Source of the DNA: Candidatus Enterocola intestinipullorum
GTDB taxonomy: Bacteria > Bacteroidota > Bacteroidia > Bacteroidales > Paludibacteraceae
NCBI GenBank assembly: GCA_017694565.1
Contig: JADIMR010000033.1
Coordinates: 3,501-67,500 of the forward strand
Length of the DNA stretch: 64,000 nt
Direction of reading: 5' to 3'
Below, in pieces: positions 1-64,000 of this stretch; the stretch's first letter is position 1, and each line of letters starts with the position of its first letter. The notes beneath the pieces are model-generated. The model saw only the letters and a list, made by a program, of their open reading frames with translations, had not been told where the DNA came from and ran no database searches. Both the position numbers and the translations under genes were made by a program.

Positions 1-1
1 A

Positions 2-1624
2 GGCAATTTGGAAAAATCTTCGGACGATTTCCGCAAAGCGTTGGAATTGGAACCGGACAATATCAACACTTCACACCTGCTCATCGAAAACCTCATACAG
101 ATGCGGCATTTCGACGAGGCCTTGCAGCTTTGCCGGCGTTCGCTTGAAGATTACCCGCGATATTCCGACACCTACCTGCTCCGTTCGCAAGTGTTCCTTG
201 CAAAAAAAGACACTTTGCGGGCCTTCGCCGATTTGGATACCGCCATAATCTATGACGGCAACAATGATATCGCGTTCGCTTTGCGTGGCATGATGAAATA
301 CGAGCAGAAGCTTTATGCGGACGGCTTGTCCGATTTGGACGAAGCGATATTGATCAACCCGTTCCGTTCGGAATACTTCGGCAATCGCGCCATTGTCAAG
401 ATGCAACTCGACGACCTGCGCGGTGCCATGTCCGATTTCGACACTTCCTTATCCATCGACAACCGCAACGTACTGAGTTATTTCAACCGCGCCTTGCTGA
501 GGGCGCAGGTCGGAGACGACAACAGGGCCGTGGAGGATTTGGACTACTGCCTCGCACTCGACCCCAACAATTACAGTGCTTACCTGCAACGTGCATACCT
601 GCATCTGAAACTCGGCGATTACGACCATGCCATAAACGACTTTTCCACTATAATCGGCAGATACCCCGACTTCGTAGTGGCATATTACGGCCGCGCACAA
701 GCCAAAAGGCTCAACGGGGACAAAAGCGGGGCAGACAAGGACGAATACGCCGCGATTACCATAGAAGATGAAATCAAAAGCGGCAAGCGCAAGCAACGTA
801 GCGGCGACGACAGGCAGCTGTCGGCCTCTGCCGAAGGCAGGGCGCTTGTCCAAGCATTGGACAAGCAGCGCGGGACGCGCTACGACAGCGATTTGCGCGG
901 CCAGGTGCAATACAAGGACATAGATGTCGAGCCATTGGGCAACTTCACGATGTCCCGCCCCGATACTGCACGGCACATCAGCAATATAAAACTTTACAAT
1001 GCCGGCATAGAACGGTTCAACGCCGCCACGGGGGAAGACCTTGAATTCTGTATCTACCGCGACAATATCACCGCCGCGCAATTGGACAGCTGCTTCAAAC
1101 GCATCGAATACACTACCCGACTGATAAACGAAACCGGATATGATGAAATGTTGCTGATGCAAAGAGCCTATTGCCTGTCCATTGTCGGGGATTACGACAA
1201 CGCCCTTGCCGACTACGACAGGATACTGCCGCACAATCCCGCGAATGTCCTCGCGTATTTCAACCGCGCCAATGCCCGTTTGGCGGAAGCCATGGCAAGT
1301 GCCGGCGAGGATAAAAATGTGCCGCAGGCCGAATACAGTCTTGCAATCAGCGATTTTAATATGGCATTCAATTTGGACAACAGGTTCGTATACGCCTTGT
1401 ACAATGCCGGCTACGTATATCTTTTGGAAAAGAATTTCGCCAAGGCCTCGGAATGCTTCACAAAGGCGATAGGAATATTTCCGGAATTTGCCGAAGCGTA
1501 TTACAACCGCGGGCTTATCTACATATTCCAAGGCGACAAGGAAAAAGGCCGTGAAGATTTGTCGAAAGCCGGGGAACTCGGATTGCACCAAGCCTACAAC
1601 GTTATAAGGCGTTACGCTTATTGA
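2..1624 (+). CDS. TPR-repeat protein, 5' end probably outside the window
   Basis: Track ORF 8..1624 begins at a TTG and the frame stays open back to base 2. Repeated TPR-like units (AYYGRAQA, AYFNRANA, AYYNRGLIY, A-x-x-D-x-x-x-A-I/L-x-L-D-P/N patterns). The last 7 codons lie inside a palindrome (1601-1644). Confidence 0.8.
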   Translation, partial: GNLEKSSDDFRKALELEPDNINTSHLLIENLIQMRHFDEALQLCRRSLEDYPRYSDTYLLRSQVFLAKKDTLRAFADLDTAIIYDGNNDIAFALRGMMKYEQKLYADGLSDLDEAILINPFRSEYFGNRAIVKMQLDDLRGAMSDFDTSLSIDNRNVLSYFNRALLRAQVGDDNRAVEDLDYCLALDPNNYSAYLQRAYLHLKLGDYDHAINDFSTIIGRYPDFVVAYYGRAQAKRLNGDKSGADKDEYAAITIEDEIKSGKRKQRSGDDRQLSASAEGRALVQALDKQRGTRYDSDLRGQVQYKDIDVEPLGNFTMSRPDTARHISNIKLYNAGIERFNAATGEDLEFCIYRDNITAAQLDSCFKRIEYTTRLINETGYDEMLLMQRAYCLSIVGDYDNALADYDRILPHNPANVLAYFNRANARLAEAMASAGEDKNVPQAEYSLAISDFNMAFNLDNRFVYALYNAGYVYLLEKNFAKASECFTKAIGIFPEFAEAYYNRGLIYIFQGDKEKGREDLSKAGELGLHQAYNVIRRYAY

Positions 1625-1644
1625 TAAGCGTAACGCCTTATAAC
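1601..1644 (+). terminator. 44-bp perfect palindrome centred on the TPR gene stop codon (possible intrinsic terminator, weak T tract)
   Basis: GTTATAAGGCGTTACGCTTAT-TG-ATAAGCGTAACGCCTTATAAC. Arms 1601-1621 and 1624-1644 are exact reverse complements. The TGA stop is 1622-1624. It is followed by GTTGTATATT, not a clean U-run. Confidence 0.4.
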
Positions 1645-1656
1645 GTTGTATATTCC

Positions 1657-1783
1657 TTGTCTTATCCCCCGAAGAAAATTGCGTAGCAATTTTCTTCTGC
1701 CCCCAAAGGGGGCGGTCTTCCTTGAACGTATTGCTTTCACTAAAAGACCTACTTTCAACATGGTACAAACACTACGAGGTGCT
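1657..1783 (+). repeat. Intergenic repeat module A, copy A1
   Basis: 127 bp that differs from 20934-21060 at only 4 positions by eye. Contains hairpins GAAGAAAATTGC-GTA-GCAATTTTCTTC (1671-1697) and CCCCC-AAA-GGGGG (1700-1712). Confidence 0.95.
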
Positions 1784-1793
1784 TGCTGCAACT

Positions 1794-1835
1794 AACCACT
1801 AACCACTATCCACTGATACCTGATACCTGACACCT
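1794..1835 (+). repeat. 7-nt periodic tract
   Basis: AACCACT AACCACT ATCCACT GATACCT GATACCT GACACCT, six tandem heptamers. Related tracts are at 18391-18418, 19332-19360, 21064-21098, 44524-44551 and 49397-49424. Confidence 0.9.
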
Positions 1836-1919
1836 GAAAATTCGCGCAAGCCGAAGCCAGAAGCTGAACTTGTTCATATTATGGTAAGGCGCAGCCGAAT
1901 TTGGGCGAAGCCAAACCTG
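1832..1919 (+). repeat. Intergenic repeat module B, diverged copy B4
   Basis: 5' ACCTGAAAATTCG and the 3' 29 nt GCAGCCGAATTTGGGCGAAGCCAAACCTG (1891-1919) are identical to copy B2 (21152-21180). The central part is replaced and carries a different small hairpin, GAAC-TT-GTTC (1866-1875). Confidence 0.85.
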
Positions 1920-1957
1920 CCGCGAAGCGGCTAACTAACCACTAACCTGCTGCGCAG

Positions 1958-2139
1958 GCTTGCCATTGTCTTATCCCCCGTAAAATCATCGAAGATGATT
2001 TATTGAGTTTCTCCAAATTCGGCTGCACTTGGCATAGTCCAAACAAGTTTGTCCTCTGCTCTCGTTTGCACGAATTTTCTGCCCCCAGAGGGGGCGACCT
2101 GCCTTGACCCTTGTGCTTTCACTACGAGCTGCACGATTT
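1958..2139 (+). repeat. Module A copy A3, interrupted by a reverse-oriented module B copy (B3, 2008-2078) and carrying a 32-bp internal deletion
   Basis: GCTTGCCATTGTCTTATCCCCCG, then hairpin AAATCATC-GAA-GATGATTT (1983-2001), then the B-like insert. This is followed by CTGCCCCC-AGA-GGGGGCG (2079-2096) and CCTTGACCCTTGTGCTTTCACTACGAGCTGC. Confidence 0.8.
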
Positions 2140-2143
2140 AACT

Positions 2144-2192
2144 ATCCACTAATCAGCATTTTTAATTTTACATTTTCAATTATGCATTGGTG
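2144..2192 (+). repeat. Intergenic repeat module C, copy C1 (CCACTAATCAGC plus TTTTNAA heptamers)
   Basis: ATCCACTAATCAGCATTTTTAATTTTACATTTTCAATTATGCATTGGTG aligns with 19339-19410 in the same orientation. Confidence 0.8.
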
Positions 2193-2211
2193 AAATTCCA
2201 CTAAATTGCCC

Positions 2212-2219
2212 TATCTTTG
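2212..2219 (+). promoter_or_regulatory. Candidate Bacteroides-type -7 box upstream of purL
   Basis: TATCTTTG fits the TAnnTTTG consensus and lies 48 nt upstream of the ATG at 2268. No experimental support. Confidence 0.3.
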
Positions 2220-2267
2220 AACTCGTTTGTGAAACTGCATATCAGAACGCCAATATAATTACTTACG

Positions 2268-5200
2268 ATGATTTCTTTTTTCAAAAAATCCGATGGGAAT
2301 TATTACGCGGTTGAGACCGCTACCCCGGTTACAAGCGAATCTTGCGAAAAATTGCAATGGCTTTTCGGTGGCGCAGAGCTTTGCGGCAGCGAAAAAATCG
2401 ATGGCAAGTTCATCGGGCCGCGAAGGGAAATGATAACTCCGTGGAGTACAAATGCGGTAGAAATAACCCAAAACATGGGAATGGAAGGTATAAGCCGCAT
2501 CGAAGAGTATATACAAGATAACGGCGGAGCTTTCGACCCGATGCTCCAACGCAAATACGACGGTCTTGACCAGGATATTTTCAAAGTGGACAAGACTCCG
2601 GACCCGATAGTATACATTGATGACATTGAAAGTTACAATCAAAGTGAAGGATTGGCATTGAGTCCACGTGAAGTGGAATACCTGAAAGAGGTGGAGCAAA
2701 AGCTCGGACGCAAGCTTACCGACAGCGAAGTGTTCGGCTTTTCGCAGGTAAATTCCGAACACTGCCGCCACAAAATCTTCAACGGGCAATACATAATCGA
2801 CGGCGAGGAGAAGGAATTGTCGTTGTTCAAACTCATCAAAAAAACTTCCGAAGAAAATCCCAACCGTCTTGTTTCGGCATACAAGGACAATGTGGCTTTC
2901 AACAAGGGTCCGGAAATAATGCAGTTCGCTCCCAAAAGCGGAGACACAAGCGATTTTTTCGAATTGAAAAAAATCAAATCGGTGTTGTCGCTCAAAGCCG
3001 AAACCCATAATTTCCCCACCACGGTAGAGCCTTTCAACGGGGCGGCCACAGGTACGGGCGGCGAAATCCGCGACCGCTTGGGCGGAGGCAAAGCCAGCCT
3101 GCCGTTGGCAGGAACCGCCGTATACATGACATCGTACACACGTAACGACCATCGCAGTTGGGAAGAAAGCATCAAAGAGCGCAACTGGCTTTATCAGACT
3201 CCGGAACAAATATTGGTCAAGGCCTCCAACGGGGCTTCCGATTTCGGCAACAAATACGGCCAACCCATGATATGCGGGTCGTTGCTGACTTTCGAACACG
3301 GCGAGAAAGAACGCATATACGGGTTCGACAAAGTCATAATGCTTGCGGGGGGCGTAGGCTACACCAACAGCAGGGATGCCCTCAAAGAAGACCCTGTACC
3401 CGGTGAAAAGGTCGTGGTAATGGGCGGGGACAATTACCGCATCGGCATGGGCGGCGGCGCGGTATCCTCGGTAGATACCGGCAAATATTCAAACGCCATC
3501 GAACTGAATGCAGTTCAAAGGGCCAACCCAGAAATGCAGAAAAGGGTTGCCAATGTGATACGCAGCTTGCAGGAAAGCGACGACAATCCAATTGTTTCCA
3601 TACATGACCACGGAGCGGGAGGACATCTCAACTGCCTGTCCGAATTAGTGGAATCCACCGGTGGCCGGATAGACATGGCAAAGCTCCCCATCGGGGACAA
3701 GACTTTGTCCGACAAGGAAATCATCGGCAATGAAAGCCAGGAAAGAATGGGTATGTTGATTACCGACGAGAATATAGCCAGAGTAAAAGCGATAGCCGAC
3801 CGCGAACGTGCCCCCATGTATGTCGTAGGCGAAACCACCGGCGACATGAATTTCGTATTCGAAGACAAGGACGGCAACAAGCCAATCGACATAAAGCTCG
3901 AATACATGATCGGCAAACCGCCGCGTACCGTCATTCGCGACAATAGCGTGGAACAAAGATTCGAGGATGCACCGACATCTCCAAAGGACATCGACACGTA
4001 TCTCCGTAACGTATTGTCCACGGAAGCTGTCGCCTGCAAGGATTGGCTCACGAATAAAGTGGACCGTTCCGTAACCGGCAAAGTCGCGCGCCAACAATGT
4101 GCGGGGGAATTGCAACTTCCTTTGAGCGATTGCGGCGCGGTCGCTTTGGATTATACCGGCACGAAAGGAATCGCGACTTCGATAGGACACGCTCCCATGG
4201 CCGGGTTGGTTTCCGCACCGGCAGGATCGGTGCTGTCCATAGCCGAAGCCCTCACCAATCTCGTGTTCGCGCCTCTCGATGGAGGTCTGGAATCCGTTTC
4301 CCTGTCCGCTAACTGGATGTGGCCATGCAAAAACGAAGGCGAGGACGCACGACTATACTCGGCAGTCGAAGCGTGCAGCAATTTCGCCATTGAACTCGGA
4401 GTAAACATCCCCACGGGCAAGGACAGCCTCTCCATGACCCAGAAATACGGGGAAAACAAAGTAATGGCTCCCGGCACGGTGATAATATCGGCTGCCGGAG
4501 AGGTAAGCGACATAAGGAAAATTGTCAGTCCCGTCGTGGTCAACGACCCGAAAACCGATATTTATTATATCGATTTCTCATTCCATAAAATGTGCTTGGG
4601 AGGGTCCGTGCTCTACCAGACACTGGGCAAAATAGGCAGTGAAGCTCCGGACGTGGCAAACAGCGAATATTTCGTATCGGCTTTCAATGCCGTACAGAAA
4701 CTCATTAAAGAAGGGTTCGTATTGGCCGGACACGACATATCCGCAGGCGGTCTTGTAACCTGCCTTTTGGAAATGTGCTTTGCAAACACCACCGGTGGTT
4801 TGAACGTGAACCTTTCAGGCATTGCGGAACCTGACATGGTCAAAGTCCTGTTTGCTGAAAATCCGGGAGTTTGCCTGCAAGTAAGACATAAGGAAAAGGT
4901 AGAAAAAATCTTGAACGAGGCGGGAGTGGCATACGCGAAAATAGCATATCCCGCAACCGGCAACCGCAATATGCGCATACGCAAGGACGGTACGGAGCTC
5001 AATTTCGACATAGACGGACTCAGGGACATCTGGTACCGCCCGTCATACTTGCTCGATTGCAAGCAAAGCGGTGAAACCTGTGCGAAAGCAAGGTTCGAAA
5101 ATTACAAGAACCAGAAACTCGACCTTTACCTGAAACAGGCTTTCAGAGGAAACATGGCAGCCTACGGGATAAGGACGCCCCACCCTGCAAGCGGAGTGAA

Positions 5201-5942
5201 AGCCGCAATCATACGCGAAAAAGGAACGAATGGTGAACGCGAAATGGCGTACGCCCTTTACCTTGCAGGATTCGATGTCAAAGACGTGCACATGACCGAC
5301 CTCGCAAGCGGACGCGAAACCCTGGAAGACATCAGCATGATCGTATTCTGCGGCGGATTTTCCAATTCGGATGTCCTTGGTTCGGCAAAAGGCTGGGCCG
5401 GTGTTTTCCGTTACAACGAAAAAGCCAAGACTGCCCTGGAAAAATTCTATGCCCGAAAAGACACACTGAGTTTGGGTATATGCAACGGTTGCCAGCTTAT
5501 GATAGAATTGGGCTTGGTAAATCCTGACCACGATGAAAAGCCCCGGATGCTGCACAACGACTCGCACAAATTCGAATCTTCGTTCGTCGGCGTGGACATT
5601 CCCAAAAACGATTCCGTCATGTTCGGGTCGCTCGGCGGCAGCAGGCTCGGAATATGGGTGGCGCACGGCGAAGGCAAATTCCATCTGCCAAAAGCTGAAA
5701 ACGAATACCGCATAGTGGCCAAGTACCATTACTCCGGCTATCCCGGCAATCCGAACGGCTCGGACTACGATGTAGCAGGCATTTGTTCGTCGGACGGCCG
5801 CCATTTGGCCATGATGCCGCATTTGGAACGTGCTATCTTCCCCTGGCAATGGGCTTATTATCCCGAAGGCAGGAACGATGAAGTTTCACCGTGGATAGAG
5901 GCATTCGTGAACGCCCGCAAATGGATAGAAAACGCACGTTGA
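2268..5942 (+). CDS. purL: Phosphoribosylformylglycinamidine (FGAM) synthase, single-chain large form
   Basis: 1224 aa. Has AIR-synthase-like repeats (GAATGTGGEIRD, DHGAGGHLN, HDISAGG) and a C-terminal class-I glutamine amidotransferase with GICNGCQ and AHGEG. Confidence 0.97.
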   Translation: MISFFKKSDGNYYAVETATPVTSESCEKLQWLFGGAELCGSEKIDGKFIGPRREMITPWSTNAVEITQNMGMEGISRIEEYIQDNGGAFDPMLQRKYDGLDQDIFKVDKTPDPIVYIDDIESYNQSEGLALSPREVEYLKEVEQKLGRKLTDSEVFGFSQVNSEHCRHKIFNGQYIIDGEEKELSLFKLIKKTSEENPNRLVSAYKDNVAFNKGPEIMQFAPKSGDTSDFFELKKIKSVLSLKAETHNFPTTVEPFNGAATGTGGEIRDRLGGGKASLPLAGTAVYMTSYTRNDHRSWEESIKERNWLYQTPEQILVKASNGASDFGNKYGQPMICGSLLTFEHGEKERIYGFDKVIMLAGGVGYTNSRDALKEDPVPGEKVVVMGGDNYRIGMGGGAVSSVDTGKYSNAIELNAVQRANPEMQKRVANVIRSLQESDDNPIVSIHDHGAGGHLNCLSELVESTGGRIDMAKLPIGDKTLSDKEIIGNESQERMGMLITDENIARVKAIADRERAPMYVVGETTGDMNFVFEDKDGNKPIDIKLEYMIGKPPRTVIRDNSVEQRFEDAPTSPKDIDTYLRNVLSTEAVACKDWLTNKVDRSVTGKVARQQCAGELQLPLSDCGAVALDYTGTKGIATSIGHAPMAGLVSAPAGSVLSIAEALTNLVFAPLDGGLESVSLSANWMWPCKNEGEDARLYSAVEACSNFAIELGVNIPTGKDSLSMTQKYGENKVMAPGTVIISAAGEVSDIRKIVSPVVVNDPKTDIYYIDFSFHKMCLGGSVLYQTLGKIGSEAPDVANSEYFVSAFNAVQKLIKEGFVLAGHDISAGGLVTCLLEMCFANTTGGLNVNLSGIAEPDMVKVLFAENPGVCLQVRHKEKVEKILNEAGVAYAKIAYPATGNRNMRIRKDGTELNFDIDGLRDIWYRPSYLLDCKQSGETCAKARFENYKNQKLDLYLKQAFRGNMAAYGIRTPHPASGVKAAIIREKGTNGEREMAYALYLAGFDVKDVHMTDLASGRETLEDISMIVFCGGFSNSDVLGSAKGWAGVFRYNEKAKTALEKFYARKDTLSLGICNGCQLMIELGLVNPDHDEKPRMLHNDSHKFESSFVGVDIPKNDSVMFGSLGGSRLGIWVAHGEGKFHLPKAENEYRIVAKYHYSGYPGNPNGSDYDVAGICSSDGRHLAMMPHLERAIFPWQWAYYPEGRNDEVSPWIEAFVNARKWIENAR

Positions 5943-5979
5943 CGGCAAGCAGCAAGTAACCGGTTATACGACACCTGCC

Positions 5980-6534
5980 ATGTTGAAAAGTCTGTTCGAC
6001 ATATTTGCCACTTTTTTCAAGATAGGATTGTTCACTTTCGGCGGCGGTTATGCAATGTTGCCAATGATAGAAGCCGATGTCGTGGACAAGAAGCATTGGA
6101 TGGAAAAGAATGAATTCGTGGACATGTTGGCAATTGTCCAAAGTGTTCCCGGAGCGATAGCCATCAACACGTCCATCTATGTGGGATACAAGCACGGAGG
6201 TTTCATCGGTGCGTTGGCTGCCATTCTCGGCACCGTGCTGCCATCGTTCATCATCATCCTGCTTATAGCGATGGTTTTTACGGACATTCAAGACAATCCT
6301 ACCGTGGAAAAGGTATTCAAGGGAATGCGTCCGGCCGTGGTGGCTCTCATTGCCGCACCGCTCATCCGTATGGGCAAATCGGCCGGCATAACGGTAAAGA
6401 CATTCTGGATTCCCGTTGCCGCCGCGCTTTTGGTATGGCTTGCAGGAGTTTCGCCGGTGTATATAATCATCGGAGCGATAATTTTGGGAATTGCATGGAA
6501 CTTGATAAAAGAAAAAAGGGAATTTAAGCGATGA
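5980..6534 (+). CDS. Chromate transporter (CHR) family protein, short-chain half 1
   Basis: 184-aa multi-pass membrane protein with FTFGGGYAMLP. It pairs with the next gene through an ATGA start/stop overlap. Confidence 0.85.
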   Translation: MLKSLFDIFATFFKIGLFTFGGGYAMLPMIEADVVDKKHWMEKNEFVDMLAIVQSVPGAIAINTSIYVGYKHGGFIGALAAILGTVLPSFIIILLIAMVFTDIQDNPTVEKVFKGMRPAVVALIAAPLIRMGKSAGITVKTFWIPVAAALLVWLAGVSPVYIIIGAIILGIAWNLIKEKREFKR

Positions 6535-7055
6535 TGGTTTATTGGCAACTTTTCCTGTCTTTTCTGAAAGTCGGGCTTTTCGGTTTCGGGGGAGGATATG
6601 CAATAGTCGCCCTGATTCAACACGAGTTGGTGGAAAAACATGCTTGGATAAGTATGGGCGACTTTACCAACATCGTGGCCATATCGCAAATGACACCGGG
6701 CCCGCTGGCTATCAACAGCGCGACATACGTCGGCTACGCAGCCACATCGTCCGTATGGGGTTCCGTAGTGGCGACAGCTGCCGTGGTGCTTCCATCGTTG
6801 GTGCTCATGACCATAATCTGCGTTTTCCTGGTAAAGTTCCGGAACAACAAATATGTCGAATACGCTTTTTGGGGATTGCGTCCGACAGTCGTCGGGCTTA
6901 TCGCGGCGGCCGCGTTGGTTTTGGCAAACTCCTCGAACTTCATTGATATTTACAGCTTCATTATCTTTGCCGTGGTGTGCATCACCACGATTAAAAAGGC
7001 GAATCCGATAATAATGCTGATATTAAGCGGCATAGCCGGCTATTTCATTTATTGA
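6531..7055 (+). CDS. Chromate transporter (CHR) family protein, short-chain half 2
   Basis: 174-aa membrane protein with FGFGGGYAIVALI. Confidence 0.85.
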   Translation: MMVYWQLFLSFLKVGLFGFGGGYAIVALIQHELVEKHAWISMGDFTNIVAISQMTPGPLAINSATYVGYAATSSVWGSVVATAAVVLPSLVLMTIICVFLVKFRNNKYVEYAFWGLRPTVVGLIAAAALVLANSSNFIDIYSFIIFAVVCITTIKKANPIIMLILSGIAGYFIY

Positions 7056-7075
7056 CGAAAAACAAGTCCTGGACA

Positions 7076-9862
7076 ATGATCCCGTTTCTTAAAAACGTGG
7101 CGGAAATTTTTGTCAGGGAATATCCGGATGATATTTCCTATTTCTGTTTCGTGTTTCCGAACCGCAGGGCCGGAACATTTTTCAAGAAATATTTAAAGGA
7201 ATCGTGCGTCAGGACGATGCTCTCGCCTGAAATAACTACCATAAAGGACTTTTTCGCTTCATTAAGCGATTTGACAGAGGACGACCCGATGGCTTTGTCC
7301 CTGCGCTTGTACAAAATCTATGCAAGCATGGCCAAGCAGGAAGGATGGGAACCGCAAACATTCGATGAATTTGCCCCTTTCTCGCAAACATTGCTATCCG
7401 ATTTCGACGACATTGACAATTACCTTGCCGATGCTTCGCAATTATTCACGAATGCCAAAGAGCTGCATGAAATCGACCATTCGGACTATTTAAGCGAAGA
7501 GCAACGCAGGGTCCTCTCGGAATTTTTCAAATTCCACGATTCATCGGAAACCAAAGAACGACAGGCGCGTTTTTTCAAAACATGGCAAATGCTCTATCCA
7601 ATGTACTGCCGTCTGAAAGAAGAACTCGCCGCCGAAGGGCTGTGCTACCCGGGTATGCGCGACCGTATTACCGTCGAGAGGGAGCTTTTGGATGTCCCGT
7701 ATGAAAAAGTGGTTTTCGTAGGATTCAATGCGATCAGCGAAGTGGAAAGGCGGTTATTCATGAAGCTGAAACACAAAGCGGATTTTTACTGGGACTATGA
7801 TTCCGGACTTGTCCGCGATCCGGCAAACAAGGCTTCTTTTTTCGTCAAACGTAATTTAAGCGATTTCCCCTCCCGGCATTCTTTGACTGATACCGGAACT
7901 GATTCGTTCCCTGAAGTGGAACTGTGGAACATATCCTCATCTGTCGGACAATGCGACATTGCCGGACACATAATCAGCAAGGAAATGCCCGAATCTGAAA
8001 ACGGCAACGCGGTGGTGCTATCGGATGAAAACCTGCTCGTACCGATGCTTTACCGCATTCCCGAGAGCCACGGAAAGGTGAACGTAACAATGACCTACCC
8101 CGTAAGGCAGACAGCGATTCCCTTGTTAGTGGAGAATTTCCTTTTGCTGAAAAATTCGGAGGAGAATGGAACATACTACCACAAACACGTTTTTGACATG
8201 CTCAAACACCCGTATATTTTCGGCAACATGGAATTACGGGAAAGCATAAACGGACTATTAAGGAATTTCACGGCTTCGAGAAAAATAAGGATTGCCGCAA
8301 GCGAGATAGATATTGATGATGACGGGCTTCGCGTCCATATTTTCGGACATTGCGAAAAACCATTGGAGCGATTGGCGCATCTAATGGTATTTTTGGCAGA
8401 TAACGGGAATTTCAAGATTTCCGGCATGGAAAGGGAAATGCTGCTAGATTGCTCCGCAAGCATAGGAAGGCTGTCCCGGCTGATGGAAAAATGGAATATT
8501 TCACCATCCGTATTGACTCTGATGCGCTCGATAATATCGATATTGTCTTCAAAAGGGGTCGCTTTCGAGGGAGAACCGTTGGCCGGATTGCAAATTATGG
8601 GAATGCTGGAGACCCGTTGTCTTGATTTCGACAACATAATAATATGTTCATTCAATGAAGGGATTTTCCCGAAAACGGAGCTTGCAACCAGTTTTATCCC
8701 CTACAATTTGCGCAAGGCATTCAACCTTCCTACCACGGAACACCAAGATGCCGTTTTCGCTTATCATTTTTACCGTTTGATTTACAGGGCCAAAAAGATA
8801 TGGCTGTTATATAACAGCAGGGCTGATGGCGTAAACAGCGGCGAAGAAAGCCGCTATGTAAAACAAATGCGTTATCTTTATGATATTGGAATTAAAAACC
8901 GGTCGGCATCGCATTCCGCCGTCAGCCTGCGAAAGGAAAATCTTCCAGTTGCCAAAAACGAGGAGATCATGTCGGAACTTTCAAAGTTCATCGACAACGC
9001 AGGGGACAATAGTGAAAAAGAACTGTTTTCACCCAGCGCGTTCAACGAATATATCATCTGCGGCAAAAAATTTTATTTCAACCGTGTCTTGAAATTGTCA
9101 AAACCGGATGAAATGGAAGAAATTTCACAACCCAATGTTTTCGGGGACATTGTCCACGAGGTCATGAAGCGGCTTTATGCCCCATACATGGCGAAAGATG
9201 TTACCGCCGGGGACATTAAATCAATAATGAAAAACCACGGTCTGATATCGGACTGCATGACAGAGGCTTTCAAAAAAATCAACAAAGCGGATTCCGATAC
9301 CATGTCCGGATACGACGCCTTTCTTTTCAGGATTGTGGAAAGTTTCATTTTAAGATGCCTTGCGCAGGATATTACAGTGGCTCCGTTCACATTATTGCAT
9401 ACGGAAAAATTCTTTTATTTCCCGTATCGACTCCCAGCGAGCAAAAAGAAAATCAGGATCGGCGGGGTAATCGACAGGATCGACCGGCTGCCTGACGGGA
9501 CAATCCGCATTTGCGATTACAAAACAGGCAAGGATGACGTGCACGTAACTGGCAAGTTGATGGAAGATTCAAAATTCAAGGCTGCCCGTCAATTGTTGTT
9601 TTACAGGAAACTATATTCGGCCAACGTGCGCGAATACGGCAATATCGAACTGCACGTCTATCCGATTCGCAAACTGTCGGAAAATTACCGTGAGAACAGC
9701 AGCACGAGCACATTGATAAAAACGGATGAATCGACAATCGGGACTTTCGATAAAGGTTTTGACGATATCCTCGAAGAAATCTTCAATCCGGAAAGCGATT
9801 TCAGGCCCGCAAAGGACGAACAGGCATGTAAATATTGCGATTTCAAGCAAATTTGCGGCTAA
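7076..9862 (+). CDS. PD-(D/E)XK nuclease family protein, AddB-like
   Basis: C-terminal RecB-type nuclease core (GGVIDRIDRL...ICDYKTGK) and a terminal C-x2-C-x5-C (CKYCDFKQIC). The ATG at 7076 is preferred over the TTG at 7052 used by the track. Confidence 0.75.
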   Translation: MIPFLKNVAEIFVREYPDDISYFCFVFPNRRAGTFFKKYLKESCVRTMLSPEITTIKDFFASLSDLTEDDPMALSLRLYKIYASMAKQEGWEPQTFDEFAPFSQTLLSDFDDIDNYLADASQLFTNAKELHEIDHSDYLSEEQRRVLSEFFKFHDSSETKERQARFFKTWQMLYPMYCRLKEELAAEGLCYPGMRDRITVERELLDVPYEKVVFVGFNAISEVERRLFMKLKHKADFYWDYDSGLVRDPANKASFFVKRNLSDFPSRHSLTDTGTDSFPEVELWNISSSVGQCDIAGHIISKEMPESENGNAVVLSDENLLVPMLYRIPESHGKVNVTMTYPVRQTAIPLLVENFLLLKNSEENGTYYHKHVFDMLKHPYIFGNMELRESINGLLRNFTASRKIRIAASEIDIDDDGLRVHIFGHCEKPLERLAHLMVFLADNGNFKISGMEREMLLDCSASIGRLSRLMEKWNISPSVLTLMRSIISILSSKGVAFEGEPLAGLQIMGMLETRCLDFDNIIICSFNEGIFPKTELATSFIPYNLRKAFNLPTTEHQDAVFAYHFYRLIYRAKKIWLLYNSRADGVNSGEESRYVKQMRYLYDIGIKNRSASHSAVSLRKENLPVAKNEEIMSELSKFIDNAGDNSEKELFSPSAFNEYIICGKKFYFNRVLKLSKPDEMEEISQPNVFGDIVHEVMKRLYAPYMAKDVTAGDIKSIMKNHGLISDCMTEAFKKINKADSDTMSGYDAFLFRIVESFILRCLAQDITVAPFTLLHTEKFFYFPYRLPASKKKIRIGGVIDRIDRLPDGTIRICDYKTGKDDVHVTGKLMEDSKFKAARQLLFYRKLYSANVREYGNIELHVYPIRKLSENYRENSSTSTLIKTDESTIGTFDKGFDDILEEIFNPESDFRPAKDEQACKYCDFKQICG

Positions 9863-9901
9863 TACCTTAAAACTAATACTATAAAAAACGACAGTAACAA
9901 A

Positions 9902-11377
9902 ATGAAAAAGATTGTAATCATAGGCAGCGGCGTTGCCGGACTTTCCGCAGGCATTTATGCACGCAAATACGGATTCGATTGTGAAATATACGAGAAGAAC
10001 CATAATGCAGGCGGACAATGCGTGGCATGGAAACGCAAAGGTTACACCATAGACAACTGCGTGCATTGGATGACCGGTACTTCGCCGGAGAAAGAAATAT
10101 ACCAGACATGGTGCGAAGTGGGAGTTCTCGGTAAAGACCGCGAGGTGATTCAAAACGAATCTTTCCTGCACTTGGAATACGGGGGCCAAAGCTTGGATTT
10201 GTGGTATGACGAAGAACGTATGCGCAAAGACATGCTTGCCCTGTCGCCGGAAGACAAGGACGCGATCGAGGAGTTCATCGACACCGTGCGTGTTTACAAA
10301 GGAATGGAAATGGCAGCAAGAAAGCCTTTCGAACAATTTTCGTTGAGCGAAAAATTCCGTTTTATCAAGAAATTGTCGAAAATCGGTCCGGTACATGCGA
10401 AATTGGGAAAAACCAAATTGGAAGTTTACGCTTCCAAATTCAAACATCCTTTGTTGCGCAAAGCAGTTACCGCATACATACCAAGAAATTACAACGTGTC
10501 GTCGTGGTTCTACATCTTGGGAACTTTTTGCAGCGGGAACGGCGGCCTGCCGAAAGGCGGCAGCGAGGGCATTACGAACCACATGCTCGGCACGTTCCTG
10601 CAACTCGGCGGGAAAATATACTATAACAAGGAAGCTGTCGGCATAAAAAAACATAAGAACATCACAGATGCAGTGATATTCGCGGATGGAAGCGAAGTCA
10701 AATCCGACTTTTATGTTTTTGCATGTGACGTATCGGTGGTGTTCAACAAAATCCTCGGGCTTACGCACATTGACGATTTTTTCAGGTCGCGTTTCATTCA
10801 AGGAATAAAACATCCAATATATTCTTCAATAAACGTATACATAGGCGTGGATAAGGATAAAAGCGCGTTCTTGCCCGACACTTCATGGTGGGAAGGACAA
10901 GGTTTTGAAGTATGCGGCAAGGTTGTAAAATCATTCCTGCTTAAAAGTTACGCATCAGAACCGTCATTCGCTCCCGAAGGGAAAACTTTGCTCCAAGCCA
11001 TGATCGTGCAATTCGTCAGCGATTTCGAATGTTGGCGCAACATGTACGAATACGACCGGGAGACTTACAAACAAGCCAAAGCACGAATCGCGGCAGCCGT
11101 GGTTCGCAATTTGAAAGCGCAATATCCGCAAATCGGTGATGCGGAAGTGGTCGAAGTCGTAACACCGATGAGCTTCTATCGCTGGTGCGGCTCATACAAA
11201 GGAGCGTACATGAGCTTCGTACTTACCCCGTTCGCGAAAAAGAAAACCCACAAGGGACACATCCGGGGATTGAAGAACGCATATCTTGCCGGACAATGGC
11301 TGCAACCTCCCGGTGGGCTTCCCAACGCATTGGTTACGGGCAAATTCGCAATCCAACGCATCATAAAAGACAATTAG
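9902..11377 (+). CDS. NAD(P)/FAD-dependent oxidoreductase, phytoene-desaturase/amine-oxidase-like
   Basis: N-terminal dinucleotide-binding motif KIVIIGSGVAGLSAG...YEK...GG. 491 aa. Confidence 0.8.
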   Translation: MKKIVIIGSGVAGLSAGIYARKYGFDCEIYEKNHNAGGQCVAWKRKGYTIDNCVHWMTGTSPEKEIYQTWCEVGVLGKDREVIQNESFLHLEYGGQSLDLWYDEERMRKDMLALSPEDKDAIEEFIDTVRVYKGMEMAARKPFEQFSLSEKFRFIKKLSKIGPVHAKLGKTKLEVYASKFKHPLLRKAVTAYIPRNYNVSSWFYILGTFCSGNGGLPKGGSEGITNHMLGTFLQLGGKIYYNKEAVGIKKHKNITDAVIFADGSEVKSDFYVFACDVSVVFNKILGLTHIDDFFRSRFIQGIKHPIYSSINVYIGVDKDKSAFLPDTSWWEGQGFEVCGKVVKSFLLKSYASEPSFAPEGKTLLQAMIVQFVSDFECWRNMYEYDRETYKQAKARIAAAVVRNLKAQYPQIGDAEVVEVVTPMSFYRWCGSYKGAYMSFVLTPFAKKKTHKGHIRGLKNAYLAGQWLQPPGGLPNALVTGKFAIQRIIKDN

Positions 11378-11414
11378 CATACCCTGCGAGTAAGCTATTT
11401 AAAGTTTTAAATGC

Positions 11415-11422
11415 TAAATTTG
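11415..11422 (+). promoter_or_regulatory. Candidate -7 box upstream of the ThrE-like gene
   Basis: TAAATTTG fits TAnnTTTG and lies 54 nt upstream of the ATG at 11476. A hairpin lies in between. Confidence 0.2.
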
Positions 11423-11432
11423 CACCGGATTC

Positions 11433-11466
11433 AGGAAAACCGGACGAATCCGGTTTCCTTTGTTTG
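11433..11466 (+). terminator. Rho-independent terminator-like hairpin after the oxidoreductase gene
   Basis: AGGAAAACCGGA-CGAA-TCCGGTTTCCT followed by TTTGTTTG. Confidence 0.55.
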
Positions 11467-11475
11467 ATTATCGTC

Positions 11476-12282
11476 ATGCAAGAAAACAAAACTGCCATAC
11501 TTCCGGATGGCGGCACCCATGCCGATTTGAAGAAAAAATGTGATTTTCTGAGCAATTACGCGGCGACATTGCTCGGATGCGGAGCTACCTGCGTCAGGAT
11601 TGAGAAAAATGCGGGCCGCATGGCCTCCGTTTTCGGAACACAGATAAACCTGACCATACTGCCGTCGCACGTCCTTGTCACTTTGTGGGACGAGAAGCAC
11701 CTGCACTCTTACCATAACATGATCAAACCGGCCAAAAGCGTCATAAACTACGAACTTAACACAAGGTTAAGCAAATTGAGCTGGGAAGTCGCCGACCATG
11801 GCCTTTCGATAGACGAAACCCTGAAACGTTACGAGAAGATCACATCCGAGCCGACATACAACCAGTATGCCGTAATGCTGATGGCTTCCGTCGCCAATGC
11901 CTCGTTCTGCCGGCTTTTCGATGGAGACGCGGTATCCATGGGCATAGTATTCGCGGCAACGATGGCCGGGTACTTGATAAAAATATTGTTAGGCAAGCGT
12001 CATATAGATGCACGCATGGTAACGTTCTTTGCGGCATTCGCTTCAACCCTGATAGCCGCGCAGTCGCGGAACATCGGTTTATGCGGGACTCCTGACGTAG
12101 CCATCGCCACAAGCATCCTATACCTTATTCCCGGAATCCCGTTCATAAATTGCATGAGCGACCTGATGGCCGGCCATTACGTCTCGGCATACAGCAGGTT
12201 CGTACATGCGGCATTGATAGTCATCTGCCTTTCCGCAGGTCTTTGTTGCGGCATGGCTCTTATGAAAATCACCTTCTTTTGA
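11476..12282 (+). CDS. Threonine/serine exporter (ThrE) family membrane protein
   Basis: The track ORF starts at 11185 and overlaps the previous gene. The first sensible ATG is 11476 (MQENKTAIL...). Soluble N-terminal part plus multi-pass C-terminal part. Adjacent to a ~170-aa partner, as is typical for ThrE/ThrE_2 pairs. Confidence 0.7.
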   Translation: MQENKTAILPDGGTHADLKKKCDFLSNYAATLLGCGATCVRIEKNAGRMASVFGTQINLTILPSHVLVTLWDEKHLHSYHNMIKPAKSVINYELNTRLSKLSWEVADHGLSIDETLKRYEKITSEPTYNQYAVMLMASVANASFCRLFDGDAVSMGIVFAATMAGYLIKILLGKRHIDARMVTFFAAFASTLIAAQSRNIGLCGTPDVAIATSILYLIPGIPFINCMSDLMAGHYVSAYSRFVHAALIVICLSAGLCCGMALMKITFF

Positions 12283-12292
12283 AAGAACTGTC

Positions 12293-12802
12293 ATGGAAAT
12301 GTTTTTAACCATACTCGAAGACATGATTTTTTCAGCCCTGGCATCAATGGGCTTTGCCAGCATAAGCAACACGCCGCGTTCCGCAATGAAGTATTGTGCA
12401 ATCACGGCGGCCATCGGCCATTGTCTGAGAACAATATTGATGGAATCCGCAGGAATGCACATCATACCCGCATCCACAATTGGGGCGTTCGCGATAGCAT
12501 TGGTGGCGATTCCGTGCGCACAATGGGTAAAATGCCCGCCTGAAAGCTTTTCTTTCCCGGCCATGCTGCCCATGATTCCGGGCATGTACGCATACCGCAC
12601 CGTACAAGGTCTTGTCCTGTGCCTCGGTGCAAATGACCAAGGCACGTTCCTGCACTATTTTTACCTTATGTGCTATAACGGGCTGACTTGCACATTAATC
12701 ATAGCCGGATTGGTAGTAGGCGTTTCAATGCCGAATTTCATATTCAAAAAACTGTCGTTTACCTCCACCAAAAACGGTCCGGGTCGTTCGGACGACTTAT
12801 GA
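12293..12802 (+). CDS. Threonine/serine exporter family protein, small subunit (ThrE_2-like)
   Basis: 169-aa protein with four or five TM helices, directly downstream of the ThrE-like gene. Confidence 0.7.
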   Translation: MEMFLTILEDMIFSALASMGFASISNTPRSAMKYCAITAAIGHCLRTILMESAGMHIIPASTIGAFAIALVAIPCAQWVKCPPESFSFPAMLPMIPGMYAYRTVQGLVLCLGANDQGTFLHYFYLMCYNGLTCTLIIAGLVVGVSMPNFIFKKLSFTSTKNGPGRSDDL

Positions 12803-12805
12803 AAC

Positions 12806-13429
12806 ATGGATGAAATACTGAAATATTTTCCACGCTTGACAGCTGCGCAAATAGACAAATTCGCCGCGCTGCAAGATTTGTACGAAGATTGGAATGCCAA
12901 AATCAATGTCATTTCACGAAAAGACATAAGCAACCTGTATCTTCATCATGTACTACACTCGTTGTCCATTGCGAAGATACTGCCGCTCAAAGCCGGCAAC
13001 AAAGTTGCCGATGCAGGTACCGGCGGAGGATTTCCGGGCATACCATTGGCGATAATGTTTCCTGATTCACAATTCGAACTGATAGATTCGACAGGAAAAA
13101 AATTAAAGGTTGTAGACGACATAGCAGGAAAACTCAGTATCGGGAACGTATCCACAAAACACAGCCGCATGGAAGACGTAAGGAACTGCTACGATTTCAT
13201 AGTAAGCCGTGCAGCATTAAGCCTTCCGGATTTGGTGAAAGTGTGCCAAGGCAAAATCAGCAAGGAACAACGCAATTGCATTCCCAACGGCCTGATATGT
13301 TTGAAAGGCGGTGATTTGACAGATGAAATCAAACCATTCAGGAAAATCGCGGAAGTATACGAATTGCAGGATTTTTTCGAAGAAGAGTATTTCACAACAA
13401 AAAAAGCCATATATATACCGCTATGCTGA
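12806..13429 (+). CDS. rsmG: 16S rRNA (guanine527-N7)-methyltransferase
   Basis: 207 aa. SAM-binding motif DAGTGGGFPGIPLAI. GidB-like length and layout. Confidence 0.9.
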   Translation: MDEILKYFPRLTAAQIDKFAALQDLYEDWNAKINVISRKDISNLYLHHVLHSLSIAKILPLKAGNKVADAGTGGGFPGIPLAIMFPDSQFELIDSTGKKLKVVDDIAGKLSIGNVSTKHSRMEDVRNCYDFIVSRAALSLPDLVKVCQGKISKEQRNCIPNGLICLKGGDLTDEIKPFRKIAEVYELQDFFEEEYFTTKKAIYIPLC

Positions 13430-14061
13430 TAAAAAATTTCATTTTCAATCCCATAGAAGAAAACACATACGTATTGGCCGATGAAGATTCCAAAAGGTGC
13501 ATGATAATAGATGCCGGGTGTCTCTTTCCCGATGAAAAGGAGGAACTCGCAAAATACATTGAAACCAACGGTTTTGTCGTGGACAGGCTTATAAATACCC
13601 ACCTGCACTTGGATCATTGTTTCGGCAACCGGTTCGTAAGCGAGAAATACGGTATCTTGCCCGAAGCACACGAAAACGACGAACAACTGTTGTCGATGAT
13701 GAACCTGCATTCGAAAATGTGGGGGCTGCCATTTGACGAAGAACCCCAGACATTGGGTGGATACCTTTATGACGGGGACGTTATAGTAATGGGAAACATA
13801 CATGTCAAGGTGTTGCATGTTCCCGGACATTCACAAGGAGGATTGGCGTTCTATATTGAAGACGGCGGCGTATTGTTTTCCGGCGACACATTGTTTTACG
13901 AAAGCATAGGACGTTCCGACCTGCCCGGCGGCAACCAGGAGCAACTCGTCGAATCGATACAAACCAAGTTGTTCTCCCTGCCCGACGAAACGAAAGTCTA
14001 CACCGGACACGGCCGCGCCACAAGCATCAGGCACGAAAAGGAACATAATCCGTATGTTTAA
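13423..14061 (+). CDS. MBL-fold metallo-hydrolase (glyoxalase II-like)
   Basis: HxHxDH motif (NTHLHLDHCFGN), then HVPGHS and GDTLF. Overlaps the rsmG stop by 7 nt. Confidence 0.85.
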   Translation: MLIKNFIFNPIEENTYVLADEDSKRCMIIDAGCLFPDEKEELAKYIETNGFVVDRLINTHLHLDHCFGNRFVSEKYGILPEAHENDEQLLSMMNLHSKMWGLPFDEEPQTLGGYLYDGDVIVMGNIHVKVLHVPGHSQGGLAFYIEDGGVLFSGDTLFYESIGRSDLPGGNQEQLVESIQTKLFSLPDETKVYTGHGRATSIRHEKEHNPYV

Positions 14062-14074
14062 CCAAGTGTCAGGA

Positions 14075-14096
14075 GAGACGCGGCGCGCCGCGTCTC
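14075..14096. terminator. GC-rich 22-bp perfect palindrome downstream of the MBL gene
   Basis: GAGACGCGGCGCGCCGCGTCTC. No flanking T-run on either strand, so terminator function is uncertain. Confidence 0.3.
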
Positions 14097-14240
14097 GGAA
14101 AATGTCCAGTATACTCGTTTCCACCGCGAATGCGCTTCGTTTAATTCGCTAATTAAGCATAAAGGAATCCGCACACAAGGCGCAGGTTCCTGCGTCATGA
14201 ATGCACTAAGTTGCAATAAACACATCTTAGCGTCAGTACA

Positions 14241-14345
14241 ACGTTCAAGGAAGCACGCCCCGGCGGGGGGTAGGATTATTGACCTGTCCGGTCAAAAATC
14301 ATGAGGATAAGACAATGGCAAGCATTAACCTGCGAAGCAGGTTAA
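14241..14345 (-). repeat. Module A copy A4 (reverse orientation) plus GAA-triloop hairpin
   Basis: The reverse complement reads GCTTGCCATTGTCTTATCC, then hairpin TTGACC-GGACA-GGTCAA, then CCCC-GCC-GGGG, then GCTTCCTTGAACGT. Adjacent is TTAACCTGC-GAA-GCAGGTTAA (14325-14345). Confidence 0.8.
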
Positions 14346-14388
14346 GTCGCCCCGACGGGTCGAACATTTTGATACTGTAATATCGTTA

Positions 14389-14847
14389 TTATTTGATTGT
14401 TACGATAGGAACTGTTTTGTTAGTACCATCATAATATTTATATATGCCTATTTGCACGGCGCATTCCCCTTTTGGTACTTTTATTTTTTGTTCATCATAA
14501 AAGCTTTTGTTTTCATCTGCCAGGAACAGGACTGTTATCCCATTAGAAAACACATCATCGCTATAAAAGGGTACTTTTTCAACAGCAAGGGCATTACCGT
14601 TTTCCAGCACTTCCTTCACTTCAAATGAGTTTGACGAAACACAATCTCCATCGTGTTCAAGCATCGTAATTCCATTATCGGTATCCGAATGATCAAGTGG
14701 CCGAGAAAGCGGATGTCCAATTGTAATTCCATTATCGGCATCGGTATCGGTAGTAGAAGAGTTTATATTGACCAATATGCAAGCGAACATGATTAAGAAA
14801 ATCACTCCGCAAATGAATCCTGACAAAAAAACGAGAAAACTTTTCAT
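14389..14847 (-). CDS. Hypothetical membrane-anchored protein
   Basis: 152 aa. N-terminal TM helix and an internal duplication DTDADNGITIGHP / DTDNGITMLEH. No recognisable catalytic motif. Confidence 0.5.
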   Translation of the reverse strand: MKSFLVFLSGFICGVIFLIMFACILVNINSSTTDTDADNGITIGHPLSRPLDHSDTDNGITMLEHDGDCVSSNSFEVKEVLENGNALAVEKVPFYSDDVFSNGITVLFLADENKSFYDEQKIKVPKGECAVQIGIYKYYDGTNKTVPIVTIK

Positions 14848-14848
14848 A

Positions 14849-15709
14849 TCATTTGTTTTTCACGGTTAAAAATGCTTGCGGCAAATGGTTGATTATATCC
14901 ATTGCCGTTATATATTCTTCGCTTAATTCACGTGATGCGAAATCCCCGGCCGCCCCATGCAAGAATACACCGAATGCGGCAGCTTGCAAAGGAGTGTATT
15001 TTTGAGCAAGCAACGACGCTATTATACCGCAAAGCACGTCGCCGCTGCCAGCCGTGGCCATGCCCGCATTGCCAGTGGTATTCTCATAGACCACCGGGCC
15101 GGGGGCAAAAATTTTGCTCCGATGTCCTTTCAATACAAGCACGATTTTATGTTCGTGCGCGAAACAGGCGGCTTTCGCCTCACGCTCTGCCGCACTTTGG
15201 CATTTGCCTGCCAAACGTTCAAACTCCCCTACATGCGGGGTCAAAATACTATCCTGCGGAATTTTGCCTTGAAGATTGTTGAATGCAATCAGATTCAGCG
15301 CGTCGGCATCCAAAACCAAAGGAATGCCGGATGAAAGCAAGGCCTTTACTTTTAATAATGCCGCTTCACTTCGCCCTAACCCGCAGCCGCAAGCGGCCAC
15401 GTCGAAACGTGCAAAGGATGGTTCTTCGGCAATGAACATGGCTTCGGGAACGGACGTTTGCAACGGATTGCGGCATATTTCTTCCGACCACACAGTCGCA
15501 AGTCCGGCACCGGAATGCAGACAAGCGCGCGTACTCAATATTGCCGCCCCGCACATTCCGGCACTTCCCGCGACCATTAGCACATGCCCGTAATCGCCCT
15601 TGTAACTGTCCTGTTTACGGGGGTTGTATATCTTCCGTGCGGCTTTTATGTCGAATATTCGGATCATCGCGGTCAATTGCCAGCGGGCAGCCATACGGAC
15701 TGCCAACAT
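14849..15709 (-). CDS. nnrD: ADP-dependent NAD(P)H-hydrate dehydratase (YjeF C-terminal type)
   Basis: GDYGHVLMVAGS and GNAGMATAGSGDVLCGIIAS motifs. An alternative start is at 15667 (MIRIFD). Confidence 0.85.
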   Translation of the reverse strand: MLAVRMAARWQLTAMIRIFDIKAARKIYNPRKQDSYKGDYGHVLMVAGSAGMCGAAILSTRACLHSGAGLATVWSEEICRNPLQTSVPEAMFIAEEPSFARFDVAACGCGLGRSEAALLKVKALLSSGIPLVLDADALNLIAFNNLQGKIPQDSILTPHVGEFERLAGKCQSAAEREAKAACFAHEHKIVLVLKGHRSKIFAPGPVVYENTTGNAGMATAGSGDVLCGIIASLLAQKYTPLQAAAFGVFLHGAAGDFASRELSEEYITAMDIINHLPQAFLTVKNK

Positions 15710-15723
15710 TGTGAAAGAAACGT

Positions 15724-17628
15724 TCAGCTTATGGTTTTCAAAAGGTTTTTCAAGGTTTTTGCAATACCTTCGGCATCCATGCCGAGCGCATGGTGCAATT
15801 CATTCACCGTACCATGTTCCACGAAAGTATCAGGAATACCTACCCGTTTTACCATAATACGTGTGCCTTTGTCGGCATAATGTTCCAAAACGGCACTACC
15901 GAAGCCGCCTTGCAAAACACCGTCTTCGACCGTAAGCACGGCTTTGAATTTCCTTGATACTGCATCCAACATCTTAGTATCTATCGGTTTTACGAATCGC
16001 ATATTAATCCATGCGACTTTATCGGCATCGTCGCCCAACATTCCTATCGCTTTGTTAACCGCATTGCCTATATGCCCGATGCTTAATACCGCTATGTCGC
16101 TGCCTTCCTTCATTTTTACCGCCTTGCCTATCTCTACGGCTTCCATCGGCATACCGGCCCATTTTTCCCCGGCTCCTTTACCCCGTGGATAACGTATGGC
16201 AATCGGAGAGTTTCCCGGAAGCTGGGCGGTATACAACATGTTCCGCAATTCGTATTCATTTAACGGAGCCGCAAGCGTGAGGTTCGGGATGCAACGCAAA
16301 TATGCAATGTCGAATGCGCCTTGGTGGGTTACGCCGTCAGCACCGACAACTCCTGCCCTGTCCACGCACAAAACCACCGGCAACTTCAAAATGGCGACAT
16401 CATGTATTATGTTATCGTAAGCCCTTTGCAGGAACGATGAATAAATATTACAATACGGAAGCATTCCTTCCTTTGCCAAGCCCGCCGAGAAAGTTACGGC
16501 ATGGCCTTCCGCTATGCCGACATCGAATACCCTGTCGGGCATTTCTGCCATCATCATGTTCATTGAACATCCAGAAAGCATTGCGGGTGTGATTCCGACT
16601 ATTTTCGGGTTCTGCCTTGCCAATTCCAATAGGGTTTTGCCGAATACGTCCTGGTACAATGAACAATTGTCTGCGTTTTCTATTATCCGCCTGCCCGTTA
16701 CGGGATCGAACTGTCCGGGAGCATGCCATTGGGGAGCGGATTTTTCGGCAGGCGCGAACCCTTTGCCTTTTATCGTGCGGATGTGCAGCACTTTTGGACC
16801 TTCAAGGTCTTTTATATCACGAAGTACCCTTACCAATTGAACGACATCATGTCCGTCCAATTGACCGAAATATCTTATGTTCAACCCCTCGAAAATATTT
16901 CCGGGACTGTCCGATGCTATGCTTTTTACCGAATTCGCGAAACGCAGGAAAGCGTTTTTCTTGCGGTCGTTCATCAAACCGGCACGTTTCAGGACATGGT
17001 AACTTTTGAAACGCAGTGTATTGTATTTTTTCGATGTGGTAAGGTGCATCAGGTAATCGCTCAAACCGCCGACAGGTTTGTCTATGGACATGTTGTTGTC
17101 GTTCAGTATTATGAGCAAGTTGTTGGGATGGACGCAAACATTGTTCAAACCTTCGAAAGCAAGGCCTCCCGTCATTGCCCCGTCCCCGATTACGGCAATG
17201 ACTTTCCTGTCGTCATCATTCATGTAATCCGCCACGCTTATACCCAATGCGGCCGATATGGAATTGGAGGCATGGCCGGCGATAAATGAATCATACTTGC
17301 TTTCACGCGGATTAGGGAAACCGCTGATACCCTTGTACTTGCGGTTGGTATTGAAAACCGCCCTGCGCCCCGTCAGGATCTTATGGCTGTATGCCTGGTG
17401 GCCCACATCCCAAACAATGCGGTCAGTGGGAGTGTTGAAAACATAATGCAAGGCGACAGTCAATTCTATGGCACCGAGACTGGATGCAAGGTGTCCGGGA
17501 TTATTGGCCAATTGGTCTATTATGAAATGCCTGATTTCTTCGCACAACGAAGGCAGTTGTTCCTGCTCCATTTTACGAAGGTCGTCGGGAAATTCTATTT
17601 GTGTAAGAAACTTATATTTGTTTTCCAT
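15724..17628 (-). CDS. dxs: 1-deoxy-D-xylulose-5-phosphate synthase
   Basis: [12 protein letters not shown] and the TPP motif [16 protein letters not shown]. The track start at 17631 is a TTG; the ATG at 17628 gives MENKYKF. Confidence 0.97.
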
Positions 17629-17665
17629 CAAACTTCAAAATTGCTTGCGTAAAAAGCCCATCTTG

Positions 17666-17673
17666 CAAATTTA
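17666..17673 (-). promoter_or_regulatory. Candidate -7 box upstream of dxs
   Basis: The minus strand reads TAAATTTG (TAnnTTTG), 38 nt upstream of the ATG. Confidence 0.3.
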
Positions 17674-17697
17674 ATAATTTTTTACCATTTATTCCCC

Positions 17698-18279
17698 TCA
17701 ACCAAGGAGTTGCATGGCTTCCGCCCTTGCTTGCGGATCCGCCTCGAAACAACCCTTGAAGATTGTGGAAATGGTTTTTGCACCGGGTTTACGTATTCCA
17801 CGTGCCGTCATGCACGCATGTTCCCCTTCTACCTTTACTCCGACATTGGGGCTACCCGTAGCCAAGGAAAGCACTTCGGCCATGTCTGAACATATACGTT
17901 CCTGCAATTGCAAGCGATGGGATATCATTTCGGCCATACGTGCAATCTTGCTCAAACCTATTACCTTGTCGACTGGCTTGTAAATCACGGACAATTTCAT
18001 ATTGTACATTAGAGCCAGATGGTGTTCGCAATGGCTGAATATGGTAATATCCTTGACCACCACGTAATTGCCGCAACGCGGAGCGCATAAATCATCTTCC
18101 GAAAAACATTTGGCGTATTTTTCGGCAACTTCGGCATTGCTATACGCTATGCCCCGGAAAATCTCGCAATACATGCGTGCCACCCTTTCGGGTGTTTCTT
18201 TCAATCCTTCGCGTTCAGGGTCTTCGCCGATTGCCTCCAAAAGACCCTTGATGTGAAACGCAATTTTTTCCCTATCCAT
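17698..18279 (-). CDS. folE: GTP cyclohydrolase I
   Basis: 193 aa with the FSHCEHHL zinc-site motif and a typical FolE length. Confidence 0.95.
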   Translation of the reverse strand: MDREKIAFHIKGLLEAIGEDPEREGLKETPERVARMYCEIFRGIAYSNAEVAEKYAKCFSEDDLCAPRCGNYVVVKDITIFSHCEHHLALMYNMKLSVIYKPVDKVIGLSKIARMAEMISHRLQLQERICSDMAEVLSLATGSPNVGVKVEGEHACMTARGIRKPGAKTISTIFKGCFEADPQARAEAMQLLG

Positions 18280-18287
18280 ATTTTATT

Positions 18288-18381
18288 CAGGTTTCAGGTT
18301 TGGCTTCGCCCAAATTCGGCTGCACTCGGCATAGTCCGAGCGAGCTCGTATTCTGCCCTCGTTTGCACGAATTTTCAGGTT
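18288..18381 (-). repeat. Module B copy B1, exact reverse complement of 21094-21187
   Basis: All 94 positions checked in 10-nt blocks are complementary to B2. Confidence 0.97.
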
Positions 18382-18390
18382 TCAGGTTAC

Positions 18391-18418
18391 AGTAACTATC
18401 CACTAATCACTATCCACT
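18391..18418 (+). repeat. 7-nt periodic tract
   Basis: AGTAACT ATCCACT AATCACT ATCCACT. Confidence 0.85.
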
Positions 18419-18441
18419 GCACAAGTACGTAGGTGTGAAAT
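18418..18441 (+). repeat. Extra direct copy of the queE-terminator palindrome arm
   Basis: TGCACAAGTACGTAGGTGTGAAAT is identical to 18617-18640. 175 bp lie between the two copies. Confidence 0.95.
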
Positions 18442-18492
18442 AACCACTTTGCACTTTTCTCTCAGTTTGCACCGCCGGAGCGCCAGCGTAGG

Positions 18493-18558
18493 CAAAAGCT
18501 GAGCAAACGAGAGCATGAACAAATTCATTTGTTCATAGCCAAGTGCAGCCAGCTTTGG
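18493..18558 (+). repeat. Module B diverged copy B5
   Basis: CAAAAGCTG AGCAAACGAGAGC ATGAACAAA-TTCA-TTTGTTCAT AGCCAAGTGCAGC CAGCTTTGG. It shares GCAAACGAG and AGTGCAGCC with B1/B2. The central hairpin (18515-18536) has a different sequence. Confidence 0.75.
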
Positions 18559-18600
18559 ACACAGTCACCGGCACACAGTGCCGGCGGCGCAGCCGTATTA

Positions 18601-18667
18601 TAATAAAAAATAATAATGCACAAGTACGTAGGTGTGAAATTCATTTCACACCTACGTACTTGTGCAT
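18601..18667 (-). terminator. Intrinsic terminator of queE; one stem arm is the last 8 codons of queE
   Basis: 52-bp perfect palindrome 18616-18667 (25-bp arms, 2-nt centre). The queE stop TGA (18643-18641) sits at the centre. On the minus strand it is followed by TATTATTTTTTATTA. Confidence 0.7.
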
Positions 18668-19276
18668 TTGCAATTGCAATTTGACCCCTTGTAATTTTTT
18701 TTCTTTCATGAAATCGACGACATCCGCAGGTTCAAGGCTTCCGAAAACGCAGCTGAAATATACCTGCGTGCGTTCATCAAGATGATATTTTTCAATGACT
18801 TGCACCGCCCTCTGTAAATCGGAAAGCGAAGCGGCAACGAACTTGACGGCATCCGATTTTCCGGCTTGTGTGAAATTCGCCGCGCACATTTTGTCTTCCA
18901 TTCTGCTTGCAGGCAATTTGTAATCGAGTATGAAATGGATATTGTCCCCTATCCTGAACGGTGCGATATTGACCGAGCCGTTGGTTTCAATATGTATGTC
19001 ATAATCCGGCAGCCGGCTCAACAAACCTATCATTCCGTCTTGCAACAATGGCTCGCCTCCCGTAAGCGTAACATGGTTTATTCCTGTCGATTTTATATAC
19101 GCCGCTATTTCAGCAGCAGACATCTGCTCTGAAAAATCTTCCATTCCCTGTGCGTACACGGTATCGCACCATGCACAACGCAAATTGCATCCGGCAAAAC
19201 GCACGAACACCGACAAGGCACCGGCCGTAGGACCTTCGCCGTCAATCGACACGAATTTTTCGTTAACCTTGAACAT
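18641..19276 (-). CDS. queE: 7-carboxy-7-deazaguanine synthase (radical SAM)
   Basis: SIDGEGP and a radical-SAM cluster motif in FAGCNLRCAWCDT. The ATG at 19276 (MFKVNEKF) is preferred over the upstream ATG at 19330. Confidence 0.85.
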   Translation of the reverse strand: MFKVNEKFVSIDGEGPTAGALSVFVRFAGCNLRCAWCDTVYAQGMEDFSEQMSAAEIAAYIKSTGINHVTLTGGEPLLQDGMIGLLSRLPDYDIHIETNGSVNIAPFRIGDNIHFILDYKLPASRMEDKMCAANFTQAGKSDAVKFVAASLSDLQRAVQVIEKYHLDERTQVYFSCVFGSLEPADVVDFMKEKKLQGVKLQLQMHKYVGVK

Positions 19277-19331
19277 GGACCATGTTACTTTATGCTTGAT
19301 TAGCGCATTCGCGGTGGATTGACATATCACT

Positions 19332-19410
19332 AACCACTGTCCACTAATTCACTAATCAGCGTTTTAAATTTTAAATTTTAAATTTTCAATTTTTAATTAT
19401 GTATTTGTAG
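19332..19410 (+). repeat. Heptamer tract plus module C copy C2
   Basis: AACCACT GTCCACT AATTCACT AATCAGC, then TTTAAAT x3, TTTCAAT, TTTTAAT, then TATGTATTTGTAG. Aligns with 2144-2192. Confidence 0.85.
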
Positions 19411-19431
19411 GTTTCACTGAAACATGTAACC

Positions 19432-19851
19432 TTATTCATAATATGTGCAGCTGTTACCGGGTGTTTCGTACAACTCTACCCGGCTTACTGCCAAACCTTC
19501 CGATTTCAGTTTGCGGTAAATATAACGCGACATTTCTTCGCAAGTGGGACGGAAAGGAAGCAGCAAGACGTCGAAACCTTCTTTTACAAGACTATCGGCG
19601 ATTTTGCGTCCTCGTTCGCAATCCTCGACCAGCAACTTGTGGTCGAATTGCTCCTCTATCGATTTGAGCAACTTCTTAATGAAGGAAAAGTCGTCCACCA
19701 TACCCCGCAAGTGCCCCTCACGATGCAAGTCTTCGGCTGCCACCGATACCAACAACCGGTAACGATGTCCGTGTATATTGGCGCATTTGCCGTTGTAATC
19801 CTGCAAATAATGCGCCATGTCGAATTGGATTTCGTTACGTATTACAAACAT
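19432..19851 (-). CDS. queD: 6-carboxy-5,6,7,8-tetrahydropterin synthase
   Basis: 139 aa. PTPS fold motifs CANIHGHRY and a second His/Glu region. Adjacent to queE and folE. Confidence 0.9.
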   Translation of the reverse strand: MFVIRNEIQFDMAHYLQDYNGKCANIHGHRYRLLVSVAAEDLHREGHLRGMVDDFSFIKKLLKSIEEQFDHKLLVEDCERGRKIADSLVKEGFDVLLLPFRPTCEEMSRYIYRKLKSEGLAVSRVELYETPGNSCTYYE

Positions 19852-19884
19852 AGTACTGTATGATTAAACTAATCACTATCCACT

Positions 19885-19947
19885 AAAAAACACCGCGAGC
19901 GGCAGAATAACATTCCCCGGCTATGGGAAACGTTATTCTACCGCTCG
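19885..19947 (-). terminator. Rho-independent terminator downstream of folD
   Basis: Imperfect hairpin CGAGCGGCAGAATAACATTCCCC...GGGAAACGTTATTCTACCGCTCG (19896-19947). The three mismatches seen by eye are C/T or A/G positions. The plus-strand A6 (19885-19890) gives a T6 run after the stem on the minus strand. Confidence 0.65.
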
Positions 19948-20028
19948 AAAAAGCAGTCAAAACATTTCTTAAGCCGAGTTTTGTTTAACGACAGGATGGA
20001 TCTAAACGAACTGTCGGAGACAATAAAA

Positions 20029-20895
20029 TCATCTCTGTTTTGCCGCCTGCAACGTATTGCGCATCAGCGAACAAATGGTCATTGGTCCCACGCCTCCGGG
20101 AACCGGGGTAATGAAACTGCATTTGGGAGCCACGTTCTCGAAATCGACATCGCCTTTCAAGCGGAAACCGCTTTTGGTTTCCGAAGACGGCACACGTGTA
20201 GTGCCTACGTCTATGACCACCGCGCCTTCCTTGACCATGTCCGCCGTTATGAATCCGGGCTTGCCCATGGCGGCGATTATAATATCCGCACGGCTGCAAA
20301 TATCCTTTATGTCTTGCGTGCGGCTGTGGCATACGGTTACAGTGGCATCAGTTCCTTTTTGCATCATCAACGTGGCAACGGGTTTGCCTACTATGTTGCT
20401 GCGCCCTACTACAACGCAATTCTTGCCGGCTGTCGGAATTTCATAACGGCGAAGCAATTCCATTATGCCCGAAGGCGTCGCAGAAACGAAACACGGCAAG
20501 CCGATTGACATCCTGCCGACATTGACGGGATGAAAGCCATCCACGTCTTTTCTGTAATCTATGGCTTCTATGATTTTTTGTTCGTCGATATGTTTCGGCA
20601 AAGGAAGCTGCACGATGAACCCGTCTATGTTGTCATCGGCGTTCAACTCGGCAATCTTGTCCAACAACTCCTTTTCGCTTACCGTGTCCTCGAAGCGTAT
20701 CAACGTGGATTCAAAGCCGCATTCGGCACACGATTTTATTTTGTTGGCGACGTATGTTTCGCTGCCGCCGTCGTGTCCTACCAAAACTGCCGCCAAATTG
20801 GGACGTTTATGGCCGTCCGCCACCATTTTTTCGACTTCTGCCGCAATCTCCTTTTTGATTTGGGCAGCAGTCGCTTTTCCGTCTATTAAAGTCAT
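20029..20895 (-). CDS. folD: Bifunctional methylenetetrahydrofolate dehydrogenase / methenyltetrahydrofolate cyclohydrolase
   Basis: 288 aa with [13 protein letters not shown] and [11 protein letters not shown] motifs. Confidence 0.95.
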
Positions 20896-20933
20896 ATCTT
20901 ACTGTTATATACTGCTTCGCATGGACATTTCCA

Positions 20934-21060
20934 TTGTCTTATCCCCCGAAGAAAATTGCTACGCAATTTTCTTCTGCCCCCAGAGGGGGCGGTCTTCCTT
21001 GAACGTATTGCTTTCACTAAAAGACCTACTTTCAACATGGTACAAACACTACGAGGTGCT
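20934..21060 (+). repeat. Module A copy A2
   Basis: Near-identical to 1657-1783. Hairpins are GAAGAAAATTGC-TAC-GCAATTTTCTTC (20948-20974) and CCCCC-AGA-GGGGG (20977-20989). Confidence 0.95.
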
Positions 21061-21063
21061 ACT

Positions 21064-21098
21064 AACCACTATCCACTAATCACTGACACCTGTAACCT
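21064..21098 (+). repeat. 7-nt periodic tract
   Basis: AACCACT ATCCACT AATCACT GACACCT GTAACCT. Confidence 0.9.
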
Positions 21099-21187
21099 GA
21101 AAATTCGTGCAAACGAGGGCAGAATACGAGCTCGCTCGGACTATGCCGAGTGCAGCCGAATTTGGGCGAAGCCAAACCTGAAACCTG
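21094..21187 (+). repeat. Module B copy B2 (94 bp)
   Basis: AACCTGAAAATTCGTGCAAACGAGGGCAGAATACGAGCTCGCTCGGACTATGCCGAGTGCAGCCGAATTTGGGCGAAGCCAAACCTGAAACCTG. Internal hairpins are GGCA[GAATA]CGAGC-TC-GCTCG[GACTA]TGCC and TTTGGGC-GAA-GCCAAA. Confidence 0.97.
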
Positions 21188-21194
21188 CTAACTA

Positions 21195-22508
21195 CTACCG
21201 CCTCCTCATGTTGGGCAATTTCTTCGATTGCACCATCTTCATCATCTTGCGCATGTCGTCGAATTGTTTCAACAAGCGGTTCACTTCCTGTATGTCCCTG
21301 CCGCTGCCTTTGGCTATGCGTTGCTTGCGGCTTGCATTAAGCACCTGCGGATTCTTGCGCTCGTAAGGCGTCATGGAATAAATAATGGCTTCCACATGTT
21401 TGAAAGCGTCGTCTTTTATATCGACATCCTTCAATGCCTTTCCTATGCCGGGCATCATCGAAATCAAATCTTTGAGATTGCCCATTTTCTTGACCTGTTG
21501 TATCTGGCCCAAGAAATCTTCGAAATCGAACTGGTTTTTGGCAATTTTTTTCGACAACTTGCGGGCTTCCTGCTCGTCGTATTGCTCTTGTGCCCTTTCG
21601 ACCAACGACACTATGTCGCCCATACCGAGAATGCGGTCGGCCATACGGGTGGGATGGAAATAATCCATGGCATCCATCTTTTCGCCCACTCCTATGAACT
21701 TGATGGGCTTTTCGACCACCGACCTTATTGACAGGGCTGCACCGCCCCGCGTGTCGCCGTCCAATTTGGTGAGCACGACACCTGTGAAATCCAAACGGTC
21801 GTTGAATTCCTTGGCAGTATTGACAGCATCCTGACCGGTCATCGAATCCACCACGAAAAGGATTTCATGCGGCTGCACGGCTTCCTTTATGGCGGTTATC
21901 TCCTGCATCATCTGTTCGTCTATGGCCAAACGTCCGGCAGTATCGATTATTACCACGTCGTTGCCGCTTTGCTTGGCGTATGCGACAGCGTTCTTGGCAA
22001 TCTTGACCGCGTCTTTTACCCCTTCCTCGCTATATACGGGAATACCTATGCCCTCACCGACCACTTTCAACTGTTCGATGGCGGCAGGTCGGTAAATGTC
22101 GCAAGCGACCATCAGGGGATGCTTGCCCTTTTTGCTTTTGAGCATGTTGGCCAACTTGCCCGTGAAAGTGGTTTTACCGGAACCCTGCAAACCGGACATC
22201 AATATTACGGTGGGGTTCGCTTTCAGGTTTATATCGGCAGTGGTGCCGCCCATAAGCCTTGCGAGCTCGTCGTGTACCACCTTGACCATCAACTCGTTGG
22301 GCTTAATAGCTGTTAAAACGTCCATTCCGAGGGCTTTCTCTTTGACCTGCTCGGTAAATGTTTTGGCCGTTTTATAATTCACGTCCGCGTCCAACAAGGC
22401 GCGACGCACGTCTTTCAACGTTTCCGCGACGTTTATTTCGGTAATCTTTCCCTCGCCTTTCAAAATCTTGAAAGAGCGTTCCAATCTTTCACTAAGGTTC
22501 TCGAACAT
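21195..22508 (-). CDS. ffh: Signal recognition particle protein
   Basis: GTPase motifs GLQGSGKTT, DTAGR and TKLDGD. Met-rich M domain at the C-terminus. Confidence 0.97.
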   Translation of the reverse strand: MFENLSERLERSFKILKGEGKITEINVAETLKDVRRALLDADVNYKTAKTFTEQVKEKALGMDVLTAIKPNELMVKVVHDELARLMGGTTADINLKANPTVILMSGLQGSGKTTFTGKLANMLKSKKGKHPLMVACDIYRPAAIEQLKVVGEGIGIPVYSEEGVKDAVKIAKNAVAYAKQSGNDVVIIDTAGRLAIDEQMMQEITAIKEAVQPHEILFVVDSMTGQDAVNTAKEFNDRLDFTGVVLTKLDGDTRGGAALSIRSVVEKPIKFIGVGEKMDAMDYFHPTRMADRILGMGDIVSLVERAQEQYDEQEARKLSKKIAKNQFDFEDFLGQIQQVKKMGNLKDLISMMPGIGKALKDVDIKDDAFKHVEAIIYSMTPYERKNPQVLNASRKQRIAKGSGRDIQEVNRLLKQFDDMRKMMKMVQSKKLPNMRRR

Positions 22509-22569
22509 ACTGGGTTGATTCAGGATTATATCTGCTTGGCTATTGCCGTATGCAATAGGAAATGCAAAT

Positions 22570-22881
22570 TTAATTCATTTTTCCGAATGCATAAAATGAA
22601 AAACGGCGGCAGGAAACCGACTCTATGCCGCCCATGCCGTAGAACGCCCGTTGGCCGATGTTGGTAACGCCTTCCTCCACGACCACGCTCGTTATTTCCT
22701 TGCTTCCCCATACATTATACATGTACGTCCTCATTTCTCCGGTCCCGCTGATTGTCAGCACGCCGTCGTCGGACAATTCCCAACGGAGGGTTTCGCCATC
22801 CTTGCCGCAATAACCGTTCTCGGCCGCTGACGATACGATTGCTGTGGAAATGCAAAACAATAATAGTAAAAACTTCTTCAT
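22570..22881 (-). pseudogene. Probable truncated BspA-type leucine-rich-repeat surface protein fragment
   Basis: From the ATG at 22881: signal peptide MKKFLLLLFCISTAIVSSA, then CGKDGETLRWELSDDGVLTISGTGEM and VTNIGQRAFYG. It stops after about 100 aa, whereas such proteins are normally several hundred aa. Confidence 0.35.
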
Positions 22882-23106
22882 GATATTTGATTGATTGGTA
22901 AATAGCTCACAAAAGGACATGGCGGGACAACCTGTCTTCCACACATTAGAACCGGACATGGACAATCCCGTTATCTGCAAACTTAATGTAAAAAGATAAA
23001 AAAAGCAATCAGTAATGAAAATGTTCTTAAAAGTTGGGGAGAAGAAAAATGGAAACCGTTTGATTTTCTCAGGTGAAACTTGTATCTGCATATCAAACGC
23101 ATGAAA

Positions 23107-23147
23107 AGCCGGACATATTCCGCATAGGGAACGGAATATGTCCGGCT
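23107..23147 (-). terminator. Hairpin terminator downstream of the cas effector operon
   Basis: AGCCGGACATATTCCG-CATAGGGAA-CGGAATATGTCCGGCT (16-bp perfect stem). The minus strand continues TTTCATGCGTTTG. Confidence 0.5.
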
Positions 23148-23171
23148 CGTATTCTTTTGCGATTTTCCAGA

Positions 23172-24281
23172 TTAAAAATCCTTATAAAGTCCTTTATCGT
23201 AAAACTCGGAGATTCTCCCGGCAAGCAACTGCACAGCATCAGTCAATGCGGAAGAGGATTCTCCTTCGGTCATGATATAACCGGCGCAAGGCAGTGTTAT
23301 AAACAGTTTTGCACCTGTATTTTCATCAATTATAGGTTTGGCTTGCGGATTCTCGCCATCGTCTATCAATTTGGCCCGTATTGCCGATGCTATCGTATTG
23401 GCATTGTCGCTGATGGCAACAGCCAATGTCTCCATAAGACTGAAAGTCCGGGACTGGTTCGATGTGATTCTCCAATTAATCAAGGCATCGGCCAACGCAG
23501 GAATCACTTTGTCTCGTTCAGTTTTCGGCAAAACCAAACATTTGCCAAAGATGTTCTCGCTTTCTTCCCATCCTTCTGATTTCAATTTTCCTATCATGGA
23601 TTTGCTGATTTCGGCTTCATGCTGGTTGGTTGACACGCAGAACAATGTTCGCAAATCGATTGCTATGTCATAGACGAAAAAGCCGCTTGTCCTTTTATTA
23701 TCCGGAATCCATGTTCTGCGAGGCAATGTCCGATTATTCGTATTTAGAAAATCTTCAATTTCTTCTTCCGATAACAATTTGTCCGATCCCGCCATACGCA
23801 CATTTACAGGATGGTTATCGGGACGGTCGCTACGGTCAAAAGTCAGGTTCTCTTTTTCGACACCAGCCAACAATGGATGAAGGGGGCGCATTGCCGACAC
23901 TGATAACGGACTTCTACGTTTCAGTACGCTATTGTCCTTCGCTTCCTCCGATTCGTTTTTAATATTTTTCCCGGATGTGTTTTTGGCACGCATCCATCCA
24001 CCCAAAAGTTGGTCGATATGGGTAGGATCACATGGAGACCACGGTTCCTTATTCTCAATCTCGCCTTTGCTGGTAATATTATAATTGAACGTAATAGGTG
24101 CGACCGGAACATTCAGATTATCCGTCAATGTTTGCAACACCGAACGTTTTACCTGTTGTCCGCTGGAATATGCCATATATCTATTGAACTGGGCATCAAA
24201 ATATGTTTTCTGCCCGTCTTCGACACAAAACACTGTATGTTCGGCGTGTTTCAACGCCCTTAAATAAATGTAGGGATTCAT
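23172..24281 (-). CDS. cas7: Cas7-like Cascade backbone subunit (assignment by position, size and weak motifs)
   Basis: 369 aa and last gene of the effector operon. YSSGQQVKRSVLQTL resembles the Cas7 S-x-x-x-K-R helix motif. LKRRSPLSVSAMRPL and GFFVYDIAIDL are RAMP-like strands. Confidence 0.6.
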   Translation of the reverse strand: MNPYIYLRALKHAEHTVFCVEDGQKTYFDAQFNRYMAYSSGQQVKRSVLQTLTDNLNVPVAPITFNYNITSKGEIENKEPWSPCDPTHIDQLLGGWMRAKNTSGKNIKNESEEAKDNSVLKRRSPLSVSAMRPLHPLLAGVEKENLTFDRSDRPDNHPVNVRMAGSDKLLSEEEIEDFLNTNNRTLPRRTWIPDNKRTSGFFVYDIAIDLRTLFCVSTNQHEAEISKSMIGKLKSEGWEESENIFGKCLVLPKTERDKVIPALADALINWRITSNQSRTFSLMETLAVAISDNANTIASAIRAKLIDDGENPQAKPIIDENTGAKLFITLPCAGYIMTEGESSSALTDAVQLLAGRISEFYDKGLYKDF

Positions 24282-24283
24282 GA

Positions 24284-25585
24284 TTATTTCTTTTTGGGAT
24301 TATTCAATGTTGCATAATGGAATTTGATTAACGTGAGAAAATAAGGCACATTTTCAGATGGCATAGAGCAGATTTCTTTAACTGTTTCTTTCATTTTATC
24401 CACATTTTCGGCATCCTCGATAATTGGTATCATGCTTTTCATAAAACCGATTTTAGTACAAGATTCCAGAACGGCTTTTACCTTATTGGAATTGACAGTC
24501 TTGCCCCTGTCCGGGACAGAGGCATATTTATAAAGTTCCGACGCGAATTCATGGGCCTTGTCCCATAAATCCTGATTATTCAACATTGCCATAAGCCAAA
24601 TTACATTTACATTGAAGTTTATTATCTGTTCGTTCTTATCTGATATTTTAGGTATTTTGCCCTTATATATATATTCTCTCAATCCCTTGGGTTGCATCGC
24701 GTCTAATCCTATCGCCCCGTTTTGGCAAGCTTCCCGAAACCCCATCCCGGTTCCCCATAAAGGTTCTGCAGATTTAGCAGAATCCATACCAAACATTTTT
24801 TTGTACAATTCGATAGGGCGTGAAATTTGAGATAGGTCAAAAGGGATAAAACCTAACGTCGTATTCATTTGACCAAATCCGCAGACATATCCCATAACTC
24901 TGGCATTTTTATAGTTTCTTGATATACCTATCAATATTTTCGTCCACGAAACCGGCTTGATTTCGACTTCTTGGTTCTTTACCGTAAACGGGGTAAACCC
25001 GGCCATCATGTCGGAAGCATCAAAATCTTTATCATCATAGCGGTGGCCCAACCATTGACCGTTCCATGTCATTATTTTATTAGGCGGGTACTTATCATAA
25101 CTATCCAAGGCTTCGCGGTACAATTTCCAACCTTCAAACACATCCAACAAGATGTCCGCATTGTAAAAATATATCGCCACGCCGCCTTGCACCCCTACCC
25201 CCAAAGCAGCCCCGAACCACGAGCAATAAACATCCTCTTCCGACACCGGTATATGTATGTTTGTAACCTGCCCGGATGTCGTGGCGAATTCTTTTTCTTC
25301 GGATGCCGGGTAACCTATTGCCACACTCGCGTCTTTAGCTCCGTTTTCGATTTTAGTTATTAGATTGTATAGTTTTTCCTTTCTTTCTTCCTCTGTAAGA
25401 TTGTCGACTTTCTGCTTTTTCTTCATCTGTACAAATGGTGAATTTTGTACCCAATACAGATATTTGTTGCTATTAAAAAACAACGGATAAAAGATGTCGA
25501 TAAAAAATTGCTTTGCGTCATAAGACTTATTGTTTCGCTTATTATACGCTTGCAAAAACATTCTTCCAATCACTGATGTTATCAT
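24284..25585 (-). CDS. Candidate Cascade large subunit (Cas8-like); no motif recognised
   Basis: 433 aa, 2 nt after cas3 and 2 nt before cas7. It is the only Cascade-sized ORF left for the large-subunit role. The helical C-terminal ~100 aa start at Met332/Met334. Confidence 0.45.
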   Translation of the reverse strand: MITSVIGRMFLQAYNKRNNKSYDAKQFFIDIFYPLFFNSNKYLYWVQNSPFVQMKKKQKVDNLTEEERKEKLYNLITKIENGAKDASVAIGYPASEEKEFATTSGQVTNIHIPVSEEDVYCSWFGAALGVGVQGGVAIYFYNADILLDVFEGWKLYREALDSYDKYPPNKIMTWNGQWLGHRYDDKDFDASDMMAGFTPFTVKNQEVEIKPVSWTKILIGISRNYKNARVMGYVCGFGQMNTTLGFIPFDLSQISRPIELYKKMFGMDSAKSAEPLWGTGMGFREACQNGAIGLDAMQPKGLREYIYKGKIPKISDKNEQIINFNVNVIWLMAMLNNQDLWDKAHEFASELYKYASVPDRGKTVNSNKVKAVLESCTKIGFMKSMIPIIEDAENVDKMKETVKEICSMPSENVPYFLTLIKFHYATLNNPKKK

Positions 25586-25587
25586 GG

Positions 25588-27723
25588 TTACAAAAATTCA
25601 AAATGTTTGTAATATTCAGGTTTTGCATGGCCCAAATCCAAACCCTTGTCATAGGAATAGGACAAATCTGGTACTACAAAAGGGTAAGAACCTTTCTCTA
25701 TAACTTGTAAATCATTAAACCTAATGGATTGAAAACTGACCGGGATTTCCATTGCCGATCTCTCCATAGCATTGCCTTTACGGTAGGTTTCGACATCCGA
25801 TTCCACTATGCAAACAGCAGAATTCATATCTAAAAAATCCATCAATACAGATTTGGCATTATGGCGCAGCTTTTTTATCACCCATTTGCCATTCTTGAAA
25901 GCGACCCCTGAATAATCTATATTCATAAACTTGTCATCTGGATAAACCGTATCCAACATTTCTTGAATACTTTTTTCTTCCAAAACAGAATTGTCCGGTA
26001 AAACGTCATAACTTTCTCGTAATATTTCCTCTTTATATGGAAGTACCTCTTTACCTGAATGTGGATACAGTACATAAATAGGTTTATATCTGCCAATTGA
26101 TTGTCTTGTGCGTTTTCGGTTTACCCGGCCGAAACGTTGTATCATAGCATCGATTGGAGCGCATTCCGTTATCATCATATCAAAGTTTATATCCAAACTC
26201 ACCTCCACAACTTGGGTCGAAACCACTATGCAAGCCTTGTGACCTGCACTATAGCGGTTTGTTAGAATTTCTTCCAATTGTTGCCGGTCTTTCCTCTTGA
26301 AATGACTATGGATCAGCATAATCGGAATGTTCGGATATTCGGCTTTCAGTGATGAATAAAGTTCTTGAGCCCTCTTTACCTGATTACATACTACAAGTAT
26401 CTTTTGATCTTTTTGAAGCGCGGAATCCATATCTTTTCCTACTGCAGCGAAATTTTCCGCTTTATGGATTTCGTGCCTGTCGAACAATGACAATTCGTCT
26501 TCCGGCAAGGCGACCTCGTAAACTTGGGACGGACCGCCCAAAATTGCCAGAATCCTGTCATACAACACCTTAGGCATTGTTGCTGTTCCCACATGCACCT
26601 TGCATCCCACATTTACCAATATTTCAATAATTCGCAAAACTATGGCTTGAATTTCACATGAATAGGTGTGAATCTCATCCAAAATCACATCGCAACCGGC
26701 CAAATCGACCAGCATCGCCTCGTAGCCCTTGATTCCAAAAGCTATGGAAGCCAACTGGTGCGGAGTCATTACCTTTATTGATGCGCCTGCATGCCGTTGC
26801 ATTATACGTTCTTCCCATTTCCCATATTGCAGTTTCATTCCGGACGATGCATGTAACAACCGGATTTGAGCGTTTGTTCCCTTCAAATCCGTTTTGAAAC
26901 GGTCGTACATAGCATTAATTGAAGCTTGGAACGGCAAGGTATAAAAAACTCTTCCTTTGCATCTACGCAACAAAAAATCAGTTTTACCTGCGCCGGTAGG
27001 AGCCGTAACAATAGTGTGCTTGCAATCACTTTCTGACTTTTTCATGGAAAGGGGAAACAAATCATTCCGCCTGTTATAAAAAGTCAAGTCCGGAACAATG
27101 AAGGATTTTTTCAATTCACCAACCGTGAGATTTCCTAATGCCGAAGCCATGTGGTCAGCTTCCATAAGCAACCCTCTCCATTTGGAATATCCATAACCTA
27201 TGTTATTACAATAAGATACTGCATAATCATAATTTTCCTTGGCTTCCTCAATTGAAATCTCATGTACGGTAAATCCAAGCGTATCCAATATTCCCAATGC
27301 AATAGGGCTCCATGACTCAAAACCTTTTGAATGTATGGTAAAACTATCTTCCAAGTCATCCAAATCCAACAAGCCCAATTCTCCGGCATCCTTATAAACT
27401 GATTTGTGGTGGGCGACTACCATCTCCAAAACCCTATTTCTTTCATTTTCTTCAACAAGCGAAAGAAAAAACAACGAAGCTATCTCATGCCTGAATATAA
27501 ACCCGGACGGGCGGACATATCCGTGCCTCAATGTATTTTGAAAAACAGGACTGACTTTGCCGATATCGTGCAATATGGCTCCTTTTCGAGCCGAGGAAAC
27601 ATCAAGACCGACATTGCGTGCTATGGTTTCGGCAGATAATGCGACCAAAGACAAATGTTCGGACAACGGCATAAATCCATCGTCTTCGTGTTTTGCCAAT
27701 ATTTGTCCAAAACCATTCTGCAT
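25588..27723 (-). CDS. cas3: CRISPR-associated helicase/nuclease Cas3 (HD domain fused to SF2 helicase)
   Basis: HD motifs LHDIGK, RHE and AHHK. Helicase motifs TAPTGAGKT, DEIH and GTATMP. The ATG at 27723 forms a TGATG overlap with the cas5 stop; the track start at 27762 would give a 40-nt overlap. Confidence 0.92.
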   Translation of the reverse strand: MQNGFGQILAKHEDDGFMPLSEHLSLVALSAETIARNVGLDVSSARKGAILHDIGKVSPVFQNTLRHGYVRPSGFIFRHEIASLFFLSLVEENERNRVLEMVVAHHKSVYKDAGELGLLDLDDLEDSFTIHSKGFESWSPIALGILDTLGFTVHEISIEEAKENYDYAVSYCNNIGYGYSKWRGLLMEADHMASALGNLTVGELKKSFIVPDLTFYNRRNDLFPLSMKKSESDCKHTIVTAPTGAGKTDFLLRRCKGRVFYTLPFQASINAMYDRFKTDLKGTNAQIRLLHASSGMKLQYGKWEERIMQRHAGASIKVMTPHQLASIAFGIKGYEAMLVDLAGCDVILDEIHTYSCEIQAIVLRIIEILVNVGCKVHVGTATMPKVLYDRILAILGGPSQVYEVALPEDELSLFDRHEIHKAENFAAVGKDMDSALQKDQKILVVCNQVKRAQELYSSLKAEYPNIPIMLIHSHFKRKDRQQLEEILTNRYSAGHKACIVVSTQVVEVSLDINFDMMITECAPIDAMIQRFGRVNRKRTRQSIGRYKPIYVLYPHSGKEVLPYKEEILRESYDVLPDNSVLEEKSIQEMLDTVYPDDKFMNIDYSGVAFKNGKWVIKKLRHNAKSVLMDFLDMNSAVCIVESDVETYRKGNAMERSAMEIPVSFQSIRFNDLQVIEKGSYPFVVPDLSYSYDKGLDLGHAKPEYYKHFEFL

Positions 27724-28280
27724 CAATCGGGAAGTATTTTTCTTCCGTCCACTTCTATCCATCCATACATGGGGGTTCCATCAAACCTGCTATATCCCAC
27801 CAAAAAAGATTGGCTAGATTTACCGAACCGTAGCTCGAATCCTTTTAAATCATTGAAGTTTTCTTCGGTCATTTCATAAATGACACTATCCGGCAACAAG
27901 ATATCTTCATTCCTGCACAAACAAATATGTTGCGAAGACGCATATAACGCATCCTCCCTATTATCAAATGCCAAATACAAAACAGGATTTACCATTATTC
28001 CGCGCTTTAATACCGCAGTACTTCTTGATCCTTTATTTTCATCATAACCGCGCGTCTGCGTCTGCTCTTGTTGAAGGCTTATTGATGAATAAGACAACCG
28101 GTATCTTTTTATCTTACTTATTACACCGATATTCGAAAGTGTTTCAGGGAACAACTTCTTTTCTATGCCTTCCAAGGTCGAAGCAGACAGGAATTGTTGA
28201 CTGTAAGTCGTCTCGTCCCTAACAGCTGTCCAAGGTTTTATAAAACCGAAATTCCCGGTAAATTTTATTACGTAATACAT
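27723..28280 (-). CDS. cas5: Cas5-like RAMP subunit
   Basis: 185 aa from the ATG at 28280 (the track begins at the TTG at 28286). The N-terminal GNFGFIKPWTAVRDETTYSQQFLSASTLEGI resembles the Cas5 beta1-alpha1 signature. LCRNEDILL is near the centre. Confidence 0.55.
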   Translation of the reverse strand: MYYVIKFTGNFGFIKPWTAVRDETTYSQQFLSASTLEGIEKKLFPETLSNIGVISKIKRYRLSYSSISLQQEQTQTRGYDENKGSRSTAVLKRGIMVNPVLYLAFDNREDALYASSQHICLCRNEDILLPDSVIYEMTEENFNDLKGFELRFGKSSQSFLVGYSRFDGTPMYGWIEVDGRKILPD

Positions 28281-28296
28281 ATTCAAATCTTTTACA

Positions 28297-28962
28297 TCAA
28301 TAAATAGCGCCGAATCCTATTCCAGTAGAATTTCCAATACCTACGTTCCATGCAAATTCTTTTGTTTCAGGCTTGGCGAATATATATACCGGGCACATAT
28401 TCGAGGTATTGCATATACCTCTATAACTGGCATATTTTATTTTCTTGTTGGCGTATTCCCTGTCAAATCTAATGTCAACAGATTCATCTGGAATCAGTCC
28501 AGCCGCTTCCATTTTGTGTAGCAGGGTCTCTTTCATCAAATCATCTGCCGTAAGATCCTCATACGTGTAATATTTTGTAACAGGATTTCCTACCTCGTAC
28601 CTTTTTATCAATATGGGACTTCCCAGATAAAATAAATCCCTATTGCTTAGGTCAGGGACCGGCTCTATATTCAAATCAGTTACTACCAATCCATCAAACA
28701 TTAACGGGTCTTTTAAAACCGCAGCCATTACGGCTTTCAACAATTTATCATCATAAAAACTCATAAACCATTGGCTACCTCTCGGAAAATCGAAGCCGCC
28801 GGAAGTTATATGACCTTTATGCAACCATGAAAAAGAATACAACGACAACTTACCATGCTCCTCATTATTACCGAGCCATGAATGGATTCGTCCAACCATT
28901 TTCTTCTGATAATCAAAGGAAACAATGTTGCTATTGGGAGTCGTTTTAATATGTAACCTCAT
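28297..28962 (-). CDS. cas6: Cas6 pre-crRNA endoribonuclease
   Basis: 221 aa. C-terminal glycine-rich loop GIGNSTGIGFGAIY is typical of Cas6. First gene of the effector operon. Confidence 0.8.
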   Translation of the reverse strand: MRLHIKTTPNSNIVSFDYQKKMVGRIHSWLGNNEEHGKLSLYSFSWLHKGHITSGGFDFPRGSQWFMSFYDDKLLKAVMAAVLKDPLMFDGLVVTDLNIEPVPDLSNRDLFYLGSPILIKRYEVGNPVTKYYTYEDLTADDLMKETLLHKMEAAGLIPDESVDIRFDREYANKKIKYASYRGICNTSNMCPVYIFAKPETKEFAWNVGIGNSTGIGFGAIY

Positions 28963-28982
28963 TTTGCATCAAACAAATTAAA

Positions 28983-29001
28983 CAACTTAAAGTTGTGCAA
29001 C
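28983..29001. promoter_or_regulatory. Overlapping palindromes in the cas6/cas4 divergent promoter region
   Basis: CAACTT-A-AAGTTG (28983-28995) overlaps GTTG-TG-CAAC (28992-29001), 21-39 nt upstream of the cas6 ATG. Possible operator; function unknown. Confidence 0.25.
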
Positions 29002-29137
29002 TATAATTCATAAATGATACCACTAATATAGATAATTTTTCTTTTATTTGTTTTTATAAAAAACAACGATATTTCAAACCATGACACAAGCAATATCAAT
29101 TCGATTATTTATGTAAATAATAACGGGACATGGCATT

Positions 29138-29653
29138 ATGCACATAACAGGCACACATTTCAATTACTATCAAGTATGTAAACGAAAACTATGGTTGTTC
29201 GCGAACAGCATCAATATGGAACATTCTTCTGATTTGGTATTTGAAGGCAGACTAATACATGAAAGTTCTTATCCTCAACGTTCGGAAAAATTCGAGGAAA
29301 TTGAAATCGACGGTATAAAAATCGATTTTTACGATACAAGGCAGAAAGTCATTCACGAAATAAAAAAATCCAATAAAATCGAGAAAGCGCATGAGTGGCA
29401 ATTGAAATACTACATTTATGTTTTTGAATGCCACGGCATCAATGGTGTTAGAGGGGTATTGGAATACCCTACATTGAAAAAGACCCGGACGGTAGAATTA
29501 AACGATTCTGACAGACTTGAAATAAAGAAAATACAACAAGATATTCAACAATTGGCAAACAATGATACATGTCCTCCTCTAAAAAAAGGAGGCATGTGCA
29601 AAAATTGCAGTTATTATGATTTTTGTTATACATATGAAGAATACGAGCCATGA
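29138..29653 (+). CDS. cas4: Cas4 (RecB-like exonuclease with Fe-S cluster)
   Basis: 171 aa. N-terminal Cys (YYQVCKRK), a D...E-I-K nuclease core (IDFYD...VIHEIKKS) and C-terminal CKNCSYYDFC. Confidence 0.9.
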   Translation: MHITGTHFNYYQVCKRKLWLFANSINMEHSSDLVFEGRLIHESSYPQRSEKFEEIEIDGIKIDFYDTRQKVIHEIKKSNKIEKAHEWQLKYYIYVFECHGINGVRGVLEYPTLKKTRTVELNDSDRLEIKKIQQDIQQLANNDTCPPLKKGGMCKNCSYYDFCYTYEEYEP

Positions 29654-29740
29654 AAAAACATACTACTTGTTCAATACTATTGCAAGAGTTCCCCAATTTA
29701 TGCCCTTTTTTCCATGAAAAAAACATACTACTTGTTCAAT
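29648..29740 (+). repeat. Direct duplication of the cas1 5' end at the cas4 stop (period 64 bp)
   Basis: CCATGAAAAAACATACTACTTGTTCAAT (29648-29675, A6) versus CCATGAAAAAAACATACTACTTGTTCAAT (29712-29740, A7). Confidence 0.95.
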
Positions 29741-30730
29741 CCTGGCATACTGGAACGTAAAGACAACACTTTGCGATTTACTCCATGCACGGACAATGAC
29801 GATGCCCCACCAGACAACACCCAGTCGCGCTATTTACCCGTTGAAGACATAGGCGATTTTTACGTTTTCGGCTCCCTAAGAGCCAATAGCTCCTTGTTCA
29901 ATTTCTTAGGGCAAAAAGACATAGCCGTACATTTTTTTGACTATTATGAAAATTATACCGGTTCTTTTATGCCTCGTGATTACCTATTATCCGGAAAAAT
30001 GCTGCTTGCGCAAACATCGAACTACCAAAACAAGAAAAAGAGAATGATAATTGCGCGCAAATTCATAGAAGGAGCCGAATTCAACATGGTGAAAAACATT
30101 CAATACTACAACCGTAGAGGAAAAGACCTTGACGGTATCATAATAAAAATGGATGATTTGGCCGCATTGATTCCAAATACCGGAACAACCGAAGAATTGA
30201 TGGGCATCGAAGGTTTGATAAGACAACATTATTATAATGCTTTTGATATAGTGATTAATGACTTCGAGATGGAATCCCGGACAAAGCAACCGCCAAAGAA
30301 TGAAATAAATGCACTAATTTCGTTCGGTAATATGATATGTTATACAATATGTTTGCGTGCCATTCACCAAACTCAACTGAATCCGACTATTAGTTATCTG
30401 CATAATCCCGGGGAAAGAAGATACTCATTGGCTCTTGACATAGCAGAAATATTCAAACCTATCATAGTGGACAGGGTTATTTTTCGTGTTTTGAATAAAA
30501 AAGAAATCCAAGAAAAACATTTTGAAAAAAGTCTGAACGGATGTTTGTTAAATACTTCCGGAAAAAAGATATTTGTAAAAGCAATTGAGGAACGTTTGAG
30601 CGAAACAATACAACATCGTTCATTAAAACGTTCCGTAAGCTATCGACACCTTATAAAACTCGAATGTTATAAATTAGCCAAACATTTGTTGTCAATGGAA
30701 GAATACAAACCTTTTAAAATGTATTGGTGA
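29714..30730 (+). CDS. cas1: Cas1 integrase
   Basis: 338 aa. [28 protein letters not shown] matches the conserved Cas1 H...SL-x-x-D-x-x-E-x-F-(R/K)-P motif. Confidence 0.93.
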
Positions 30731-30993
30731 TGTATGTAATTCTAGTTTATGATTTTGGAGAGAAACGAGTCAACAAGATGTTGAAGCTATGTAGAAAATA
30801 TCTGAATTGGATTCAGAACTCGGTATTTGAAGGCGAAATTTCCGAAGCAAGACTAAGAGAAATGTTGTTGCTTAGCGAAAAATTCATGAAAAAGGACGAA
30901 GATAGCATAATAATATTCCGAGGTCCGTCACAGTCTTATTTAGAAAAACAAATTATTGGAAAAGAACGTTCTCCGATTGACTTTTTCATATAA
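30730..30993 (+). CDS. cas2: Cas2
   Basis: MYVILVYDF... beta1 strand with the catalytic Asp. 87 aa from the ATG that overlaps the cas1 stop (TGATG). Confidence 0.9.
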   Translation: MYVILVYDFGEKRVNKMLKLCRKYLNWIQNSVFEGEISEARLREMLLLSEKFMKKDEDSIIIFRGPSQSYLEKQIIGKERSPIDFFI

Positions 30994-31158
30994 AAAAGAA
31001 CAAGCCATGTTGTCTATCAAGCAGAAAAATCGTTGAAAAGTTTCAATAAATCCCGAAAACGATCTTTGACATATTGATACACAACAAGTTATGGGATTGT
31101 CGAATTACAAAGGTTTCTTTATTATCTTTCACCGACAACTTTTATAGGTGTTTTTCAT

Positions 31159-31166
31159 TATCTTTG
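31159..31166 (+). promoter_or_regulatory. Candidate -7 box for pre-crRNA transcription
   Basis: TATCTTTG (TAnnTTTG), 52 nt upstream of the first repeat. It is the same octamer as the purL candidate. Confidence 0.3.
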
Positions 31167-31183
31167 CTTATAATTATGCACTA

Positions 31184-31215
31184 TGCATCAATGGCATAAC
31201 ATCGCCATTGATGCA
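31184..31215 (+). other. Perfect 12-bp inverted repeat abutting the first CRISPR repeat
   Basis: TGCATCAATGGC-ATAACATC-GCCATTGATGCA, followed by GG and then repeat 1 at 31218. Confidence 0.9.
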
Positions 31216-31217
31216 GG

Positions 31218-33369
31218 CTATTAATGCTACTATATAGAATTGAAATCTTATAGCTCCGGTTATGCACAATATAAACGTGTACTATTAATGCTACTATATA
31301 GAATTGAAATCGAAGACCCCGAATGGGACAAGTTATTCTCGCTTTCTATTAATGCTACTATATAGAATTGAAATAACAGAAAATCATTGCCGAAAGATCG
31401 AAGATTGACTATTAATGCTACTATATAGAATTGAAATTCTTATGAGGCAATATTATGAGCAAGGCGCACATCTATTAATGCTACTATATAGAATTGAAAT
31501 TTAGTCCCCATATGCCTATGCAGGCGACAACAAACTATTAATGCTACTATATAGAATTGAAATATATGAGGCTCTCTGCACCTTGTAATTATACCAATTC
31601 TATTAATGCTACTATATAGAATTGAAATACATGCTCGCCTTGTATGTCCCGGCATTCGAAGAAGCTATTAATGCTACTATATAGAATTGAAATAGCCTCC
31701 TGGCGCGCCTTCTCCTGGCTTAGCTGCCTATTAATGCTACTATATAGAATTGAAATCTCGTAATTGGAAGGGTCGGGGTCGAACCACGGCACCTATTAAT
31801 GCTACTATATAGAATTGAAATCGTATGTGTTCTCCGGCGGGTAATACAGCGGGTTGTTCTATTAATGCTACTATATAGAATTGAAATTTCAAAGACGAAG
31901 ATATTCTTCTTCCAAACATGACTATTAATGCTACTATATAGAATTGAAATTGCTGACGGAAAACCTTTTCATGGACAACAGAGACACTATTAATGCTACT
32001 ATATAGAATTGAAATATGTCCGATTCTGATGCTGGTTCGAAAATGGGACAACCTATTAATGCTACTATATAGAATTGAAATATGGAATCTTGACCAATGG
32101 AATCGCGAAAATGAATCTATTAATGCTACTATATAGAATTGAAATCATTTAACGCCTCGTAAAATTCAACTCGAAGCAGTACTATTAATGCTACTATATA
32201 GAATTGAAATTTCTAAAAATGCTGAATATCAGTATGGACGTCAACTATTAATGCTACTATATAGAATTGAAATAGGCCTTGCGGGAACTGCAGCAGGACG
32301 AGAACCATTCTATTAATGCTACTATATAGAATTGAAATGATTATCCATCGTCCTCTGCGTGTTGTCAACAAGAGACTATTAATGCTACTATATAGAATTG
32401 AAATAAGTTATTAGCCATTTGTGTTTGTGTGTACATCTTCTATTAATGCTACTATATAGAATTGAAATTCGGTTCTTTTTTCAGGTACATGCCGTTTTGT
32501 ACCTATTAATGCTACTATATAGAATTGAAATTCCATTCCAGCATCTTGTCTATTTTGACAAGGCCGCTATTAATGCTACTATATAGAATTGAAATTCATA
32601 AGGTCTGTCGGGTGATAGTATCAGTATGTTCTCTATTAATGCTACTATATAGAATTGAAATAAGCTCGTTTCCTTCGCCGCCTGTCCCTTCGGGTCCACT
32701 ATTAATGCTACTATATAGAATTGAAATAACATCGCGAGGTTCTTGACAAGGCAGCGCATTATGCCTATTAATGCTACTATATAGAATTGAAATTGTGCTA
32801 TGCGCGAGCGAAAATCCCGACTACGACCCTATTAATGCTACTATATAGAATTGAAATTTTCGTGCTTATCAATTGGTTTGGAATGAGTACTTCTATTAAT
32901 GCTACTATATAGAATTGAAATAACGGGTATTTAATTAAGGACGTATCGGATACGGCTATTAATGCTACTATATAGAATTGAAATCAAATAATTGATTTAC
33001 AAATATTTGTGGAGATTACCCTATTAATGCTACTATATAGAATTGCAATGCCTGCAAGTCGGGAAGTGCAGAAGTAAAATAATCCTCTATTAATGCTACT
33101 ATATAGAATTGAAATAGAAATGGGTGCAGTCATTGGTGGGTGCGCGTGTCCTATTAATGCTACTATATAGAATTGAAATATAAGGAAATCTTACGCAGTC
33201 TGTCACGTAAACACCTATTAATGCTACTATATAGAATTGAAATCAGTTCTGGCAGCAGGCTCTCGAATTTCCTGTAACTATTAATGCTACTATATAGAAT
33301 TGAAATCAACCGATTGCACGGGCGGCAAACCGAGTGGGATCTATTAATACTACTATATGGAATTGATAT
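31218..33369 (+). CRISPR. CRISPR array, 34 repeats / 33 spacers
   Basis: 29-nt repeat CTATTAATGCTACTATATAGAATTGAAAT. Unit periods of 63-66 nt give spacers of 34-37 nt. Repeat 29 (33021-33049) has A26C. The last repeat (33341-33369), CTATTAATACTACTATATGGAATTGATAT, has 3 mismatches. The 3' ATTGAAAT fits an 8-nt crRNA 5' handle on the plus strand. Confidence 0.98.
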
Positions 33370-33510
33370 AATTTATGCGCTCATAAATTGCTATAACACT
33401 GGAGAACGGGACATCACCTATGGTATAACCCGAACACGGACAATACATTTACCACGAGCAATAATTTGACAAGACTTAATTTTTCCACGCACTTCATGCC
33501 ATATAAATAA

Positions 33511-33565
33511 CCGCGTCCGTTTATATGCGGCGTAGAACGGAATTTGGGCATATAAACGGACGCGG
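33511..33565 (-). terminator. Hairpin downstream of mntP
   Basis: CCGCGTCCGTTTATATG (33511-33527) and CATATAAACGGACGCGG (33549-33565) form a 17-bp perfect stem with a 21-nt loop. The minus strand continues TTATTTATATGG. Confidence 0.45.
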
Positions 33566-33583
33566 CGCAAGGCTGCTGAAAAC

Positions 33584-34183
33584 TCATATCATGGGTAATG
33601 TATGCTCCACCAATATCTTGATGCCTATGGCTATAAGGACGATGCCGCCCAATATATTGAAGCGGAACTTGATTTTCTTGCCGAAATACGATCCGAGCAG
33701 CGACCCTGTAAGCGACATGGCGAAACTTACCATGCCGATTATCAACACTGCCCTGAATATCCATCCGGGTGTAGTGATAAACACCAAACCGGTGGCAAGG
33801 GCATCTATGCTTGTGGCTATGGACAATAACAGGACAAGGCCCATGCCGTAAGACTTGTTACATTCGGGTTCTTGCCCGCAAGCAGGTTTGTCCTCGTCAC
33901 AATTACGCCGCTGCCGCACATCGTCGGTTATCATTTTGATGCCTATCGCCGCCAATATGCCGAACGCTATCCAATGGTCGTAGGCGGCTATGGCATCTGC
34001 AAAACTTATGCCGGCTGCGAAGCCTATCAGGGGCATGAGGCCTTGAAAAATACCGAACGACAAGGCCATTGCAAAAAAATTGGGCAGACTTACTCTGCCC
34101 AATGATGTGGATTTTGCCATTGAAACGGCGAAACAGTCCATGGCGAGACCGAACGCCATAAGAATTACGGTGGTATAATCCAT
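33584..34183 (-). CDS. mntP: Manganese efflux pump MntP family
   Basis: 199 aa and six TM helices. Duplicated motif GLAMDCFAVS / SIDALATG. Confidence 0.88.
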   Translation of the reverse strand: MDYTTVILMAFGLAMDCFAVSMAKSTSLGRVSLPNFFAMALSFGIFQGLMPLIGFAAGISFADAIAAYDHWIAFGILAAIGIKMITDDVRQRRNCDEDKPACGQEPECNKSYGMGLVLLLSIATSIDALATGLVFITTPGWIFRAVLIIGMVSFAMSLTGSLLGSYFGKKIKFRFNILGGIVLIAIGIKILVEHTLPMI

Positions 34184-34190
34184 CTGTTAT

Positions 34191-36230
34191 TTAGAATTTT
34201 TCAATGTAATCGCATACTTCATTATAGATGGTCTCGGCATTGAACCCGAACTTCTCGTCCAATACTTGGTACGGCGCGGAATATCCGAAATGATCCAAAC
34301 CGTGGACATGGCCGCGCAAACCGCAAAGCCTTTGCAAAGTCATCGGCAAACCTGCCGTAAGGCCGAACACCGGGCGCGAATAATCGATTACCGAGTTGCG
34401 GTATTCTTCCGGTTGGTTGAAGAACAAGCCTTCTGACGGTGCCGAAACTATGCGGACATCGAATCCTTTACGTTCTTTGAGCAATTTGGCAGCGTCGAAC
34501 AATGTGGAAACTTCCGAACCGCTGGCCACAAGGGTAACATCCAAACGGGCTTCAATGTCTTTCACAATGTAAGCGCCTTTCATCAATCCCAAGGAACTTT
34601 GATATTTGTTTTCCCCGCGTGGGAGGTTTTTCACGTTTTGACGCGAAAGAATAAGACCGGTGGGAGTGTCGCGGTTTTCCAATGCGGCCTGCCATGCCAC
34701 TGTCGTTTCGTCCACATCGGCGGGACGCAACACGAGCATGGAATTTTTGCCTTCATGGTTTTTAAGGGCTTCCATCAGGCGGATTTGCAATTCCTGTTCC
34801 ACGGGCTGGTGTGTAGGCCCGTCCTCTCCTACCCTGAAAGCATCGTGCGACCAAACATATATTACTTGCAAGCCCATCAATGCCGTCATGCGTATTGCAG
34901 GCTTCATGTAGTCTGAGAATACGAAAAACGTACCGCACACGGGGATGATGCCGCCGTGAAGCGCAAGACCGTTCATTATGCAGGCCATCGAAAGTTCGCT
35001 TACGCCCGCATGGAGAAATCCGCCGGAAAAATCGCCACGGACGAACGGCTTGCTGTATTTCAAAAAACCGTCAGTCTTGTCCGAATTTGCCAAATCGGCC
35101 GAAGACACTATCATGTTGTCCATCTTTTGGGCGAACAACGAAAGCATCGCGCTTGAAGCTCCACGTGTCGGCTGGTCGGGTTTCTGTTCTATCGATGAAT
35201 AGTCGATGTCAGGCAATTCCATAGAATAGAACCGCTCGTATTTCTCTTTAAGGTCGGGATTGGCTTTTTCCCATTTCTCCTGTTCTGCCTTGCGTTTGGC
35301 AACTATTTTTTTCAATTCTGCCTTGCGTTCGTCGTACATCTTCCGTACTTCGGGAAATATTTGGAAAGGATCTCCGGCATCCCCGCCCAAATTGCGTATG
35401 GTGGCATCCACGTCCACCCCGGCCTTGCTCAACGGCTGTCCGTGGGTAGAAACCATGTTTTCGAAGCTTTCTCCATCTTTGCCAACGGAGCCCTTGCCCA
35501 TGAGCGTCTTGCCAATAATAAGCGTGGGGCGTTCGGTTTCAGCATTCGCCATCATAAGTGCCTGGCGTATTTCACCTGCATCGTTACCGTTGATTGTCAA
35601 TACATTCCACCCCCATGCTTCATATTTTTTCGCCGTGTCTTCCGTGGTTACTTCGTCCACGTATGTGGAAAGTTGGACGTTGTTGGCATCGAAGAACATT
35701 ATCAAGTTGCTTAGTCCGAGCGTACCCGCAATACGTCCTACGCCTTGCGATACTTCCTCTTGTATGCCGCCATCGGAAATGTAGGTATATGTCTTGTGTG
35801 CTGTCCACTCCCCGAAACGCGAAGCCATGAAACGCTCGGCAATTGCGGCACCGACAGCCATTGCATGTCCCTGCCCCAACGGTCCAGATGAATTTTCAAT
35901 GCCGCGTTTCACGTCTAATTCCGGATGTCCCGGCGTAACGCTGCCCCATTGCCGGAAGTTCTTCAAATCGTCCATGCTGTATTTTCCGGCCATGGCAAGC
36001 ACGGAATACAACATCGGAGACATGTGTCCCGGATCCAAGAAAAACCTGTCGCGGTTCTCCCATTCGGGATTTTCAGGGTCATAAACAAGAAACTCGGAAT
36101 AAAGCACATTGATGAAATCGGCACCGCCCATCGATCCTCCCGGATGTCCTGACTTGGCCTTTTCAACCATCGCCGCCGTAAGTATACGGATATTGTCGGC
36201 AGCGCGGTTCAAGACGGATATTTCGTTCAT
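34191..36230 (-). CDS. tkt: Transketolase
   Basis: 679 aa. SGHPGGSMGGADF, ISDGGIQEEVSQG and a Pyr-binding middle domain. Confidence 0.97.
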   Translation of the reverse strand: MNEISVLNRAADNIRILTAAMVEKAKSGHPGGSMGGADFINVLYSEFLVYDPENPEWENRDRFFLDPGHMSPMLYSVLAMAGKYSMDDLKNFRQWGSVTPGHPELDVKRGIENSSGPLGQGHAMAVGAAIAERFMASRFGEWTAHKTYTYISDGGIQEEVSQGVGRIAGTLGLSNLIMFFDANNVQLSTYVDEVTTEDTAKKYEAWGWNVLTINGNDAGEIRQALMMANAETERPTLIIGKTLMGKGSVGKDGESFENMVSTHGQPLSKAGVDVDATIRNLGGDAGDPFQIFPEVRKMYDERKAELKKIVAKRKAEQEKWEKANPDLKEKYERFYSMELPDIDYSSIEQKPDQPTRGASSAMLSLFAQKMDNMIVSSADLANSDKTDGFLKYSKPFVRGDFSGGFLHAGVSELSMACIMNGLALHGGIIPVCGTFFVFSDYMKPAIRMTALMGLQVIYVWSHDAFRVGEDGPTHQPVEQELQIRLMEALKNHEGKNSMLVLRPADVDETTVAWQAALENRDTPTGLILSRQNVKNLPRGENKYQSSLGLMKGAYIVKDIEARLDVTLVASGSEVSTLFDAAKLLKERKGFDVRIVSAPSEGLFFNQPEEYRNSVIDYSRPVFGLTAGLPMTLQRLCGLRGHVHGLDHFGYSAPYQVLDEKFGFNAETIYNEVCDYIEKF

Positions 36231-36403
36231 TTGTTACAAGTAGGTTTTGTAGGTTGCAAAATTAACAAGTTGTTTTGAAAAATCAGGCAAATAAGGCGGG
36301 GATTTTTTTCTTCGTGATTAGTGCGCCGCTTCGGGCAGTGGTTGGTGAAAATAGTGATAAACAATTCATGCACGAATTGGAACGTATTTATGTCATACAA
36401 AAG

Positions 36404-36453
36404 GGGCGATACCATTCAAACCGCAGCGTCTAAGCCTCACGGAGGTATCGCCC
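36404..36453 (-). terminator. Possible terminator hairpin after the 652-aa hypothetical gene
   Basis: GGGCGATACC...GGTATCGCCC (10-bp stem, 30-nt loop). Only four T follow on the minus strand. Confidence 0.3.
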
Positions 36454-36608
36454 TATACAAGGATTCCTCTCCAATATATCAGGAGAAATGGTTCTTTTAC
36501 ATGCAAAAGTATTCCCGCATTGTTTCAAATCATGGCACATCAACAAAAAAGCGGTACCATTCCTGAGAAAGGCCCGCTATGCTGTAAAAAAATCAACAAA
36601 TTAAACCA

Positions 36609-38567
36609 TCACTTGTACTGCAAGGTCCGCTCGAATTCGTATGGTCCGACATTCATTTTTATCCAATTGCCGTTATGGTCGCTTACTGTTTCCACGGGCC
36701 ATACCGCTTCGAAAGTATAGGTAGCCGATTGTTTGCCGCCGTGGGATTGCTTACCTGACACCGAGGCTTCCGCATCGTCGCCGAAAAGCCCGGGTACGCA
36801 CCATTGTGTTTTGCGGTTCCAGCCTACGGAAACCGGTACTTCCATTTTATAGCTGATGTATTTCTTCCCGTCGACAAAATACGTATCCATGCAGATTGCC
36901 ATGCTGTCGGAACGCATATAGCCGTAGTTGTAATCCCCACGGTTTTTCTCGTACAATACTTCCGCCTTGCTCGTCATGCCATGCACCATGCCGTTTGCAT
37001 CAAACGACACTTCTTTTTCAAATTCGTTGGAAAACTCGCTGAACGCCAATGGGAACTCCACATTGTTGCAAGCTGCAACATAATTGAACAACGGAGTGGG
37101 ACGCGAAGACAGGCTCGAACCCTTGAAATGTATGTCGCCGCCCGGATCCAAAGCCGCCGAGACGGTCTCCACTGTTTCGCACTTCATTTTCATGAAACTT
37201 CCCAAAACATTCTGCGTGGTAAACGAAGCCACGGATGACAAGGAATCTATCCCGCTCGTGTCGTGGAACGGCATGAACAAGCGCACCAAACGCATTGGAA
37301 CGGTGCTAATGCCTTTGAATCTTCCGTCCTTTTTATTATATGTAATATACAAATCGTTTGTTTTCAATTTATTCCTTCCGTATGTCTTATCGGCTTCCAT
37401 ACGTTCCGCAGTGAACTTTACCGGTCTGCCGGATTCATTGAAAGCTATGGCATATTCCATAGGCGAGTCGTTCCCGGGTATCTTTACGCTGCCGGAAACA
37501 GAAGAGACACGGGTGTCGTAGTCGACATACTGCAAAAACGGAAAAGTAAACGGCAGGCCGAAAACCTTGCTTATCACATCATTATAAGCATAAAAACAAA
37601 CAAAACGGAAAATGTCGCTATCCAAAAAAGACATTATGCGGGCATATTTCGCGGTCGATACGGGATAATGTTCCACGAACTGCCGGACTGCGCAATACGC
37701 CGCGCTGTCGGCAAACGAGGACAACATCCCCGCATATTTGCCGAATGCGTCCGCTGCCGCCCGCGAGTCGCCGGCCATCGCCTTGCAAACCGCGACATTA
37801 TACATCGCGTCCGCCTGTCCGGCAACAGGCAAGGTCTCTTCATGCAAAGCTATGGAATCAACATATTCGCGGATTTTTTCCGCCAGGGCATCGTCACGGA
37901 CGAGCCCCTGCATATTGGCAACCATGCTTTCTATTTCTTCGGCACGTTCGTTCAAGGATGGCATCGTTGGAATATTTTTCAGGTCGAACACCGTTTCCAT
38001 TACCGAAAATCCGAAATTGGCATACACGTCGTTCCTTGCATATATGTAGGCATTGTTCAAGGCGGCGATCGTTGCGGCCGGCAAACTTTCGGAAAGCTGC
38101 AATGTAGCTGATTCCGCATAGCCTGCGACAGTCCCGAGGTCTTTTTCACGCAACACCTTGCCATCGGGCGAAGAAACTTCGTACCTGCAATCAAATAAAT
38201 ATTTCAAGGTGTACTTGCCATCGTGCAAAGTCGTGTCCTGGTCCAAGCCATACGATTTGTCGCTGACGAAAATCCTGACCTTGGACGTAACACTGTCGGC
38301 TTCCGGAGCGTAAATGTAATCCGGTATCATATCCCACACCGCATAGCGGCCCTTGTAGTCCAACGCCTTGTCGATTTCCGCTTGTTGCAAAGCCATACGC
38401 AGGGAATCACGCTTGTCGGGGATTCTGCCTTCGGGAAATTCCACATCGAAATATACATCGGCCATCCCGGACAGCAAAGTGTCGGACGGAGCCTGGAAAT
38501 ATTTGACACCGGCATTAGCGGCGCAAAACGCCGTAAACGCGATTACAATGAAAAAAAGCCTCTTCAT
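36609..38567 (-). CDS. Hypothetical secreted protein
   Basis: The ATG at 38567 gives MKRLFFIVIAFTAFCAANAG (signal peptide). 652 aa with no recognisable domain. The track start at 38576 is a TTG. Confidence 0.6.
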   Translation of the reverse strand: MKRLFFIVIAFTAFCAANAGVKYFQAPSDTLLSGMADVYFDVEFPEGRIPDKRDSLRMALQQAEIDKALDYKGRYAVWDMIPDYIYAPEADSVTSKVRIFVSDKSYGLDQDTTLHDGKYTLKYLFDCRYEVSSPDGKVLREKDLGTVAGYAESATLQLSESLPAATIAALNNAYIYARNDVYANFGFSVMETVFDLKNIPTMPSLNERAEEIESMVANMQGLVRDDALAEKIREYVDSIALHEETLPVAGQADAMYNVAVCKAMAGDSRAAADAFGKYAGMLSSFADSAAYCAVRQFVEHYPVSTAKYARIMSFLDSDIFRFVCFYAYNDVISKVFGLPFTFPFLQYVDYDTRVSSVSGSVKIPGNDSPMEYAIAFNESGRPVKFTAERMEADKTYGRNKLKTNDLYITYNKKDGRFKGISTVPMRLVRLFMPFHDTSGIDSLSSVASFTTQNVLGSFMKMKCETVETVSAALDPGGDIHFKGSSLSSRPTPLFNYVAACNNVEFPLAFSEFSNEFEKEVSFDANGMVHGMTSKAEVLYEKNRGDYNYGYMRSDSMAICMDTYFVDGKKYISYKMEVPVSVGWNRKTQWCVPGLFGDDAEASVSGKQSHGGKQSATYTFEAVWPVETVSDHNGNWIKMNVGPYEFERTLQYK

Positions 38568-38810
38568 CCTTATCAAAAAAAATTACGACTTAACCCTTGC
38601 ACGTTAGGGAATATCATCGGCATATTTCTTTATAATCCGATAGCTTCCCCTTCCTTCATACGGGTTTTAGCACCCGTTCTAATCCATAACAATAGCGAAG
38701 ATACGCAAAAGCAACGAGAAAAAAACTTTTTTGTCATGGTGAATAATTGTTGATAACAATCGGGGTTTCGTTTTGTTTATCATAAAAAATATTGCGAAAT
38801 TTGTCGGTTA

Positions 38811-39740
38811 ATGAGTGATTTGGTTTCAAACATAGAAATTTTGCTCGAAAACCACGACTTCGTAACGGTTCCGGGGTTCGGCGGGTTCGTAGCGGAAGCC
38901 GAAGGCGCGAGCGAGGCGGCAGACATGCTTTATCCGCCGCGTAAGGCTTTGGCATTCAACCCCGCCCTCACCTACAACGATGGCCTGTTAGCGCACGAAT
39001 ATGTGAAAAAGGCCGGTGTAAGTTTCGAAAAAGCCAACCTCATGATTGCCGAAGCTGTGAATGAATTGAACCGCAAGCTCATCAGCGGCATGCCTGTCAT
39101 CTTTGGCACGCTCGGGACTTTCCGCATTTCGAACGGGAACATATTGTTCACCATGTCGGGCAAAGGCGGATTCCTGTCATCTTCGTACGGTTTGGACGAA
39201 GTATATTTCCCAGCCATTGCCGGAGCAAATGTTGCGGCAATGCCGGGCCAAGTGCGGACAAACGCGGCAATGCCTGCCGCACCGGCAATCCGCCCGTCCG
39301 CCGCTCCCTTGCGAAGAGCTGAATTGACACAAAGTGGCGACTTGATTCGCAACGAATGGGGACTTTCAAAAGCTCTCGGCATGGCTGCGGCAATCCTGCT
39401 TTTGATAATGCTGTTTCCCGTGCGGATACAGGACGGCAACTTCGCCAACTACGCATCCATTATGCCGACGGCAATACATGCGACAATCCAATCCGATCCT
39501 GATTGCCCGCAGTTCCACATGATAATCGCAAGTTTCAATACCAAATACAGGGCTGAAAAGTTCATATCCGCGCTACCCGGAGAACTTAAAGATCGCAGTC
39601 GCATAATTTACAGCGAGAAACGTTTCCGCATAGCTTTGGAAAGTTTTGCAAGCGAAGAGGCAGGAGAAGCCTACATTGCTCAGTTCATCAAAGAATTTCC
39701 GGAATATTACGATGCTTGGATATTGAATTATAACCCATAA
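38811..39740 (+). CDS. HU-like N-terminal domain plus C-terminal SPOR-domain protein
   Basis: N-terminus LLENHDFVTVPGFGGFVA...LYPPRKALAFN. Central TM helix. C-terminus FHMIIASFNTKYRAEKFISAL...RIALESFASEEAGEAYI is SPOR-like. Confidence 0.7.
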   Translation: MSDLVSNIEILLENHDFVTVPGFGGFVAEAEGASEAADMLYPPRKALAFNPALTYNDGLLAHEYVKKAGVSFEKANLMIAEAVNELNRKLISGMPVIFGTLGTFRISNGNILFTMSGKGGFLSSSYGLDEVYFPAIAGANVAAMPGQVRTNAAMPAAPAIRPSAAPLRRAELTQSGDLIRNEWGLSKALGMAAAILLLIMLFPVRIQDGNFANYASIMPTAIHATIQSDPDCPQFHMIIASFNTKYRAEKFISALPGELKDRSRIIYSEKRFRIALESFASEEAGEAYIAQFIKEFPEYYDAWILNYNP

Positions 39741-39748
39741 TTTCCATT

Positions 39749-40804
39749 ATGAAAAGAAAAATCTTAATCACAGGTGCCGCCGGCTTCATAGGGTCGCACG
39801 TGATACGCAGGTTCGTGAACAATTATCCAGATTATACCTGTTATAATTTGGATGCCCTTACATACGCGGGCAATCTTGAAAACTTGAAAGACATTTGTGA
39901 CAAGCCTAACTATAAATTCGTCAAAGGCGACATAACGGATACGGACTTCATAGAAAACTTGTTCCAGGAACATAAATTCGACGGTGTAATACACCTTGCG
40001 GCAGAATCGCATGTGGACCGCTCGATAACCGACCCTTTGCGTTTCATCCGTACAAACGTGTTGGGAACGGCCAATCTTCTGAATGCCGCGAAAAATTTGT
40101 GGAAAGACGACATGGAAGGCAAGCGTTTTTACCATGTGTCCACCGACGAAGTCTACGGTTCGTTGGGCAAGGAAGGTTATTTCACTGAAAAAACGCCTTA
40201 CGACCCGCGCAGTCCGTATTCGGCATCAAAAGCTTCGTCCGACCATTTCGTAAGGGCATACCACCACACATACGGCTTGCCCGTGGTGATAAGCAACTGC
40301 TCCAACAATTACGGGCCGAACCATTTCCCCGAGAAACTGATTCCGTTGTCCATAAACAATATCAAGCACAACCGTCCCATTCCCATCTACGGCAAAGGCG
40401 AGAACGTGCGCGACTGGTTGTGGGTGGAAGACCACGCACGCGCCATCGACCTCATTTTCCACAAGGGAAAAGACGGTGAGACCTATAACATAGGCGGACA
40501 CAACGAATGGACCAACATCGCCCTCATACGCTTGTTGTGCAAAATAATGGACAAGAAGCTCGGCCGCCCCGAAGGGACTTCCGAAAAACTGATTACATTC
40601 GTAACCGACCGTGCAGGCCATGATTTGCGTTACGCTATCGACCCGACCAAACTCAACAATGATTTGGGTTGGAAACCGTCGCTGCAATTCGAAGAGGGTC
40701 TGGAAAAAACCGTAGACTGGTATTTGGCAAACGAAGAATGGCTTGACCACGTAACTTCCGGAGCATACATGCAGTACTACGAAAAACAATATGGAAACAG
40801 ATAA
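39749..40804 (+). CDS. rfbB: dTDP-glucose 4,6-dehydratase
   Basis: ITGAAGFIGSH Rossmann motif and catalytic YSASKASSDH. 351 aa. Confidence 0.95.
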   Translation: MKRKILITGAAGFIGSHVIRRFVNNYPDYTCYNLDALTYAGNLENLKDICDKPNYKFVKGDITDTDFIENLFQEHKFDGVIHLAAESHVDRSITDPLRFIRTNVLGTANLLNAAKNLWKDDMEGKRFYHVSTDEVYGSLGKEGYFTEKTPYDPRSPYSASKASSDHFVRAYHHTYGLPVVISNCSNNYGPNHFPEKLIPLSINNIKHNRPIPIYGKGENVRDWLWVEDHARAIDLIFHKGKDGETYNIGGHNEWTNIALIRLLCKIMDKKLGRPEGTSEKLITFVTDRAGHDLRYAIDPTKLNNDLGWKPSLQFEEGLEKTVDWYLANEEWLDHVTSGAYMQYYEKQYGNR

Positions 40805-41957
40805 AGATGTCGTAAGCCGGTTTTTGACATACATAAAAACCGACACGCAATCGGATCCCGAATCGCAAACCTGCCCCAGCACGGACAAACAATTCGTGCT
40901 GGCAGGAATGTTGAAGAGGGAACTTGAAAACATGGGCGTACAAGACGTGCGTTTGGATGACAAATGCTACTTGTACGCCCTTATTCCGTCAAATTGCGGA
41001 CGTAAGACTCCCTCCGTCGGATTCATAGCCCACTTGGACACAAGTCCCGACGTGTCGGGCAAAGACGTGCGACCTGTTTTCGCCGAAGATGGCTGCGGCC
41101 GACGGATAATCAAAAGCGACGGCTCGACACTGCTCGGAGCTGATGACAAGGCCGGTATAGCCGAAATAATGACCGCCGTCGATTATATACTGAATCACGC
41201 GGACTTCAAACACGGCGATGTTTACATAGCCTTCACCCCGGACGAGGAAATAGGACGCGGCGCGGACTTTTTCGATTTGGAGTTTTTCAAGGCGGATTTC
41301 GCCTACACCATGGACGGAGGGGAAACCGGTGAGTTCTCATACGAGAATTTCAATGCCGCCGAAGCAGAAATCAGGATAACAGGCAAAAACACGCATCCCG
41401 GCAGCGCAAAAGGCATAATGCGCAACGCAATAGAAGCAGCTTCCGCATTGGCATGTAAAATCAATTCCCTGCTGCCTGTGCCGGAAAAAACGGAAGGGCG
41501 CGAAGGCTTCGTACACATACATCAAATAAACGGTACAGTGGAAGAATGCCTTTTGCGCTGCCTTGTCCGCGACTTCGACAAACAAAAGTTCATAGGCAAG
41601 AAAGCGGCTTTGAAAGAACTGTCTAAAAAAACCATGGAAGAATTTCCCGGCATCATCATTGAATGCGGTATAAACGACCAATACTATAACATGGCGGAAA
41701 TAACGGCAAAATATCCGCAAGTTCGCGACATTGCGTTGCAAGCAATGAAAAACACAGGCATCGAACCCGTAATTTCCGTAACGCGCGGCGGGACGGACGG
41801 GGCAAGATTGTCGTTTATGGGATTGCCCTGCCCCAATATCTTCGCAGGCGGCGTGAATTTCCACAGCCGCGACGAATACGTCCCCGTCGAATCCATGGAG
41901 GCAGCAACCCGCTGTATCGTTGAAATAGTCCGTATCACGGCGGGATTACAACAATAA
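40791..41957 (+). CDS. pepT: Peptidase T (tripeptide aminopeptidase, M20B)
   Basis: GFIAHLDTSPD, LLGADDKAGIAEIM and TPDEEIGRGA motifs. Overlaps the rfbB end by 14 nt. Confidence 0.88.
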   Translation: METDKDVVSRFLTYIKTDTQSDPESQTCPSTDKQFVLAGMLKRELENMGVQDVRLDDKCYLYALIPSNCGRKTPSVGFIAHLDTSPDVSGKDVRPVFAEDGCGRRIIKSDGSTLLGADDKAGIAEIMTAVDYILNHADFKHGDVYIAFTPDEEIGRGADFFDLEFFKADFAYTMDGGETGEFSYENFNAAEAEIRITGKNTHPGSAKGIMRNAIEAASALACKINSLLPVPEKTEGREGFVHIHQINGTVEECLLRCLVRDFDKQKFIGKKAALKELSKKTMEEFPGIIIECGINDQYYNMAEITAKYPQVRDIALQAMKNTGIEPVISVTRGGTDGARLSFMGLPCPNIFAGGVNFHSRDEYVPVESMEAATRCIVEIVRITAGLQQ

Positions 41958-42737
41958 CAGGCTTGCCGCCATGACCGCCATTCCCAATATTACGCCGCAC
42001 ACTCCGTAATGATGGTGGCCGAAACGTTCCGTACCAGGCAAAAGCTCATCAAACGATATGTAAACCATAATTCCCGAAACGAAACTCAACAATAGGGCAT
42101 TGATGGTAGGTGTCCAGAATGGCAACAGGAACAAGAAACCGGCCAAAGCCCCTACCGGTTCGGCCATCCCCGATGCGAAAGACATCCAAAAGGCTTTCTT
42201 TTTGCTGCCGGTGGAATGGTAAAGCGGGACAGAAACTGCCATTCCTTCGGGAATGTTATGTATGGCTATCGCGAACATGATCGGGAGGGCGATTTCCAAA
42301 TCGGTCAATGCGGACGCGAAAGTCGCCAACCCTTCCGGGAAATTGTGTATTCCTATGGCAATTGCCGTCATTACCGCAGTCCGTTTCAACTTAGGTGCAG
42401 GATCGTTGTCCGTATGGATTTCGTGGGGGTTTTCATCATCCGGCACAAGATTGTCAATCAGGGCTATGAGGCCTATCCCCGCGAAAAAGGCAAGCAACAT
42501 GAACAAACTCGGAAGTTTGCCGCCGTATATGCCCGACAACAATGCAACGGATTCCGGCATCAATTCCATAAAAGAGACATATATCATTACTCCTGCCGAC
42601 AGTCCCAAGGACAAGGACAAAAAACGGGTATCCGTTTTCTTTGCAATCAAAGCTATGACGCTGCCGATGCCCGTCGACAGCCCGGCAACCAAGGTAAGCC
42701 CGAAAGCCAGCAATATGTCATTTAATCCTGTTTGCAT
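41946..42737 (-). CDS. zupT: ZIP-family zinc transporter
   Basis: AIAIHNFPEGLA and AIAIHNIPEGMAV motifs. 263 aa. The 3' end overlaps the convergent pepT by 12 nt. Confidence 0.9.
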   Translation of the reverse strand: MQTGLNDILLAFGLTLVAGLSTGIGSVIALIAKKTDTRFLSLSLGLSAGVMIYVSFMELMPESVALLSGIYGGKLPSLFMLLAFFAGIGLIALIDNLVPDDENPHEIHTDNDPAPKLKRTAVMTAIAIGIHNFPEGLATFASALTDLEIALPIMFAIAIHNIPEGMAVSVPLYHSTGSKKKAFWMSFASGMAEPVGALAGFLFLLPFWTPTINALLLSFVSGIMVYISFDELLPGTERFGHHHYGVCGVILGMAVMAASLLLL

Positions 42738-42762
42738 TTATATCAGGCCCAAATTACAAACC

Positions 42763-43221
42763 TCAATCACTATCCGCTAACAAAGGAATCTTCACGCCGA
42801 AAGAATCTTCGAGCAAGGCGAACGCCGCCCGCGTTGCGGATTCGATTACTTCACTGCGGCTGCCCGGAAAATGATACATGCCGGAAACCACGGAACTACC
42901 CTTACAAACCGCAATCCATACGCTGCCGACCGACTTTCCTGGCACTGCGCCTCCCGGACCGGCTATGCCGGATGTGGCGATGGCATAGTCGCTACCCGTA
43001 AGGTTGCATACTCCGGTAGCCATTGCTTCCACTACTGGACGGCTGACCGCACCATACGTGTCCAGAATATCCTCTGGCACACCCAACACTTTGTGCTTCA
43101 TCCCGTTGGAATACGAGACCACTCCTCCTATAAAATATTCCGAACTGCCTGGAACGAGCGTTATTTTATGCGCTATGTTGCCGCCGGTGCAACTCTCCGC
43201 GCAGGAAAGCGTGAATTTCAT
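42763..43221 (-). CDS. CinA C-terminal domain protein (nicotinamide-nucleotide amidohydrolase PncC-like)
   Basis: AESCTGGNIAH and ATSGIAGPGG motifs. 152 aa. Confidence 0.85.
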   Translation of the reverse strand: MKFTLSCAESCTGGNIAHKITLVPGSSEYFIGGVVSYSNGMKHKVLGVPEDILDTYGAVSRPVVEAMATGVCNLTGSDYAIATSGIAGPGGAVPGKSVGSVWIAVCKGSSVVSGMYHFPGSRSEVIESATRAAFALLEDSFGVKIPLLADSD

Positions 43222-44456
43222 TTCTGTAAAGCGTTAATGCGTTGTAACAAAGTGGGATGCGAATAATGTACAAAAACGTATGCCGGATGCGGTTGCAGGT
43301 TGCTCAAATTCGCGGATGAAAGTTTCTTCAATCCGGAAACGAGACTGTCGGCCAGACCGAACGACTTTGCATACGCATCGGCTTCATATTCGTGTTTGCG
43401 GGAAAATGCATTCATGCCTATGCCCAAAATTATTGAAACCGGGACATACAACATGGCGAATGCCAATATGCCTATATGGAAGGAGGGTTGTTCCGCACCC
43501 ATGGCTTCCGACAATAACGGACTGCCAAGACACAAGCCAAGCAGGAAGAACATCAAAAGGTTGCTTGCCAAAGACACCGCCAAATGCGACAAAGTATGTT
43601 TTTTCTTATAGTGCCCTATCTCATGAGCCAAAACCGCCACTATTTCTTCGGTAGTCATTTGCTCAATCAGGGTATCATAGAGGACTATGCGTTTTTTAGC
43701 ACCCAAACCCGAAAAATACGCATTTGCCTTGGTGCTGCGTTTCGAACTGTCGATGACGTAAATATTTTTAAGCTCGAACCCGGCTTTTGCCGCAAAATCC
43801 TCGATGGCCGTGCGCAATCCGCCGGCTGCAAGCGGGGTCTGCTTGTTGAACAGAGGCACTATCAGTTGCGAATAAAACATCTGCATGAAAATGGAGAATG
43901 CGGCAACGACTGCCCATGCACTAAGCCAAAACCACTGCGGGGCAAGCGAATACAACCATGCGACGAGGGCAAGTATGCCACCGCCCAAAACTATCGTAAC
44001 AAGCAGCTCCTTCAATTTGTCTGCAAAGAACAAAAGCTTAGTACTTTTGTTGAATCCGTATTTTTCTTCTATGACGAAATTGTCGTAATATTCGAATGGC
44101 AAGTTTATCAATTCGTTCGCGACAATGATTATGCTGAAGAACGCGAGCGTAACCAAGAGTTCATTACCGATGAAAGTCCGCAACACCGAATCGAGCCAAC
44201 CGAACAGTCCGCATCCGTAACAAACCAAGAGAACGATTACGGAAAACGTGGAACTCACGATTCCGAATTTGTAATTCTCGTATGAATACTTCTGCTGGCG
44301 GGAGTACTTTTCATTATCGTAAATGCCCTGCAAAACAGGCGGCAAAGGCTTGGAAAACCAACTTGCATTCAATTTGTCCAATACAGTACCGAACACATAA
44401 TCGGCCACGATAAACGCCAAAATCAGGAAAAAAACAAAATTGTACACTTCAGACAA
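43218..44456 (-). CDS. M48 family metallopeptidase (Ste24/HtpX-like)
   Basis: HExxH in LAHEIGHYKKKH. N-terminal multi-TM region. Only a TTG start is available (44456). ATGA overlap with the downstream CinA-like gene. Confidence 0.85.
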   Translation of the reverse strand: MSEVYNFVFFLILAFIVADYVFGTVLDKLNASWFSKPLPPVLQGIYDNEKYSRQQKYSYENYKFGIVSSTFSVIVLLVCYGCGLFGWLDSVLRTFIGNELLVTLAFFSIIIVANELINLPFEYYDNFVIEEKYGFNKSTKLLFFADKLKELLVTIVLGGGILALVAWLYSLAPQWFWLSAWAVVAAFSIFMQMFYSQLIVPLFNKQTPLAAGGLRTAIEDFAAKAGFELKNIYVIDSSKRSTKANAYFSGLGAKKRIVLYDTLIEQMTTEEIVAVLAHEIGHYKKKHTLSHLAVSLASNLLMFFLLGLCLGSPLLSEAMGAEQPSFHIGILAFAMLYVPVSIILGIGMNAFSRKHEYEADAYAKSFGLADSLVSGLKKLSSANLSNLQPHPAYVFVHYSHPTLLQRINALQK

Positions 44457-44491
44457 ATTAAAAATTAAAAATTAAAAATTAAAAATTAAAA
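44455..44491. repeat. AT-rich heptamer tandem repeat (AAATTAA)x5 directly upstream of the M48 gene
   Basis: TT dinucleotides at 44458, 44465, 44472, 44479 and 44486 give an exact 7-nt period. Confidence 0.9.
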
Positions 44492-44496
44492 TAACC

Positions 44497-44513
44497 TTAG
44501 TACGCTGTACTAA
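44497..44513 (-). terminator. Small hairpin plus T/A-rich run downstream of the TonB-dependent receptor gene
   Basis: TTAGTAC-GCT-GTACTAA. On the minus strand it is followed by the (TTAATTT)n tract. Confidence 0.35.
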
Positions 44514-44523
44514 ACGTAGTACT

Positions 44524-44551
44524 AACCACTGTAACCTGTAATCTGATACTT
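44524..44551 (+). repeat. 7-nt periodic tract
   Basis: AACCACT GTAACCT GTAATCT GATACTT. Confidence 0.8.
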
Positions 44552-44561
44552 GGCCGGCATG

Positions 44562-46976
44562 TCAGAAATCTATCTGCAACTTCAAATTGAACTGCCTGCC
44601 TGTCAAATAATTCGGTACGGCGTATTGCTGGTTGTAAATGTCTGTTATCCAATAATACGAATTCACGTTTTCAAAACCGAACAAATTCAGGCATTCCAAA
44701 GTGATTGCTATTTTCTTGAACGGTTTGAAAAATCCCCTGCCCATCCACGGATCCTTTCCTGCTTCAAAAACCCTCGAAACACCTATGTCCACTCGGCGGT
44801 AAGCGGGCGCACGCATGGTTGACGACATATATCGCGGGCTGCGGGGCGGACCTACCGGCAGGCCTTGGGCAAAGTTCAACAACAAATGTACACGATATTG
44901 GGGAATGCCGGGTATGTAATCCTGGAAAAACAACGAAACATTGAACAATTGGTCCATCGGTCGCGGGATATAACCGTAACCGTCGCCGTAAACATCTTCC
45001 TTCGCCCCCATCAGCGATACCGAAATCCATGAATCCACTCCGGGCACGAATTCGCCGAACAGCTTCATGTCCACTCCGGCCGCCCAACCTCTGGCATCGT
45101 TATTACCAAGATAATTGATGCTCACGTTATCCACGTTGTATGTAATGATGTCTTGCAAGTTCTTGTAATAAACATCCATCGTGAATTTGAACTGGCGGCG
45201 CAGGAAAGTATAATACAAATCCATGCCGCCGATTACCTGGAATGCCCTTTGCGAACGTATGTCCTTGTTCAGGTAATTGGTAAGATTGCCATCTATGGTT
45301 ACCGTGTCTTTCAGTTCCTTGAAACTCGGCTGCTGGTAATACAGACCGGTTGCAAGACGGAAACGCATGTCTATTTTCGATTTCGGGAAAAATGCTATCG
45401 TGGCTCTCGGGCTTATCGTGGCCTCGCCGTTGAAATCCCAATAGTTCATCCTGATTCCGCCGGCAAAGGCAAAAAGCCCCCAATCCAGATGCAGGCGGTA
45501 TTCATCCTGGATGTAAGCATGTACACGTGTAACATCCAATGTGTTTACGGAATTAAGGCTATAATACAGATTGACCTTGTCCGGCTCGTATGGAATCGAA
45601 TACCCGGAAGAATCCCGCATCTCCCATTCGTTCACATTCTCGTCCACCATTTCCCGCACCACGTCCACGCCCCAGTAGAGCGAATTGTTTTCCGTTATGT
45701 CGAACTTACCGTCATGGGCGACTTTGATGACCGTGGCCGCCATGGTATTGCGGGCATGTTCATAATAATTGCCTACCCCGGTTATCTCATCGCGGCTACC
45801 CGAAGAGGACACTACGGAACTCAGCCAATACTCGCCTTGTATGTCGTAACTTTCACGTTCATCGGTGTAGAAGGATGATACGGCAAGCGACAAATCGACT
45901 CGTTTGCTTGGCTTGTAATCCAACTTCAAAGCCCCGAAGAACGTACGGAACACATCTTGCTCCGAGCCGTCGAAATAAACCGTGAAATTCTGCTGCATAC
46001 CGATAGGACCGAATGAAGTCGAACGGGTTTCCGGCTCGAAATTATATGTATTCTGCGATATGTTGCCCAAAAACGAGAGTTTCCATTTCTCGTCGAAGTC
46101 GTAGGTCATGTAGGTCTGGTAGTCGATGAAATTGGGGTTGTATTCGGCTTTCGTTTGCAAAGAACCCAACAGATACGACGAATTCTTGTACCTTATTCCG
46201 TGCATTTGGGAAAACTTGCCAGTAGTACTGCCTATATAACCGGACGCGCCTAAGAAACTGCCAGAAACGCTCGCTTCGAACTTGACAGGTTTCTTGTATT
46301 CTATGTCCAGCACAGAGGATAATTTGTCCCCGCGCTTGGCGTCGAACCCTCCTGCCGAAAAATTGACGGATCCCACCATCGACGGATTGACGAAACTCAA
46401 ACCCTCCTGCTCTCCTGTACGCACAAGATAGGGACGGTATACCTCAATGCCGTTTACATAAACGCTGTTCTCGTCATAACTTCCGCCCCTGACCGAATAT
46501 TGCGAACTGAGCTCGTTGGTGGAACTTACCCCGGGAAGTGTTTTCAGTATCCCCTCGATACCCCCGCCAGTGGCCTGCGGCAGGTAAGAAAAGTCCGTCA
46601 TGCTCAATTCTTCGTAAGTATCGGCTTGCAAACGGTGTCCCTGTACCTCGAAATCGTCCAGTTCATGGACGGATTCCGACATCAGTATGTCCAACCGCCG
46701 TGCAGGGCGGCTTTTATTCTTGGAATACGAATGTTTCTGGGTAGCATATCCTATGTATGAAAAAGTAAGTTCCACGCTGTCGGATGGAATCACGACGTTG
46801 TAATAACCTGTACTGTCCGTTATGGTATGGATTCCTTGCGTTTCGTCACGGATATCGACATGGGTCAGAAGGTTGCCCTTTTCGTCCCTCACATAGCCCG
46901 AGATAATGAAATCGCTGCCTCCCTTGGTGTTGGGAAGCAGGAACGAAATCAGGAATATGAACAAAGTCGTCATCAT
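44562..46976 (-). CDS. TonB-dependent outer-membrane receptor with carboxypeptidase-regulatory-like N-terminal domain
   Basis: 804 aa. N-terminal ISGYVRDEKGNLL...GYYNVVIP beta-sandwich, plug region and a long beta-barrel ending in a terminal Phe (LKLQIDF). Confidence 0.85.
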   Translation of the reverse strand: MMTTLFIFLISFLLPNTKGGSDFIISGYVRDEKGNLLTHVDIRDETQGIHTITDSTGYYNVVIPSDSVELTFSYIGYATQKHSYSKNKSRPARRLDILMSESVHELDDFEVQGHRLQADTYEELSMTDFSYLPQATGGGIEGILKTLPGVSSTNELSSQYSVRGGSYDENSVYVNGIEVYRPYLVRTGEQEGLSFVNPSMVGSVNFSAGGFDAKRGDKLSSVLDIEYKKPVKFEASVSGSFLGASGYIGSTTGKFSQMHGIRYKNSSYLLGSLQTKAEYNPNFIDYQTYMTYDFDEKWKLSFLGNISQNTYNFEPETRSTSFGPIGMQQNFTVYFDGSEQDVFRTFFGALKLDYKPSKRVDLSLAVSSFYTDERESYDIQGEYWLSSVVSSSGSRDEITGVGNYYEHARNTMAATVIKVAHDGKFDITENNSLYWGVDVVREMVDENVNEWEMRDSSGYSIPYEPDKVNLYYSLNSVNTLDVTRVHAYIQDEYRLHLDWGLFAFAGGIRMNYWDFNGEATISPRATIAFFPKSKIDMRFRLATGLYYQQPSFKELKDTVTIDGNLTNYLNKDIRSQRAFQVIGGMDLYYTFLRRQFKFTMDVYYKNLQDIITYNVDNVSINYLGNNDARGWAAGVDMKLFGEFVPGVDSWISVSLMGAKEDVYGDGYGYIPRPMDQLFNVSLFFQDYIPGIPQYRVHLLLNFAQGLPVGPPRSPRYMSSTMRAPAYRRVDIGVSRVFEAGKDPWMGRGFFKPFKKIAITLECLNLFGFENVNSYYWITDIYNQQYAVPNYLTGRQFNLKLQIDF

Positions 46977-47019
46977 CGTTTCAACGCGGCAATCTCCGTT
47001 TTATTATGGAAAATGCGAT

Positions 47020-49386
47020 TTATCCTCGGTTTATACTCGAAAATTTGGCAAATTTCAGCAACATCATGCGCTCTTTGCCGTTTGCGAAAAGGATTTTGGC
47101 AGTGTAACCGTCCACGGTTTTGCCTAAAAACCTTACTTGACCCTCGCCGAAACTGTCATGGACGACAATATCTCCCAAATGCAATTCTCCACGCCCGTAA
47201 GGAACGCTTTGCAGGCCCTCGTCGGACAAGATACTGGAAGCAGGACTGATGCGCTGCAAATTGCGTGGTTCCGGCCGGGGTTCGAACACCGGCATTCCTG
47301 TTTTTCGCGGCTGCTGCCCGTTACCGGAAAAATCCTTGGAACGGACACGGGTGAAAAATCCTTCGTCGCGGCGCGAGAAATCAACAAATGTAGAATTGCT
47401 GTAACCGTATACGGACCTCTCCACATACTTGTCGCTTATGTCGTCTAAAAAACGGCTCGGTTTGTTCATCCTCAACTGTCCGTACAAGAAGCGTTCATCG
47501 GCATAACTCAAAACGCATAGATTTCCCGCCCTCGTCATGGCGACGTACAACAACCTGCGTTCTTCTTCAATGCTTTCATTATCTGCCAACGACATCGGGC
47601 CGGGAAACAAGCCGTCTTCCATGCCGGCAACGAAAACATTAGGGAATTCCAATCCTTTGGCAGCATGTATGGTCATGAGCGCGACCTTGGGCTTGTCCTC
47701 GTCTTCTTTCTTTGTGTCCTGGTCGGTCGCAAGCACCGCAAGGCTCAAAAAGCCGGTCAATGACGCTTCTTCTCCCTCGCTTTGGCGGGATTCGCAGAAC
47801 TCGCCTATGCTGCCAAGCAATTCGGATATGTTTTCCAAGCGGCTGCATTCATCGGGCGTAAGAATGCCGTATTTTTCATCGGTAAGGTTCAGGTCCAATT
47901 CATTGACGAGTTCCCGGGCTATTTCAAGAGCATTCATATTGTCCGTCATGCCGGAGTATTTGCCGATCATGCCGGTAAACGCCACAAGCTTGGTTTTGGC
48001 TGCGGGACTGACTTCCAATCCATATTTGTCCGGGGCGGATGCCGTGTCGAAAAGGCTTGTGTTGTTATTGCGCGCTGATTCGGCGATCCTGGTCATGGTA
48101 ACATTACCGATGCCACGCGCCGGAACGTTTATTATGCGGCGTAACGCCTCGTCGTCAGCATGGTTGGCAATCAATCTCAAATATGCCAATATGTCCTTCA
48201 CTTCCTTGCGCTGGTAAAATGAAGTGCCGCCGTAAATCTCGTATGGAACGGACAAGCTCCGCAAAGCATCTTCCAATTTGCGGGACTGTGAATTGGTACG
48301 GTACAAAATGGCGAAATCATCGTAAGACGCACCGCGATTGCCCATGTCCTTTATCTTTCCGGCTATCATGCGGGCTTCCTCGTCATCGCTGCGGGTCTCT
48401 ATGATTTTCACTTTCTCGCCGTCTTCCTTTTCAGAATAGACGTTTTTGGGAAGTTGCCCGCGGTTTTTCTTTATAAGGCTGCCCGCAGCCGAGACTATGT
48501 TTTTCGTCGAACGGTAATTCCTTTCCAACTTGAAAGTCCTGGCTTCGGGAAAATTATTGCAGAAGTTCAATATGTTGCCGATTTTCGCCCCACGGAAAGC
48601 ATAAATGCTCTGTGCATCGTCGCCTACCACGCACACCCTGTGATGTTGTGCCGCAAGCATCCTCACTATGTAATATTGCAAAGTGTTGGTGTCCTGGTAC
48701 TCGTCCACAAGGATGAATTGGAACCTTTCGCGGTATTTTTGCAAAATTTCCTCGTTGTCACGGAACAATACGTATGTGAGCAAAAGCAAATCATCGAAAT
48801 CCACCGCATTTGCCGCCCTTAGCCTGCGCATGTACTCCGTGTAAATCTCGCCGACACGCGGCATGTCGCGCCGTTTGTCCTGCAAGGCGAAATCGGACAC
48901 GATGTAATCCTTCGGGAACATGACCGAATTCTTGGCAGCGGATATGCGCGACAATACGAAAGACGGGGTATATTGTTTTTCGGCCTGCTTGGTATCGATG
49001 CCCATGTCTTTCATGACAGCTTTTACAAGTGATTTGCTGTCATCGGTATCGTATATGGTGAACGACGGGGTAAGGGAGAGGTATCCGGCTTCGCTGCGCA
49101 ATATGCGTGCGAATATGGAGTGGAACGTTCCCATTGCAAGGCCTTTCGACTTGTTGTACCCCACCATCCGGGCTATGCGTTGCTTCATCTCCGCAGCCGC
49201 CTTGTTGGTAAAAGTGAGTGCCAAGATGTTTTCCGGCGGCAATCCCAAATCCAACAAGTAGGCCACTTTGTAGGTAAGTACCCTCGTCTTGCCCGAGCCT
49301 GCCCCTGCAATTACCAACGACGGGCCGTTATTGTACAAGACAGCTTCCTTTTGCTGCGGATTAAGGCTTTCTATATCTTCTTGCAT
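47020..49386 (-). CDS. ATP-dependent DNA helicase, UvrD/PcrA/Rep family
   Basis: AGAGSGKT, DEYQDTN, VGDDAQSIYAFRGA and TIHAAKGLEF motifs. 788 aa. Confidence 0.93.
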   Translation of the reverse strand: MQEDIESLNPQQKEAVLYNNGPSLVIAGAGSGKTRVLTYKVAYLLDLGLPPENILALTFTNKAAAEMKQRIARMVGYNKSKGLAMGTFHSIFARILRSEAGYLSLTPSFTIYDTDDSKSLVKAVMKDMGIDTKQAEKQYTPSFVLSRISAAKNSVMFPKDYIVSDFALQDKRRDMPRVGEIYTEYMRRLRAANAVDFDDLLLLTYVLFRDNEEILQKYRERFQFILVDEYQDTNTLQYYIVRMLAAQHHRVCVVGDDAQSIYAFRGAKIGNILNFCNNFPEARTFKLERNYRSTKNIVSAAGSLIKKNRGQLPKNVYSEKEDGEKVKIIETRSDDEEARMIAGKIKDMGNRGASYDDFAILYRTNSQSRKLEDALRSLSVPYEIYGGTSFYQRKEVKDILAYLRLIANHADDEALRRIINVPARGIGNVTMTRIAESARNNNTSLFDTASAPDKYGLEVSPAAKTKLVAFTGMIGKYSGMTDNMNALEIARELVNELDLNLTDEKYGILTPDECSRLENISELLGSIGEFCESRQSEGEEASLTGFLSLAVLATDQDTKKEDEDKPKVALMTIHAAKGLEFPNVFVAGMEDGLFPGPMSLADNESIEEERRLLYVAMTRAGNLCVLSYADERFLYGQLRMNKPSRFLDDISDKYVERSVYGYSNSTFVDFSRRDEGFFTRVRSKDFSGNGQQPRKTGMPVFEPRPEPRNLQRISPASSILSDEGLQSVPYGRGELHLGDIVVHDSFGEGQVRFLGKTVDGYTAKILFANGKERMMLLKFAKFSSINRG

Positions 49387-49396
49387 CTGTTTGTGT

Positions 49397-49424
49397 AACT
49401 AACCACCACTAATCAATATCCACC
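49397..49424 (+). repeat. 7-nt periodic tract overlapping the aroC 3' end
   Basis: AACTAAC CACCACT AATCAAT ATCCACC. The aroC stop codon is at 49413-49415. Confidence 0.55.
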
Positions 49425-50432
49425 AATCCGCGATGACCGGGACATAAGACATGCATCGAGCATCACCATTGCCGCCATCGATTCCACAATCGGGAGAGCC
49501 CTCGGCAATACGCAGCTGTCATGCCGGCCTTTGGGTTCGACCACGCAAGGGTTCATCGAAGTATCCACGCTTTGCTGCTGCTTGAATATGGTGGCAATGG
49601 GTTTGAACGCGACATTGAAATAAATATCCATGCCGTTGGAAATCCCGCCTTGTATGCCGCCTGAATTGTTCGTAAGGGTTACGACCTTCCCGTCCCTGAA
49701 CGCGAAGGCATCGTTCTGTTCAGATCCACGGTGCCTGCATCCTTCAAAACCGGAGCCGTATTCGAACCCCTTGGCAGCGTTGATCGACATCATGGCCGCA
49801 GCCAGCATGGCATGGAGTTTTCCGGCGACCGGTTCGCCCCAACCGGCCGGGACACCGCATATCGTGCATGTTATTATGCCGCCCACGCTGTCCCCGTCGC
49901 GCTTGGCATCGAGAATCATGCCGTTCATTTCTTCCTCCGTGCCACGCACGCCGCCCACTTCCGCAATGCGGGCATCTATATGCAGAGGATACCCTGCCGC
50001 TTTCAGTGCCAGCTTGGCCAATGCGCCGGCCACGACACGTGCGGCGGTTTCACGTGCGGAACTGCGTCCGCCACCACGGTAATCGCGGGTTCCATATTTT
50101 GCAAAATATGTATAGTCAGCGTGCGAAGGACGGAATACGTCTTTTATCGACGAGTAGTCGCGGGAGCGTTGGTCGGTATTGAAAATTGCGAAACCTATGG
50201 GAGTCCCCGTAGTCCGCCCCTCGAAGATGCCCGACAGGAATTCCACCTTGTCCGCTTCGTCGCGGGCAGTACCGAGAGCCGTGCCGCCCGGCCTGCGCCT
50301 GTCCAACTCGGATTGTATGAACTGCATGTCCACCTCCACACCCGCAGGACAGCCGTCAATCACGCCGCCGATGGCCGGACCGTGGGACTCGCCGAAACAA
50401 GTCAGTTTGTATATGTTGCCGAAAGTATTCAT
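49413..50432 (-). CDS. aroC: Chorismate synthase
   Basis: The ATG at 50432 gives [28 protein letters not shown] motif. 339 aa. Confidence 0.95.
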
Positions 50433-50582
50433 GATTAGAAGTTTCAGGTTTGACTTCGTACATAGCCGGTTGCATACGGCCAATGACGATATGGATTGTC
50501 CTTATTACCGGTTTGCAAAGCATTCCCGGTTCCTGCGTATGATTATCAAGGACATTGTCGCTGCGCGGGACTTTGCAATTCA

Positions 50583-51134
50583 TTAACAGCAGCAACCGCC
50601 GCCGTTACAACCGCTGCCGCAATCGTCCTCGTCGCAATGGCAACCACCGCCGCAATGACAGCCACTCATGGCTTTTTTTATTTCTTCGTCGGTGGCAGGA
50701 TGCTTGTCGATTATCTTTCCTGTGAAATGCAAATCTTCACCAGCCAAAGGATGGTTCAAGTCCACGGTAACGGTGTCGTGCCCGACTTTTACAACGGAAG
50801 CATCCACCCTGTTGCCCTCGGAATCGCTCAATGGCACTATGTTTCCCTCGAACAATATGCTTTCTTCGATTTTGCCGTTTATCTCGAACAGGTGTTTGGG
50901 AAGGTCTATGACACCGTTGTCATCATATTCGCCGTAAGCATCCGCACATTCAATGGTAAAATCAAAACTGTCGCCGGGATTGAGTTGTGTCACGTTTGCT
51001 TCAAACTTGTCCAGCATCATTCCTATGCCGCTGTAAAACACGAGAGGGTTCTCCGCAGTAGTGCTTTCCATAAGTTCCTGTTCATCGCCTACCCTCAATT
51101 CGTATGCAAGCGAGATGTAAAATTTTTCTTCCAT
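50583..51134 (-). CDS. slyD: FKBP-type peptidyl-prolyl isomerase SlyD-like with Cys/Gly-rich metal-binding tail
   Basis: FKBP core with an IF insertion (HPLAGEDLHFTGKI). The C-terminal tail is SGCHCGGGCHCDEDDCGSGCNGGGCCC. Confidence 0.85.
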   Translation of the reverse strand: MEEKFYISLAYELRVGDEQELMESTTAENPLVFYSGIGMMLDKFEANVTQLNPGDSFDFTIECADAYGEYDDNGVIDLPKHLFEINGKIEESILFEGNIVPLSDSEGNRVDASVVKVGHDTVTVDLNHPLAGEDLHFTGKIIDKHPATDEEIKKAMSGCHCGGGCHCDEDDCGSGCNGGGCCC

Positions 51135-51171
51135 GTCGTTTATATATTTTTATAGTTGTCCCTATCATTTA

Positions 51172-53979
51172 TCAGAACCAATTGACGCGGGCGGCGGCTT
51201 CGGATTGTTTTTCGTATTTCAAATCGCGAAGTATGGAAGCCTTGACGCTGATTGCGAAATTATAAGTCGCATAGCGGCCGATTGGCACAAAACTGCAAGA
51301 CATCTGCCAGCAATGCAAATCTTTTGTCAGGGTGCAATTGACATAGCTCCAACTGTTGTTTGTAATATCGTAATAAGCCGACACGCTCAAATTCCACGTG
51401 TCGGTAAAACTTATGTTGCCCGACAAACTCAAATTGTGCGTGAGTTTACGGTTATATTCCATTTGCTCGTAATTGAAATCGGAATACGCATACCGTATGC
51501 TGTAATTCAGGGATAACGACCACGGTATCTTGAATTCCTTGTAATCCTTGTCCGCAGCAGTGTACCGGGCCAAACGCCTGTCCTTGGCCGTCATCAATTC
51601 CAGCGGCGCGACATCGTCCAATGTCTCTTCCAACTGCGAACTCCGGGCTTTTGGATCCTGTCCCGACGATGCGGTCGTCTTGCCTTTTTTCTTCTTGAAG
51701 GTATCGTTATTGAACGTGTAACCGAACGAGGTTGAGACGCTTTGCAGCCTTCCCGGAACCATGTTTTTCTCCCATTGCGTCACATCCACCCTCGTGGGGC
51801 TTCCGAATTCGTTGAGTTGGTAAGTATACGGGTCGAAAACGAAATTGACATTCATGGAGAACTGGTCCCAAATCTTGAACCTTACGTTCATGTTTATGTT
51901 TTGCCAATTCAACGAATCGGCTATGAAATTATAACCGCTGCTTAGGCTCAAATTGTCTATGATCGAGATTTTTTTCGGTTTGCCGGTCGTGTCGTTCTTC
52001 GCCCAGTATTTCATCTCCAAGTTGTTCGACAAGGAAAAAGACAGGATGCCCTGCGCGCCCCGGGACGGGCTGCCACCGTATATGCCGCCGGTGTAATGGT
52101 CGTACCACACTTCGTGCATCACCCCGTTTTGGTCGGGCCGCATGTAGCTGTCCCAATAGCCCCATGCGCCGGTACCGAAGTCCGGGGCGGCCGAGAAGCT
52201 CACGGAAGGCATCATCTTGTGGCGGAATACCGGCAATTTCTTGTTTTTGTTCTTGCTTTTCAGCGTGTAAAAGCCGTATAGCGTCGTGGACATGCTGACC
52301 GACCCGCTGAAATCGTATATGTTGTAAAAGCCGTATGTCGTATCGGCCACCACCGCCCCGTCATACGCGCCTTCCCAATGCTGGTTCACCCTGCGGAAAT
52401 ACCATTTGAGGTTGTTGCTCATGTTCACGTTCAAGTTCAAGTACTTGAACAATGTGAACGAAGCGGATATGGGCAAATCGTGTTCCATGCCGTTTTTCCA
52501 ATCCCTAAGGAAATTCATGTCCGCGAACTGGCTTTCCTTGGTGGTTATGCTGTTGCCGAGGTTGAATGTATAATTGAGCGCGATTTTTTCATACCACTTT
52601 TCAGAGCCGGACCTTTTTTTACGCTTGAACGGATATACCCTGCTCATGTTCAAGACCACGCTCGGCAGTTGCAGGTTTATCGTGGAATCGGAAGTGCGCT
52701 GGTTGAGGTACATGCTGGCCGACAACGTGAACGGGCTGTCCCCCAACTTTTGCGTAAGAGTTATGGTGGAGCTTTTGGTATTTTGCGACAACTGTGCAGG
52801 GTTATAGTAACTGTCCACGTTGTTCTGGTCGTAACTCGATGTAGAGAAATTCACGCTGGCTGAAAAAGTCGTGTTGGGACTCATCTTGGAATCCTGCGTG
52901 TGCGACCACAACACCCTGAAATCGGTAGAAGCCCTGTAATCCGGAGTATTGGGAGTACCATAGACATTCCGGACGAAGCTCAAATTCAAAGAGCCTGAAA
53001 ACTTGTACCGCCATTTGTAACTCGAAGCCAGCATCAACGACCACGAACCTTTGGTGTACACATCGGCAGTAAGCGCCATGTCTATATAATCGTTGATGGC
53101 GAAATAATACCCGAAACCCTCCGCATAAAATCCCCTGCTGCTTTCTTCGCCGAAAGTGGGCAGGATTATGCCTGACTGGTATGACTTTGTCATCGGGAAA
53201 TACCCAAAAGGCAACGCAAGCGGGACAGGTATGTCCTCGACTACCATGTAGGCCGGCCCTGAGACTATGTATTTGCCTTGCTTCATCTTTGCCTTGGTGA
53301 GAGCCAAATAAAAATGCGGATGGTCGTGATTGTCGCACGTGGTGTACTTGCCGCCTTGCAAGCAATATATGTCTTCGTCCGTTTTCTTGGTCTTGTCGCT
53401 CGTAACGTATCCCTCGCCCTGCTCCGTCACAGTACCGTATATGAAGCCTTTTTTGGTTTCAAAATTATAACGCATGGCTTTCGATTCGAAAGACTGGCTG
53501 CCTTCCGAAAACACGGGAATGCCTACCATGGCACCGGTAGAATCTATCGAACCGGTGGCATACACGGTATTGCTGTCCAAGCGCAGGCGTATGTAATCGG
53601 CGCGCAAATCCATGTTCTGGTACTTGACATGGGCATCGCCGTACAGGATGGCAGTCGTGGAGCCTATCAATACTATGGAATCCTGCGCATCGTAAAATAT
53701 GTCGTCTTCTATTGCCGACGGCGACAAGGAGCCGTTTCCGGCAGGAGCCTCCTGCGGAGCAGCCGTGCTGTCCGGCGATTGGACGGGCGGGCCGGAAAGG
53801 GGAAGTCCGCCGGCATCGGCCACGGTATCGGTTCCGGATGCAGCGACACTGTCAGCGGACACCGCTGCCTGGCGCACCGTGCCGATATCCGGGGCTTCGG
53901 AGACCTCCGCCGCCGACGGGAAAACCGCTGCAAGCATCAAGGCGAATGCCGTGGCAAATATGGATAGAAAACGCTTCAA
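51172..53979 (-). CDS. LptD/OstA-like outer-membrane LPS-assembly protein (Bacteroidota long form)
   Basis: 935 aa. Signal peptide MKRFLSIFATAFALMLAAVF begins at a TTG. OstA-like segment LYGDAHVKYQNMDLRADYIRL. The long beta-rich C-terminal part ends in aromatic residues (RVNWF). Confidence 0.7.
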   Translation of the reverse strand: MKRFLSIFATAFALMLAAVFPSAAEVSEAPDIGTVRQAAVSADSVAASGTDTVADAGGLPLSGPPVQSPDSTAAPQEAPAGNGSLSPSAIEDDIFYDAQDSIVLIGSTTAILYGDAHVKYQNMDLRADYIRLRLDSNTVYATGSIDSTGAMVGIPVFSEGSQSFESKAMRYNFETKKGFIYGTVTEQGEGYVTSDKTKKTDEDIYCLQGGKYTTCDNHDHPHFYLALTKAKMKQGKYIVSGPAYMVVEDIPVPLALPFGYFPMTKSYQSGIILPTFGEESSRGFYAEGFGYYFAINDYIDMALTADVYTKGSWSLMLASSYKWRYKFSGSLNLSFVRNVYGTPNTPDYRASTDFRVLWSHTQDSKMSPNTTFSASVNFSTSSYDQNNVDSYYNPAQLSQNTKSSTITLTQKLGDSPFTLSASMYLNQRTSDSTINLQLPSVVLNMSRVYPFKRKKRSGSEKWYEKIALNYTFNLGNSITTKESQFADMNFLRDWKNGMEHDLPISASFTLFKYLNLNVNMSNNLKWYFRRVNQHWEGAYDGAVVADTTYGFYNIYDFSGSVSMSTTLYGFYTLKSKNKNKKLPVFRHKMMPSVSFSAAPDFGTGAWGYWDSYMRPDQNGVMHEVWYDHYTGGIYGGSPSRGAQGILSFSLSNNLEMKYWAKNDTTGKPKKISIIDNLSLSSGYNFIADSLNWQNINMNVRFKIWDQFSMNVNFVFDPYTYQLNEFGSPTRVDVTQWEKNMVPGRLQSVSTSFGYTFNNDTFKKKKGKTTASSGQDPKARSSQLEETLDDVAPLELMTAKDRRLARYTAADKDYKEFKIPWSLSLNYSIRYAYSDFNYEQMEYNRKLTHNLSLSGNISFTDTWNLSVSAYYDITNNSWSYVNCTLTKDLHCWQMSCSFVPIGRYATYNFAISVKASILRDLKYEKQSEAAARVNWF

Positions 53980-54112
53980 ACCGGAAGTGTGGGTATACTA
54001 TGTTCAATTAACGGGCAAAATTAGTAAAATAGTACGGGATAACATGAAATAAAACCCTGCTTTAAGGTTAAAAATTGAGTATTATTAATCTTTATCATAT
54101 CAGCCAAAATAC

Positions 54113-54120
54113 TAACTTTG
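54113..54120 (+). promoter_or_regulatory. Candidate -7 box upstream of the amidase gene
   Basis: TAACTTTG (TAnnTTTG), 65 nt upstream of the ATG at 54185. Confidence 0.3.
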
Positions 54121-54184
54121 CAAATTGTAAAATCAACGCAAAGCGTTTTTGCGAAACTTGTCCTATTTGTTACTATTTCCAAGG

Positions 54185-55324
54185 ATGAAAAACAGGATTG
54201 TTCTGACCATCACGGCATTATTTTACGCTGCAGTGTCCGCAGCATTCACGGTAGTGATAGATGCCGGACACGGCGGACATGATGCCGGTGCCATAGGGTC
54301 TTATTCGAAAGAGAAAAACATAAACCTCAAATATGCCCTGCTTGTCGGCAACATGCTGAAAGAAAAGAATCCGGACATAAAGGTCATTTTCACCCGCGAC
54401 AAGGACGTATTCGTGGAATTGAAGGAGCGCGCGGCAATTGCCAACCGTGCAAATGCAGACTTGTTCGTGTCGATTCATACGAATTCTTCCAAAAGCCAGT
54501 CGGCCAACGGGATGGAAACATTCACCCTCGGTGCGTCGCGAAGCAAGGAAAACATGGAAGTAGCGATGCTGGAAAACTCCGTTATTTTGTTGGAGGAAGA
54601 CCACGAGAGCAAATACGAAGGATTCGACCCGAATTCAACCGATTCGTACATAATGTTCGAATTCATGAAGGACCAGTACAGCAATTTTTCGATACAATGC
54701 GCCGACCTCGTGCAGAAGAACATCATTGAAGCGTCGGGCAGGACTGACAGGGGCGTAAGGCAGGCCGGTTTTCTGGTTTTGAGGGCAACCGCAATGCCTT
54801 CCATATTGATAGAATTGGGATTCATCTCGAACCGCGCCGAAGAAAAATTCCTGAACCAAAGCGCGAACCAAGTCAAAGTAGCCACGGCGATTTATAATGC
54901 TATCGTGGACTACAAACACGAATTGGAGAAGAAGAACGGCGGTGTGAAAACCGGCGATTCCGCTACGGGCAAGGCAACGACCGCCACTCCGGCCACGGCA
55001 GGCACGGCGGCGCAAAACAGCGGTAAAACGGGAAATGCGGTTACGTCCACAACATCACAAAGCGGTATTCTATTGTACGTGCAATTCCTCGCTTCGGGCA
55101 ACAAATATGCCGAAGGCGACAGCCATTTCAAGGGTTTGAAAGGCATAGTCGCAAAACAGGAAGGCAAATTATACAAATACATGACCGGCGGCACGGACAA
55201 TATTGCCGAAATCGAAAAAATAAAAAATCAAGTACAGGAAAAATTTCCAGAAGCCTTTATCGTGGCATACGAAAACGGCAAAAAGACCGATGCGAAAGCC
55301 GCAATGGAAAAATTACGCAAATAA
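54185..55324 (+). CDS. N-acetylmuramoyl-L-alanine amidase (Amidase_3) with C-terminal SPOR-like domain
   Basis: VVIDAGHGGHDAGA, SIHTNS and LIELGFISN motifs. The ATG at 54185 gives the signal-like N-terminus MKNRIVLTITALF. Confidence 0.88.
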   Translation: MKNRIVLTITALFYAAVSAAFTVVIDAGHGGHDAGAIGSYSKEKNINLKYALLVGNMLKEKNPDIKVIFTRDKDVFVELKERAAIANRANADLFVSIHTNSSKSQSANGMETFTLGASRSKENMEVAMLENSVILLEEDHESKYEGFDPNSTDSYIMFEFMKDQYSNFSIQCADLVQKNIIEASGRTDRGVRQAGFLVLRATAMPSILIELGFISNRAEEKFLNQSANQVKVATAIYNAIVDYKHELEKKNGGVKTGDSATGKATTATPATAGTAAQNSGKTGNAVTSTTSQSGILLYVQFLASGNKYAEGDSHFKGLKGIVAKQEGKLYKYMTGGTDNIAEIEKIKNQVQEKFPEAFIVAYENGKKTDAKAAMEKLRK

Positions 55325-55339
55325 CACACTCACGACAAT

Positions 55340-56263
55340 ATGGAAAAACAGAAGAAAACTTTTTTAACGTCGGAAGTCAAGATAGGCATAGTCGTAGTGC
55401 TTACGATAGCCATTCTGTATTTCGGCTTGAATTATCTCAAAGGGATAAACATTTTCACCCCCAATTCAAGGTATTACGTCCAGTATGAAAGGGTAGACGG
55501 CATAGTCAAGACCACGCACGTGCTCATCAACGGTTACCAAGTGGGACATGTAAGCGACATTCGTTTCGATTACAGCAAGGAAGCCCCCGTAACCCTCGAA
55601 TTGACCTTGGACAAAAAACTGGCAGTTCCGCAAGGCACGATTGCCGAAGTGTACGAAACCGGACTGCTTGGCGACAAAGCCATACAACTGCACTTGGGTC
55701 CAGGTCCCGGAATGTGCACACCGGGCGACACTTTGCAAGCAGCGGTGCAAAACGGTATGCTGACGCAATTGGTGGATGCGATAGTGCCGTCAATGCAAAA
55801 CATCATGCCCGAATTGGATTCGACAGTACAAGCCCTGCGTACCATATTGGAAGACGGCAACATCAAGAAAATAGTAGCCAACACCGAAAAACTTACCGCC
55901 GATTTGAAATACTCCTCGGACAAATTGAAAATACTGATGTCCAAAGATGTTCCATCGGCCGTGCAAGGCATAAACAATCTAAGCGGTTCGCTTACGGGAA
56001 TAGCCTCGGATTTGGGAAAAGTCGATTTGGACTCCACGATGATGGCTTTGGATTCCACGATAAACAACCTGCAATACATTACCGCCCGTCTCAAAAGCCC
56101 GGACAACACATTAGGAGCCTTGTTCAACGACAGCACACTGTACCAGAATTTGGATTCTACCGTCCGCAGTGCGAACCAGTTGCTAATCGACCTGAAAGCA
56201 AACCCGAAACGCTACGTGCATTTCTCGGTGTTCGGCGGCAAGGACAAGAAGGAGAAGAAGTAA
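55340..56263 (+). CDS. MlaD/MCE family protein
   Basis: N-terminal TM helix followed by an MCE domain (VLINGYQVGHVSDI). 307 aa. Confidence 0.85.
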   Translation: MEKQKKTFLTSEVKIGIVVVLTIAILYFGLNYLKGINIFTPNSRYYVQYERVDGIVKTTHVLINGYQVGHVSDIRFDYSKEAPVTLELTLDKKLAVPQGTIAEVYETGLLGDKAIQLHLGPGPGMCTPGDTLQAAVQNGMLTQLVDAIVPSMQNIMPELDSTVQALRTILEDGNIKKIVANTEKLTADLKYSSDKLKILMSKDVPSAVQGINNLSGSLTGIASDLGKVDLDSTMMALDSTINNLQYITARLKSPDNTLGALFNDSTLYQNLDSTVRSANQLLIDLKANPKRYVHFSVFGGKDKKEKK

Positions 56264-56302
56264 AGTCTTACAGCGGCGACAAACCGCACTATCAATAACC
56301 AA

Positions 56303-56337
56303 AAAGGGGTGCGCCTCATCTTGAAGCGCACCCCTTT
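56303..56337. terminator. Bidirectional rho-independent terminator between convergent genes
   Basis: AAAGGGGTGCGC-CTCATCTTGAA-GCGCACCCCTTT, with an A-run upstream and TTTATATTTT downstream. Confidence 0.65.
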
Positions 56338-56362
56338 ATATTTTGATTTGAATTAATCAAGG

Positions 56363-57001
56363 TTATGCTTCCTTTACGCTTGCTTCTTCAAGACATACCG
56401 TCTCGTCGGGGGTTTCACATTCCGATGTCAGGCCTTTGTAGGCGACCGCATTGCAGCCCCACATCACGGGAGCGGCCAACAAGCAGAGTATTATTGTTAT
56501 TATGTTCCCGAAAGTGTCGTTGATGGCATAGCATACGGCCATGATGATTCCCATTGCCAATCCTATGCAAAGCCCCACAAGGAACAATGTAACCTTGTAG
56601 CCGTAGGTAATTTCATTGCTTTTGACCAAAGCTTCTGTCGGGGCGATCTTTTTGTCGAACATGAGGTAGACGGCCATCGACCACGCCAAAGACAATATCA
56701 CGCCGGGAATCCACAAGAACAAGTACGCCAAGCATTGTGCTATGCCTTTAATGCCTATCAATGTGAAAAACTCCGGCATTTGGCGGCGGAAACGCGAATC
56801 GAATATGAACAAGGGATTGATGATATTGCCTTTCGACAATTCCAACGGTATGTTGTAAACGGCTATTGTAGTTCCTACGTTAAGATACGGAATCCAGATA
56901 GTAACAACATAAAGCACGGCTACCAGCAACAATGACGGGAAATTCTTGATTCCCATCGCCAATCCGTCTTTAAGGACGGAATCGAAAGTGATCTTTTTCA
57001 T
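56363..57001 (-). CDS. Hypothetical multi-pass membrane protein
   Basis: 212 aa and four to five hydrophobic helices. No recognisable motif. Confidence 0.5.
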   Translation of the reverse strand: MKKITFDSVLKDGLAMGIKNFPSLLLVAVLYVVTIWIPYLNVGTTIAVYNIPLELSKGNIINPLFIFDSRFRRQMPEFFTLIGIKGIAQCLAYLFLWIPGVILSLAWSMAVYLMFDKKIAPTEALVKSNEITYGYKVTLFLVGLCIGLAMGIIMAVCYAINDTFGNIITIILCLLAAPVMWGCNAVAYKGLTSECETPDETVCLEEASVKEA

Positions 57002-57052
57002 GAATGTAAAAATATTAGTACGCGGAATAGTTAAAAAATTATCATCTTATAC

Positions 57053-57141
57053 AAAGATAATGCAAACGAGGACAGGAACCATCGAGCTTGCTCGAATGGA
57101 CCATGTCAAGTGCAACTTATCTTCTGTAAAGATAATGCAAA
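57053..57141 (+). repeat. Module B diverged copy B6 flanked by a 14-bp direct repeat
   Basis: AAAGATAATGCAAA occurs at 57053-57066 and 57128-57141. Between them: CGAGGACAGGAACCATCGAGC-TT-GCTCGAATGGACCATGTCAAGTGCAAC, which aligns with the B2 core. Confidence 0.7.
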
Positions 57142-57241
57142 ATTCTTATTCCGTATAAATGCCCGTTTCATTGAGTCCAATCACTTTTTTGAAATGAAGT
57201 GTTTACCAGTGGTTACGTATTCTACACTGTCGGTGTATATT

Positions 57242-58072
57242 TCACAGACGGTAAAATTCCTGCTTGATGATGCGCAACGCTTTGATAGCGGCAGGGAAAC
57301 CGATGTAAGGCAGGCATTGGATAACTGCTGCGGTCAAGATTTCGGGCGAGTTGCCGGCGTTGATATTGCCATGATAATGCGAATGGAGCTGGCTCTCGGC
57401 TTCCAAGGTGGCCAGTACGCAATAGCCCAACAGCTCGCGTGTCTGCAAGTCAAGTGCGCCACGGCTGTATATCTCGCCGAAAAGATAATCCGTAAGGAAC
57501 TGTTCCACGTCCTTGCCCATATCGCCGGGCACACCTTCCATCACCGAGGCGATGCCGCCGGGATAAAGTTTGTCCTGAATGGCTTTGCCTGTCTCGTGGC
57601 GTGTTTTCTCAGTCACTGTACCTTGCTTTTCCAACGGCAAGGAAATTCCTCGTTCCTTGAACACCTCGTTCACCGCTGACACTGCATTCAGCATCTTTGG
57701 GAATCCGATGAACGGAGCCGTAAGATACATCACCTCACGCAGTTCTTCGGGAGATACACCCACATTAGGTGCCGCCCCGGCATGTGCTTTCAGTTGCGGG
57801 AGCGTCTGCATCGTGGCAAGGGTGATACAGGTAATCATTTCGCGCTGCTTCAATGTAAGGCCGCCCGTCTGGAACACTTCGCCGAAGATGAACTTTTGAA
57901 GGATATCCATCATTTCCGGATCCGTACCCTGCCCTGTAAGGGCTTCACCGCCGAACAGGGTGCGGTAATTCTGCTTGCAAACTTCTATTCTATCCATATT
58001 GTCTGTCGTTTGTGCCATCGCGGACATATTTCCTGCCAGCACGAGGGCGATTAGTGCTATTATACTCTTCAT
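57242..58072 (-). CDS. Carboxymuconolactone decarboxylase (AhpD-like) family protein, tandem-domain, secreted
   Basis: Signal peptide MKSIIALIALVLAGNMSAMA. Two CMD-like repeats (LTLKQREMITCITLATM / LDLQTRELLGYCVLATL). Confidence 0.8.
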   Translation of the reverse strand: MKSIIALIALVLAGNMSAMAQTTDNMDRIEVCKQNYRTLFGGEALTGQGTDPEMMDILQKFIFGEVFQTGGLTLKQREMITCITLATMQTLPQLKAHAGAAPNVGVSPEELREVMYLTAPFIGFPKMLNAVSAVNEVFKERGISLPLEKQGTVTEKTRHETGKAIQDKLYPGGIASVMEGVPGDMGKDVEQFLTDYLFGEIYSRGALDLQTRELLGYCVLATLEAESQLHSHYHGNINAGNSPEILTAAVIQCLPYIGFPAAIKALRIIKQEFYRL

Positions 58073-58073
58073 G

Positions 58074-58286
58074 TTATCTCGATTTTATGTTCGTAATCGT
58101 ATCTTCTTTAACCTGTCCGGACAATCCATTGAGTATCTCCACTTCGTTAGCCTCCAAGGGTATGGATGTCTCCCCGTAAAGGAAATAACGCAGCAACTGT
58201 TGCGGTGTTACGTGGTAGCGGTCAGCAATGAAACACACAGCTTCGTCAGTACATAAGGCTTCCGGCAATTCATTAATTTTTTCCAT
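58074..58286 (-). CDS. Small hypothetical protein upstream of the CMD gene
   Basis: 70 aa, 1-nt gap to the downstream gene. No motif. Confidence 0.4.
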   Translation of the reverse strand: MEKINELPEALCTDEAVCFIADRYHVTPQQLLRYFLYGETSIPLEANEVEILNGLSGQVKEDTITNIKSR

Positions 58287-58446
58287 TATAAAATTATCGT
58301 TTGACTATTACAAAATAACAGCAGAATAGAAAGACGACATGTATTTATATGCAGGCAAAACTAACCATTTTCACTGAAATTGCCATTTCTCGTTTTACAT
58401 TGTCCGAGTAATGTCTTATCTTTAATGTCGGCTTAATAAATGAAGG

Positions 58447-59343
58447 ATGGGCAACATACTGAAAGTAAAGAATGTCAATGACTATGGCAAATACGTCGGA
58501 TGTGCGGAACAGCATCCGTTGGTGTGCGTAATCGATTATGCAGCAGTGTCTCCGGTACGCAGCAGCCTGAATGATTACAGCGTGTACGGAATCTTTTTTC
58601 ATGACGAAGCGGAGTTGGAATTGGCATACGGCCGAGGCAAATACGATTACAAGCAAGGGACGGTCATCTGCGTGGCTCCGGGACAGATAGGCGGGAAAGA
58701 GGACGATGGCAGGGAAATAGAACTGACAGGTTGGGCATTGCTCTTCCATCCTGATTTGCTACACGGCTTTCCTTTGGAAAAGAACATAAAGGATTATTCA
58801 TTCTTCGATTACCGCATCAACGAGGCCCTGCACATGACATACGAGGAACAAGAAATACTTGTTTCCCTGATGCGGCAGATACAAACGGAACTGTCGGGCA
58901 AACATGACGAACTTCAAAATGCCATAATCGTCGGCTACATAGAGTTGGTATTGAATTTCTGCCGGAGATTCTACAACCGCCAGTTCATGACCCGGAAGAT
59001 AGAAAACTCGGACATACTCGTCCGCTTCGACCGGCTGCTCCGCGACTATTTCGAAGACAAGCTCCAATTGACACTCGGTATGCCTACCGTCCAATATTGC
59101 GCCGACAAATTGTGCATGTCGCCCAACTATTTCGGAGATGTGATAAAAAAGACTACGGGAGATACGGCGAGCAACCATATTCGACGCTTCGTTATCCAAA
59201 TGGCGAAAAACGGGCTTGCCGCCGGGGAAACCGTCTCGCAAGTATCCGACCGCCTCGGTTTCGAATACCCGCAGCATTTCTGCCGCATGTTCAAGAAACA
59301 GGAGGGCATCCCTCCTTCGGAATATTGCCAAAGACTGCGTTGA
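58447..59343 (+). CDS. AraC family transcriptional regulator
   Basis: C-terminal double HTH (YCADKLCMSPNYFGDVIKK...LGFEYPQHFCRMFKK). Confidence 0.88.
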   Translation: MGNILKVKNVNDYGKYVGCAEQHPLVCVIDYAAVSPVRSSLNDYSVYGIFFHDEAELELAYGRGKYDYKQGTVICVAPGQIGGKEDDGREIELTGWALLFHPDLLHGFPLEKNIKDYSFFDYRINEALHMTYEEQEILVSLMRQIQTELSGKHDELQNAIIVGYIELVLNFCRRFYNRQFMTRKIENSDILVRFDRLLRDYFEDKLQLTLGMPTVQYCADKLCMSPNYFGDVIKKTTGDTASNHIRRFVIQMAKNGLAAGETVSQVSDRLGFEYPQHFCRMFKKQEGIPPSEYCQRLR

Positions 59344-59910
59344 TCATATATGCTTGACCACCCTTGCCGGCACTCCGACCGCGACCGTACCGGCAGGTAT
59401 GTCGCCAGTAACGACCGCCCCTGCGCCAATCACGGCATTGTCGCCTATGGTTACGCCTTGCAGGATTGTGGCGTTGGATCCGACCCAGACATTCTTCCCA
59501 AGAACGATTGGCGCGGAATAGGTCATCTTGCGTTTTTGGGGCTCCAAAAAATGGTTGAGCGTGGCAAACACCACATTGTGCCCGATTTGGCAGCCGTCCC
59601 CGATGGTTACGCCGCCATGATCCTGGAAATGGCAGCAGGCATTGATAAACACGTTTTCCCCGACTTCGATGTTCTTCCCGAAGTCGGTATAAAAAGGCGG
59701 GAACACACGGAGCGTGGCAGGAACGGTTTTCCCGAACAATTCTGACAAAATGTCCCTGGTTTCTTCCGGAGTATGATAGGCCGAGTTCAACCGGAAAGTG
59801 ATTTTCCGGGCCTCTCCGCCCATCTTGTCCATGAACAGATGTATGTCTTCCGTGTCAAGCGGCTTGCCGGTCTTCACGAAATCCTTGAATTCTTCGAGAG
59901 TCATAATCAT
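59344..59910 (-). CDS. Sugar O-acetyltransferase (maltose/galactoside acetyltransferase-like, hexapeptide repeat)
   Basis: Mac-like N-terminus and LbH repeats (GSNATILQGVTIGDNAVIGAGAVVTGDIPAGTVAVGVPARV). Its stop abuts the araC-like stop (TGATCA). Confidence 0.88.
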   Translation of the reverse strand: MIMTLEEFKDFVKTGKPLDTEDIHLFMDKMGGEARKITFRLNSAYHTPEETRDILSELFGKTVPATLRVFPPFYTDFGKNIEVGENVFINACCHFQDHGGVTIGDGCQIGHNVVFATLNHFLEPQKRKMTYSAPIVLGKNVWVGSNATILQGVTIGDNAVIGAGAVVTGDIPAGTVAVGVPARVVKHI

Positions 59911-60416
59911 TTTTCCAATAAGTCATATTCTTCGTCCGTTACGGGTTCCAACCATTCGTTTGACGTGTTTTCTCCCGGAATCTCAAAAGCAAGGTGCGCG
60001 AACCAACTGTCAGCCGCCGCACCGTGCCAGTGCTTCACATTAGCCGGGATGTGGATAACATCGCCCGGAAGAATCCGCACGGCAGGCTTGCCTTCTTCCT
60101 GATACCAGCCCTTGCCCGCCACGCATACAAGCATCTGGCCGCCACCTTTGGTGGCATGGTGGATGTGCCAGTTGTTGCGGCAACGCGGCTCGAAAGTGAC
60201 GTTATTGAAAGGTATCTGTTCTTTGGATATCGGAGCCAGATAGCTGTTGCCGATGAAATACTTTGCGTAAGCAGTGTTCGGTTCGCCGATGGGGAATATC
60301 ATCTCGCGCTGGAAAGCAGCCTTTTCGTCCGCTACGGTTTCTGTAATCTTTTCCTGTGCCATAATTCCTTGAATATTGGTAATTGTCGCCATTAATAATA
60401 AAATTGCCTTTTTCAT
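59907..60416 (-). CDS. Cupin domain protein with signal peptide
   Basis: WHIHHATKGGGQML and IPANVKHWHGA cupin motifs. ATGA overlap with the acetyltransferase gene. Confidence 0.8.
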   Translation of the reverse strand: MKKAILLLMATITNIQGIMAQEKITETVADEKAAFQREMIFPIGEPNTAYAKYFIGNSYLAPISKEQIPFNNVTFEPRCRNNWHIHHATKGGGQMLVCVAGKGWYQEEGKPAVRILPGDVIHIPANVKHWHGAAADSWFAHLAFEIPGENTSNEWLEPVTDEEYDLLEK

Positions 60417-60526
60417 TCAATGTGTTGATTTTGCCATTTGAGTTTCTGCAAAGATAAGGCTGCACGCCTAGCGGCCGAACAAACAAAACCACCGCATTTG
60501 TAACAATTTTACAGAAAATGCAGCCC

Positions 60527-60979
60527 CTACCGCTTTCTCATCTCCAAGATAGGAAAATGGTTGCCTTCGTTGTCGTATTCGTTACGATTGAAAGTCTCGA
60601 AACCCATGCGTCCGTAAAACTTTGCAGCTCCGGAATTCTGCTCGTTGACATCCACATATTCCACTTGCAATTCGCGTAATGCACGTTCCACAAGCATCCG
60701 CACCAATCCCTTGCGGATATATGCCGGATGAAGGAACAACATCTCGATTTTGCGCTCCTGCACGCCCATGAAACCGACGGGGGATTGTCCGTCCTGCAAC
60801 ACCCACAAGGTTTCTATATGCCGCAAGGCTTCTTCGGCTTGCGGAGCCAAGCGGACAATATCCTTTTCCGTCAAAAAATGATGGGTAGCACGCACGGACG
60901 CTTCCCAAACATCCAATAATTTACCAACGCACTCGGGACTGCGCTGCCCTTTTCCTAATGCCACGATGTCTATTGCCAT
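60527..60979 (-). CDS. GNAT family N-acetyltransferase
   Basis: The ATG at 60979 gives 150 aa. The acetyl-CoA loop region is IRKGLVRMLVERAL. The track ORF extends to 61123 without support. Confidence 0.85.
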   Translation of the reverse strand: MAIDIVALGKGQRSPECVGKLLDVWEASVRATHHFLTEKDIVRLAPQAEEALRHIETLWVLQDGQSPVGFMGVQERKIEMLFLHPAYIRKGLVRMLVERALRELQVEYVDVNEQNSGAAKFYGRMGFETFNRNEYDNEGNHFPILEMRKR

Positions 60980-61061
60980 GCCTCGATTTTTATTTTTGTA
61001 AATATAGTGGGAATCGTGAAACATGCCAAGCATCATTTCCCCATAGTCTCCTTCACCCTCG

Positions 61062-61226
61062 TCAGCAGAGCCGGGATTGCATCTGCGGATTGTAATTGAG
61101 TATGTCTTTCGACAACTGCACACTCGCCGCCTGCCTTTCCGCTTCTTGCGCGATGACTTTCGGACCGCCCACCGCTCCTACGGCTGCGGCAATAAGCCCG
61201 CTTTTTATAAAATCCCGCCTGTTCAT
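61062..61226 (-). CDS. Mini-ORF with twin-arginine signal (possible gene remnant)
   Basis: MNRRDFIKSGLIAAAVGAVGGPKVIA..., only 54 aa. It may be a relic of a Tat-exported enzyme. Confidence 0.3.
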   Translation of the reverse strand: MNRRDFIKSGLIAAAVGAVGGPKVIAQEAERQAASVQLSKDILNYNPQMQSRLC

Positions 61227-61428
61227 GATAATACCTGATTTTATATGCCGCAAATCACACGTGCTGCACAATCATCTTTGCTTTCGATTGCATGGAATCC
61301 GTATGATTTGCATACTCTTTTTAAAAACAAAAATAACGGAAGCGGGCATTATGCAAGTGAACGATTTCTTGGGGATTCGTAATGATTTTACCGATAAAAA
61401 CTATCTTTGTAAAAGTTTAATCAAAACC

Positions 61429-62817
61429 ATGACAGACGAAAAAACCATTTGCGCGGTTTCCACCCCTGCCGGAACAGGAGGAGTGGCAATGATAAGGATT
61501 TCCGGAACAGATGCGATAGACATAGCAGGCAAATTCTTCAACGCAAAGAAGAAATTCGCTGATATTCCGGCACGACATGCCGCTTTCGGCATATTTACCG
61601 ACTTGCAAGGCAAGGAAGTGGACGAATGCCTGTTCACCCCGTTCAAAGCACCGCACTCTTTCACCGGGGAAAACATGGTTGAAATCTGCTGCCACGGTTC
61701 GGCCTACATACAAAAACACATTGTGGAATGCCTCATAGACGGTGGCTGCCACCCCGCACTGCCCGGAGAATTTACCAAACGGGCGTTCCTCAATGGGAAG
61801 ATGGACCTTACACAAGCCGAAGCCGTCGCCGACCTCATAGCCTCCGATTCGGCTGCGGCAAACAGCCTTGCACTTACCCAATTACGCGGCGGGGTATCAA
61901 ACGAACTGCTTGCCTTGCGCGGCAAACTGCTCGATTTCACATCATTGATAGAACTGGAACTCGATTTCAGCGAAGAAGACGTGGAATTTGCCGACCGCAA
62001 AAGACTTTCCGCACTCGCGGACGAAATCGAGGAAAAAATCGATAAACTATGTTCGTCTTTTTCCACCGGGAACGCCATCAAGAACGGCATACCCGTGGCG
62101 ATAGTGGGCGAAACGAATGCTGGAAAATCCACCCTGCTCAACTTGCTTGTCGGAGAAGAACGCGCCATAGTAACCGACATACACGGCACAACACGCGACC
62201 TCATCGAAGATACCGCGCAAATCGGCGGATTCCTGTTCCGCTTCATAGATACCGCAGGCATACGCCAAACCGAAGACATTGTTGAAAACATCGGTATAAA
62301 ACGCAGCTATGCCGCAATGGAAAAAGCCGCCGTCATAGTGTGGCTGATAGACTGCACCTCTGTAAACGAACATATAGAATGGATGGCTAGCAGGATAATC
62401 CCGCGCACGGAAGGCAAAAAACTGCTGCTGGCATTCAACAAAATGGACAAAATAGACGACGAGGAAAAAAACATCCTCGACAACCTGTTTTCCGATATAG
62501 ACGCTCCCCGCGTTTACATTTCAGCCAAACACAAGCAAAACTTGGAAGCCTTCGAACAAATGCTTTTGGATGCAGCAGGAGTACGCAACTTAGGCACCGA
62601 CAGCGTGCTGCTTAGCAATGCCCGCCATTACGAAGCCCTCAGTTCGGCACTCGTTGCCATTCGCAAAGTAAAAACGGGGCTTTCCGACAGGCTGTCGGGA
62701 GAACTGCTCAGCTTGGACCTGCACGACTGCCTCGACGCCATCGGCTCAGTAACCGGCGAAATCAGCTCGCAGGAAATTTTGAACACCATATTCGAGAGGT
62801 TTTGCATCGGAAAATAG
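61429..62817 (+). CDS. mnmE: tRNA modification GTPase
   Basis: The ATG at 61429 gives MTDEKTICAVSTPAGTGGVAMIRISG. G motifs GETNAGKST and DTAGIR. Hallmark C-terminal FCIGK. Confidence 0.95.
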   Translation: MTDEKTICAVSTPAGTGGVAMIRISGTDAIDIAGKFFNAKKKFADIPARHAAFGIFTDLQGKEVDECLFTPFKAPHSFTGENMVEICCHGSAYIQKHIVECLIDGGCHPALPGEFTKRAFLNGKMDLTQAEAVADLIASDSAAANSLALTQLRGGVSNELLALRGKLLDFTSLIELELDFSEEDVEFADRKRLSALADEIEEKIDKLCSSFSTGNAIKNGIPVAIVGETNAGKSTLLNLLVGEERAIVTDIHGTTRDLIEDTAQIGGFLFRFIDTAGIRQTEDIVENIGIKRSYAAMEKAAVIVWLIDCTSVNEHIEWMASRIIPRTEGKKLLLAFNKMDKIDDEEKNILDNLFSDIDAPRVYISAKHKQNLEAFEQMLLDAAGVRNLGTDSVLLSNARHYEALSSALVAIRKVKTGLSDRLSGELLSLDLHDCLDAIGSVTGEISSQEILNTIFERFCIGK

Positions 62818-63086
62818 GGTAAGTGGTTGGAGGTTACAAATAGTTGATGAACCATAATCTATTTTTATCACAAAGTTCTGATGAAATATACTGTTGTTTT
62901 ATTCATGGTACTATTGTGTTAATACAAAGAATTATACGGAATAGGAAGAGCATCCATACAACAGTAGAGAAGTAATAAGAAGTACCCTCCCCATCAGATA
63001 ACACGCAACCGCATGGATGCTTTGCGAGAATACATTCATGGCCATAGGACGAGTACCACTAGACATTTACCCGAGAGACTATTCCG

Positions 63087-63647
63087 GTGGTATATGAACG
63101 GAAAAAAGATATTCTCCATGGATATGCGCTCCTCAAAGTAAATACCAAATACAAGGCTTCCGAACTGGGAGTAGCCCGTAACCTGATGATTTCCAAACTT
63201 CCCCGAACCTGGCAAAAGCTACACTACCGGGAGAGACTTGCCGCTCAGGTCAACATCTCTCAAATCCATCGACCGGAACCTGTTCAAAGACCGGTAGCCG
63301 ATATGGACTATACTCACTATCGTTCCGGCTCGGTGTCATACACGCTTTCTTCCCATAGCGGAACGGGACAGCGTTTCTATATCCCGGAGCGGGTACTTGA
63401 CTATTTCAACGATGAGTTTGACTATCGGGAGGTTGCCAACAGCAGCGAGCTGACCGACATTGCCGTAGCACTCTTTGTCGGAATGCTTGATACGCCCGCC
63501 GTATCTGACGGAGGTGGTGGCGGAGGTTCGCAAAGCGATCTTCCCTGGCGAGACAAGGACGATGACGACCTGCAATGGGCCCGCCGCTGTGCACGTGCTG
63601 CTACCCTCCTATTGGGCAAGAAACCGAGAACAGGATTAAGACGATAA
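63087..63647 (+). CDS. Hypothetical protein (GTG start in the track; uncertain)
   Basis: 186 aa with a G7 run and an acidic DKDDDD stretch. No recognisable domain. The first in-frame ATG is 33 codons in. Confidence 0.3.
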   Translation: MVYERKKDILHGYALLKVNTKYKASELGVARNLMISKLPRTWQKLHYRERLAAQVNISQIHRPEPVQRPVADMDYTHYRSGSVSYTLSSHSGTGQRFYIPERVLDYFNDEFDYREVANSSELTDIAVALFVGMLDTPAVSDGGGGGGSQSDLPWRDKDDDDLQWARRCARAATLLLGKKPRTGLRR

Positions 63648-64000
63648 AGTCATGAAACAAGCATACAAAAAGCGGCCGCCTCGTGCGACCGCTAATAGTC
63701 CGCCAGGATTGCCGGATATGGGAGAAATTACTTTATAAATCTGGCAAATTTATAAAGTGCCACTTCCTATTTTGCATCTTTTTCACATATCGATCGTATA
63801 TTCCACAGCAAATATAAGACATATTTGTTGTAATTGTCTTAACTTTGTATATTTCAAATCAATATGCTGAATGCAGCCCATTATATTGCGTTGCGACATC
63901 ATCAGCGCTTTGATTATTAATACACAGATATGGCACGTTGTCTATATAATTCCACAATCCGCAAATTTCTGCAGTTGTCCCCCGAGGCACTGTTAGGACA

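Follow-up and report, generated by a model that had tools for sequence, protein, structure and literature searches.

Our analysis indicates that the window, a stretch of 64,000 nucleotides from Candidatus Enterocola intestinipullorum, very probably carries an intact and ordinary member of the catalogued Cas8b6-type branch of subtype I-B CRISPR-Cas systems of Bacteroidota, with the ancestral effector gene order and one species-specific inversion. The locus consists of a minus-strand block of five genes (cas6-cas5-cas3-cas8b-cas7), divergent from plus-strand cas4-cas1-cas2 genes and a CRISPR array. A preliminary description of this DNA had reported five tightly packed minus-strand ORFs running opposite to cas4-cas1-cas2 and the array, and had labeled them as Cas6, Cas5, HD-helicase Cas3, tentatively the large subunit, and Cas7 of a type I locus; our coordinates and junctions agree with this layout, and the profile matches agree with the labels. 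According to their translations, all eight cas ORFs are intact with catalytic motifs present, and I-B-specific profiles match eight of eight Cas proteins over their full length (E = 3e-40 or better).

The interference operon begins with cas6 (28297-28962, minus strand), which encodes a 221 amino acid Cas6b endoribonuclease with the C-terminus ...GIGNSTGIGFGAIY. This protein matched TIGR01877 cas_cas6 (66.8 bits; cut-off 58.65), Pfam Cas_Cas6_C (7.5e-10) and, over its full length, the PADLOC Cas6b profile PDLC02101 (3.2e-89). After a gap of 16 nt follows cas5 (27723-28280, minus strand), encoding a short Cas5b of 185 amino acids from ATG (187 from an upstream TTG), with full-length matches to PADLOC PDLC01480 "CAS-I-B effector_G5" (2.3e-80) and Cas5b PDLC02093 (2.9e-80), no Pfam match, and no NCBIfam Cas match even at E<=10. 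The cas5 stop codon overlaps the start of cas3 (25588-27723, minus strand) as TGATG. The latter ORF encodes a fused HD nuclease and SF2 helicase of 711 amino acids, counted from M14 of a 724 amino acid ORF, whose translation shows HDIGK, APTGAGKT, and DEIH motifs; as one protein, it matched cas3_core (218.6 bits; cut-off 102), cas3_HD (59.3 bits; cut-off 43), and PADLOC Cas3b PDLC02079 (1061 bits). The predicted combination of SF2 helicase and HD nuclease in this Cas3 is the type I signature. Gaps of 2 nt separate cas3 from cas8b (24284-25585, minus strand) and cas8b from cas7 (23172-24281, minus strand), the last gene of the operon. The 369 amino acid Cas7, the Cascade backbone subunit, matched PADLOC Cas7b PDLC01493 over its full length (7.8e-173), a generic Cas7 profile (1e-6) and, weakly, TIGR01875 DevR/Cas7 (4.8e-5). 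A perfect 16-bp hairpin (23107-23147, minus strand; 100% complementary, 9-nt loop), located 25 nt past the cas7 stop, is the likely terminator of the operon, and neither the ORF list nor the translations revealed a separate small-subunit (cas11) ORF within it.

The 433 amino acid protein encoded by cas8b corresponds to a Cascade large subunit of "Cas8b6" type. It matched the PADLOC Cas8b profile PDLC01511 "CAS-I-B effector_LS" (4.8e-170, residues 1-428) and was recognized by neither Pfam nor NCBIfam, the latter giving a chance match at most at E<=10; its Cas8 label derives from its size, its place in the operon, and a single dedicated profile. This protein has 1294 homologues, which form 386 clusters at 50% identity. 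In the AF2 prediction (pLDDT 79 and pTM 0.70 at full length; C-terminal domain pLDDT 85.5), the chain folds with confidence into a bundle of six helices at residues ~318-428, and this bundle may act as the small subunit. We found no PDB relative of Cas8 by sequence and none significant by fold (Foldseek): among solved Cas8 and Cas11 structures, the top match of the predicted protein was the I-A Cascade entry 7tr6 (E 4-5, not significant), and its C-terminal domain matched I-A Cas11 (7tr6_D) at E 4.2 and TM 0.38/0.42, below significance.

On the plus strand, cas4 (29138-29653) encodes a 171 amino acid protein that matched TIGR00372 (83.7 bits, over cut-off), Pfam Cas_Cas4 (5e-54), and PADLOC Cas4b (1e-74). 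The 338 amino acid product of cas1 (29714-30730, plus strand) matched TIGR03641 cas1_HMARI, the "type I-B Cas1b" model, with 461 bits against a cut-off of 304, and the Cas1 models of I-C, I-D, I-E, and I-F each scored under their own cut-off (151.9 bits against 385 for the I-C model TIGR03640 Cas1c). The ORF cas2 (30730-30993, plus strand) encodes 87 amino acids, as in conspecific contigs, from an ATG overlapping the cas1 stop (the mechanical ORF start is a TTG at 30724), and its product matched TIGR01573 (45.7 bits, over cut-off) and PADLOC Cas2b (3e-40, alignment starting at residue 3). Judging from these profile matches, the locus belongs to subtype I-B, with a large subunit of the Cas8b family, separate Cas5, Cas7, and Cas6 of I-B kinds, and cas4-cas1-cas2 with an I-B Cas1.

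The effector gene order is shared well beyond this species. We retrieved 80 related genome loci with this Cas8 family from Bacteroides, Phocaeicola, Segatella/Prevotella, Porphyromonas, Chitinophaga, and others, and all 80 have the order cas6-cas5-cas3-cas8-cas7; the 48 complete loci read cas6-cas5-cas3-cas8-cas7-cas4-cas1-cas2 on a single strand throughout. The "Type IB" system of B. fragilis (Tajkarimi & Wexler 2017, PMC5704556) has the same gene set and effector order as the locus described here, the order cas6-cas5-cas3-cas8b6-cas7 being printed in its Figure 3A legend; that study identified genes annotated as "hypothetical" as cas5, cas7, and cas8b6, the last named after Makarova 2015. 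Both systems also have cas5, cas7, and cas8 genes that standard annotation missed, a 29-nt repeat, spacers of ~35-37 nt, homologous leaders, a cas5 of 564 bp, and a cas1 of ~1014 bp. In contrast, cas4-cas1-cas2 and the array follow cas7 on the same strand in B. fragilis and in the window are located upstream of cas6, encoded on the opposite strand, and the chromosomal neighbors are map/rmuC and ffh/folD, respectively.

Canonical I-B systems (Clostridium kluyveri, C. difficile, Haloferax, and Synechocystis) have Cas8b1-type and other large subunits, and their reference order (cas6-cas8b-cas7-cas5-cas3-cas4-cas1-cas2) is descriptive and not strictly defining; their small subunit is produced from inside cas8b by internal translation, without a stand-alone cas11. 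The locus resembles them in its predicted type I logic (Cas6-processed crRNA and a Cas5-Cas7-Cas8b Cascade, with no separate cas11 ORF seen), fused HD-helicase Cas3, Cas4-Cas1-Cas2 with an I-B Cas1, and repeat ending in ATTGAAA(N). It differs from them in effector order (cas6-cas5-cas3-cas8b-cas7 instead of cas6-cas8b-cas7-cas5-cas3, as in all 80 relatives, which are classified as I-B) and in Cas8, Cas7, and Cas5 proteins of separate sequence families, with a small Cas8 and a short Cas5; neither sequence comparison nor Foldseek detected any similarity to the solved I-B Cascade. Type I-C systems (Dvulg, including the Pging variant) are likewise compact type I systems whose small subunit has no separate gene, and they occur in Bacteroidota. 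They lack cas6, and their crRNA is processed by Cas5c, whereas the window has a bona fide Cas6.

The preliminary description had rightly noted that the effector order differs from the textbook I-B (C. kluyveri) and I-C layouts, and had offered either a rearranged I-B/I-C-like system or a lineage-specific variant, with possible kinship to the Porphyromonas "Pging" Csp1/Csp2/Cas5p set. A new or hybrid type I subtype with an uncatalogued layout would agree with this unusual order, with the failure of Pfam and NCBIfam to detect Cas5, the 433 amino acid protein and almost Cas7, and with the predicted Cas8 fold having no significant PDB match. However, dedicated I-B profiles exist for these families and matched the five effector proteins at E = 1e-80 to 1e-173 (3e-89 for Cas6b and 2e-80 for Cas5b), and no window protein matched the Cas8c, Cas7c, or Cas5c profiles of PADLOC. 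Kinship with the Pging system also lacks support, as the NCBIfam release searched, which presumably includes the TIGRFAM models of Csp1, Csp2, and Cas5p, gave no such match at E<=10, the 369 amino acid protein matching only DevR/Cas7. Moreover, the order does not vary among the 80 loci and was published for B. fragilis under the 2015-classification name cas8b6, and the polyphyletic Cas8b variants, Cas8b1-Cas8b15, are all retained within I-B (PMC13199841). We therefore consider a new or hybrid subtype very unlikely. The lineage-specific variant of I-B stands; the atypical or uncatalogued layout does not, since the five effector proteins fit I-B strongly and their order, present in 80 of 80 relatives, was already in print, the outcome that the preliminary description had itself named as refuting its claim.

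The position of the adaptation genes, on the other hand, is particular to this species. They were found in 61 of the 80 genome loci and are co-directional with the effector block in all 61; in every relative with both modules, cas4-cas1-cas2 come after cas7 and share its strand, and none of the 80 has these genes ahead of cas6 or in the reverse orientation. Elsewhere, the divergent layout was found only in five conspecific contigs (L081-L085), independently assembled from different ENA/Logan samples, with Ffh 100% identical to that of the window and flanks ~97% identical, and we consider it real and recent because of this recurrence. The inverted adaptation module of the preliminary description is thus genuine, and its scope is narrow, at the level of the species. 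A single inversion of the cas6-cas7 block, or equivalently of the cas4-array block, would have split one co-directional operon into two divergent units sharing a 175-bp control region. This AT-rich cas6/cas4 intergenic region (28963-29137) is one inversion junction and, as its placement suggests, must hold the promoters of both genes; neither the exact Bacteroides -7 motif TAnnTTTG nor a clear promoter motif was found in it. Since no inverted repeats or mobile-element remnants were detected at the breakpoints, a single inversion is the most parsimonious reading and not a demonstrated event. Local structural variation was observed in contig L085, where only ~420 bp separate cas2 from phage-like genes.

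The divergence of two modules only 175 bp apart is also compatible with an interference unit without adaptation genes of its own lying beside an independently acquired cas4-cas1-cas2-array, and several relatives (e.g., L005-L008, L019, and L059) do have an effector module and array without adaptation genes. Against this, the best matches of the two modules fall in one and the same clade of Bacteroidaceae loci (79-83% identity for Cas1 and 61-68% for Cas8 to L001-L003 and L009-L011), Cas1 is typed as I-B, the leader shows homology to that of the B. fragilis I-B system, and the repeat has the GAATTGAAAT end of this clade, always found with the neighboring Cas6 family, making two unrelated modules highly improbable. 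Still further from what we observe are an error of assembly or scaffolding and a locus in decay, for which the L085 spacing might be invoked; the chance of either is close to negligible, given the same layout in five contigs from different samples, eight intact genes, nearly invariant repeats, and unique spacers. With a single inversion in an I-B locus as the preferred reading, the locus adds a further member, whose module inversion is trivial, to a large I-B lineage that is already classified and occurs in gut and environmental Bacteroidota.

In this abundant lineage, Cas5, Cas7, and Cas8 still escape annotation by Pfam and NCBIfam, which explains why such loci seem "atypical" from raw sequence or standard annotation. 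The Cas8b6 lineage has no solved Cascade structure. Its own invariant order, a 433 amino acid Cas8 and a 185 amino acid Cas5 that resemble no solved Cascade subunit in sequence or by Foldseek, and the failure of Pfam and TIGRFAM to see its Cas7, Cas8, and Cas5 families could point to a structurally different Cascade, which would deserve a sub-subtype of its own after its structure is solved, and the divergent split may uncouple the regulation of adaptation and interference; we regard this proposal as speculative and rather unlikely.

The CRISPR leader (30994-31217, plus strand) aligns in conserved blocks with the type IB leader of B. fragilis YCH46 (sequence from PMC5704556) and contains a TATCTTTG (TAnnTTTG) motif at 31159-31166, which is weak evidence. 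The array (31218-33369, plus strand) comprises 34 repeats of 29 nt, with the plus-strand sequence CTATTAATGCTACTATATAGAATTGAAAT, and 33 spacers of 34-37 nt, all unique. The repeat has essentially no secondary structure (-1.2 kcal/mol, z -1.0), and 32 of 34 copies are identical to the consensus, repeat 29 having one mismatch and the degenerate terminal repeat three. Its length and its 3' end GAATTGAAAY, found in the arrays of 61 of the 85 related loci, together with the homologous leader, are features of the Bacteroidota Cas8b6 type (29-30-nt repeats). With 33 unique spacers, three of them similar to Microviridae genes beside a 5'-CCN motif, the system looks active.

By analogy with established type I systems, Cas6 would cleave the array transcript 8 nt ahead of the end of each repeat, leaving a putative 8-nt crRNA 5' handle, ATTGAAAT. 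Cas5, several Cas7, and Cas8b would then join Cas6 on the crRNA in a Cascade complex, in which the helical C-terminal part of Cas8b possibly doubles as the small subunit. Recognition of a 5'-CCN-like PAM by Cas8b and R-loop formation would lead to recruitment of the HD-helicase Cas3 and degradation of the target, and Cas4-Cas1-Cas2 would insert new spacers at the leader end, beside cas2.

For three spacers, matches were found in capsid or pilot genes of Microviridae, with 27-32 identities over 35-37 nt. None of these matches is perfect (73-91% ungapped identity), and searches for an exact protospacer gave no result. Of six 5' flanks, five read CC-N, at three independent sites, suggesting a 5'-CCN-like PAM that we treat as provisional because of these imperfect matches. 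Such flanks agree with the CCN/YCN PAM of the C. difficile I-B system (PMC8406132), and the provisional PAM and the microvirus-like spacers would be useful in any attempt at repurposing the endogenous system in Bacteroidales.

Our ORF scan placed five tightly packed genes on the minus strand, namely cas6 (28297-28962; 221 amino acids), cas5 (27723-28280; 185 amino acids), cas3 with HD and helicase regions (25588-27723; 711 amino acids), cas8 (24284-25585; 433 amino acids) and cas7 (23172-24281; 369 amino acids). Reading the junctions directly confirmed the 16-nt gap, the TGATG stop/start overlap and the two 2-nt gaps given in the preliminary description, and the scan likewise bore out that cas4 (29138-29653), cas1 (29714-30730), cas2 (30730-30993) and the CRISPR array lie on the opposite, plus strand. 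A 224-nt leader separates cas2 from the array (31218-33369), which contains 34 copies of the 29-nt repeat CTATTAATGCTACTATATAGAATTGAAAT and 33 spacers, all unique and 34-37 nt long. The consensus is matched exactly by 32 of the 34 repeats, with one mismatch in repeat 29 and three in the terminal repeat; since the terminal repeat is decayed, the leader is on the cas2 side. The repeat is essentially unstructured by computed folding. The G+C content of the cas genes and array (window 24000-34000) is 0.34-0.41, against 0.45-0.50 in the flanks and 0.45-0.52 in the surrounding chromosome, which is consistent with a horizontal origin of the locus.

The window proteins were analyzed by family searches against NCBIfam, Pfam and PADLOC, the last of these with subtype-specific Cas profiles. 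NCBIfam and Pfam recognized Cas6, Cas3 (HD plus helicase core), Cas4, Cas1 and Cas2, and neither recognized the 185 and 433 amino acid proteins; the 369 amino acid protein was barely detected by NCBIfam (DevR/Cas7, 4.8e-5). That these proteins are missed by both collections explains why no familiar motif had been seen. All five effector proteins are matched end to end by dedicated I-B models of PADLOC: Cas6b (3.2e-89), Cas5 "CAS-I-B effector_G5" (2.3e-80), Cas3b (1061 bits), Cas8b "CAS-I-B effector_LS" (4.8e-170) and Cas7b (7.8e-173). The Cas4b, Cas1b and Cas2b profiles likewise match the adaptation proteins, and Cas1 scores 461 bits against the curated type I-B model TIGR03641 (cut-off 304). 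All eight cas genes are intact, with HDIGK, APTGAGKT and DEIH motifs in Cas3, a C-terminal glycine-rich loop in Cas6 and four cysteines in Cas4.

The 433 amino acid protein belongs to a family of 1294 homologues (386 clusters at 50% identity). Scanning one genome per species with this Cas8 family gave 139 loci, and gene order was mapped in the best 80 of these by tblastn with the window's proteins. These 80 loci come from Bacteroides, Phocaeicola, Segatella/Prevotella, Leyella, Hallella, Porphyromonas, Paludibacter, Chitinophaga, Rufibacter, Prolixibacteraceae, Lentimicrobiaceae and others, and every one of them, as far as the contig permits, has the order cas6-cas5-cas3-cas8-cas7. The nearest relatives of the window's Cas proteins tentatively suggest Bacteroidaceae as the source. 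In 48 of the best 80 the complete cas6-cas5-cas3-cas8-cas7-cas4-cas1-cas2 series lies on one strand; the arrays come next, and their repeats end in GGAATTGAAAY, as does the window's repeat. The same order has been printed for the "Type IB" system of B. fragilis, as cas6 (TM1814), hypothetical (cas5), cas3, two hypothetical genes, cas4a, cas1, cas2 and array, with the remark that "the gene order is different" from that of C. kluyveri; the hypothetical genes were assigned as cas5, cas7 and cas8b6 after Makarova et al. 2015 (PMC5704556). In the B. fragilis system, as in the window, the repeat is 29 nt, cas5 564 bp and cas1 1014 bp long; the leader published for it (PMC5704556) has conserved blocks that align with the leader of the window.

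The locus is therefore a member of subtype I-B, within the Cas8b6-type Bacteroidota lineage reported from B. fragilis. The Cas8b proteins of I-B, numbered Cas8b1-Cas8b15, form a polyphyletic group (PMC13199841). The preliminary description had judged the effector layout atypical; because this order is uniform among the relatives and already published for B. fragilis, it is instead the usual arrangement in an I-B lineage that has been catalogued. As a matter of description, the window does differ from the I-B reference gene order, as does its entire Bacteroidota lineage. Membership of subtype I-C is rejected, given the presence of cas6, a Cas1 score below the I-C cut-off (as also below those of the NCBIfam I-D, I-E and I-F models) and no match to Cas8c, Cas7c or Cas5c. 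The suggested relationship to the Porphyromonas "Pging" set (Csp1/Csp2/Cas5p) is likewise rejected, as the NCBIfam scan at E<=10, which presumably includes those models, returned nothing for them.

Where the window departs from the rest of its lineage is in lacking a co-directional adaptation module. Throughout the best 80 of 139 loci, the adaptation genes, where present, are on the same strand and downstream of cas7; beyond the window, the divergent layout was found only in five metagenome contigs (Cas8 87-97% identical). All five belong to the window's species (Ffh 100%, FolD 99% and flanking DNA about 97% identical) and have the same ffh-folD-queD-queE-folE-dxs neighbourhood. Since the standard order with its cas6-to-cas7 block inverted gives exactly the window's order, one inversion of this block would be sufficient, and we infer a species-level event. 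No convincing inverted repeats or transposase remnants were found at the flanks and breakpoints of the effector block, so that the inversion step is deduced from gene order. After such an inversion the array and leader still adjoin cas2, and the AT-rich 175-bp region between cas6 and cas4 (28963-29137) must drive both divergent units. The exact promoter motif TAnnTTTG is absent from this region and is not enriched across the window. A perfect 16-bp hairpin just past cas7 (23107-23147) is probably the terminator of the interference operon.

Against four of the conspecific contigs (L081-L084), the window proved far more divergent in its cas8-cas7 segment than elsewhere in the locus or in its flanks. 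Over window positions 22613-25937 (the 3' end of cas3, cas8, cas7 and the 173 amino acid ORF), nucleotide identity is about 88%, with 87% amino acid identity for Cas8 and 84% for Cas7; the remaining Cas proteins are 95-99% identical in amino acids, and the flanks about 96-98% in nucleotides. This sharp difference between conspecific strains, part of the remaining interest of the locus, has the appearance of allelic replacement, or of diversifying selection acting on the PAM-reading and backbone subunits. The fifth contig (L085:1-3313) is the closest to the window (Cas8 97% identical); only about 420 bp lie between its cas2 and a run of small co-directional genes, of which one faintly matches a phage holin, and the window's long array is missing from it or has been replaced. 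The 173 amino acid ORF (22570-23091, minus strand), located between cas7 and ffh, has no family match and is 93-95% identical to conspecific-contig DNA at this site, where two contigs encode a 580 amino acid BspA-type leucine-rich-repeat protein (PF13306, 1.6e-123) and two others a 143 amino acid ORF. In view of these variants, it is probably a truncated remnant outside the CRISPR system.

In the full-length AF2 model of Cas8 (pLDDT 79, pTM 0.70), an N-terminal part of mixed alpha/beta structure is followed by a six-helix bundle at the C terminus; the bundle reached a pLDDT of 85.5 when modelled separately. The structural comparison proposed in the preliminary description yielded nothing significant by Foldseek against the PDB with either model (only I-A Cascade 7tr6 chains, E 4-5), and searching the PDB by sequence, once with the Cas8 profile and once with Cas7, gave no relevant match; the Cas8 and Cas11 assignments are thus profile- and context-based. 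The modelled bundle is plausibly at the position expected for a Cas11-like small-subunit domain, and the small subunit may also be made by internal initiation near the invariant M334. The locus remains of interest as part of an abundant lineage that has no solved Cascade structure and is invisible to Pfam and NCBIfam.

From type I-B biology, Cas6 would cleave 8 nt from the 3' end of the repeat, leaving a ATTGAAAT 5' handle on the crRNA; Cascade would consist of Cas5, Cas7 multimers, Cas8b and Cas6, with the PAM read by Cas8b and the target degraded by Cas3. No exact protospacers were found by megablast of the array against INPHARED, nor exact 28-mers of spacers 1-3 in IMG/VR. A sensitive blastn search of the array against 50,697 phage genomes retrieved 36 records, mostly Microviridae from mammalian faeces, matched imperfectly by three different spacers: spacer 14 (32082-32116) matches DNA pilot or minor capsid genes, and spacers 26 (32858-32892) and 29 (33050-33086) match major capsid genes, the latter on the other strand. 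Six spacer-phage examples have 27-32 identities over 35-37 nt, and the three bases 5' of the protospacer are CCA, TAC, CCA, CCC, CCT and CCT, that is, a 5'-CCN flank in five of six, with each of the three independent sites showing CC at -3/-2. This agrees with the I-B system of C. difficile, with an adaptation PAM of CCN, an interference PAM of YCN and a repeat that also ends in AAT (PMC8406132). These matches provisionally support an active system against gut microviruses with a CCN-like PAM.

Among the relatives, about 11 loci (L013, L014, L016, L020, L022, L023, L027, L036, L037, L058 and L065) have, by size and position, a co-directional gene (about 335 amino acids) of the RhuM "virulence protein" family between cas7 and cas4, an assignment made from the L016 copy (L016:12500-13507; PF13310, 4.9e-107), the only one scanned against Pfam. 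Other cargo at this junction includes a Schlafen/AlbA_2-HATPase_c_4 protein, an AAA_14/DUF4143 ATPase, an AbiEi-like antitoxin and, in L033, a 518 amino acid ORF; such frequent insertion fits a fragile boundary. In three loci the array directly follows cas7 of the five-gene effector block, with no cas4-cas1-cas2 within 10 kb (L006:12387-13067, L019:12504-13253 and L059:12448-13249), and L005, L007 and L008 agree with them in gene content. Repeats in these relatives are noticeably degenerate, as expected for arrays no longer acquiring spacers. Near-identical architectures (Cas8 identity 44-57%) occur in MAGs labelled Verrucomicrobia, Ruminococcus flavefaciens, Alphaproteobacteria, Clostridiales and Elusimicrobium (L004, L042, L060, L070 and L077); either Bacteroidota contigs contaminated these bins or the locus was transferred horizontally. 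Rfam (gathering score) and tRNA scans of the 64-kb window returned no family and no tRNA gene. The window also carries two short tandem repeats of heptanucleotides, TTTTAAA x5.3 and AAATTAA x5.3, at 19362-19398 and 44455-44491.

Follow-up and report, generated by a model that had tools for sequence, protein, structure and literature searches.

A compact Bacteroidota type I-B Cas8b with a predicted Cas11-like C-terminal domain and a candidate internal start codon at Met334

The 433 aa protein encoded between cas3 and cas7 in this sequence from Candidatus Enterocola intestinipullorum is Cas8b, the large subunit of a compact Bacteroidota type I-B Cascade, and it belongs to a family that has already been catalogued rather than to a new one. 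According to structure prediction, its last 100 residues are a Cas11-like five-helix bundle, and the conservation of the Met codon at which this domain begins, with the nucleotide constraint on the sequence before it, suggests that translation of cas8b also begins internally, at Met334, to give a free Cas11b. On the strength of sequence comparison and structural models, a probability of about 0.65 is assigned to this reading. A broader proposition is given slightly better than even odds. It states that the internal initiation is independent of Shine-Dalgarno pairing and proceeds by way of an AT-rich landing stretch of approximately 50 nt that does not have the usual adenines, that it gives a 100 aa Cas11b in hundreds of Bacteroidota species, and that it would be a natural and conserved example of such initiation, in the smallest known I-B pair of large and small subunits. 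Among the type I CRISPR systems of the gut Bacteroidota, including Bacteroides, Segatella, Prevotella, and Porphyromonas, type I-B is the principal one, and three effector genes of the Bacteroidota type I-B systems are labelled as hypothetical by annotation pipelines.

The window, which is the whole stretch of 64,000 nt that was analysed, carries a complete type I-B locus with an effector operon, cas4-cas1-cas2, and a CRISPR array (Table 1). On the minus strand, an uninterrupted frame of 433 codons occupies 24284-25585; it starts 2 nt 3' of cas3 and ends 2 nt 5' of cas7, in agreement with the slot between these two genes in which the earlier note had placed it. In the case of cas3, the longest open reading frame has 40 nt in common with the end of cas5 (27723-27762), and the Cas3 profile aligns from residue 20; translation of cas3 probably begins at an ATG a few codons further downstream, close to where cas5 stops. 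The adaptation genes and the array (29138-33369) are upstream of cas6 and on the opposite strand. At least 64 of 80 related loci instead have cas4, usually with cas1 and cas2, 3' of cas7 and in the same orientation, so that the locus in the window is rearranged relative to the family norm. The possibility that a 173 codon open reading frame 3' of cas7 (22570-23091) is a separate cas11 was examined and discarded, since the frame has no match of any kind in Pfam, NCBIfam, or PADLOC. The second half of this frame resembles a signal peptide followed by a fragment like that of a surface protein, and it is not a cas gene.

Table 1. Features of the type I-B locus, with positions counted from the first letter of the window.
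Feature	Position	Strand	Evidence
cas8b, type I-B large subunit, Cas8b6-like Bacteroidota family	24284..25585	-	PADLOC Cas8b PDLC01511; multi-domain structural matches all Cas8
Cas8b N-terminal part, residues 1-333: alpha/beta body and linker helix 318-335	24587..25585	-	AlphaFold2 model; 7r2k_Y alignment
Candidate internal translation initiation region, codons 316-333: AT-rich, unstructured, synonymous constraint	24587..24640	-	Nucleotide comparison
Candidate cas11b frame, Met334 to stop: 100 aa, 11.5 kDa, pI 8.5; alternative start Met332 at 24592	24284..24586	-	Met conservation, fold
cas7b	23172..24281	-	PADLOC Cas7b, E 7.8e-173
cas3, HD nuclease and helicase	25588..27762	-	Pfam HD, DEAD, Helicase_C, Cas3-like_C; PADLOC Cas3b, aligned from residue 20
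cas5b	27723..28286	-	PADLOC Cas5 (I-B), E 2.3e-80
cas6b	28297..28962	-	NCBIfam cas6, E 3.6e-18; PADLOC Cas6b, E 3.2e-89
Adaptation module: cas4 (29138-29653), cas1 (29714-30730), cas2 (30724-30993)	29138..30993	+	PADLOC Cas4b, Cas1b, Cas2b
CRISPR array: 34 repeats of 29 nt ending ATTGAAAT, spacers ~34-37 nt	31218..33369	+	Repeat search

The identity of the 433 aa protein comes from the PADLOC profile for the CAS-I-B large subunit Cas8b (PDLC01511), to which residues 1-428 align over profile positions 1-418/419 with an E value of 4.8e-170. This end-to-end match places it in a catalogued Cas8b family, although the earlier note had raised the possibility of a new one. The remark in that note that the protein has no nameable motif was fair, since scans against Pfam and NCBIfam gave zero matches, and it was this PADLOC match that had been missed. 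Sequence and profile searches against solved structures, made with the whole protein and with an alignment of the C-terminal part, returned chance-level matches only. The family is a large one: clustering at 90% identity leaves more than 1,294 clusters, a threshold of 50% leaves 386 representatives, and relatives are present in 333 species genomes, nearly all of which are Bacteroidota; the hosts include Bacteroides, Phocaeicola, Segatella copri, Prevotella, Porphyromonas, Chitinophaga, and Prolixibacteraceae. The gene order cas6-cas5-cas3-cas8b-cas7 is kept in all 80 of the related loci that were fetched. The source genome is a small one, of a member of the Bacteroidales from chicken gut, and within its genus cas8b was found in two of the 19 genomes searched, many of these being incomplete, a patchy distribution that is usual for CRISPR loci.

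The AlphaFold2 model of the protein, made with 128 aligned relatives, has a pLDDT of 93.6 and a pTM of 0.91. It consists of an alpha/beta body, a helix at residues 318-335, and then five helices between residues 338 and 427 (338-355, 362-373, 378-391, 395-407, and 410-427). The description of the last ~100 residues as helical in the earlier note is therefore borne out by the model, and their described richness in Lys and Glu holds to a moderate degree, these residues making up 22% of this part against 14% of residues 1-333. In a Foldseek search with the full model the best rows were weak, and all of them were Cas8 chains: 8dex_I from type I-C, 8fcj_I from a type I-B CAST, and 8h67_L from type I-B. 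For 8fcj_I the Foldseek probability is 0.99 with an E value of 7e-3, and the Z score is 5.7-5.8 for 307-331 aligned residues (rmsd 6.6-7.0); the Z scores for 8h67_L (4.8), for 7r2k_Y, the type I-A Cas8a (5.2), and for 8g9s_K, a Cas8c (5.0), are weak as well. In an unbiased comparison of the full model with 48,161 chains, every multi-domain match was to Cas8.

When residues 334-433 are modelled alone they are again predicted to be a five-helix bundle, with a pLDDT of 86.9. Against the 48,161 chains the best match of this fragment is to Csm2 8bmw_A (Z 7.6, rmsd 3.1, 90 residues aligned), with further matches to Cse2 5u07_B (Z 6.6), Cas11a 9cro_J (Z 6.5), CasB 3wa8_B (Z 6.4), 2zca_A (Z 6.0), and 7r21_A (Z 5.9); all of these Z scores are below 8, in the chance range for helical bundles, and the weight lies in the enrichment. 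Among the 50 best rows of this comparison, 12 or more are chains of the Cas11 family or Cas11-like domains, and the list of matches also holds the Cas11-like domains of Cas7-11, Cas10d, Csm1, and Cmr2. A Foldseek search with the 100 aa fragment gave nothing above noise, and the complex prediction for three copies of it scored 0.41, against a mark of 0.42, which tells neither in favour of the proposal nor against it. The position of the boundary can be read from the type I-A subunits, in that the stand-alone Cas11a of 107 aa covers model residues 339/342-433 and Cas8a covers residues 1-335, which puts the domain boundary at residues 335-342 and would mean that the natural type I-A gene boundary falls at Met334. 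The earlier note had named a Cas8 profile match unaccompanied by a C-terminal helical bundle as one result that would speak against its proposal; in the model the bundle is present. A 373 nt contig of one run, the flanks of which match, has 82 diverged letters of equal length at 24490-24573, corresponding to cas8b codons ~338-365, and suggests a co-occurring strain in which the first helices of the Cas11-like domain are different.

The Met332 codon begins at 24592 and that of Met334 at 24586, where the earlier note had put them, and it is the second of these that is conserved. Met334 is the sole conserved internal Met of the family, present in 104 of 113 full-length representatives (down to ~30% identity) and in all 79 of the loci compared, while Met332 is present in 14 of the representatives and in 14 of the loci. 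Nine representatives lack Met334; in six of them there is Met332 instead, in one Met336, and in one Met333, and the last has no nearby Met, leaving 112 of the 113 with a Met within two residues of position 334. Such compensation fits a start codon and not a packing residue. Met408, in the same 113 sequences, is freely swapped for Leu or Ile.

Codon alignment of the cas8b coding sequences from 78 loci and the window (79 in total, the loci being related to each other) shows that the nucleotide sequence before Met334 is constrained beyond what is needed for the protein. Synonymous-codon identity over codons 326-334 is 1.82, the maximum for the gene, where the gene mean is 1.10 (sd 0.13) and the gene start has 1.60. 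Third-position GC over the same codons is 0.07, where 0.32 is expected from the residues and from the codon usage of each gene (z -12.9), which is the lowest in the gene. This window of codons is still the most extreme when the comparison is limited to nine sequences that are mutually less than 55% identical. The RNA here is also the least structured of the gene, with folding energies of -0.65 to -2.6 kcal/mol in 43 nt windows at codons 316-337, against a gene mean of -5.05 kcal/mol (sd 1.66) for such windows averaged over loci. Across the five effector genes, a third-position GC z of -7 or below is reached only at the start of cas8b, the end of cas3 (before cas8b), the end of cas6 (before cas5), and cas8b codons 318-327, and a synonymous-identity ratio of at least 1.5 is confined to cas8b codons 324-332 and to three gene starts, those of cas8b, cas3, and cas6. 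The other conserved Met codons (M97, M131, and M283 of cas7; M114, M285, M396, and M530 of cas3; M171 of cas5) have no such signals. The stretch before Met334 is the only start-like internal site in the five effector genes. Two other features that were looked for do not mark it out: the structured stretch that follows Met334 (codons 336-358) contains no conserved hairpin according to RNAalifold, and the depletion of ATG before Met334 (1.30 per 100 nt as against 2.51, which ranks 78 among 395) is not distinctive.

With these results the proposal of an internally translated Cas11-like C-terminus, made in the earlier note, is supported computationally along independent lines, namely the fold, the boundary, the conserved and compensated start codon, and the nucleotide constraint, with the correction that the conserved start would be Met334 and that Met332 is rarer. 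In the proposed mechanism, residues 1-335 of Cas8b would be the Cas8 body and residues ~338-433 the Cas11-like five-helix bundle. Besides making full-length Cas8b, ribosomes would most likely start at the in-frame AUG of Met334, and in this strain possibly at Met332 too, by internal initiation on a polycistronic cas6-cas5-cas3-cas8b-cas7 mRNA, giving free 100 aa Cas11b. We infer that this short protein is made and assembled into Cascade, where, by analogy with the I-B complex of Synechocystis, several copies of it and the C-terminal domain of Cas8b would together form the lining of the inner face that holds the displaced strand of DNA.

The signal for such a start would differ from that of the ordinary genes. 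Since Shine-Dalgarno sequences are ignored by the ribosomes of Bacteroidia, initiation at the internal site seems to depend on the AT-rich unstructured stretch; this conserved, structure-free sequence of ~50 nt before the AUG would take the place of an embedded ribosome-binding site. In Flavobacterium johnsoniae, initiation is favoured by adenines at positions -3, -6, -12, and -13 (PMC6847099), and the true starts of cas8b and cas7 follow this pattern, with adenines at -14 to -11, -6, and -3. Before Met334 there is instead a G at -3 and TGG at -12 to -10, imposed by the invariant codons for Ala333 and Trp330, and the favourable adenines are absent because these codons fix those positions. When a weight matrix is derived from the true starts of cas8b and cas7, Met334 scores -8.7, where those starts have +11.2 (sd 5.2) and other internal ATGs -12.9, and in the cas8b of the window Met334 ranks 22nd among 38 ATGs. 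Only part of the synonymous choices before Met334 fit a start site, namely T at -1, found in 76% of loci compared with 72% at true starts, and A at -4 and -7. If the site at Met334 works, it does so through accessibility and not through the canonical adenine pattern.

The non-canonical context of Met334 in this Bacteroidia start-site matrix also fits a different explanation, considered rather unlikely, in which Cas8b exists only as a single chain. The bundle would then act in cis, as in the Cas8f of type I-F1, with no free Cas11, Met334 would be kept for packing, and the AT-rich stretch would serve some other purpose, such as slower or easier translation of the linker or mRNA stability. Met334 is part of a conserved hydrophobic motif, W-[IL]-x-A-M-L-N, at the end of helix 318-335, so that part of its conservation could be structural. 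This explanation is also consistent with there being no convincing stand-alone cas11 or C-terminal-domain gene found in the family: six short proteins were seen, mostly on short contigs, and short proteins that begin at the equivalent of Met332, on contigs of 551-1308 nt, are probably gene calls at contig ends. Packing, however, does not explain why a lost Met334 is replaced by a Met within two residues in eight of nine cases, nor do the other conserved Met residues have nucleotide signals of this kind; apart from this site, true starts are the only places in the five genes with signals this large. The spacers of 34-37 nt would also imply a long backbone, and in the Synechocystis I-B complex the backbone is lined by three free Cas11b (PMC11096372).

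Conserved AT-rich DNA directly upstream of an ATG could also be the setting of a promoter, in which case Cas11b would come from its own short transcript, begun within this stretch, and not from internal initiation on the operon mRNA. In none of the 79 loci, however, do the 36 nt that precede Met334 contain the Bacteroidetes -7 motif TAnnTTTG. A single metatranscriptome contig, 5,840 nt long, spans 23140-28979 and so covers the operon and no more, from 17 nt before the cas6 start to 32 nt past the cas7 stop codon; in a second RNA run of the same study the assembly stops at 23142 and 28974, and a DNA-type run continues on both sides. These contigs are a weak hint that the five effector genes are transcribed together, and their limits a similarly weak one as to the transcript ends. 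The RNA evidence consists of assembled contigs from two runs of one study, which are blind to internal 5' ends and to expression levels, and the contigs are compatible with the presence of an internal 5' end as well as with its absence. A separate transcript for Cas11b is nonetheless considered improbable. The TAnnTTTG motif is also absent from the minus strand between cas6 and cas4 (28963-29137), which would mean that the promoter of the operon itself is not of the textbook kind or is located elsewhere. A scan for sigma-70-type promoters and terminators gave results at the level of shuffled sequence, the models not being applicable to Bacteroidota. That the protein represents a new large-subunit family unrelated to known Cas8, as the lack of Pfam, NCBIfam, and solved-structure sequence matches might suggest, is scarcely credible in the face of its full-length PADLOC Cas8b match, of best multi-domain structural matches that are all Cas8 chains, and of the description of a B. 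fragilis type I-B system, with cas8b6, the features of which fit this locus (PMC5704556).

An internal start at Met334 would be of both practical and general interest. If a hidden Cas11b is needed, the reconstitution or repurposing of these systems in another host would require a separate supply of the 100 aa protein, and for the Thermotoga maritima Cascade in Escherichia coli a separate supply of Cas11 was necessary (PMC13199841). The Met334 site would also be a conserved natural test case for the choice of start codons in Bacteroidia in the absence of Shine-Dalgarno pairing. The principle of an internal Cas11 is already established and a specialist would expect the result; the twist is that the host phylum is one that does not use Shine-Dalgarno pairing.

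Internal translation of Cas11 has been demonstrated in type I-B, I-C, and I-D systems, where experiments have proven an internal start of the small subunit within Cas8b proteins of other families, Cas8c, and Cas10d (10.1101/2020.04.18.045682; PMC11096372; PMC11899642). Within type I-B, Cas11b is made by in-frame internal translation of cas8b in Synechocystis PCC 6714 (PDB 8H67; PMC11096372), in Haloferax volcanii from Met545 (PMC11899642), and in Thermotoga maritima from Cas8b1 (PMC13199841). The locus described here has in common with these the lack of a separate cas11, a C-terminal bundle of Cas8b that would correspond to the small subunit, and a conserved in-frame Met at the boundary, and its predicted small product, at 11.5 kDa, can be compared with one of less than 15 kDa in Synechocystis. 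It differs in that this Cas8b has no detectable sequence similarity to the solved ones and is shorter, at 433 aa as opposed to ~550-700 aa, and in that the candidate initiation signal is an AT-rich unstructured stretch, in a phylum without Shine-Dalgarno pairing, rather than an embedded ribosome-binding site.

The closest description of this system is that of the B. fragilis type I-B locus by Tajkarimi and Wexler in 2017, in which, citing Makarova 2015, three 'hypothetical' genes in a non-canonical order were named cas5, cas7, and cas8b6, and in which relatives of its Cas3 were reported in Prevotella, Porphyromonas, and Chitinophaga (PMC5704556). The two share a cas5 of 564 bp, a cas1 of 1014 bp, repeats of 29 nt, and the distribution of the family (PMC5704556), while the adaptation genes, downstream in B. 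fragilis, are divergent here. From these described features, and not from an alignment of sequences, we infer that the family is the same as the "cas8b6" system of B. fragilis. That paper is silent on Cas11 (PMC5704556), and no mention of a Cas11 for the Bacteroidota Cas8b family was found in the literature searched.

Two further systems bear on the arrangement of the subunits. In type I-A (PDB 7R2K, 7R21, 9CRO), Cas8a and Cas11a are encoded by separate genes, where here there is one frame, and the structural matches to them are low (Z 5.2-6.6). In type I-F1, Cas8f likewise has a fused domain that resembles the small subunit, in a locus without cas11, and its C-terminal bundle acts without free Cas11. 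Alignments of Cas8f have no conserved internal start (10.1101/2020.04.18.045682), whereas the Cas8b family described here has a conserved internal Met with nucleotide constraints like those of a start site.
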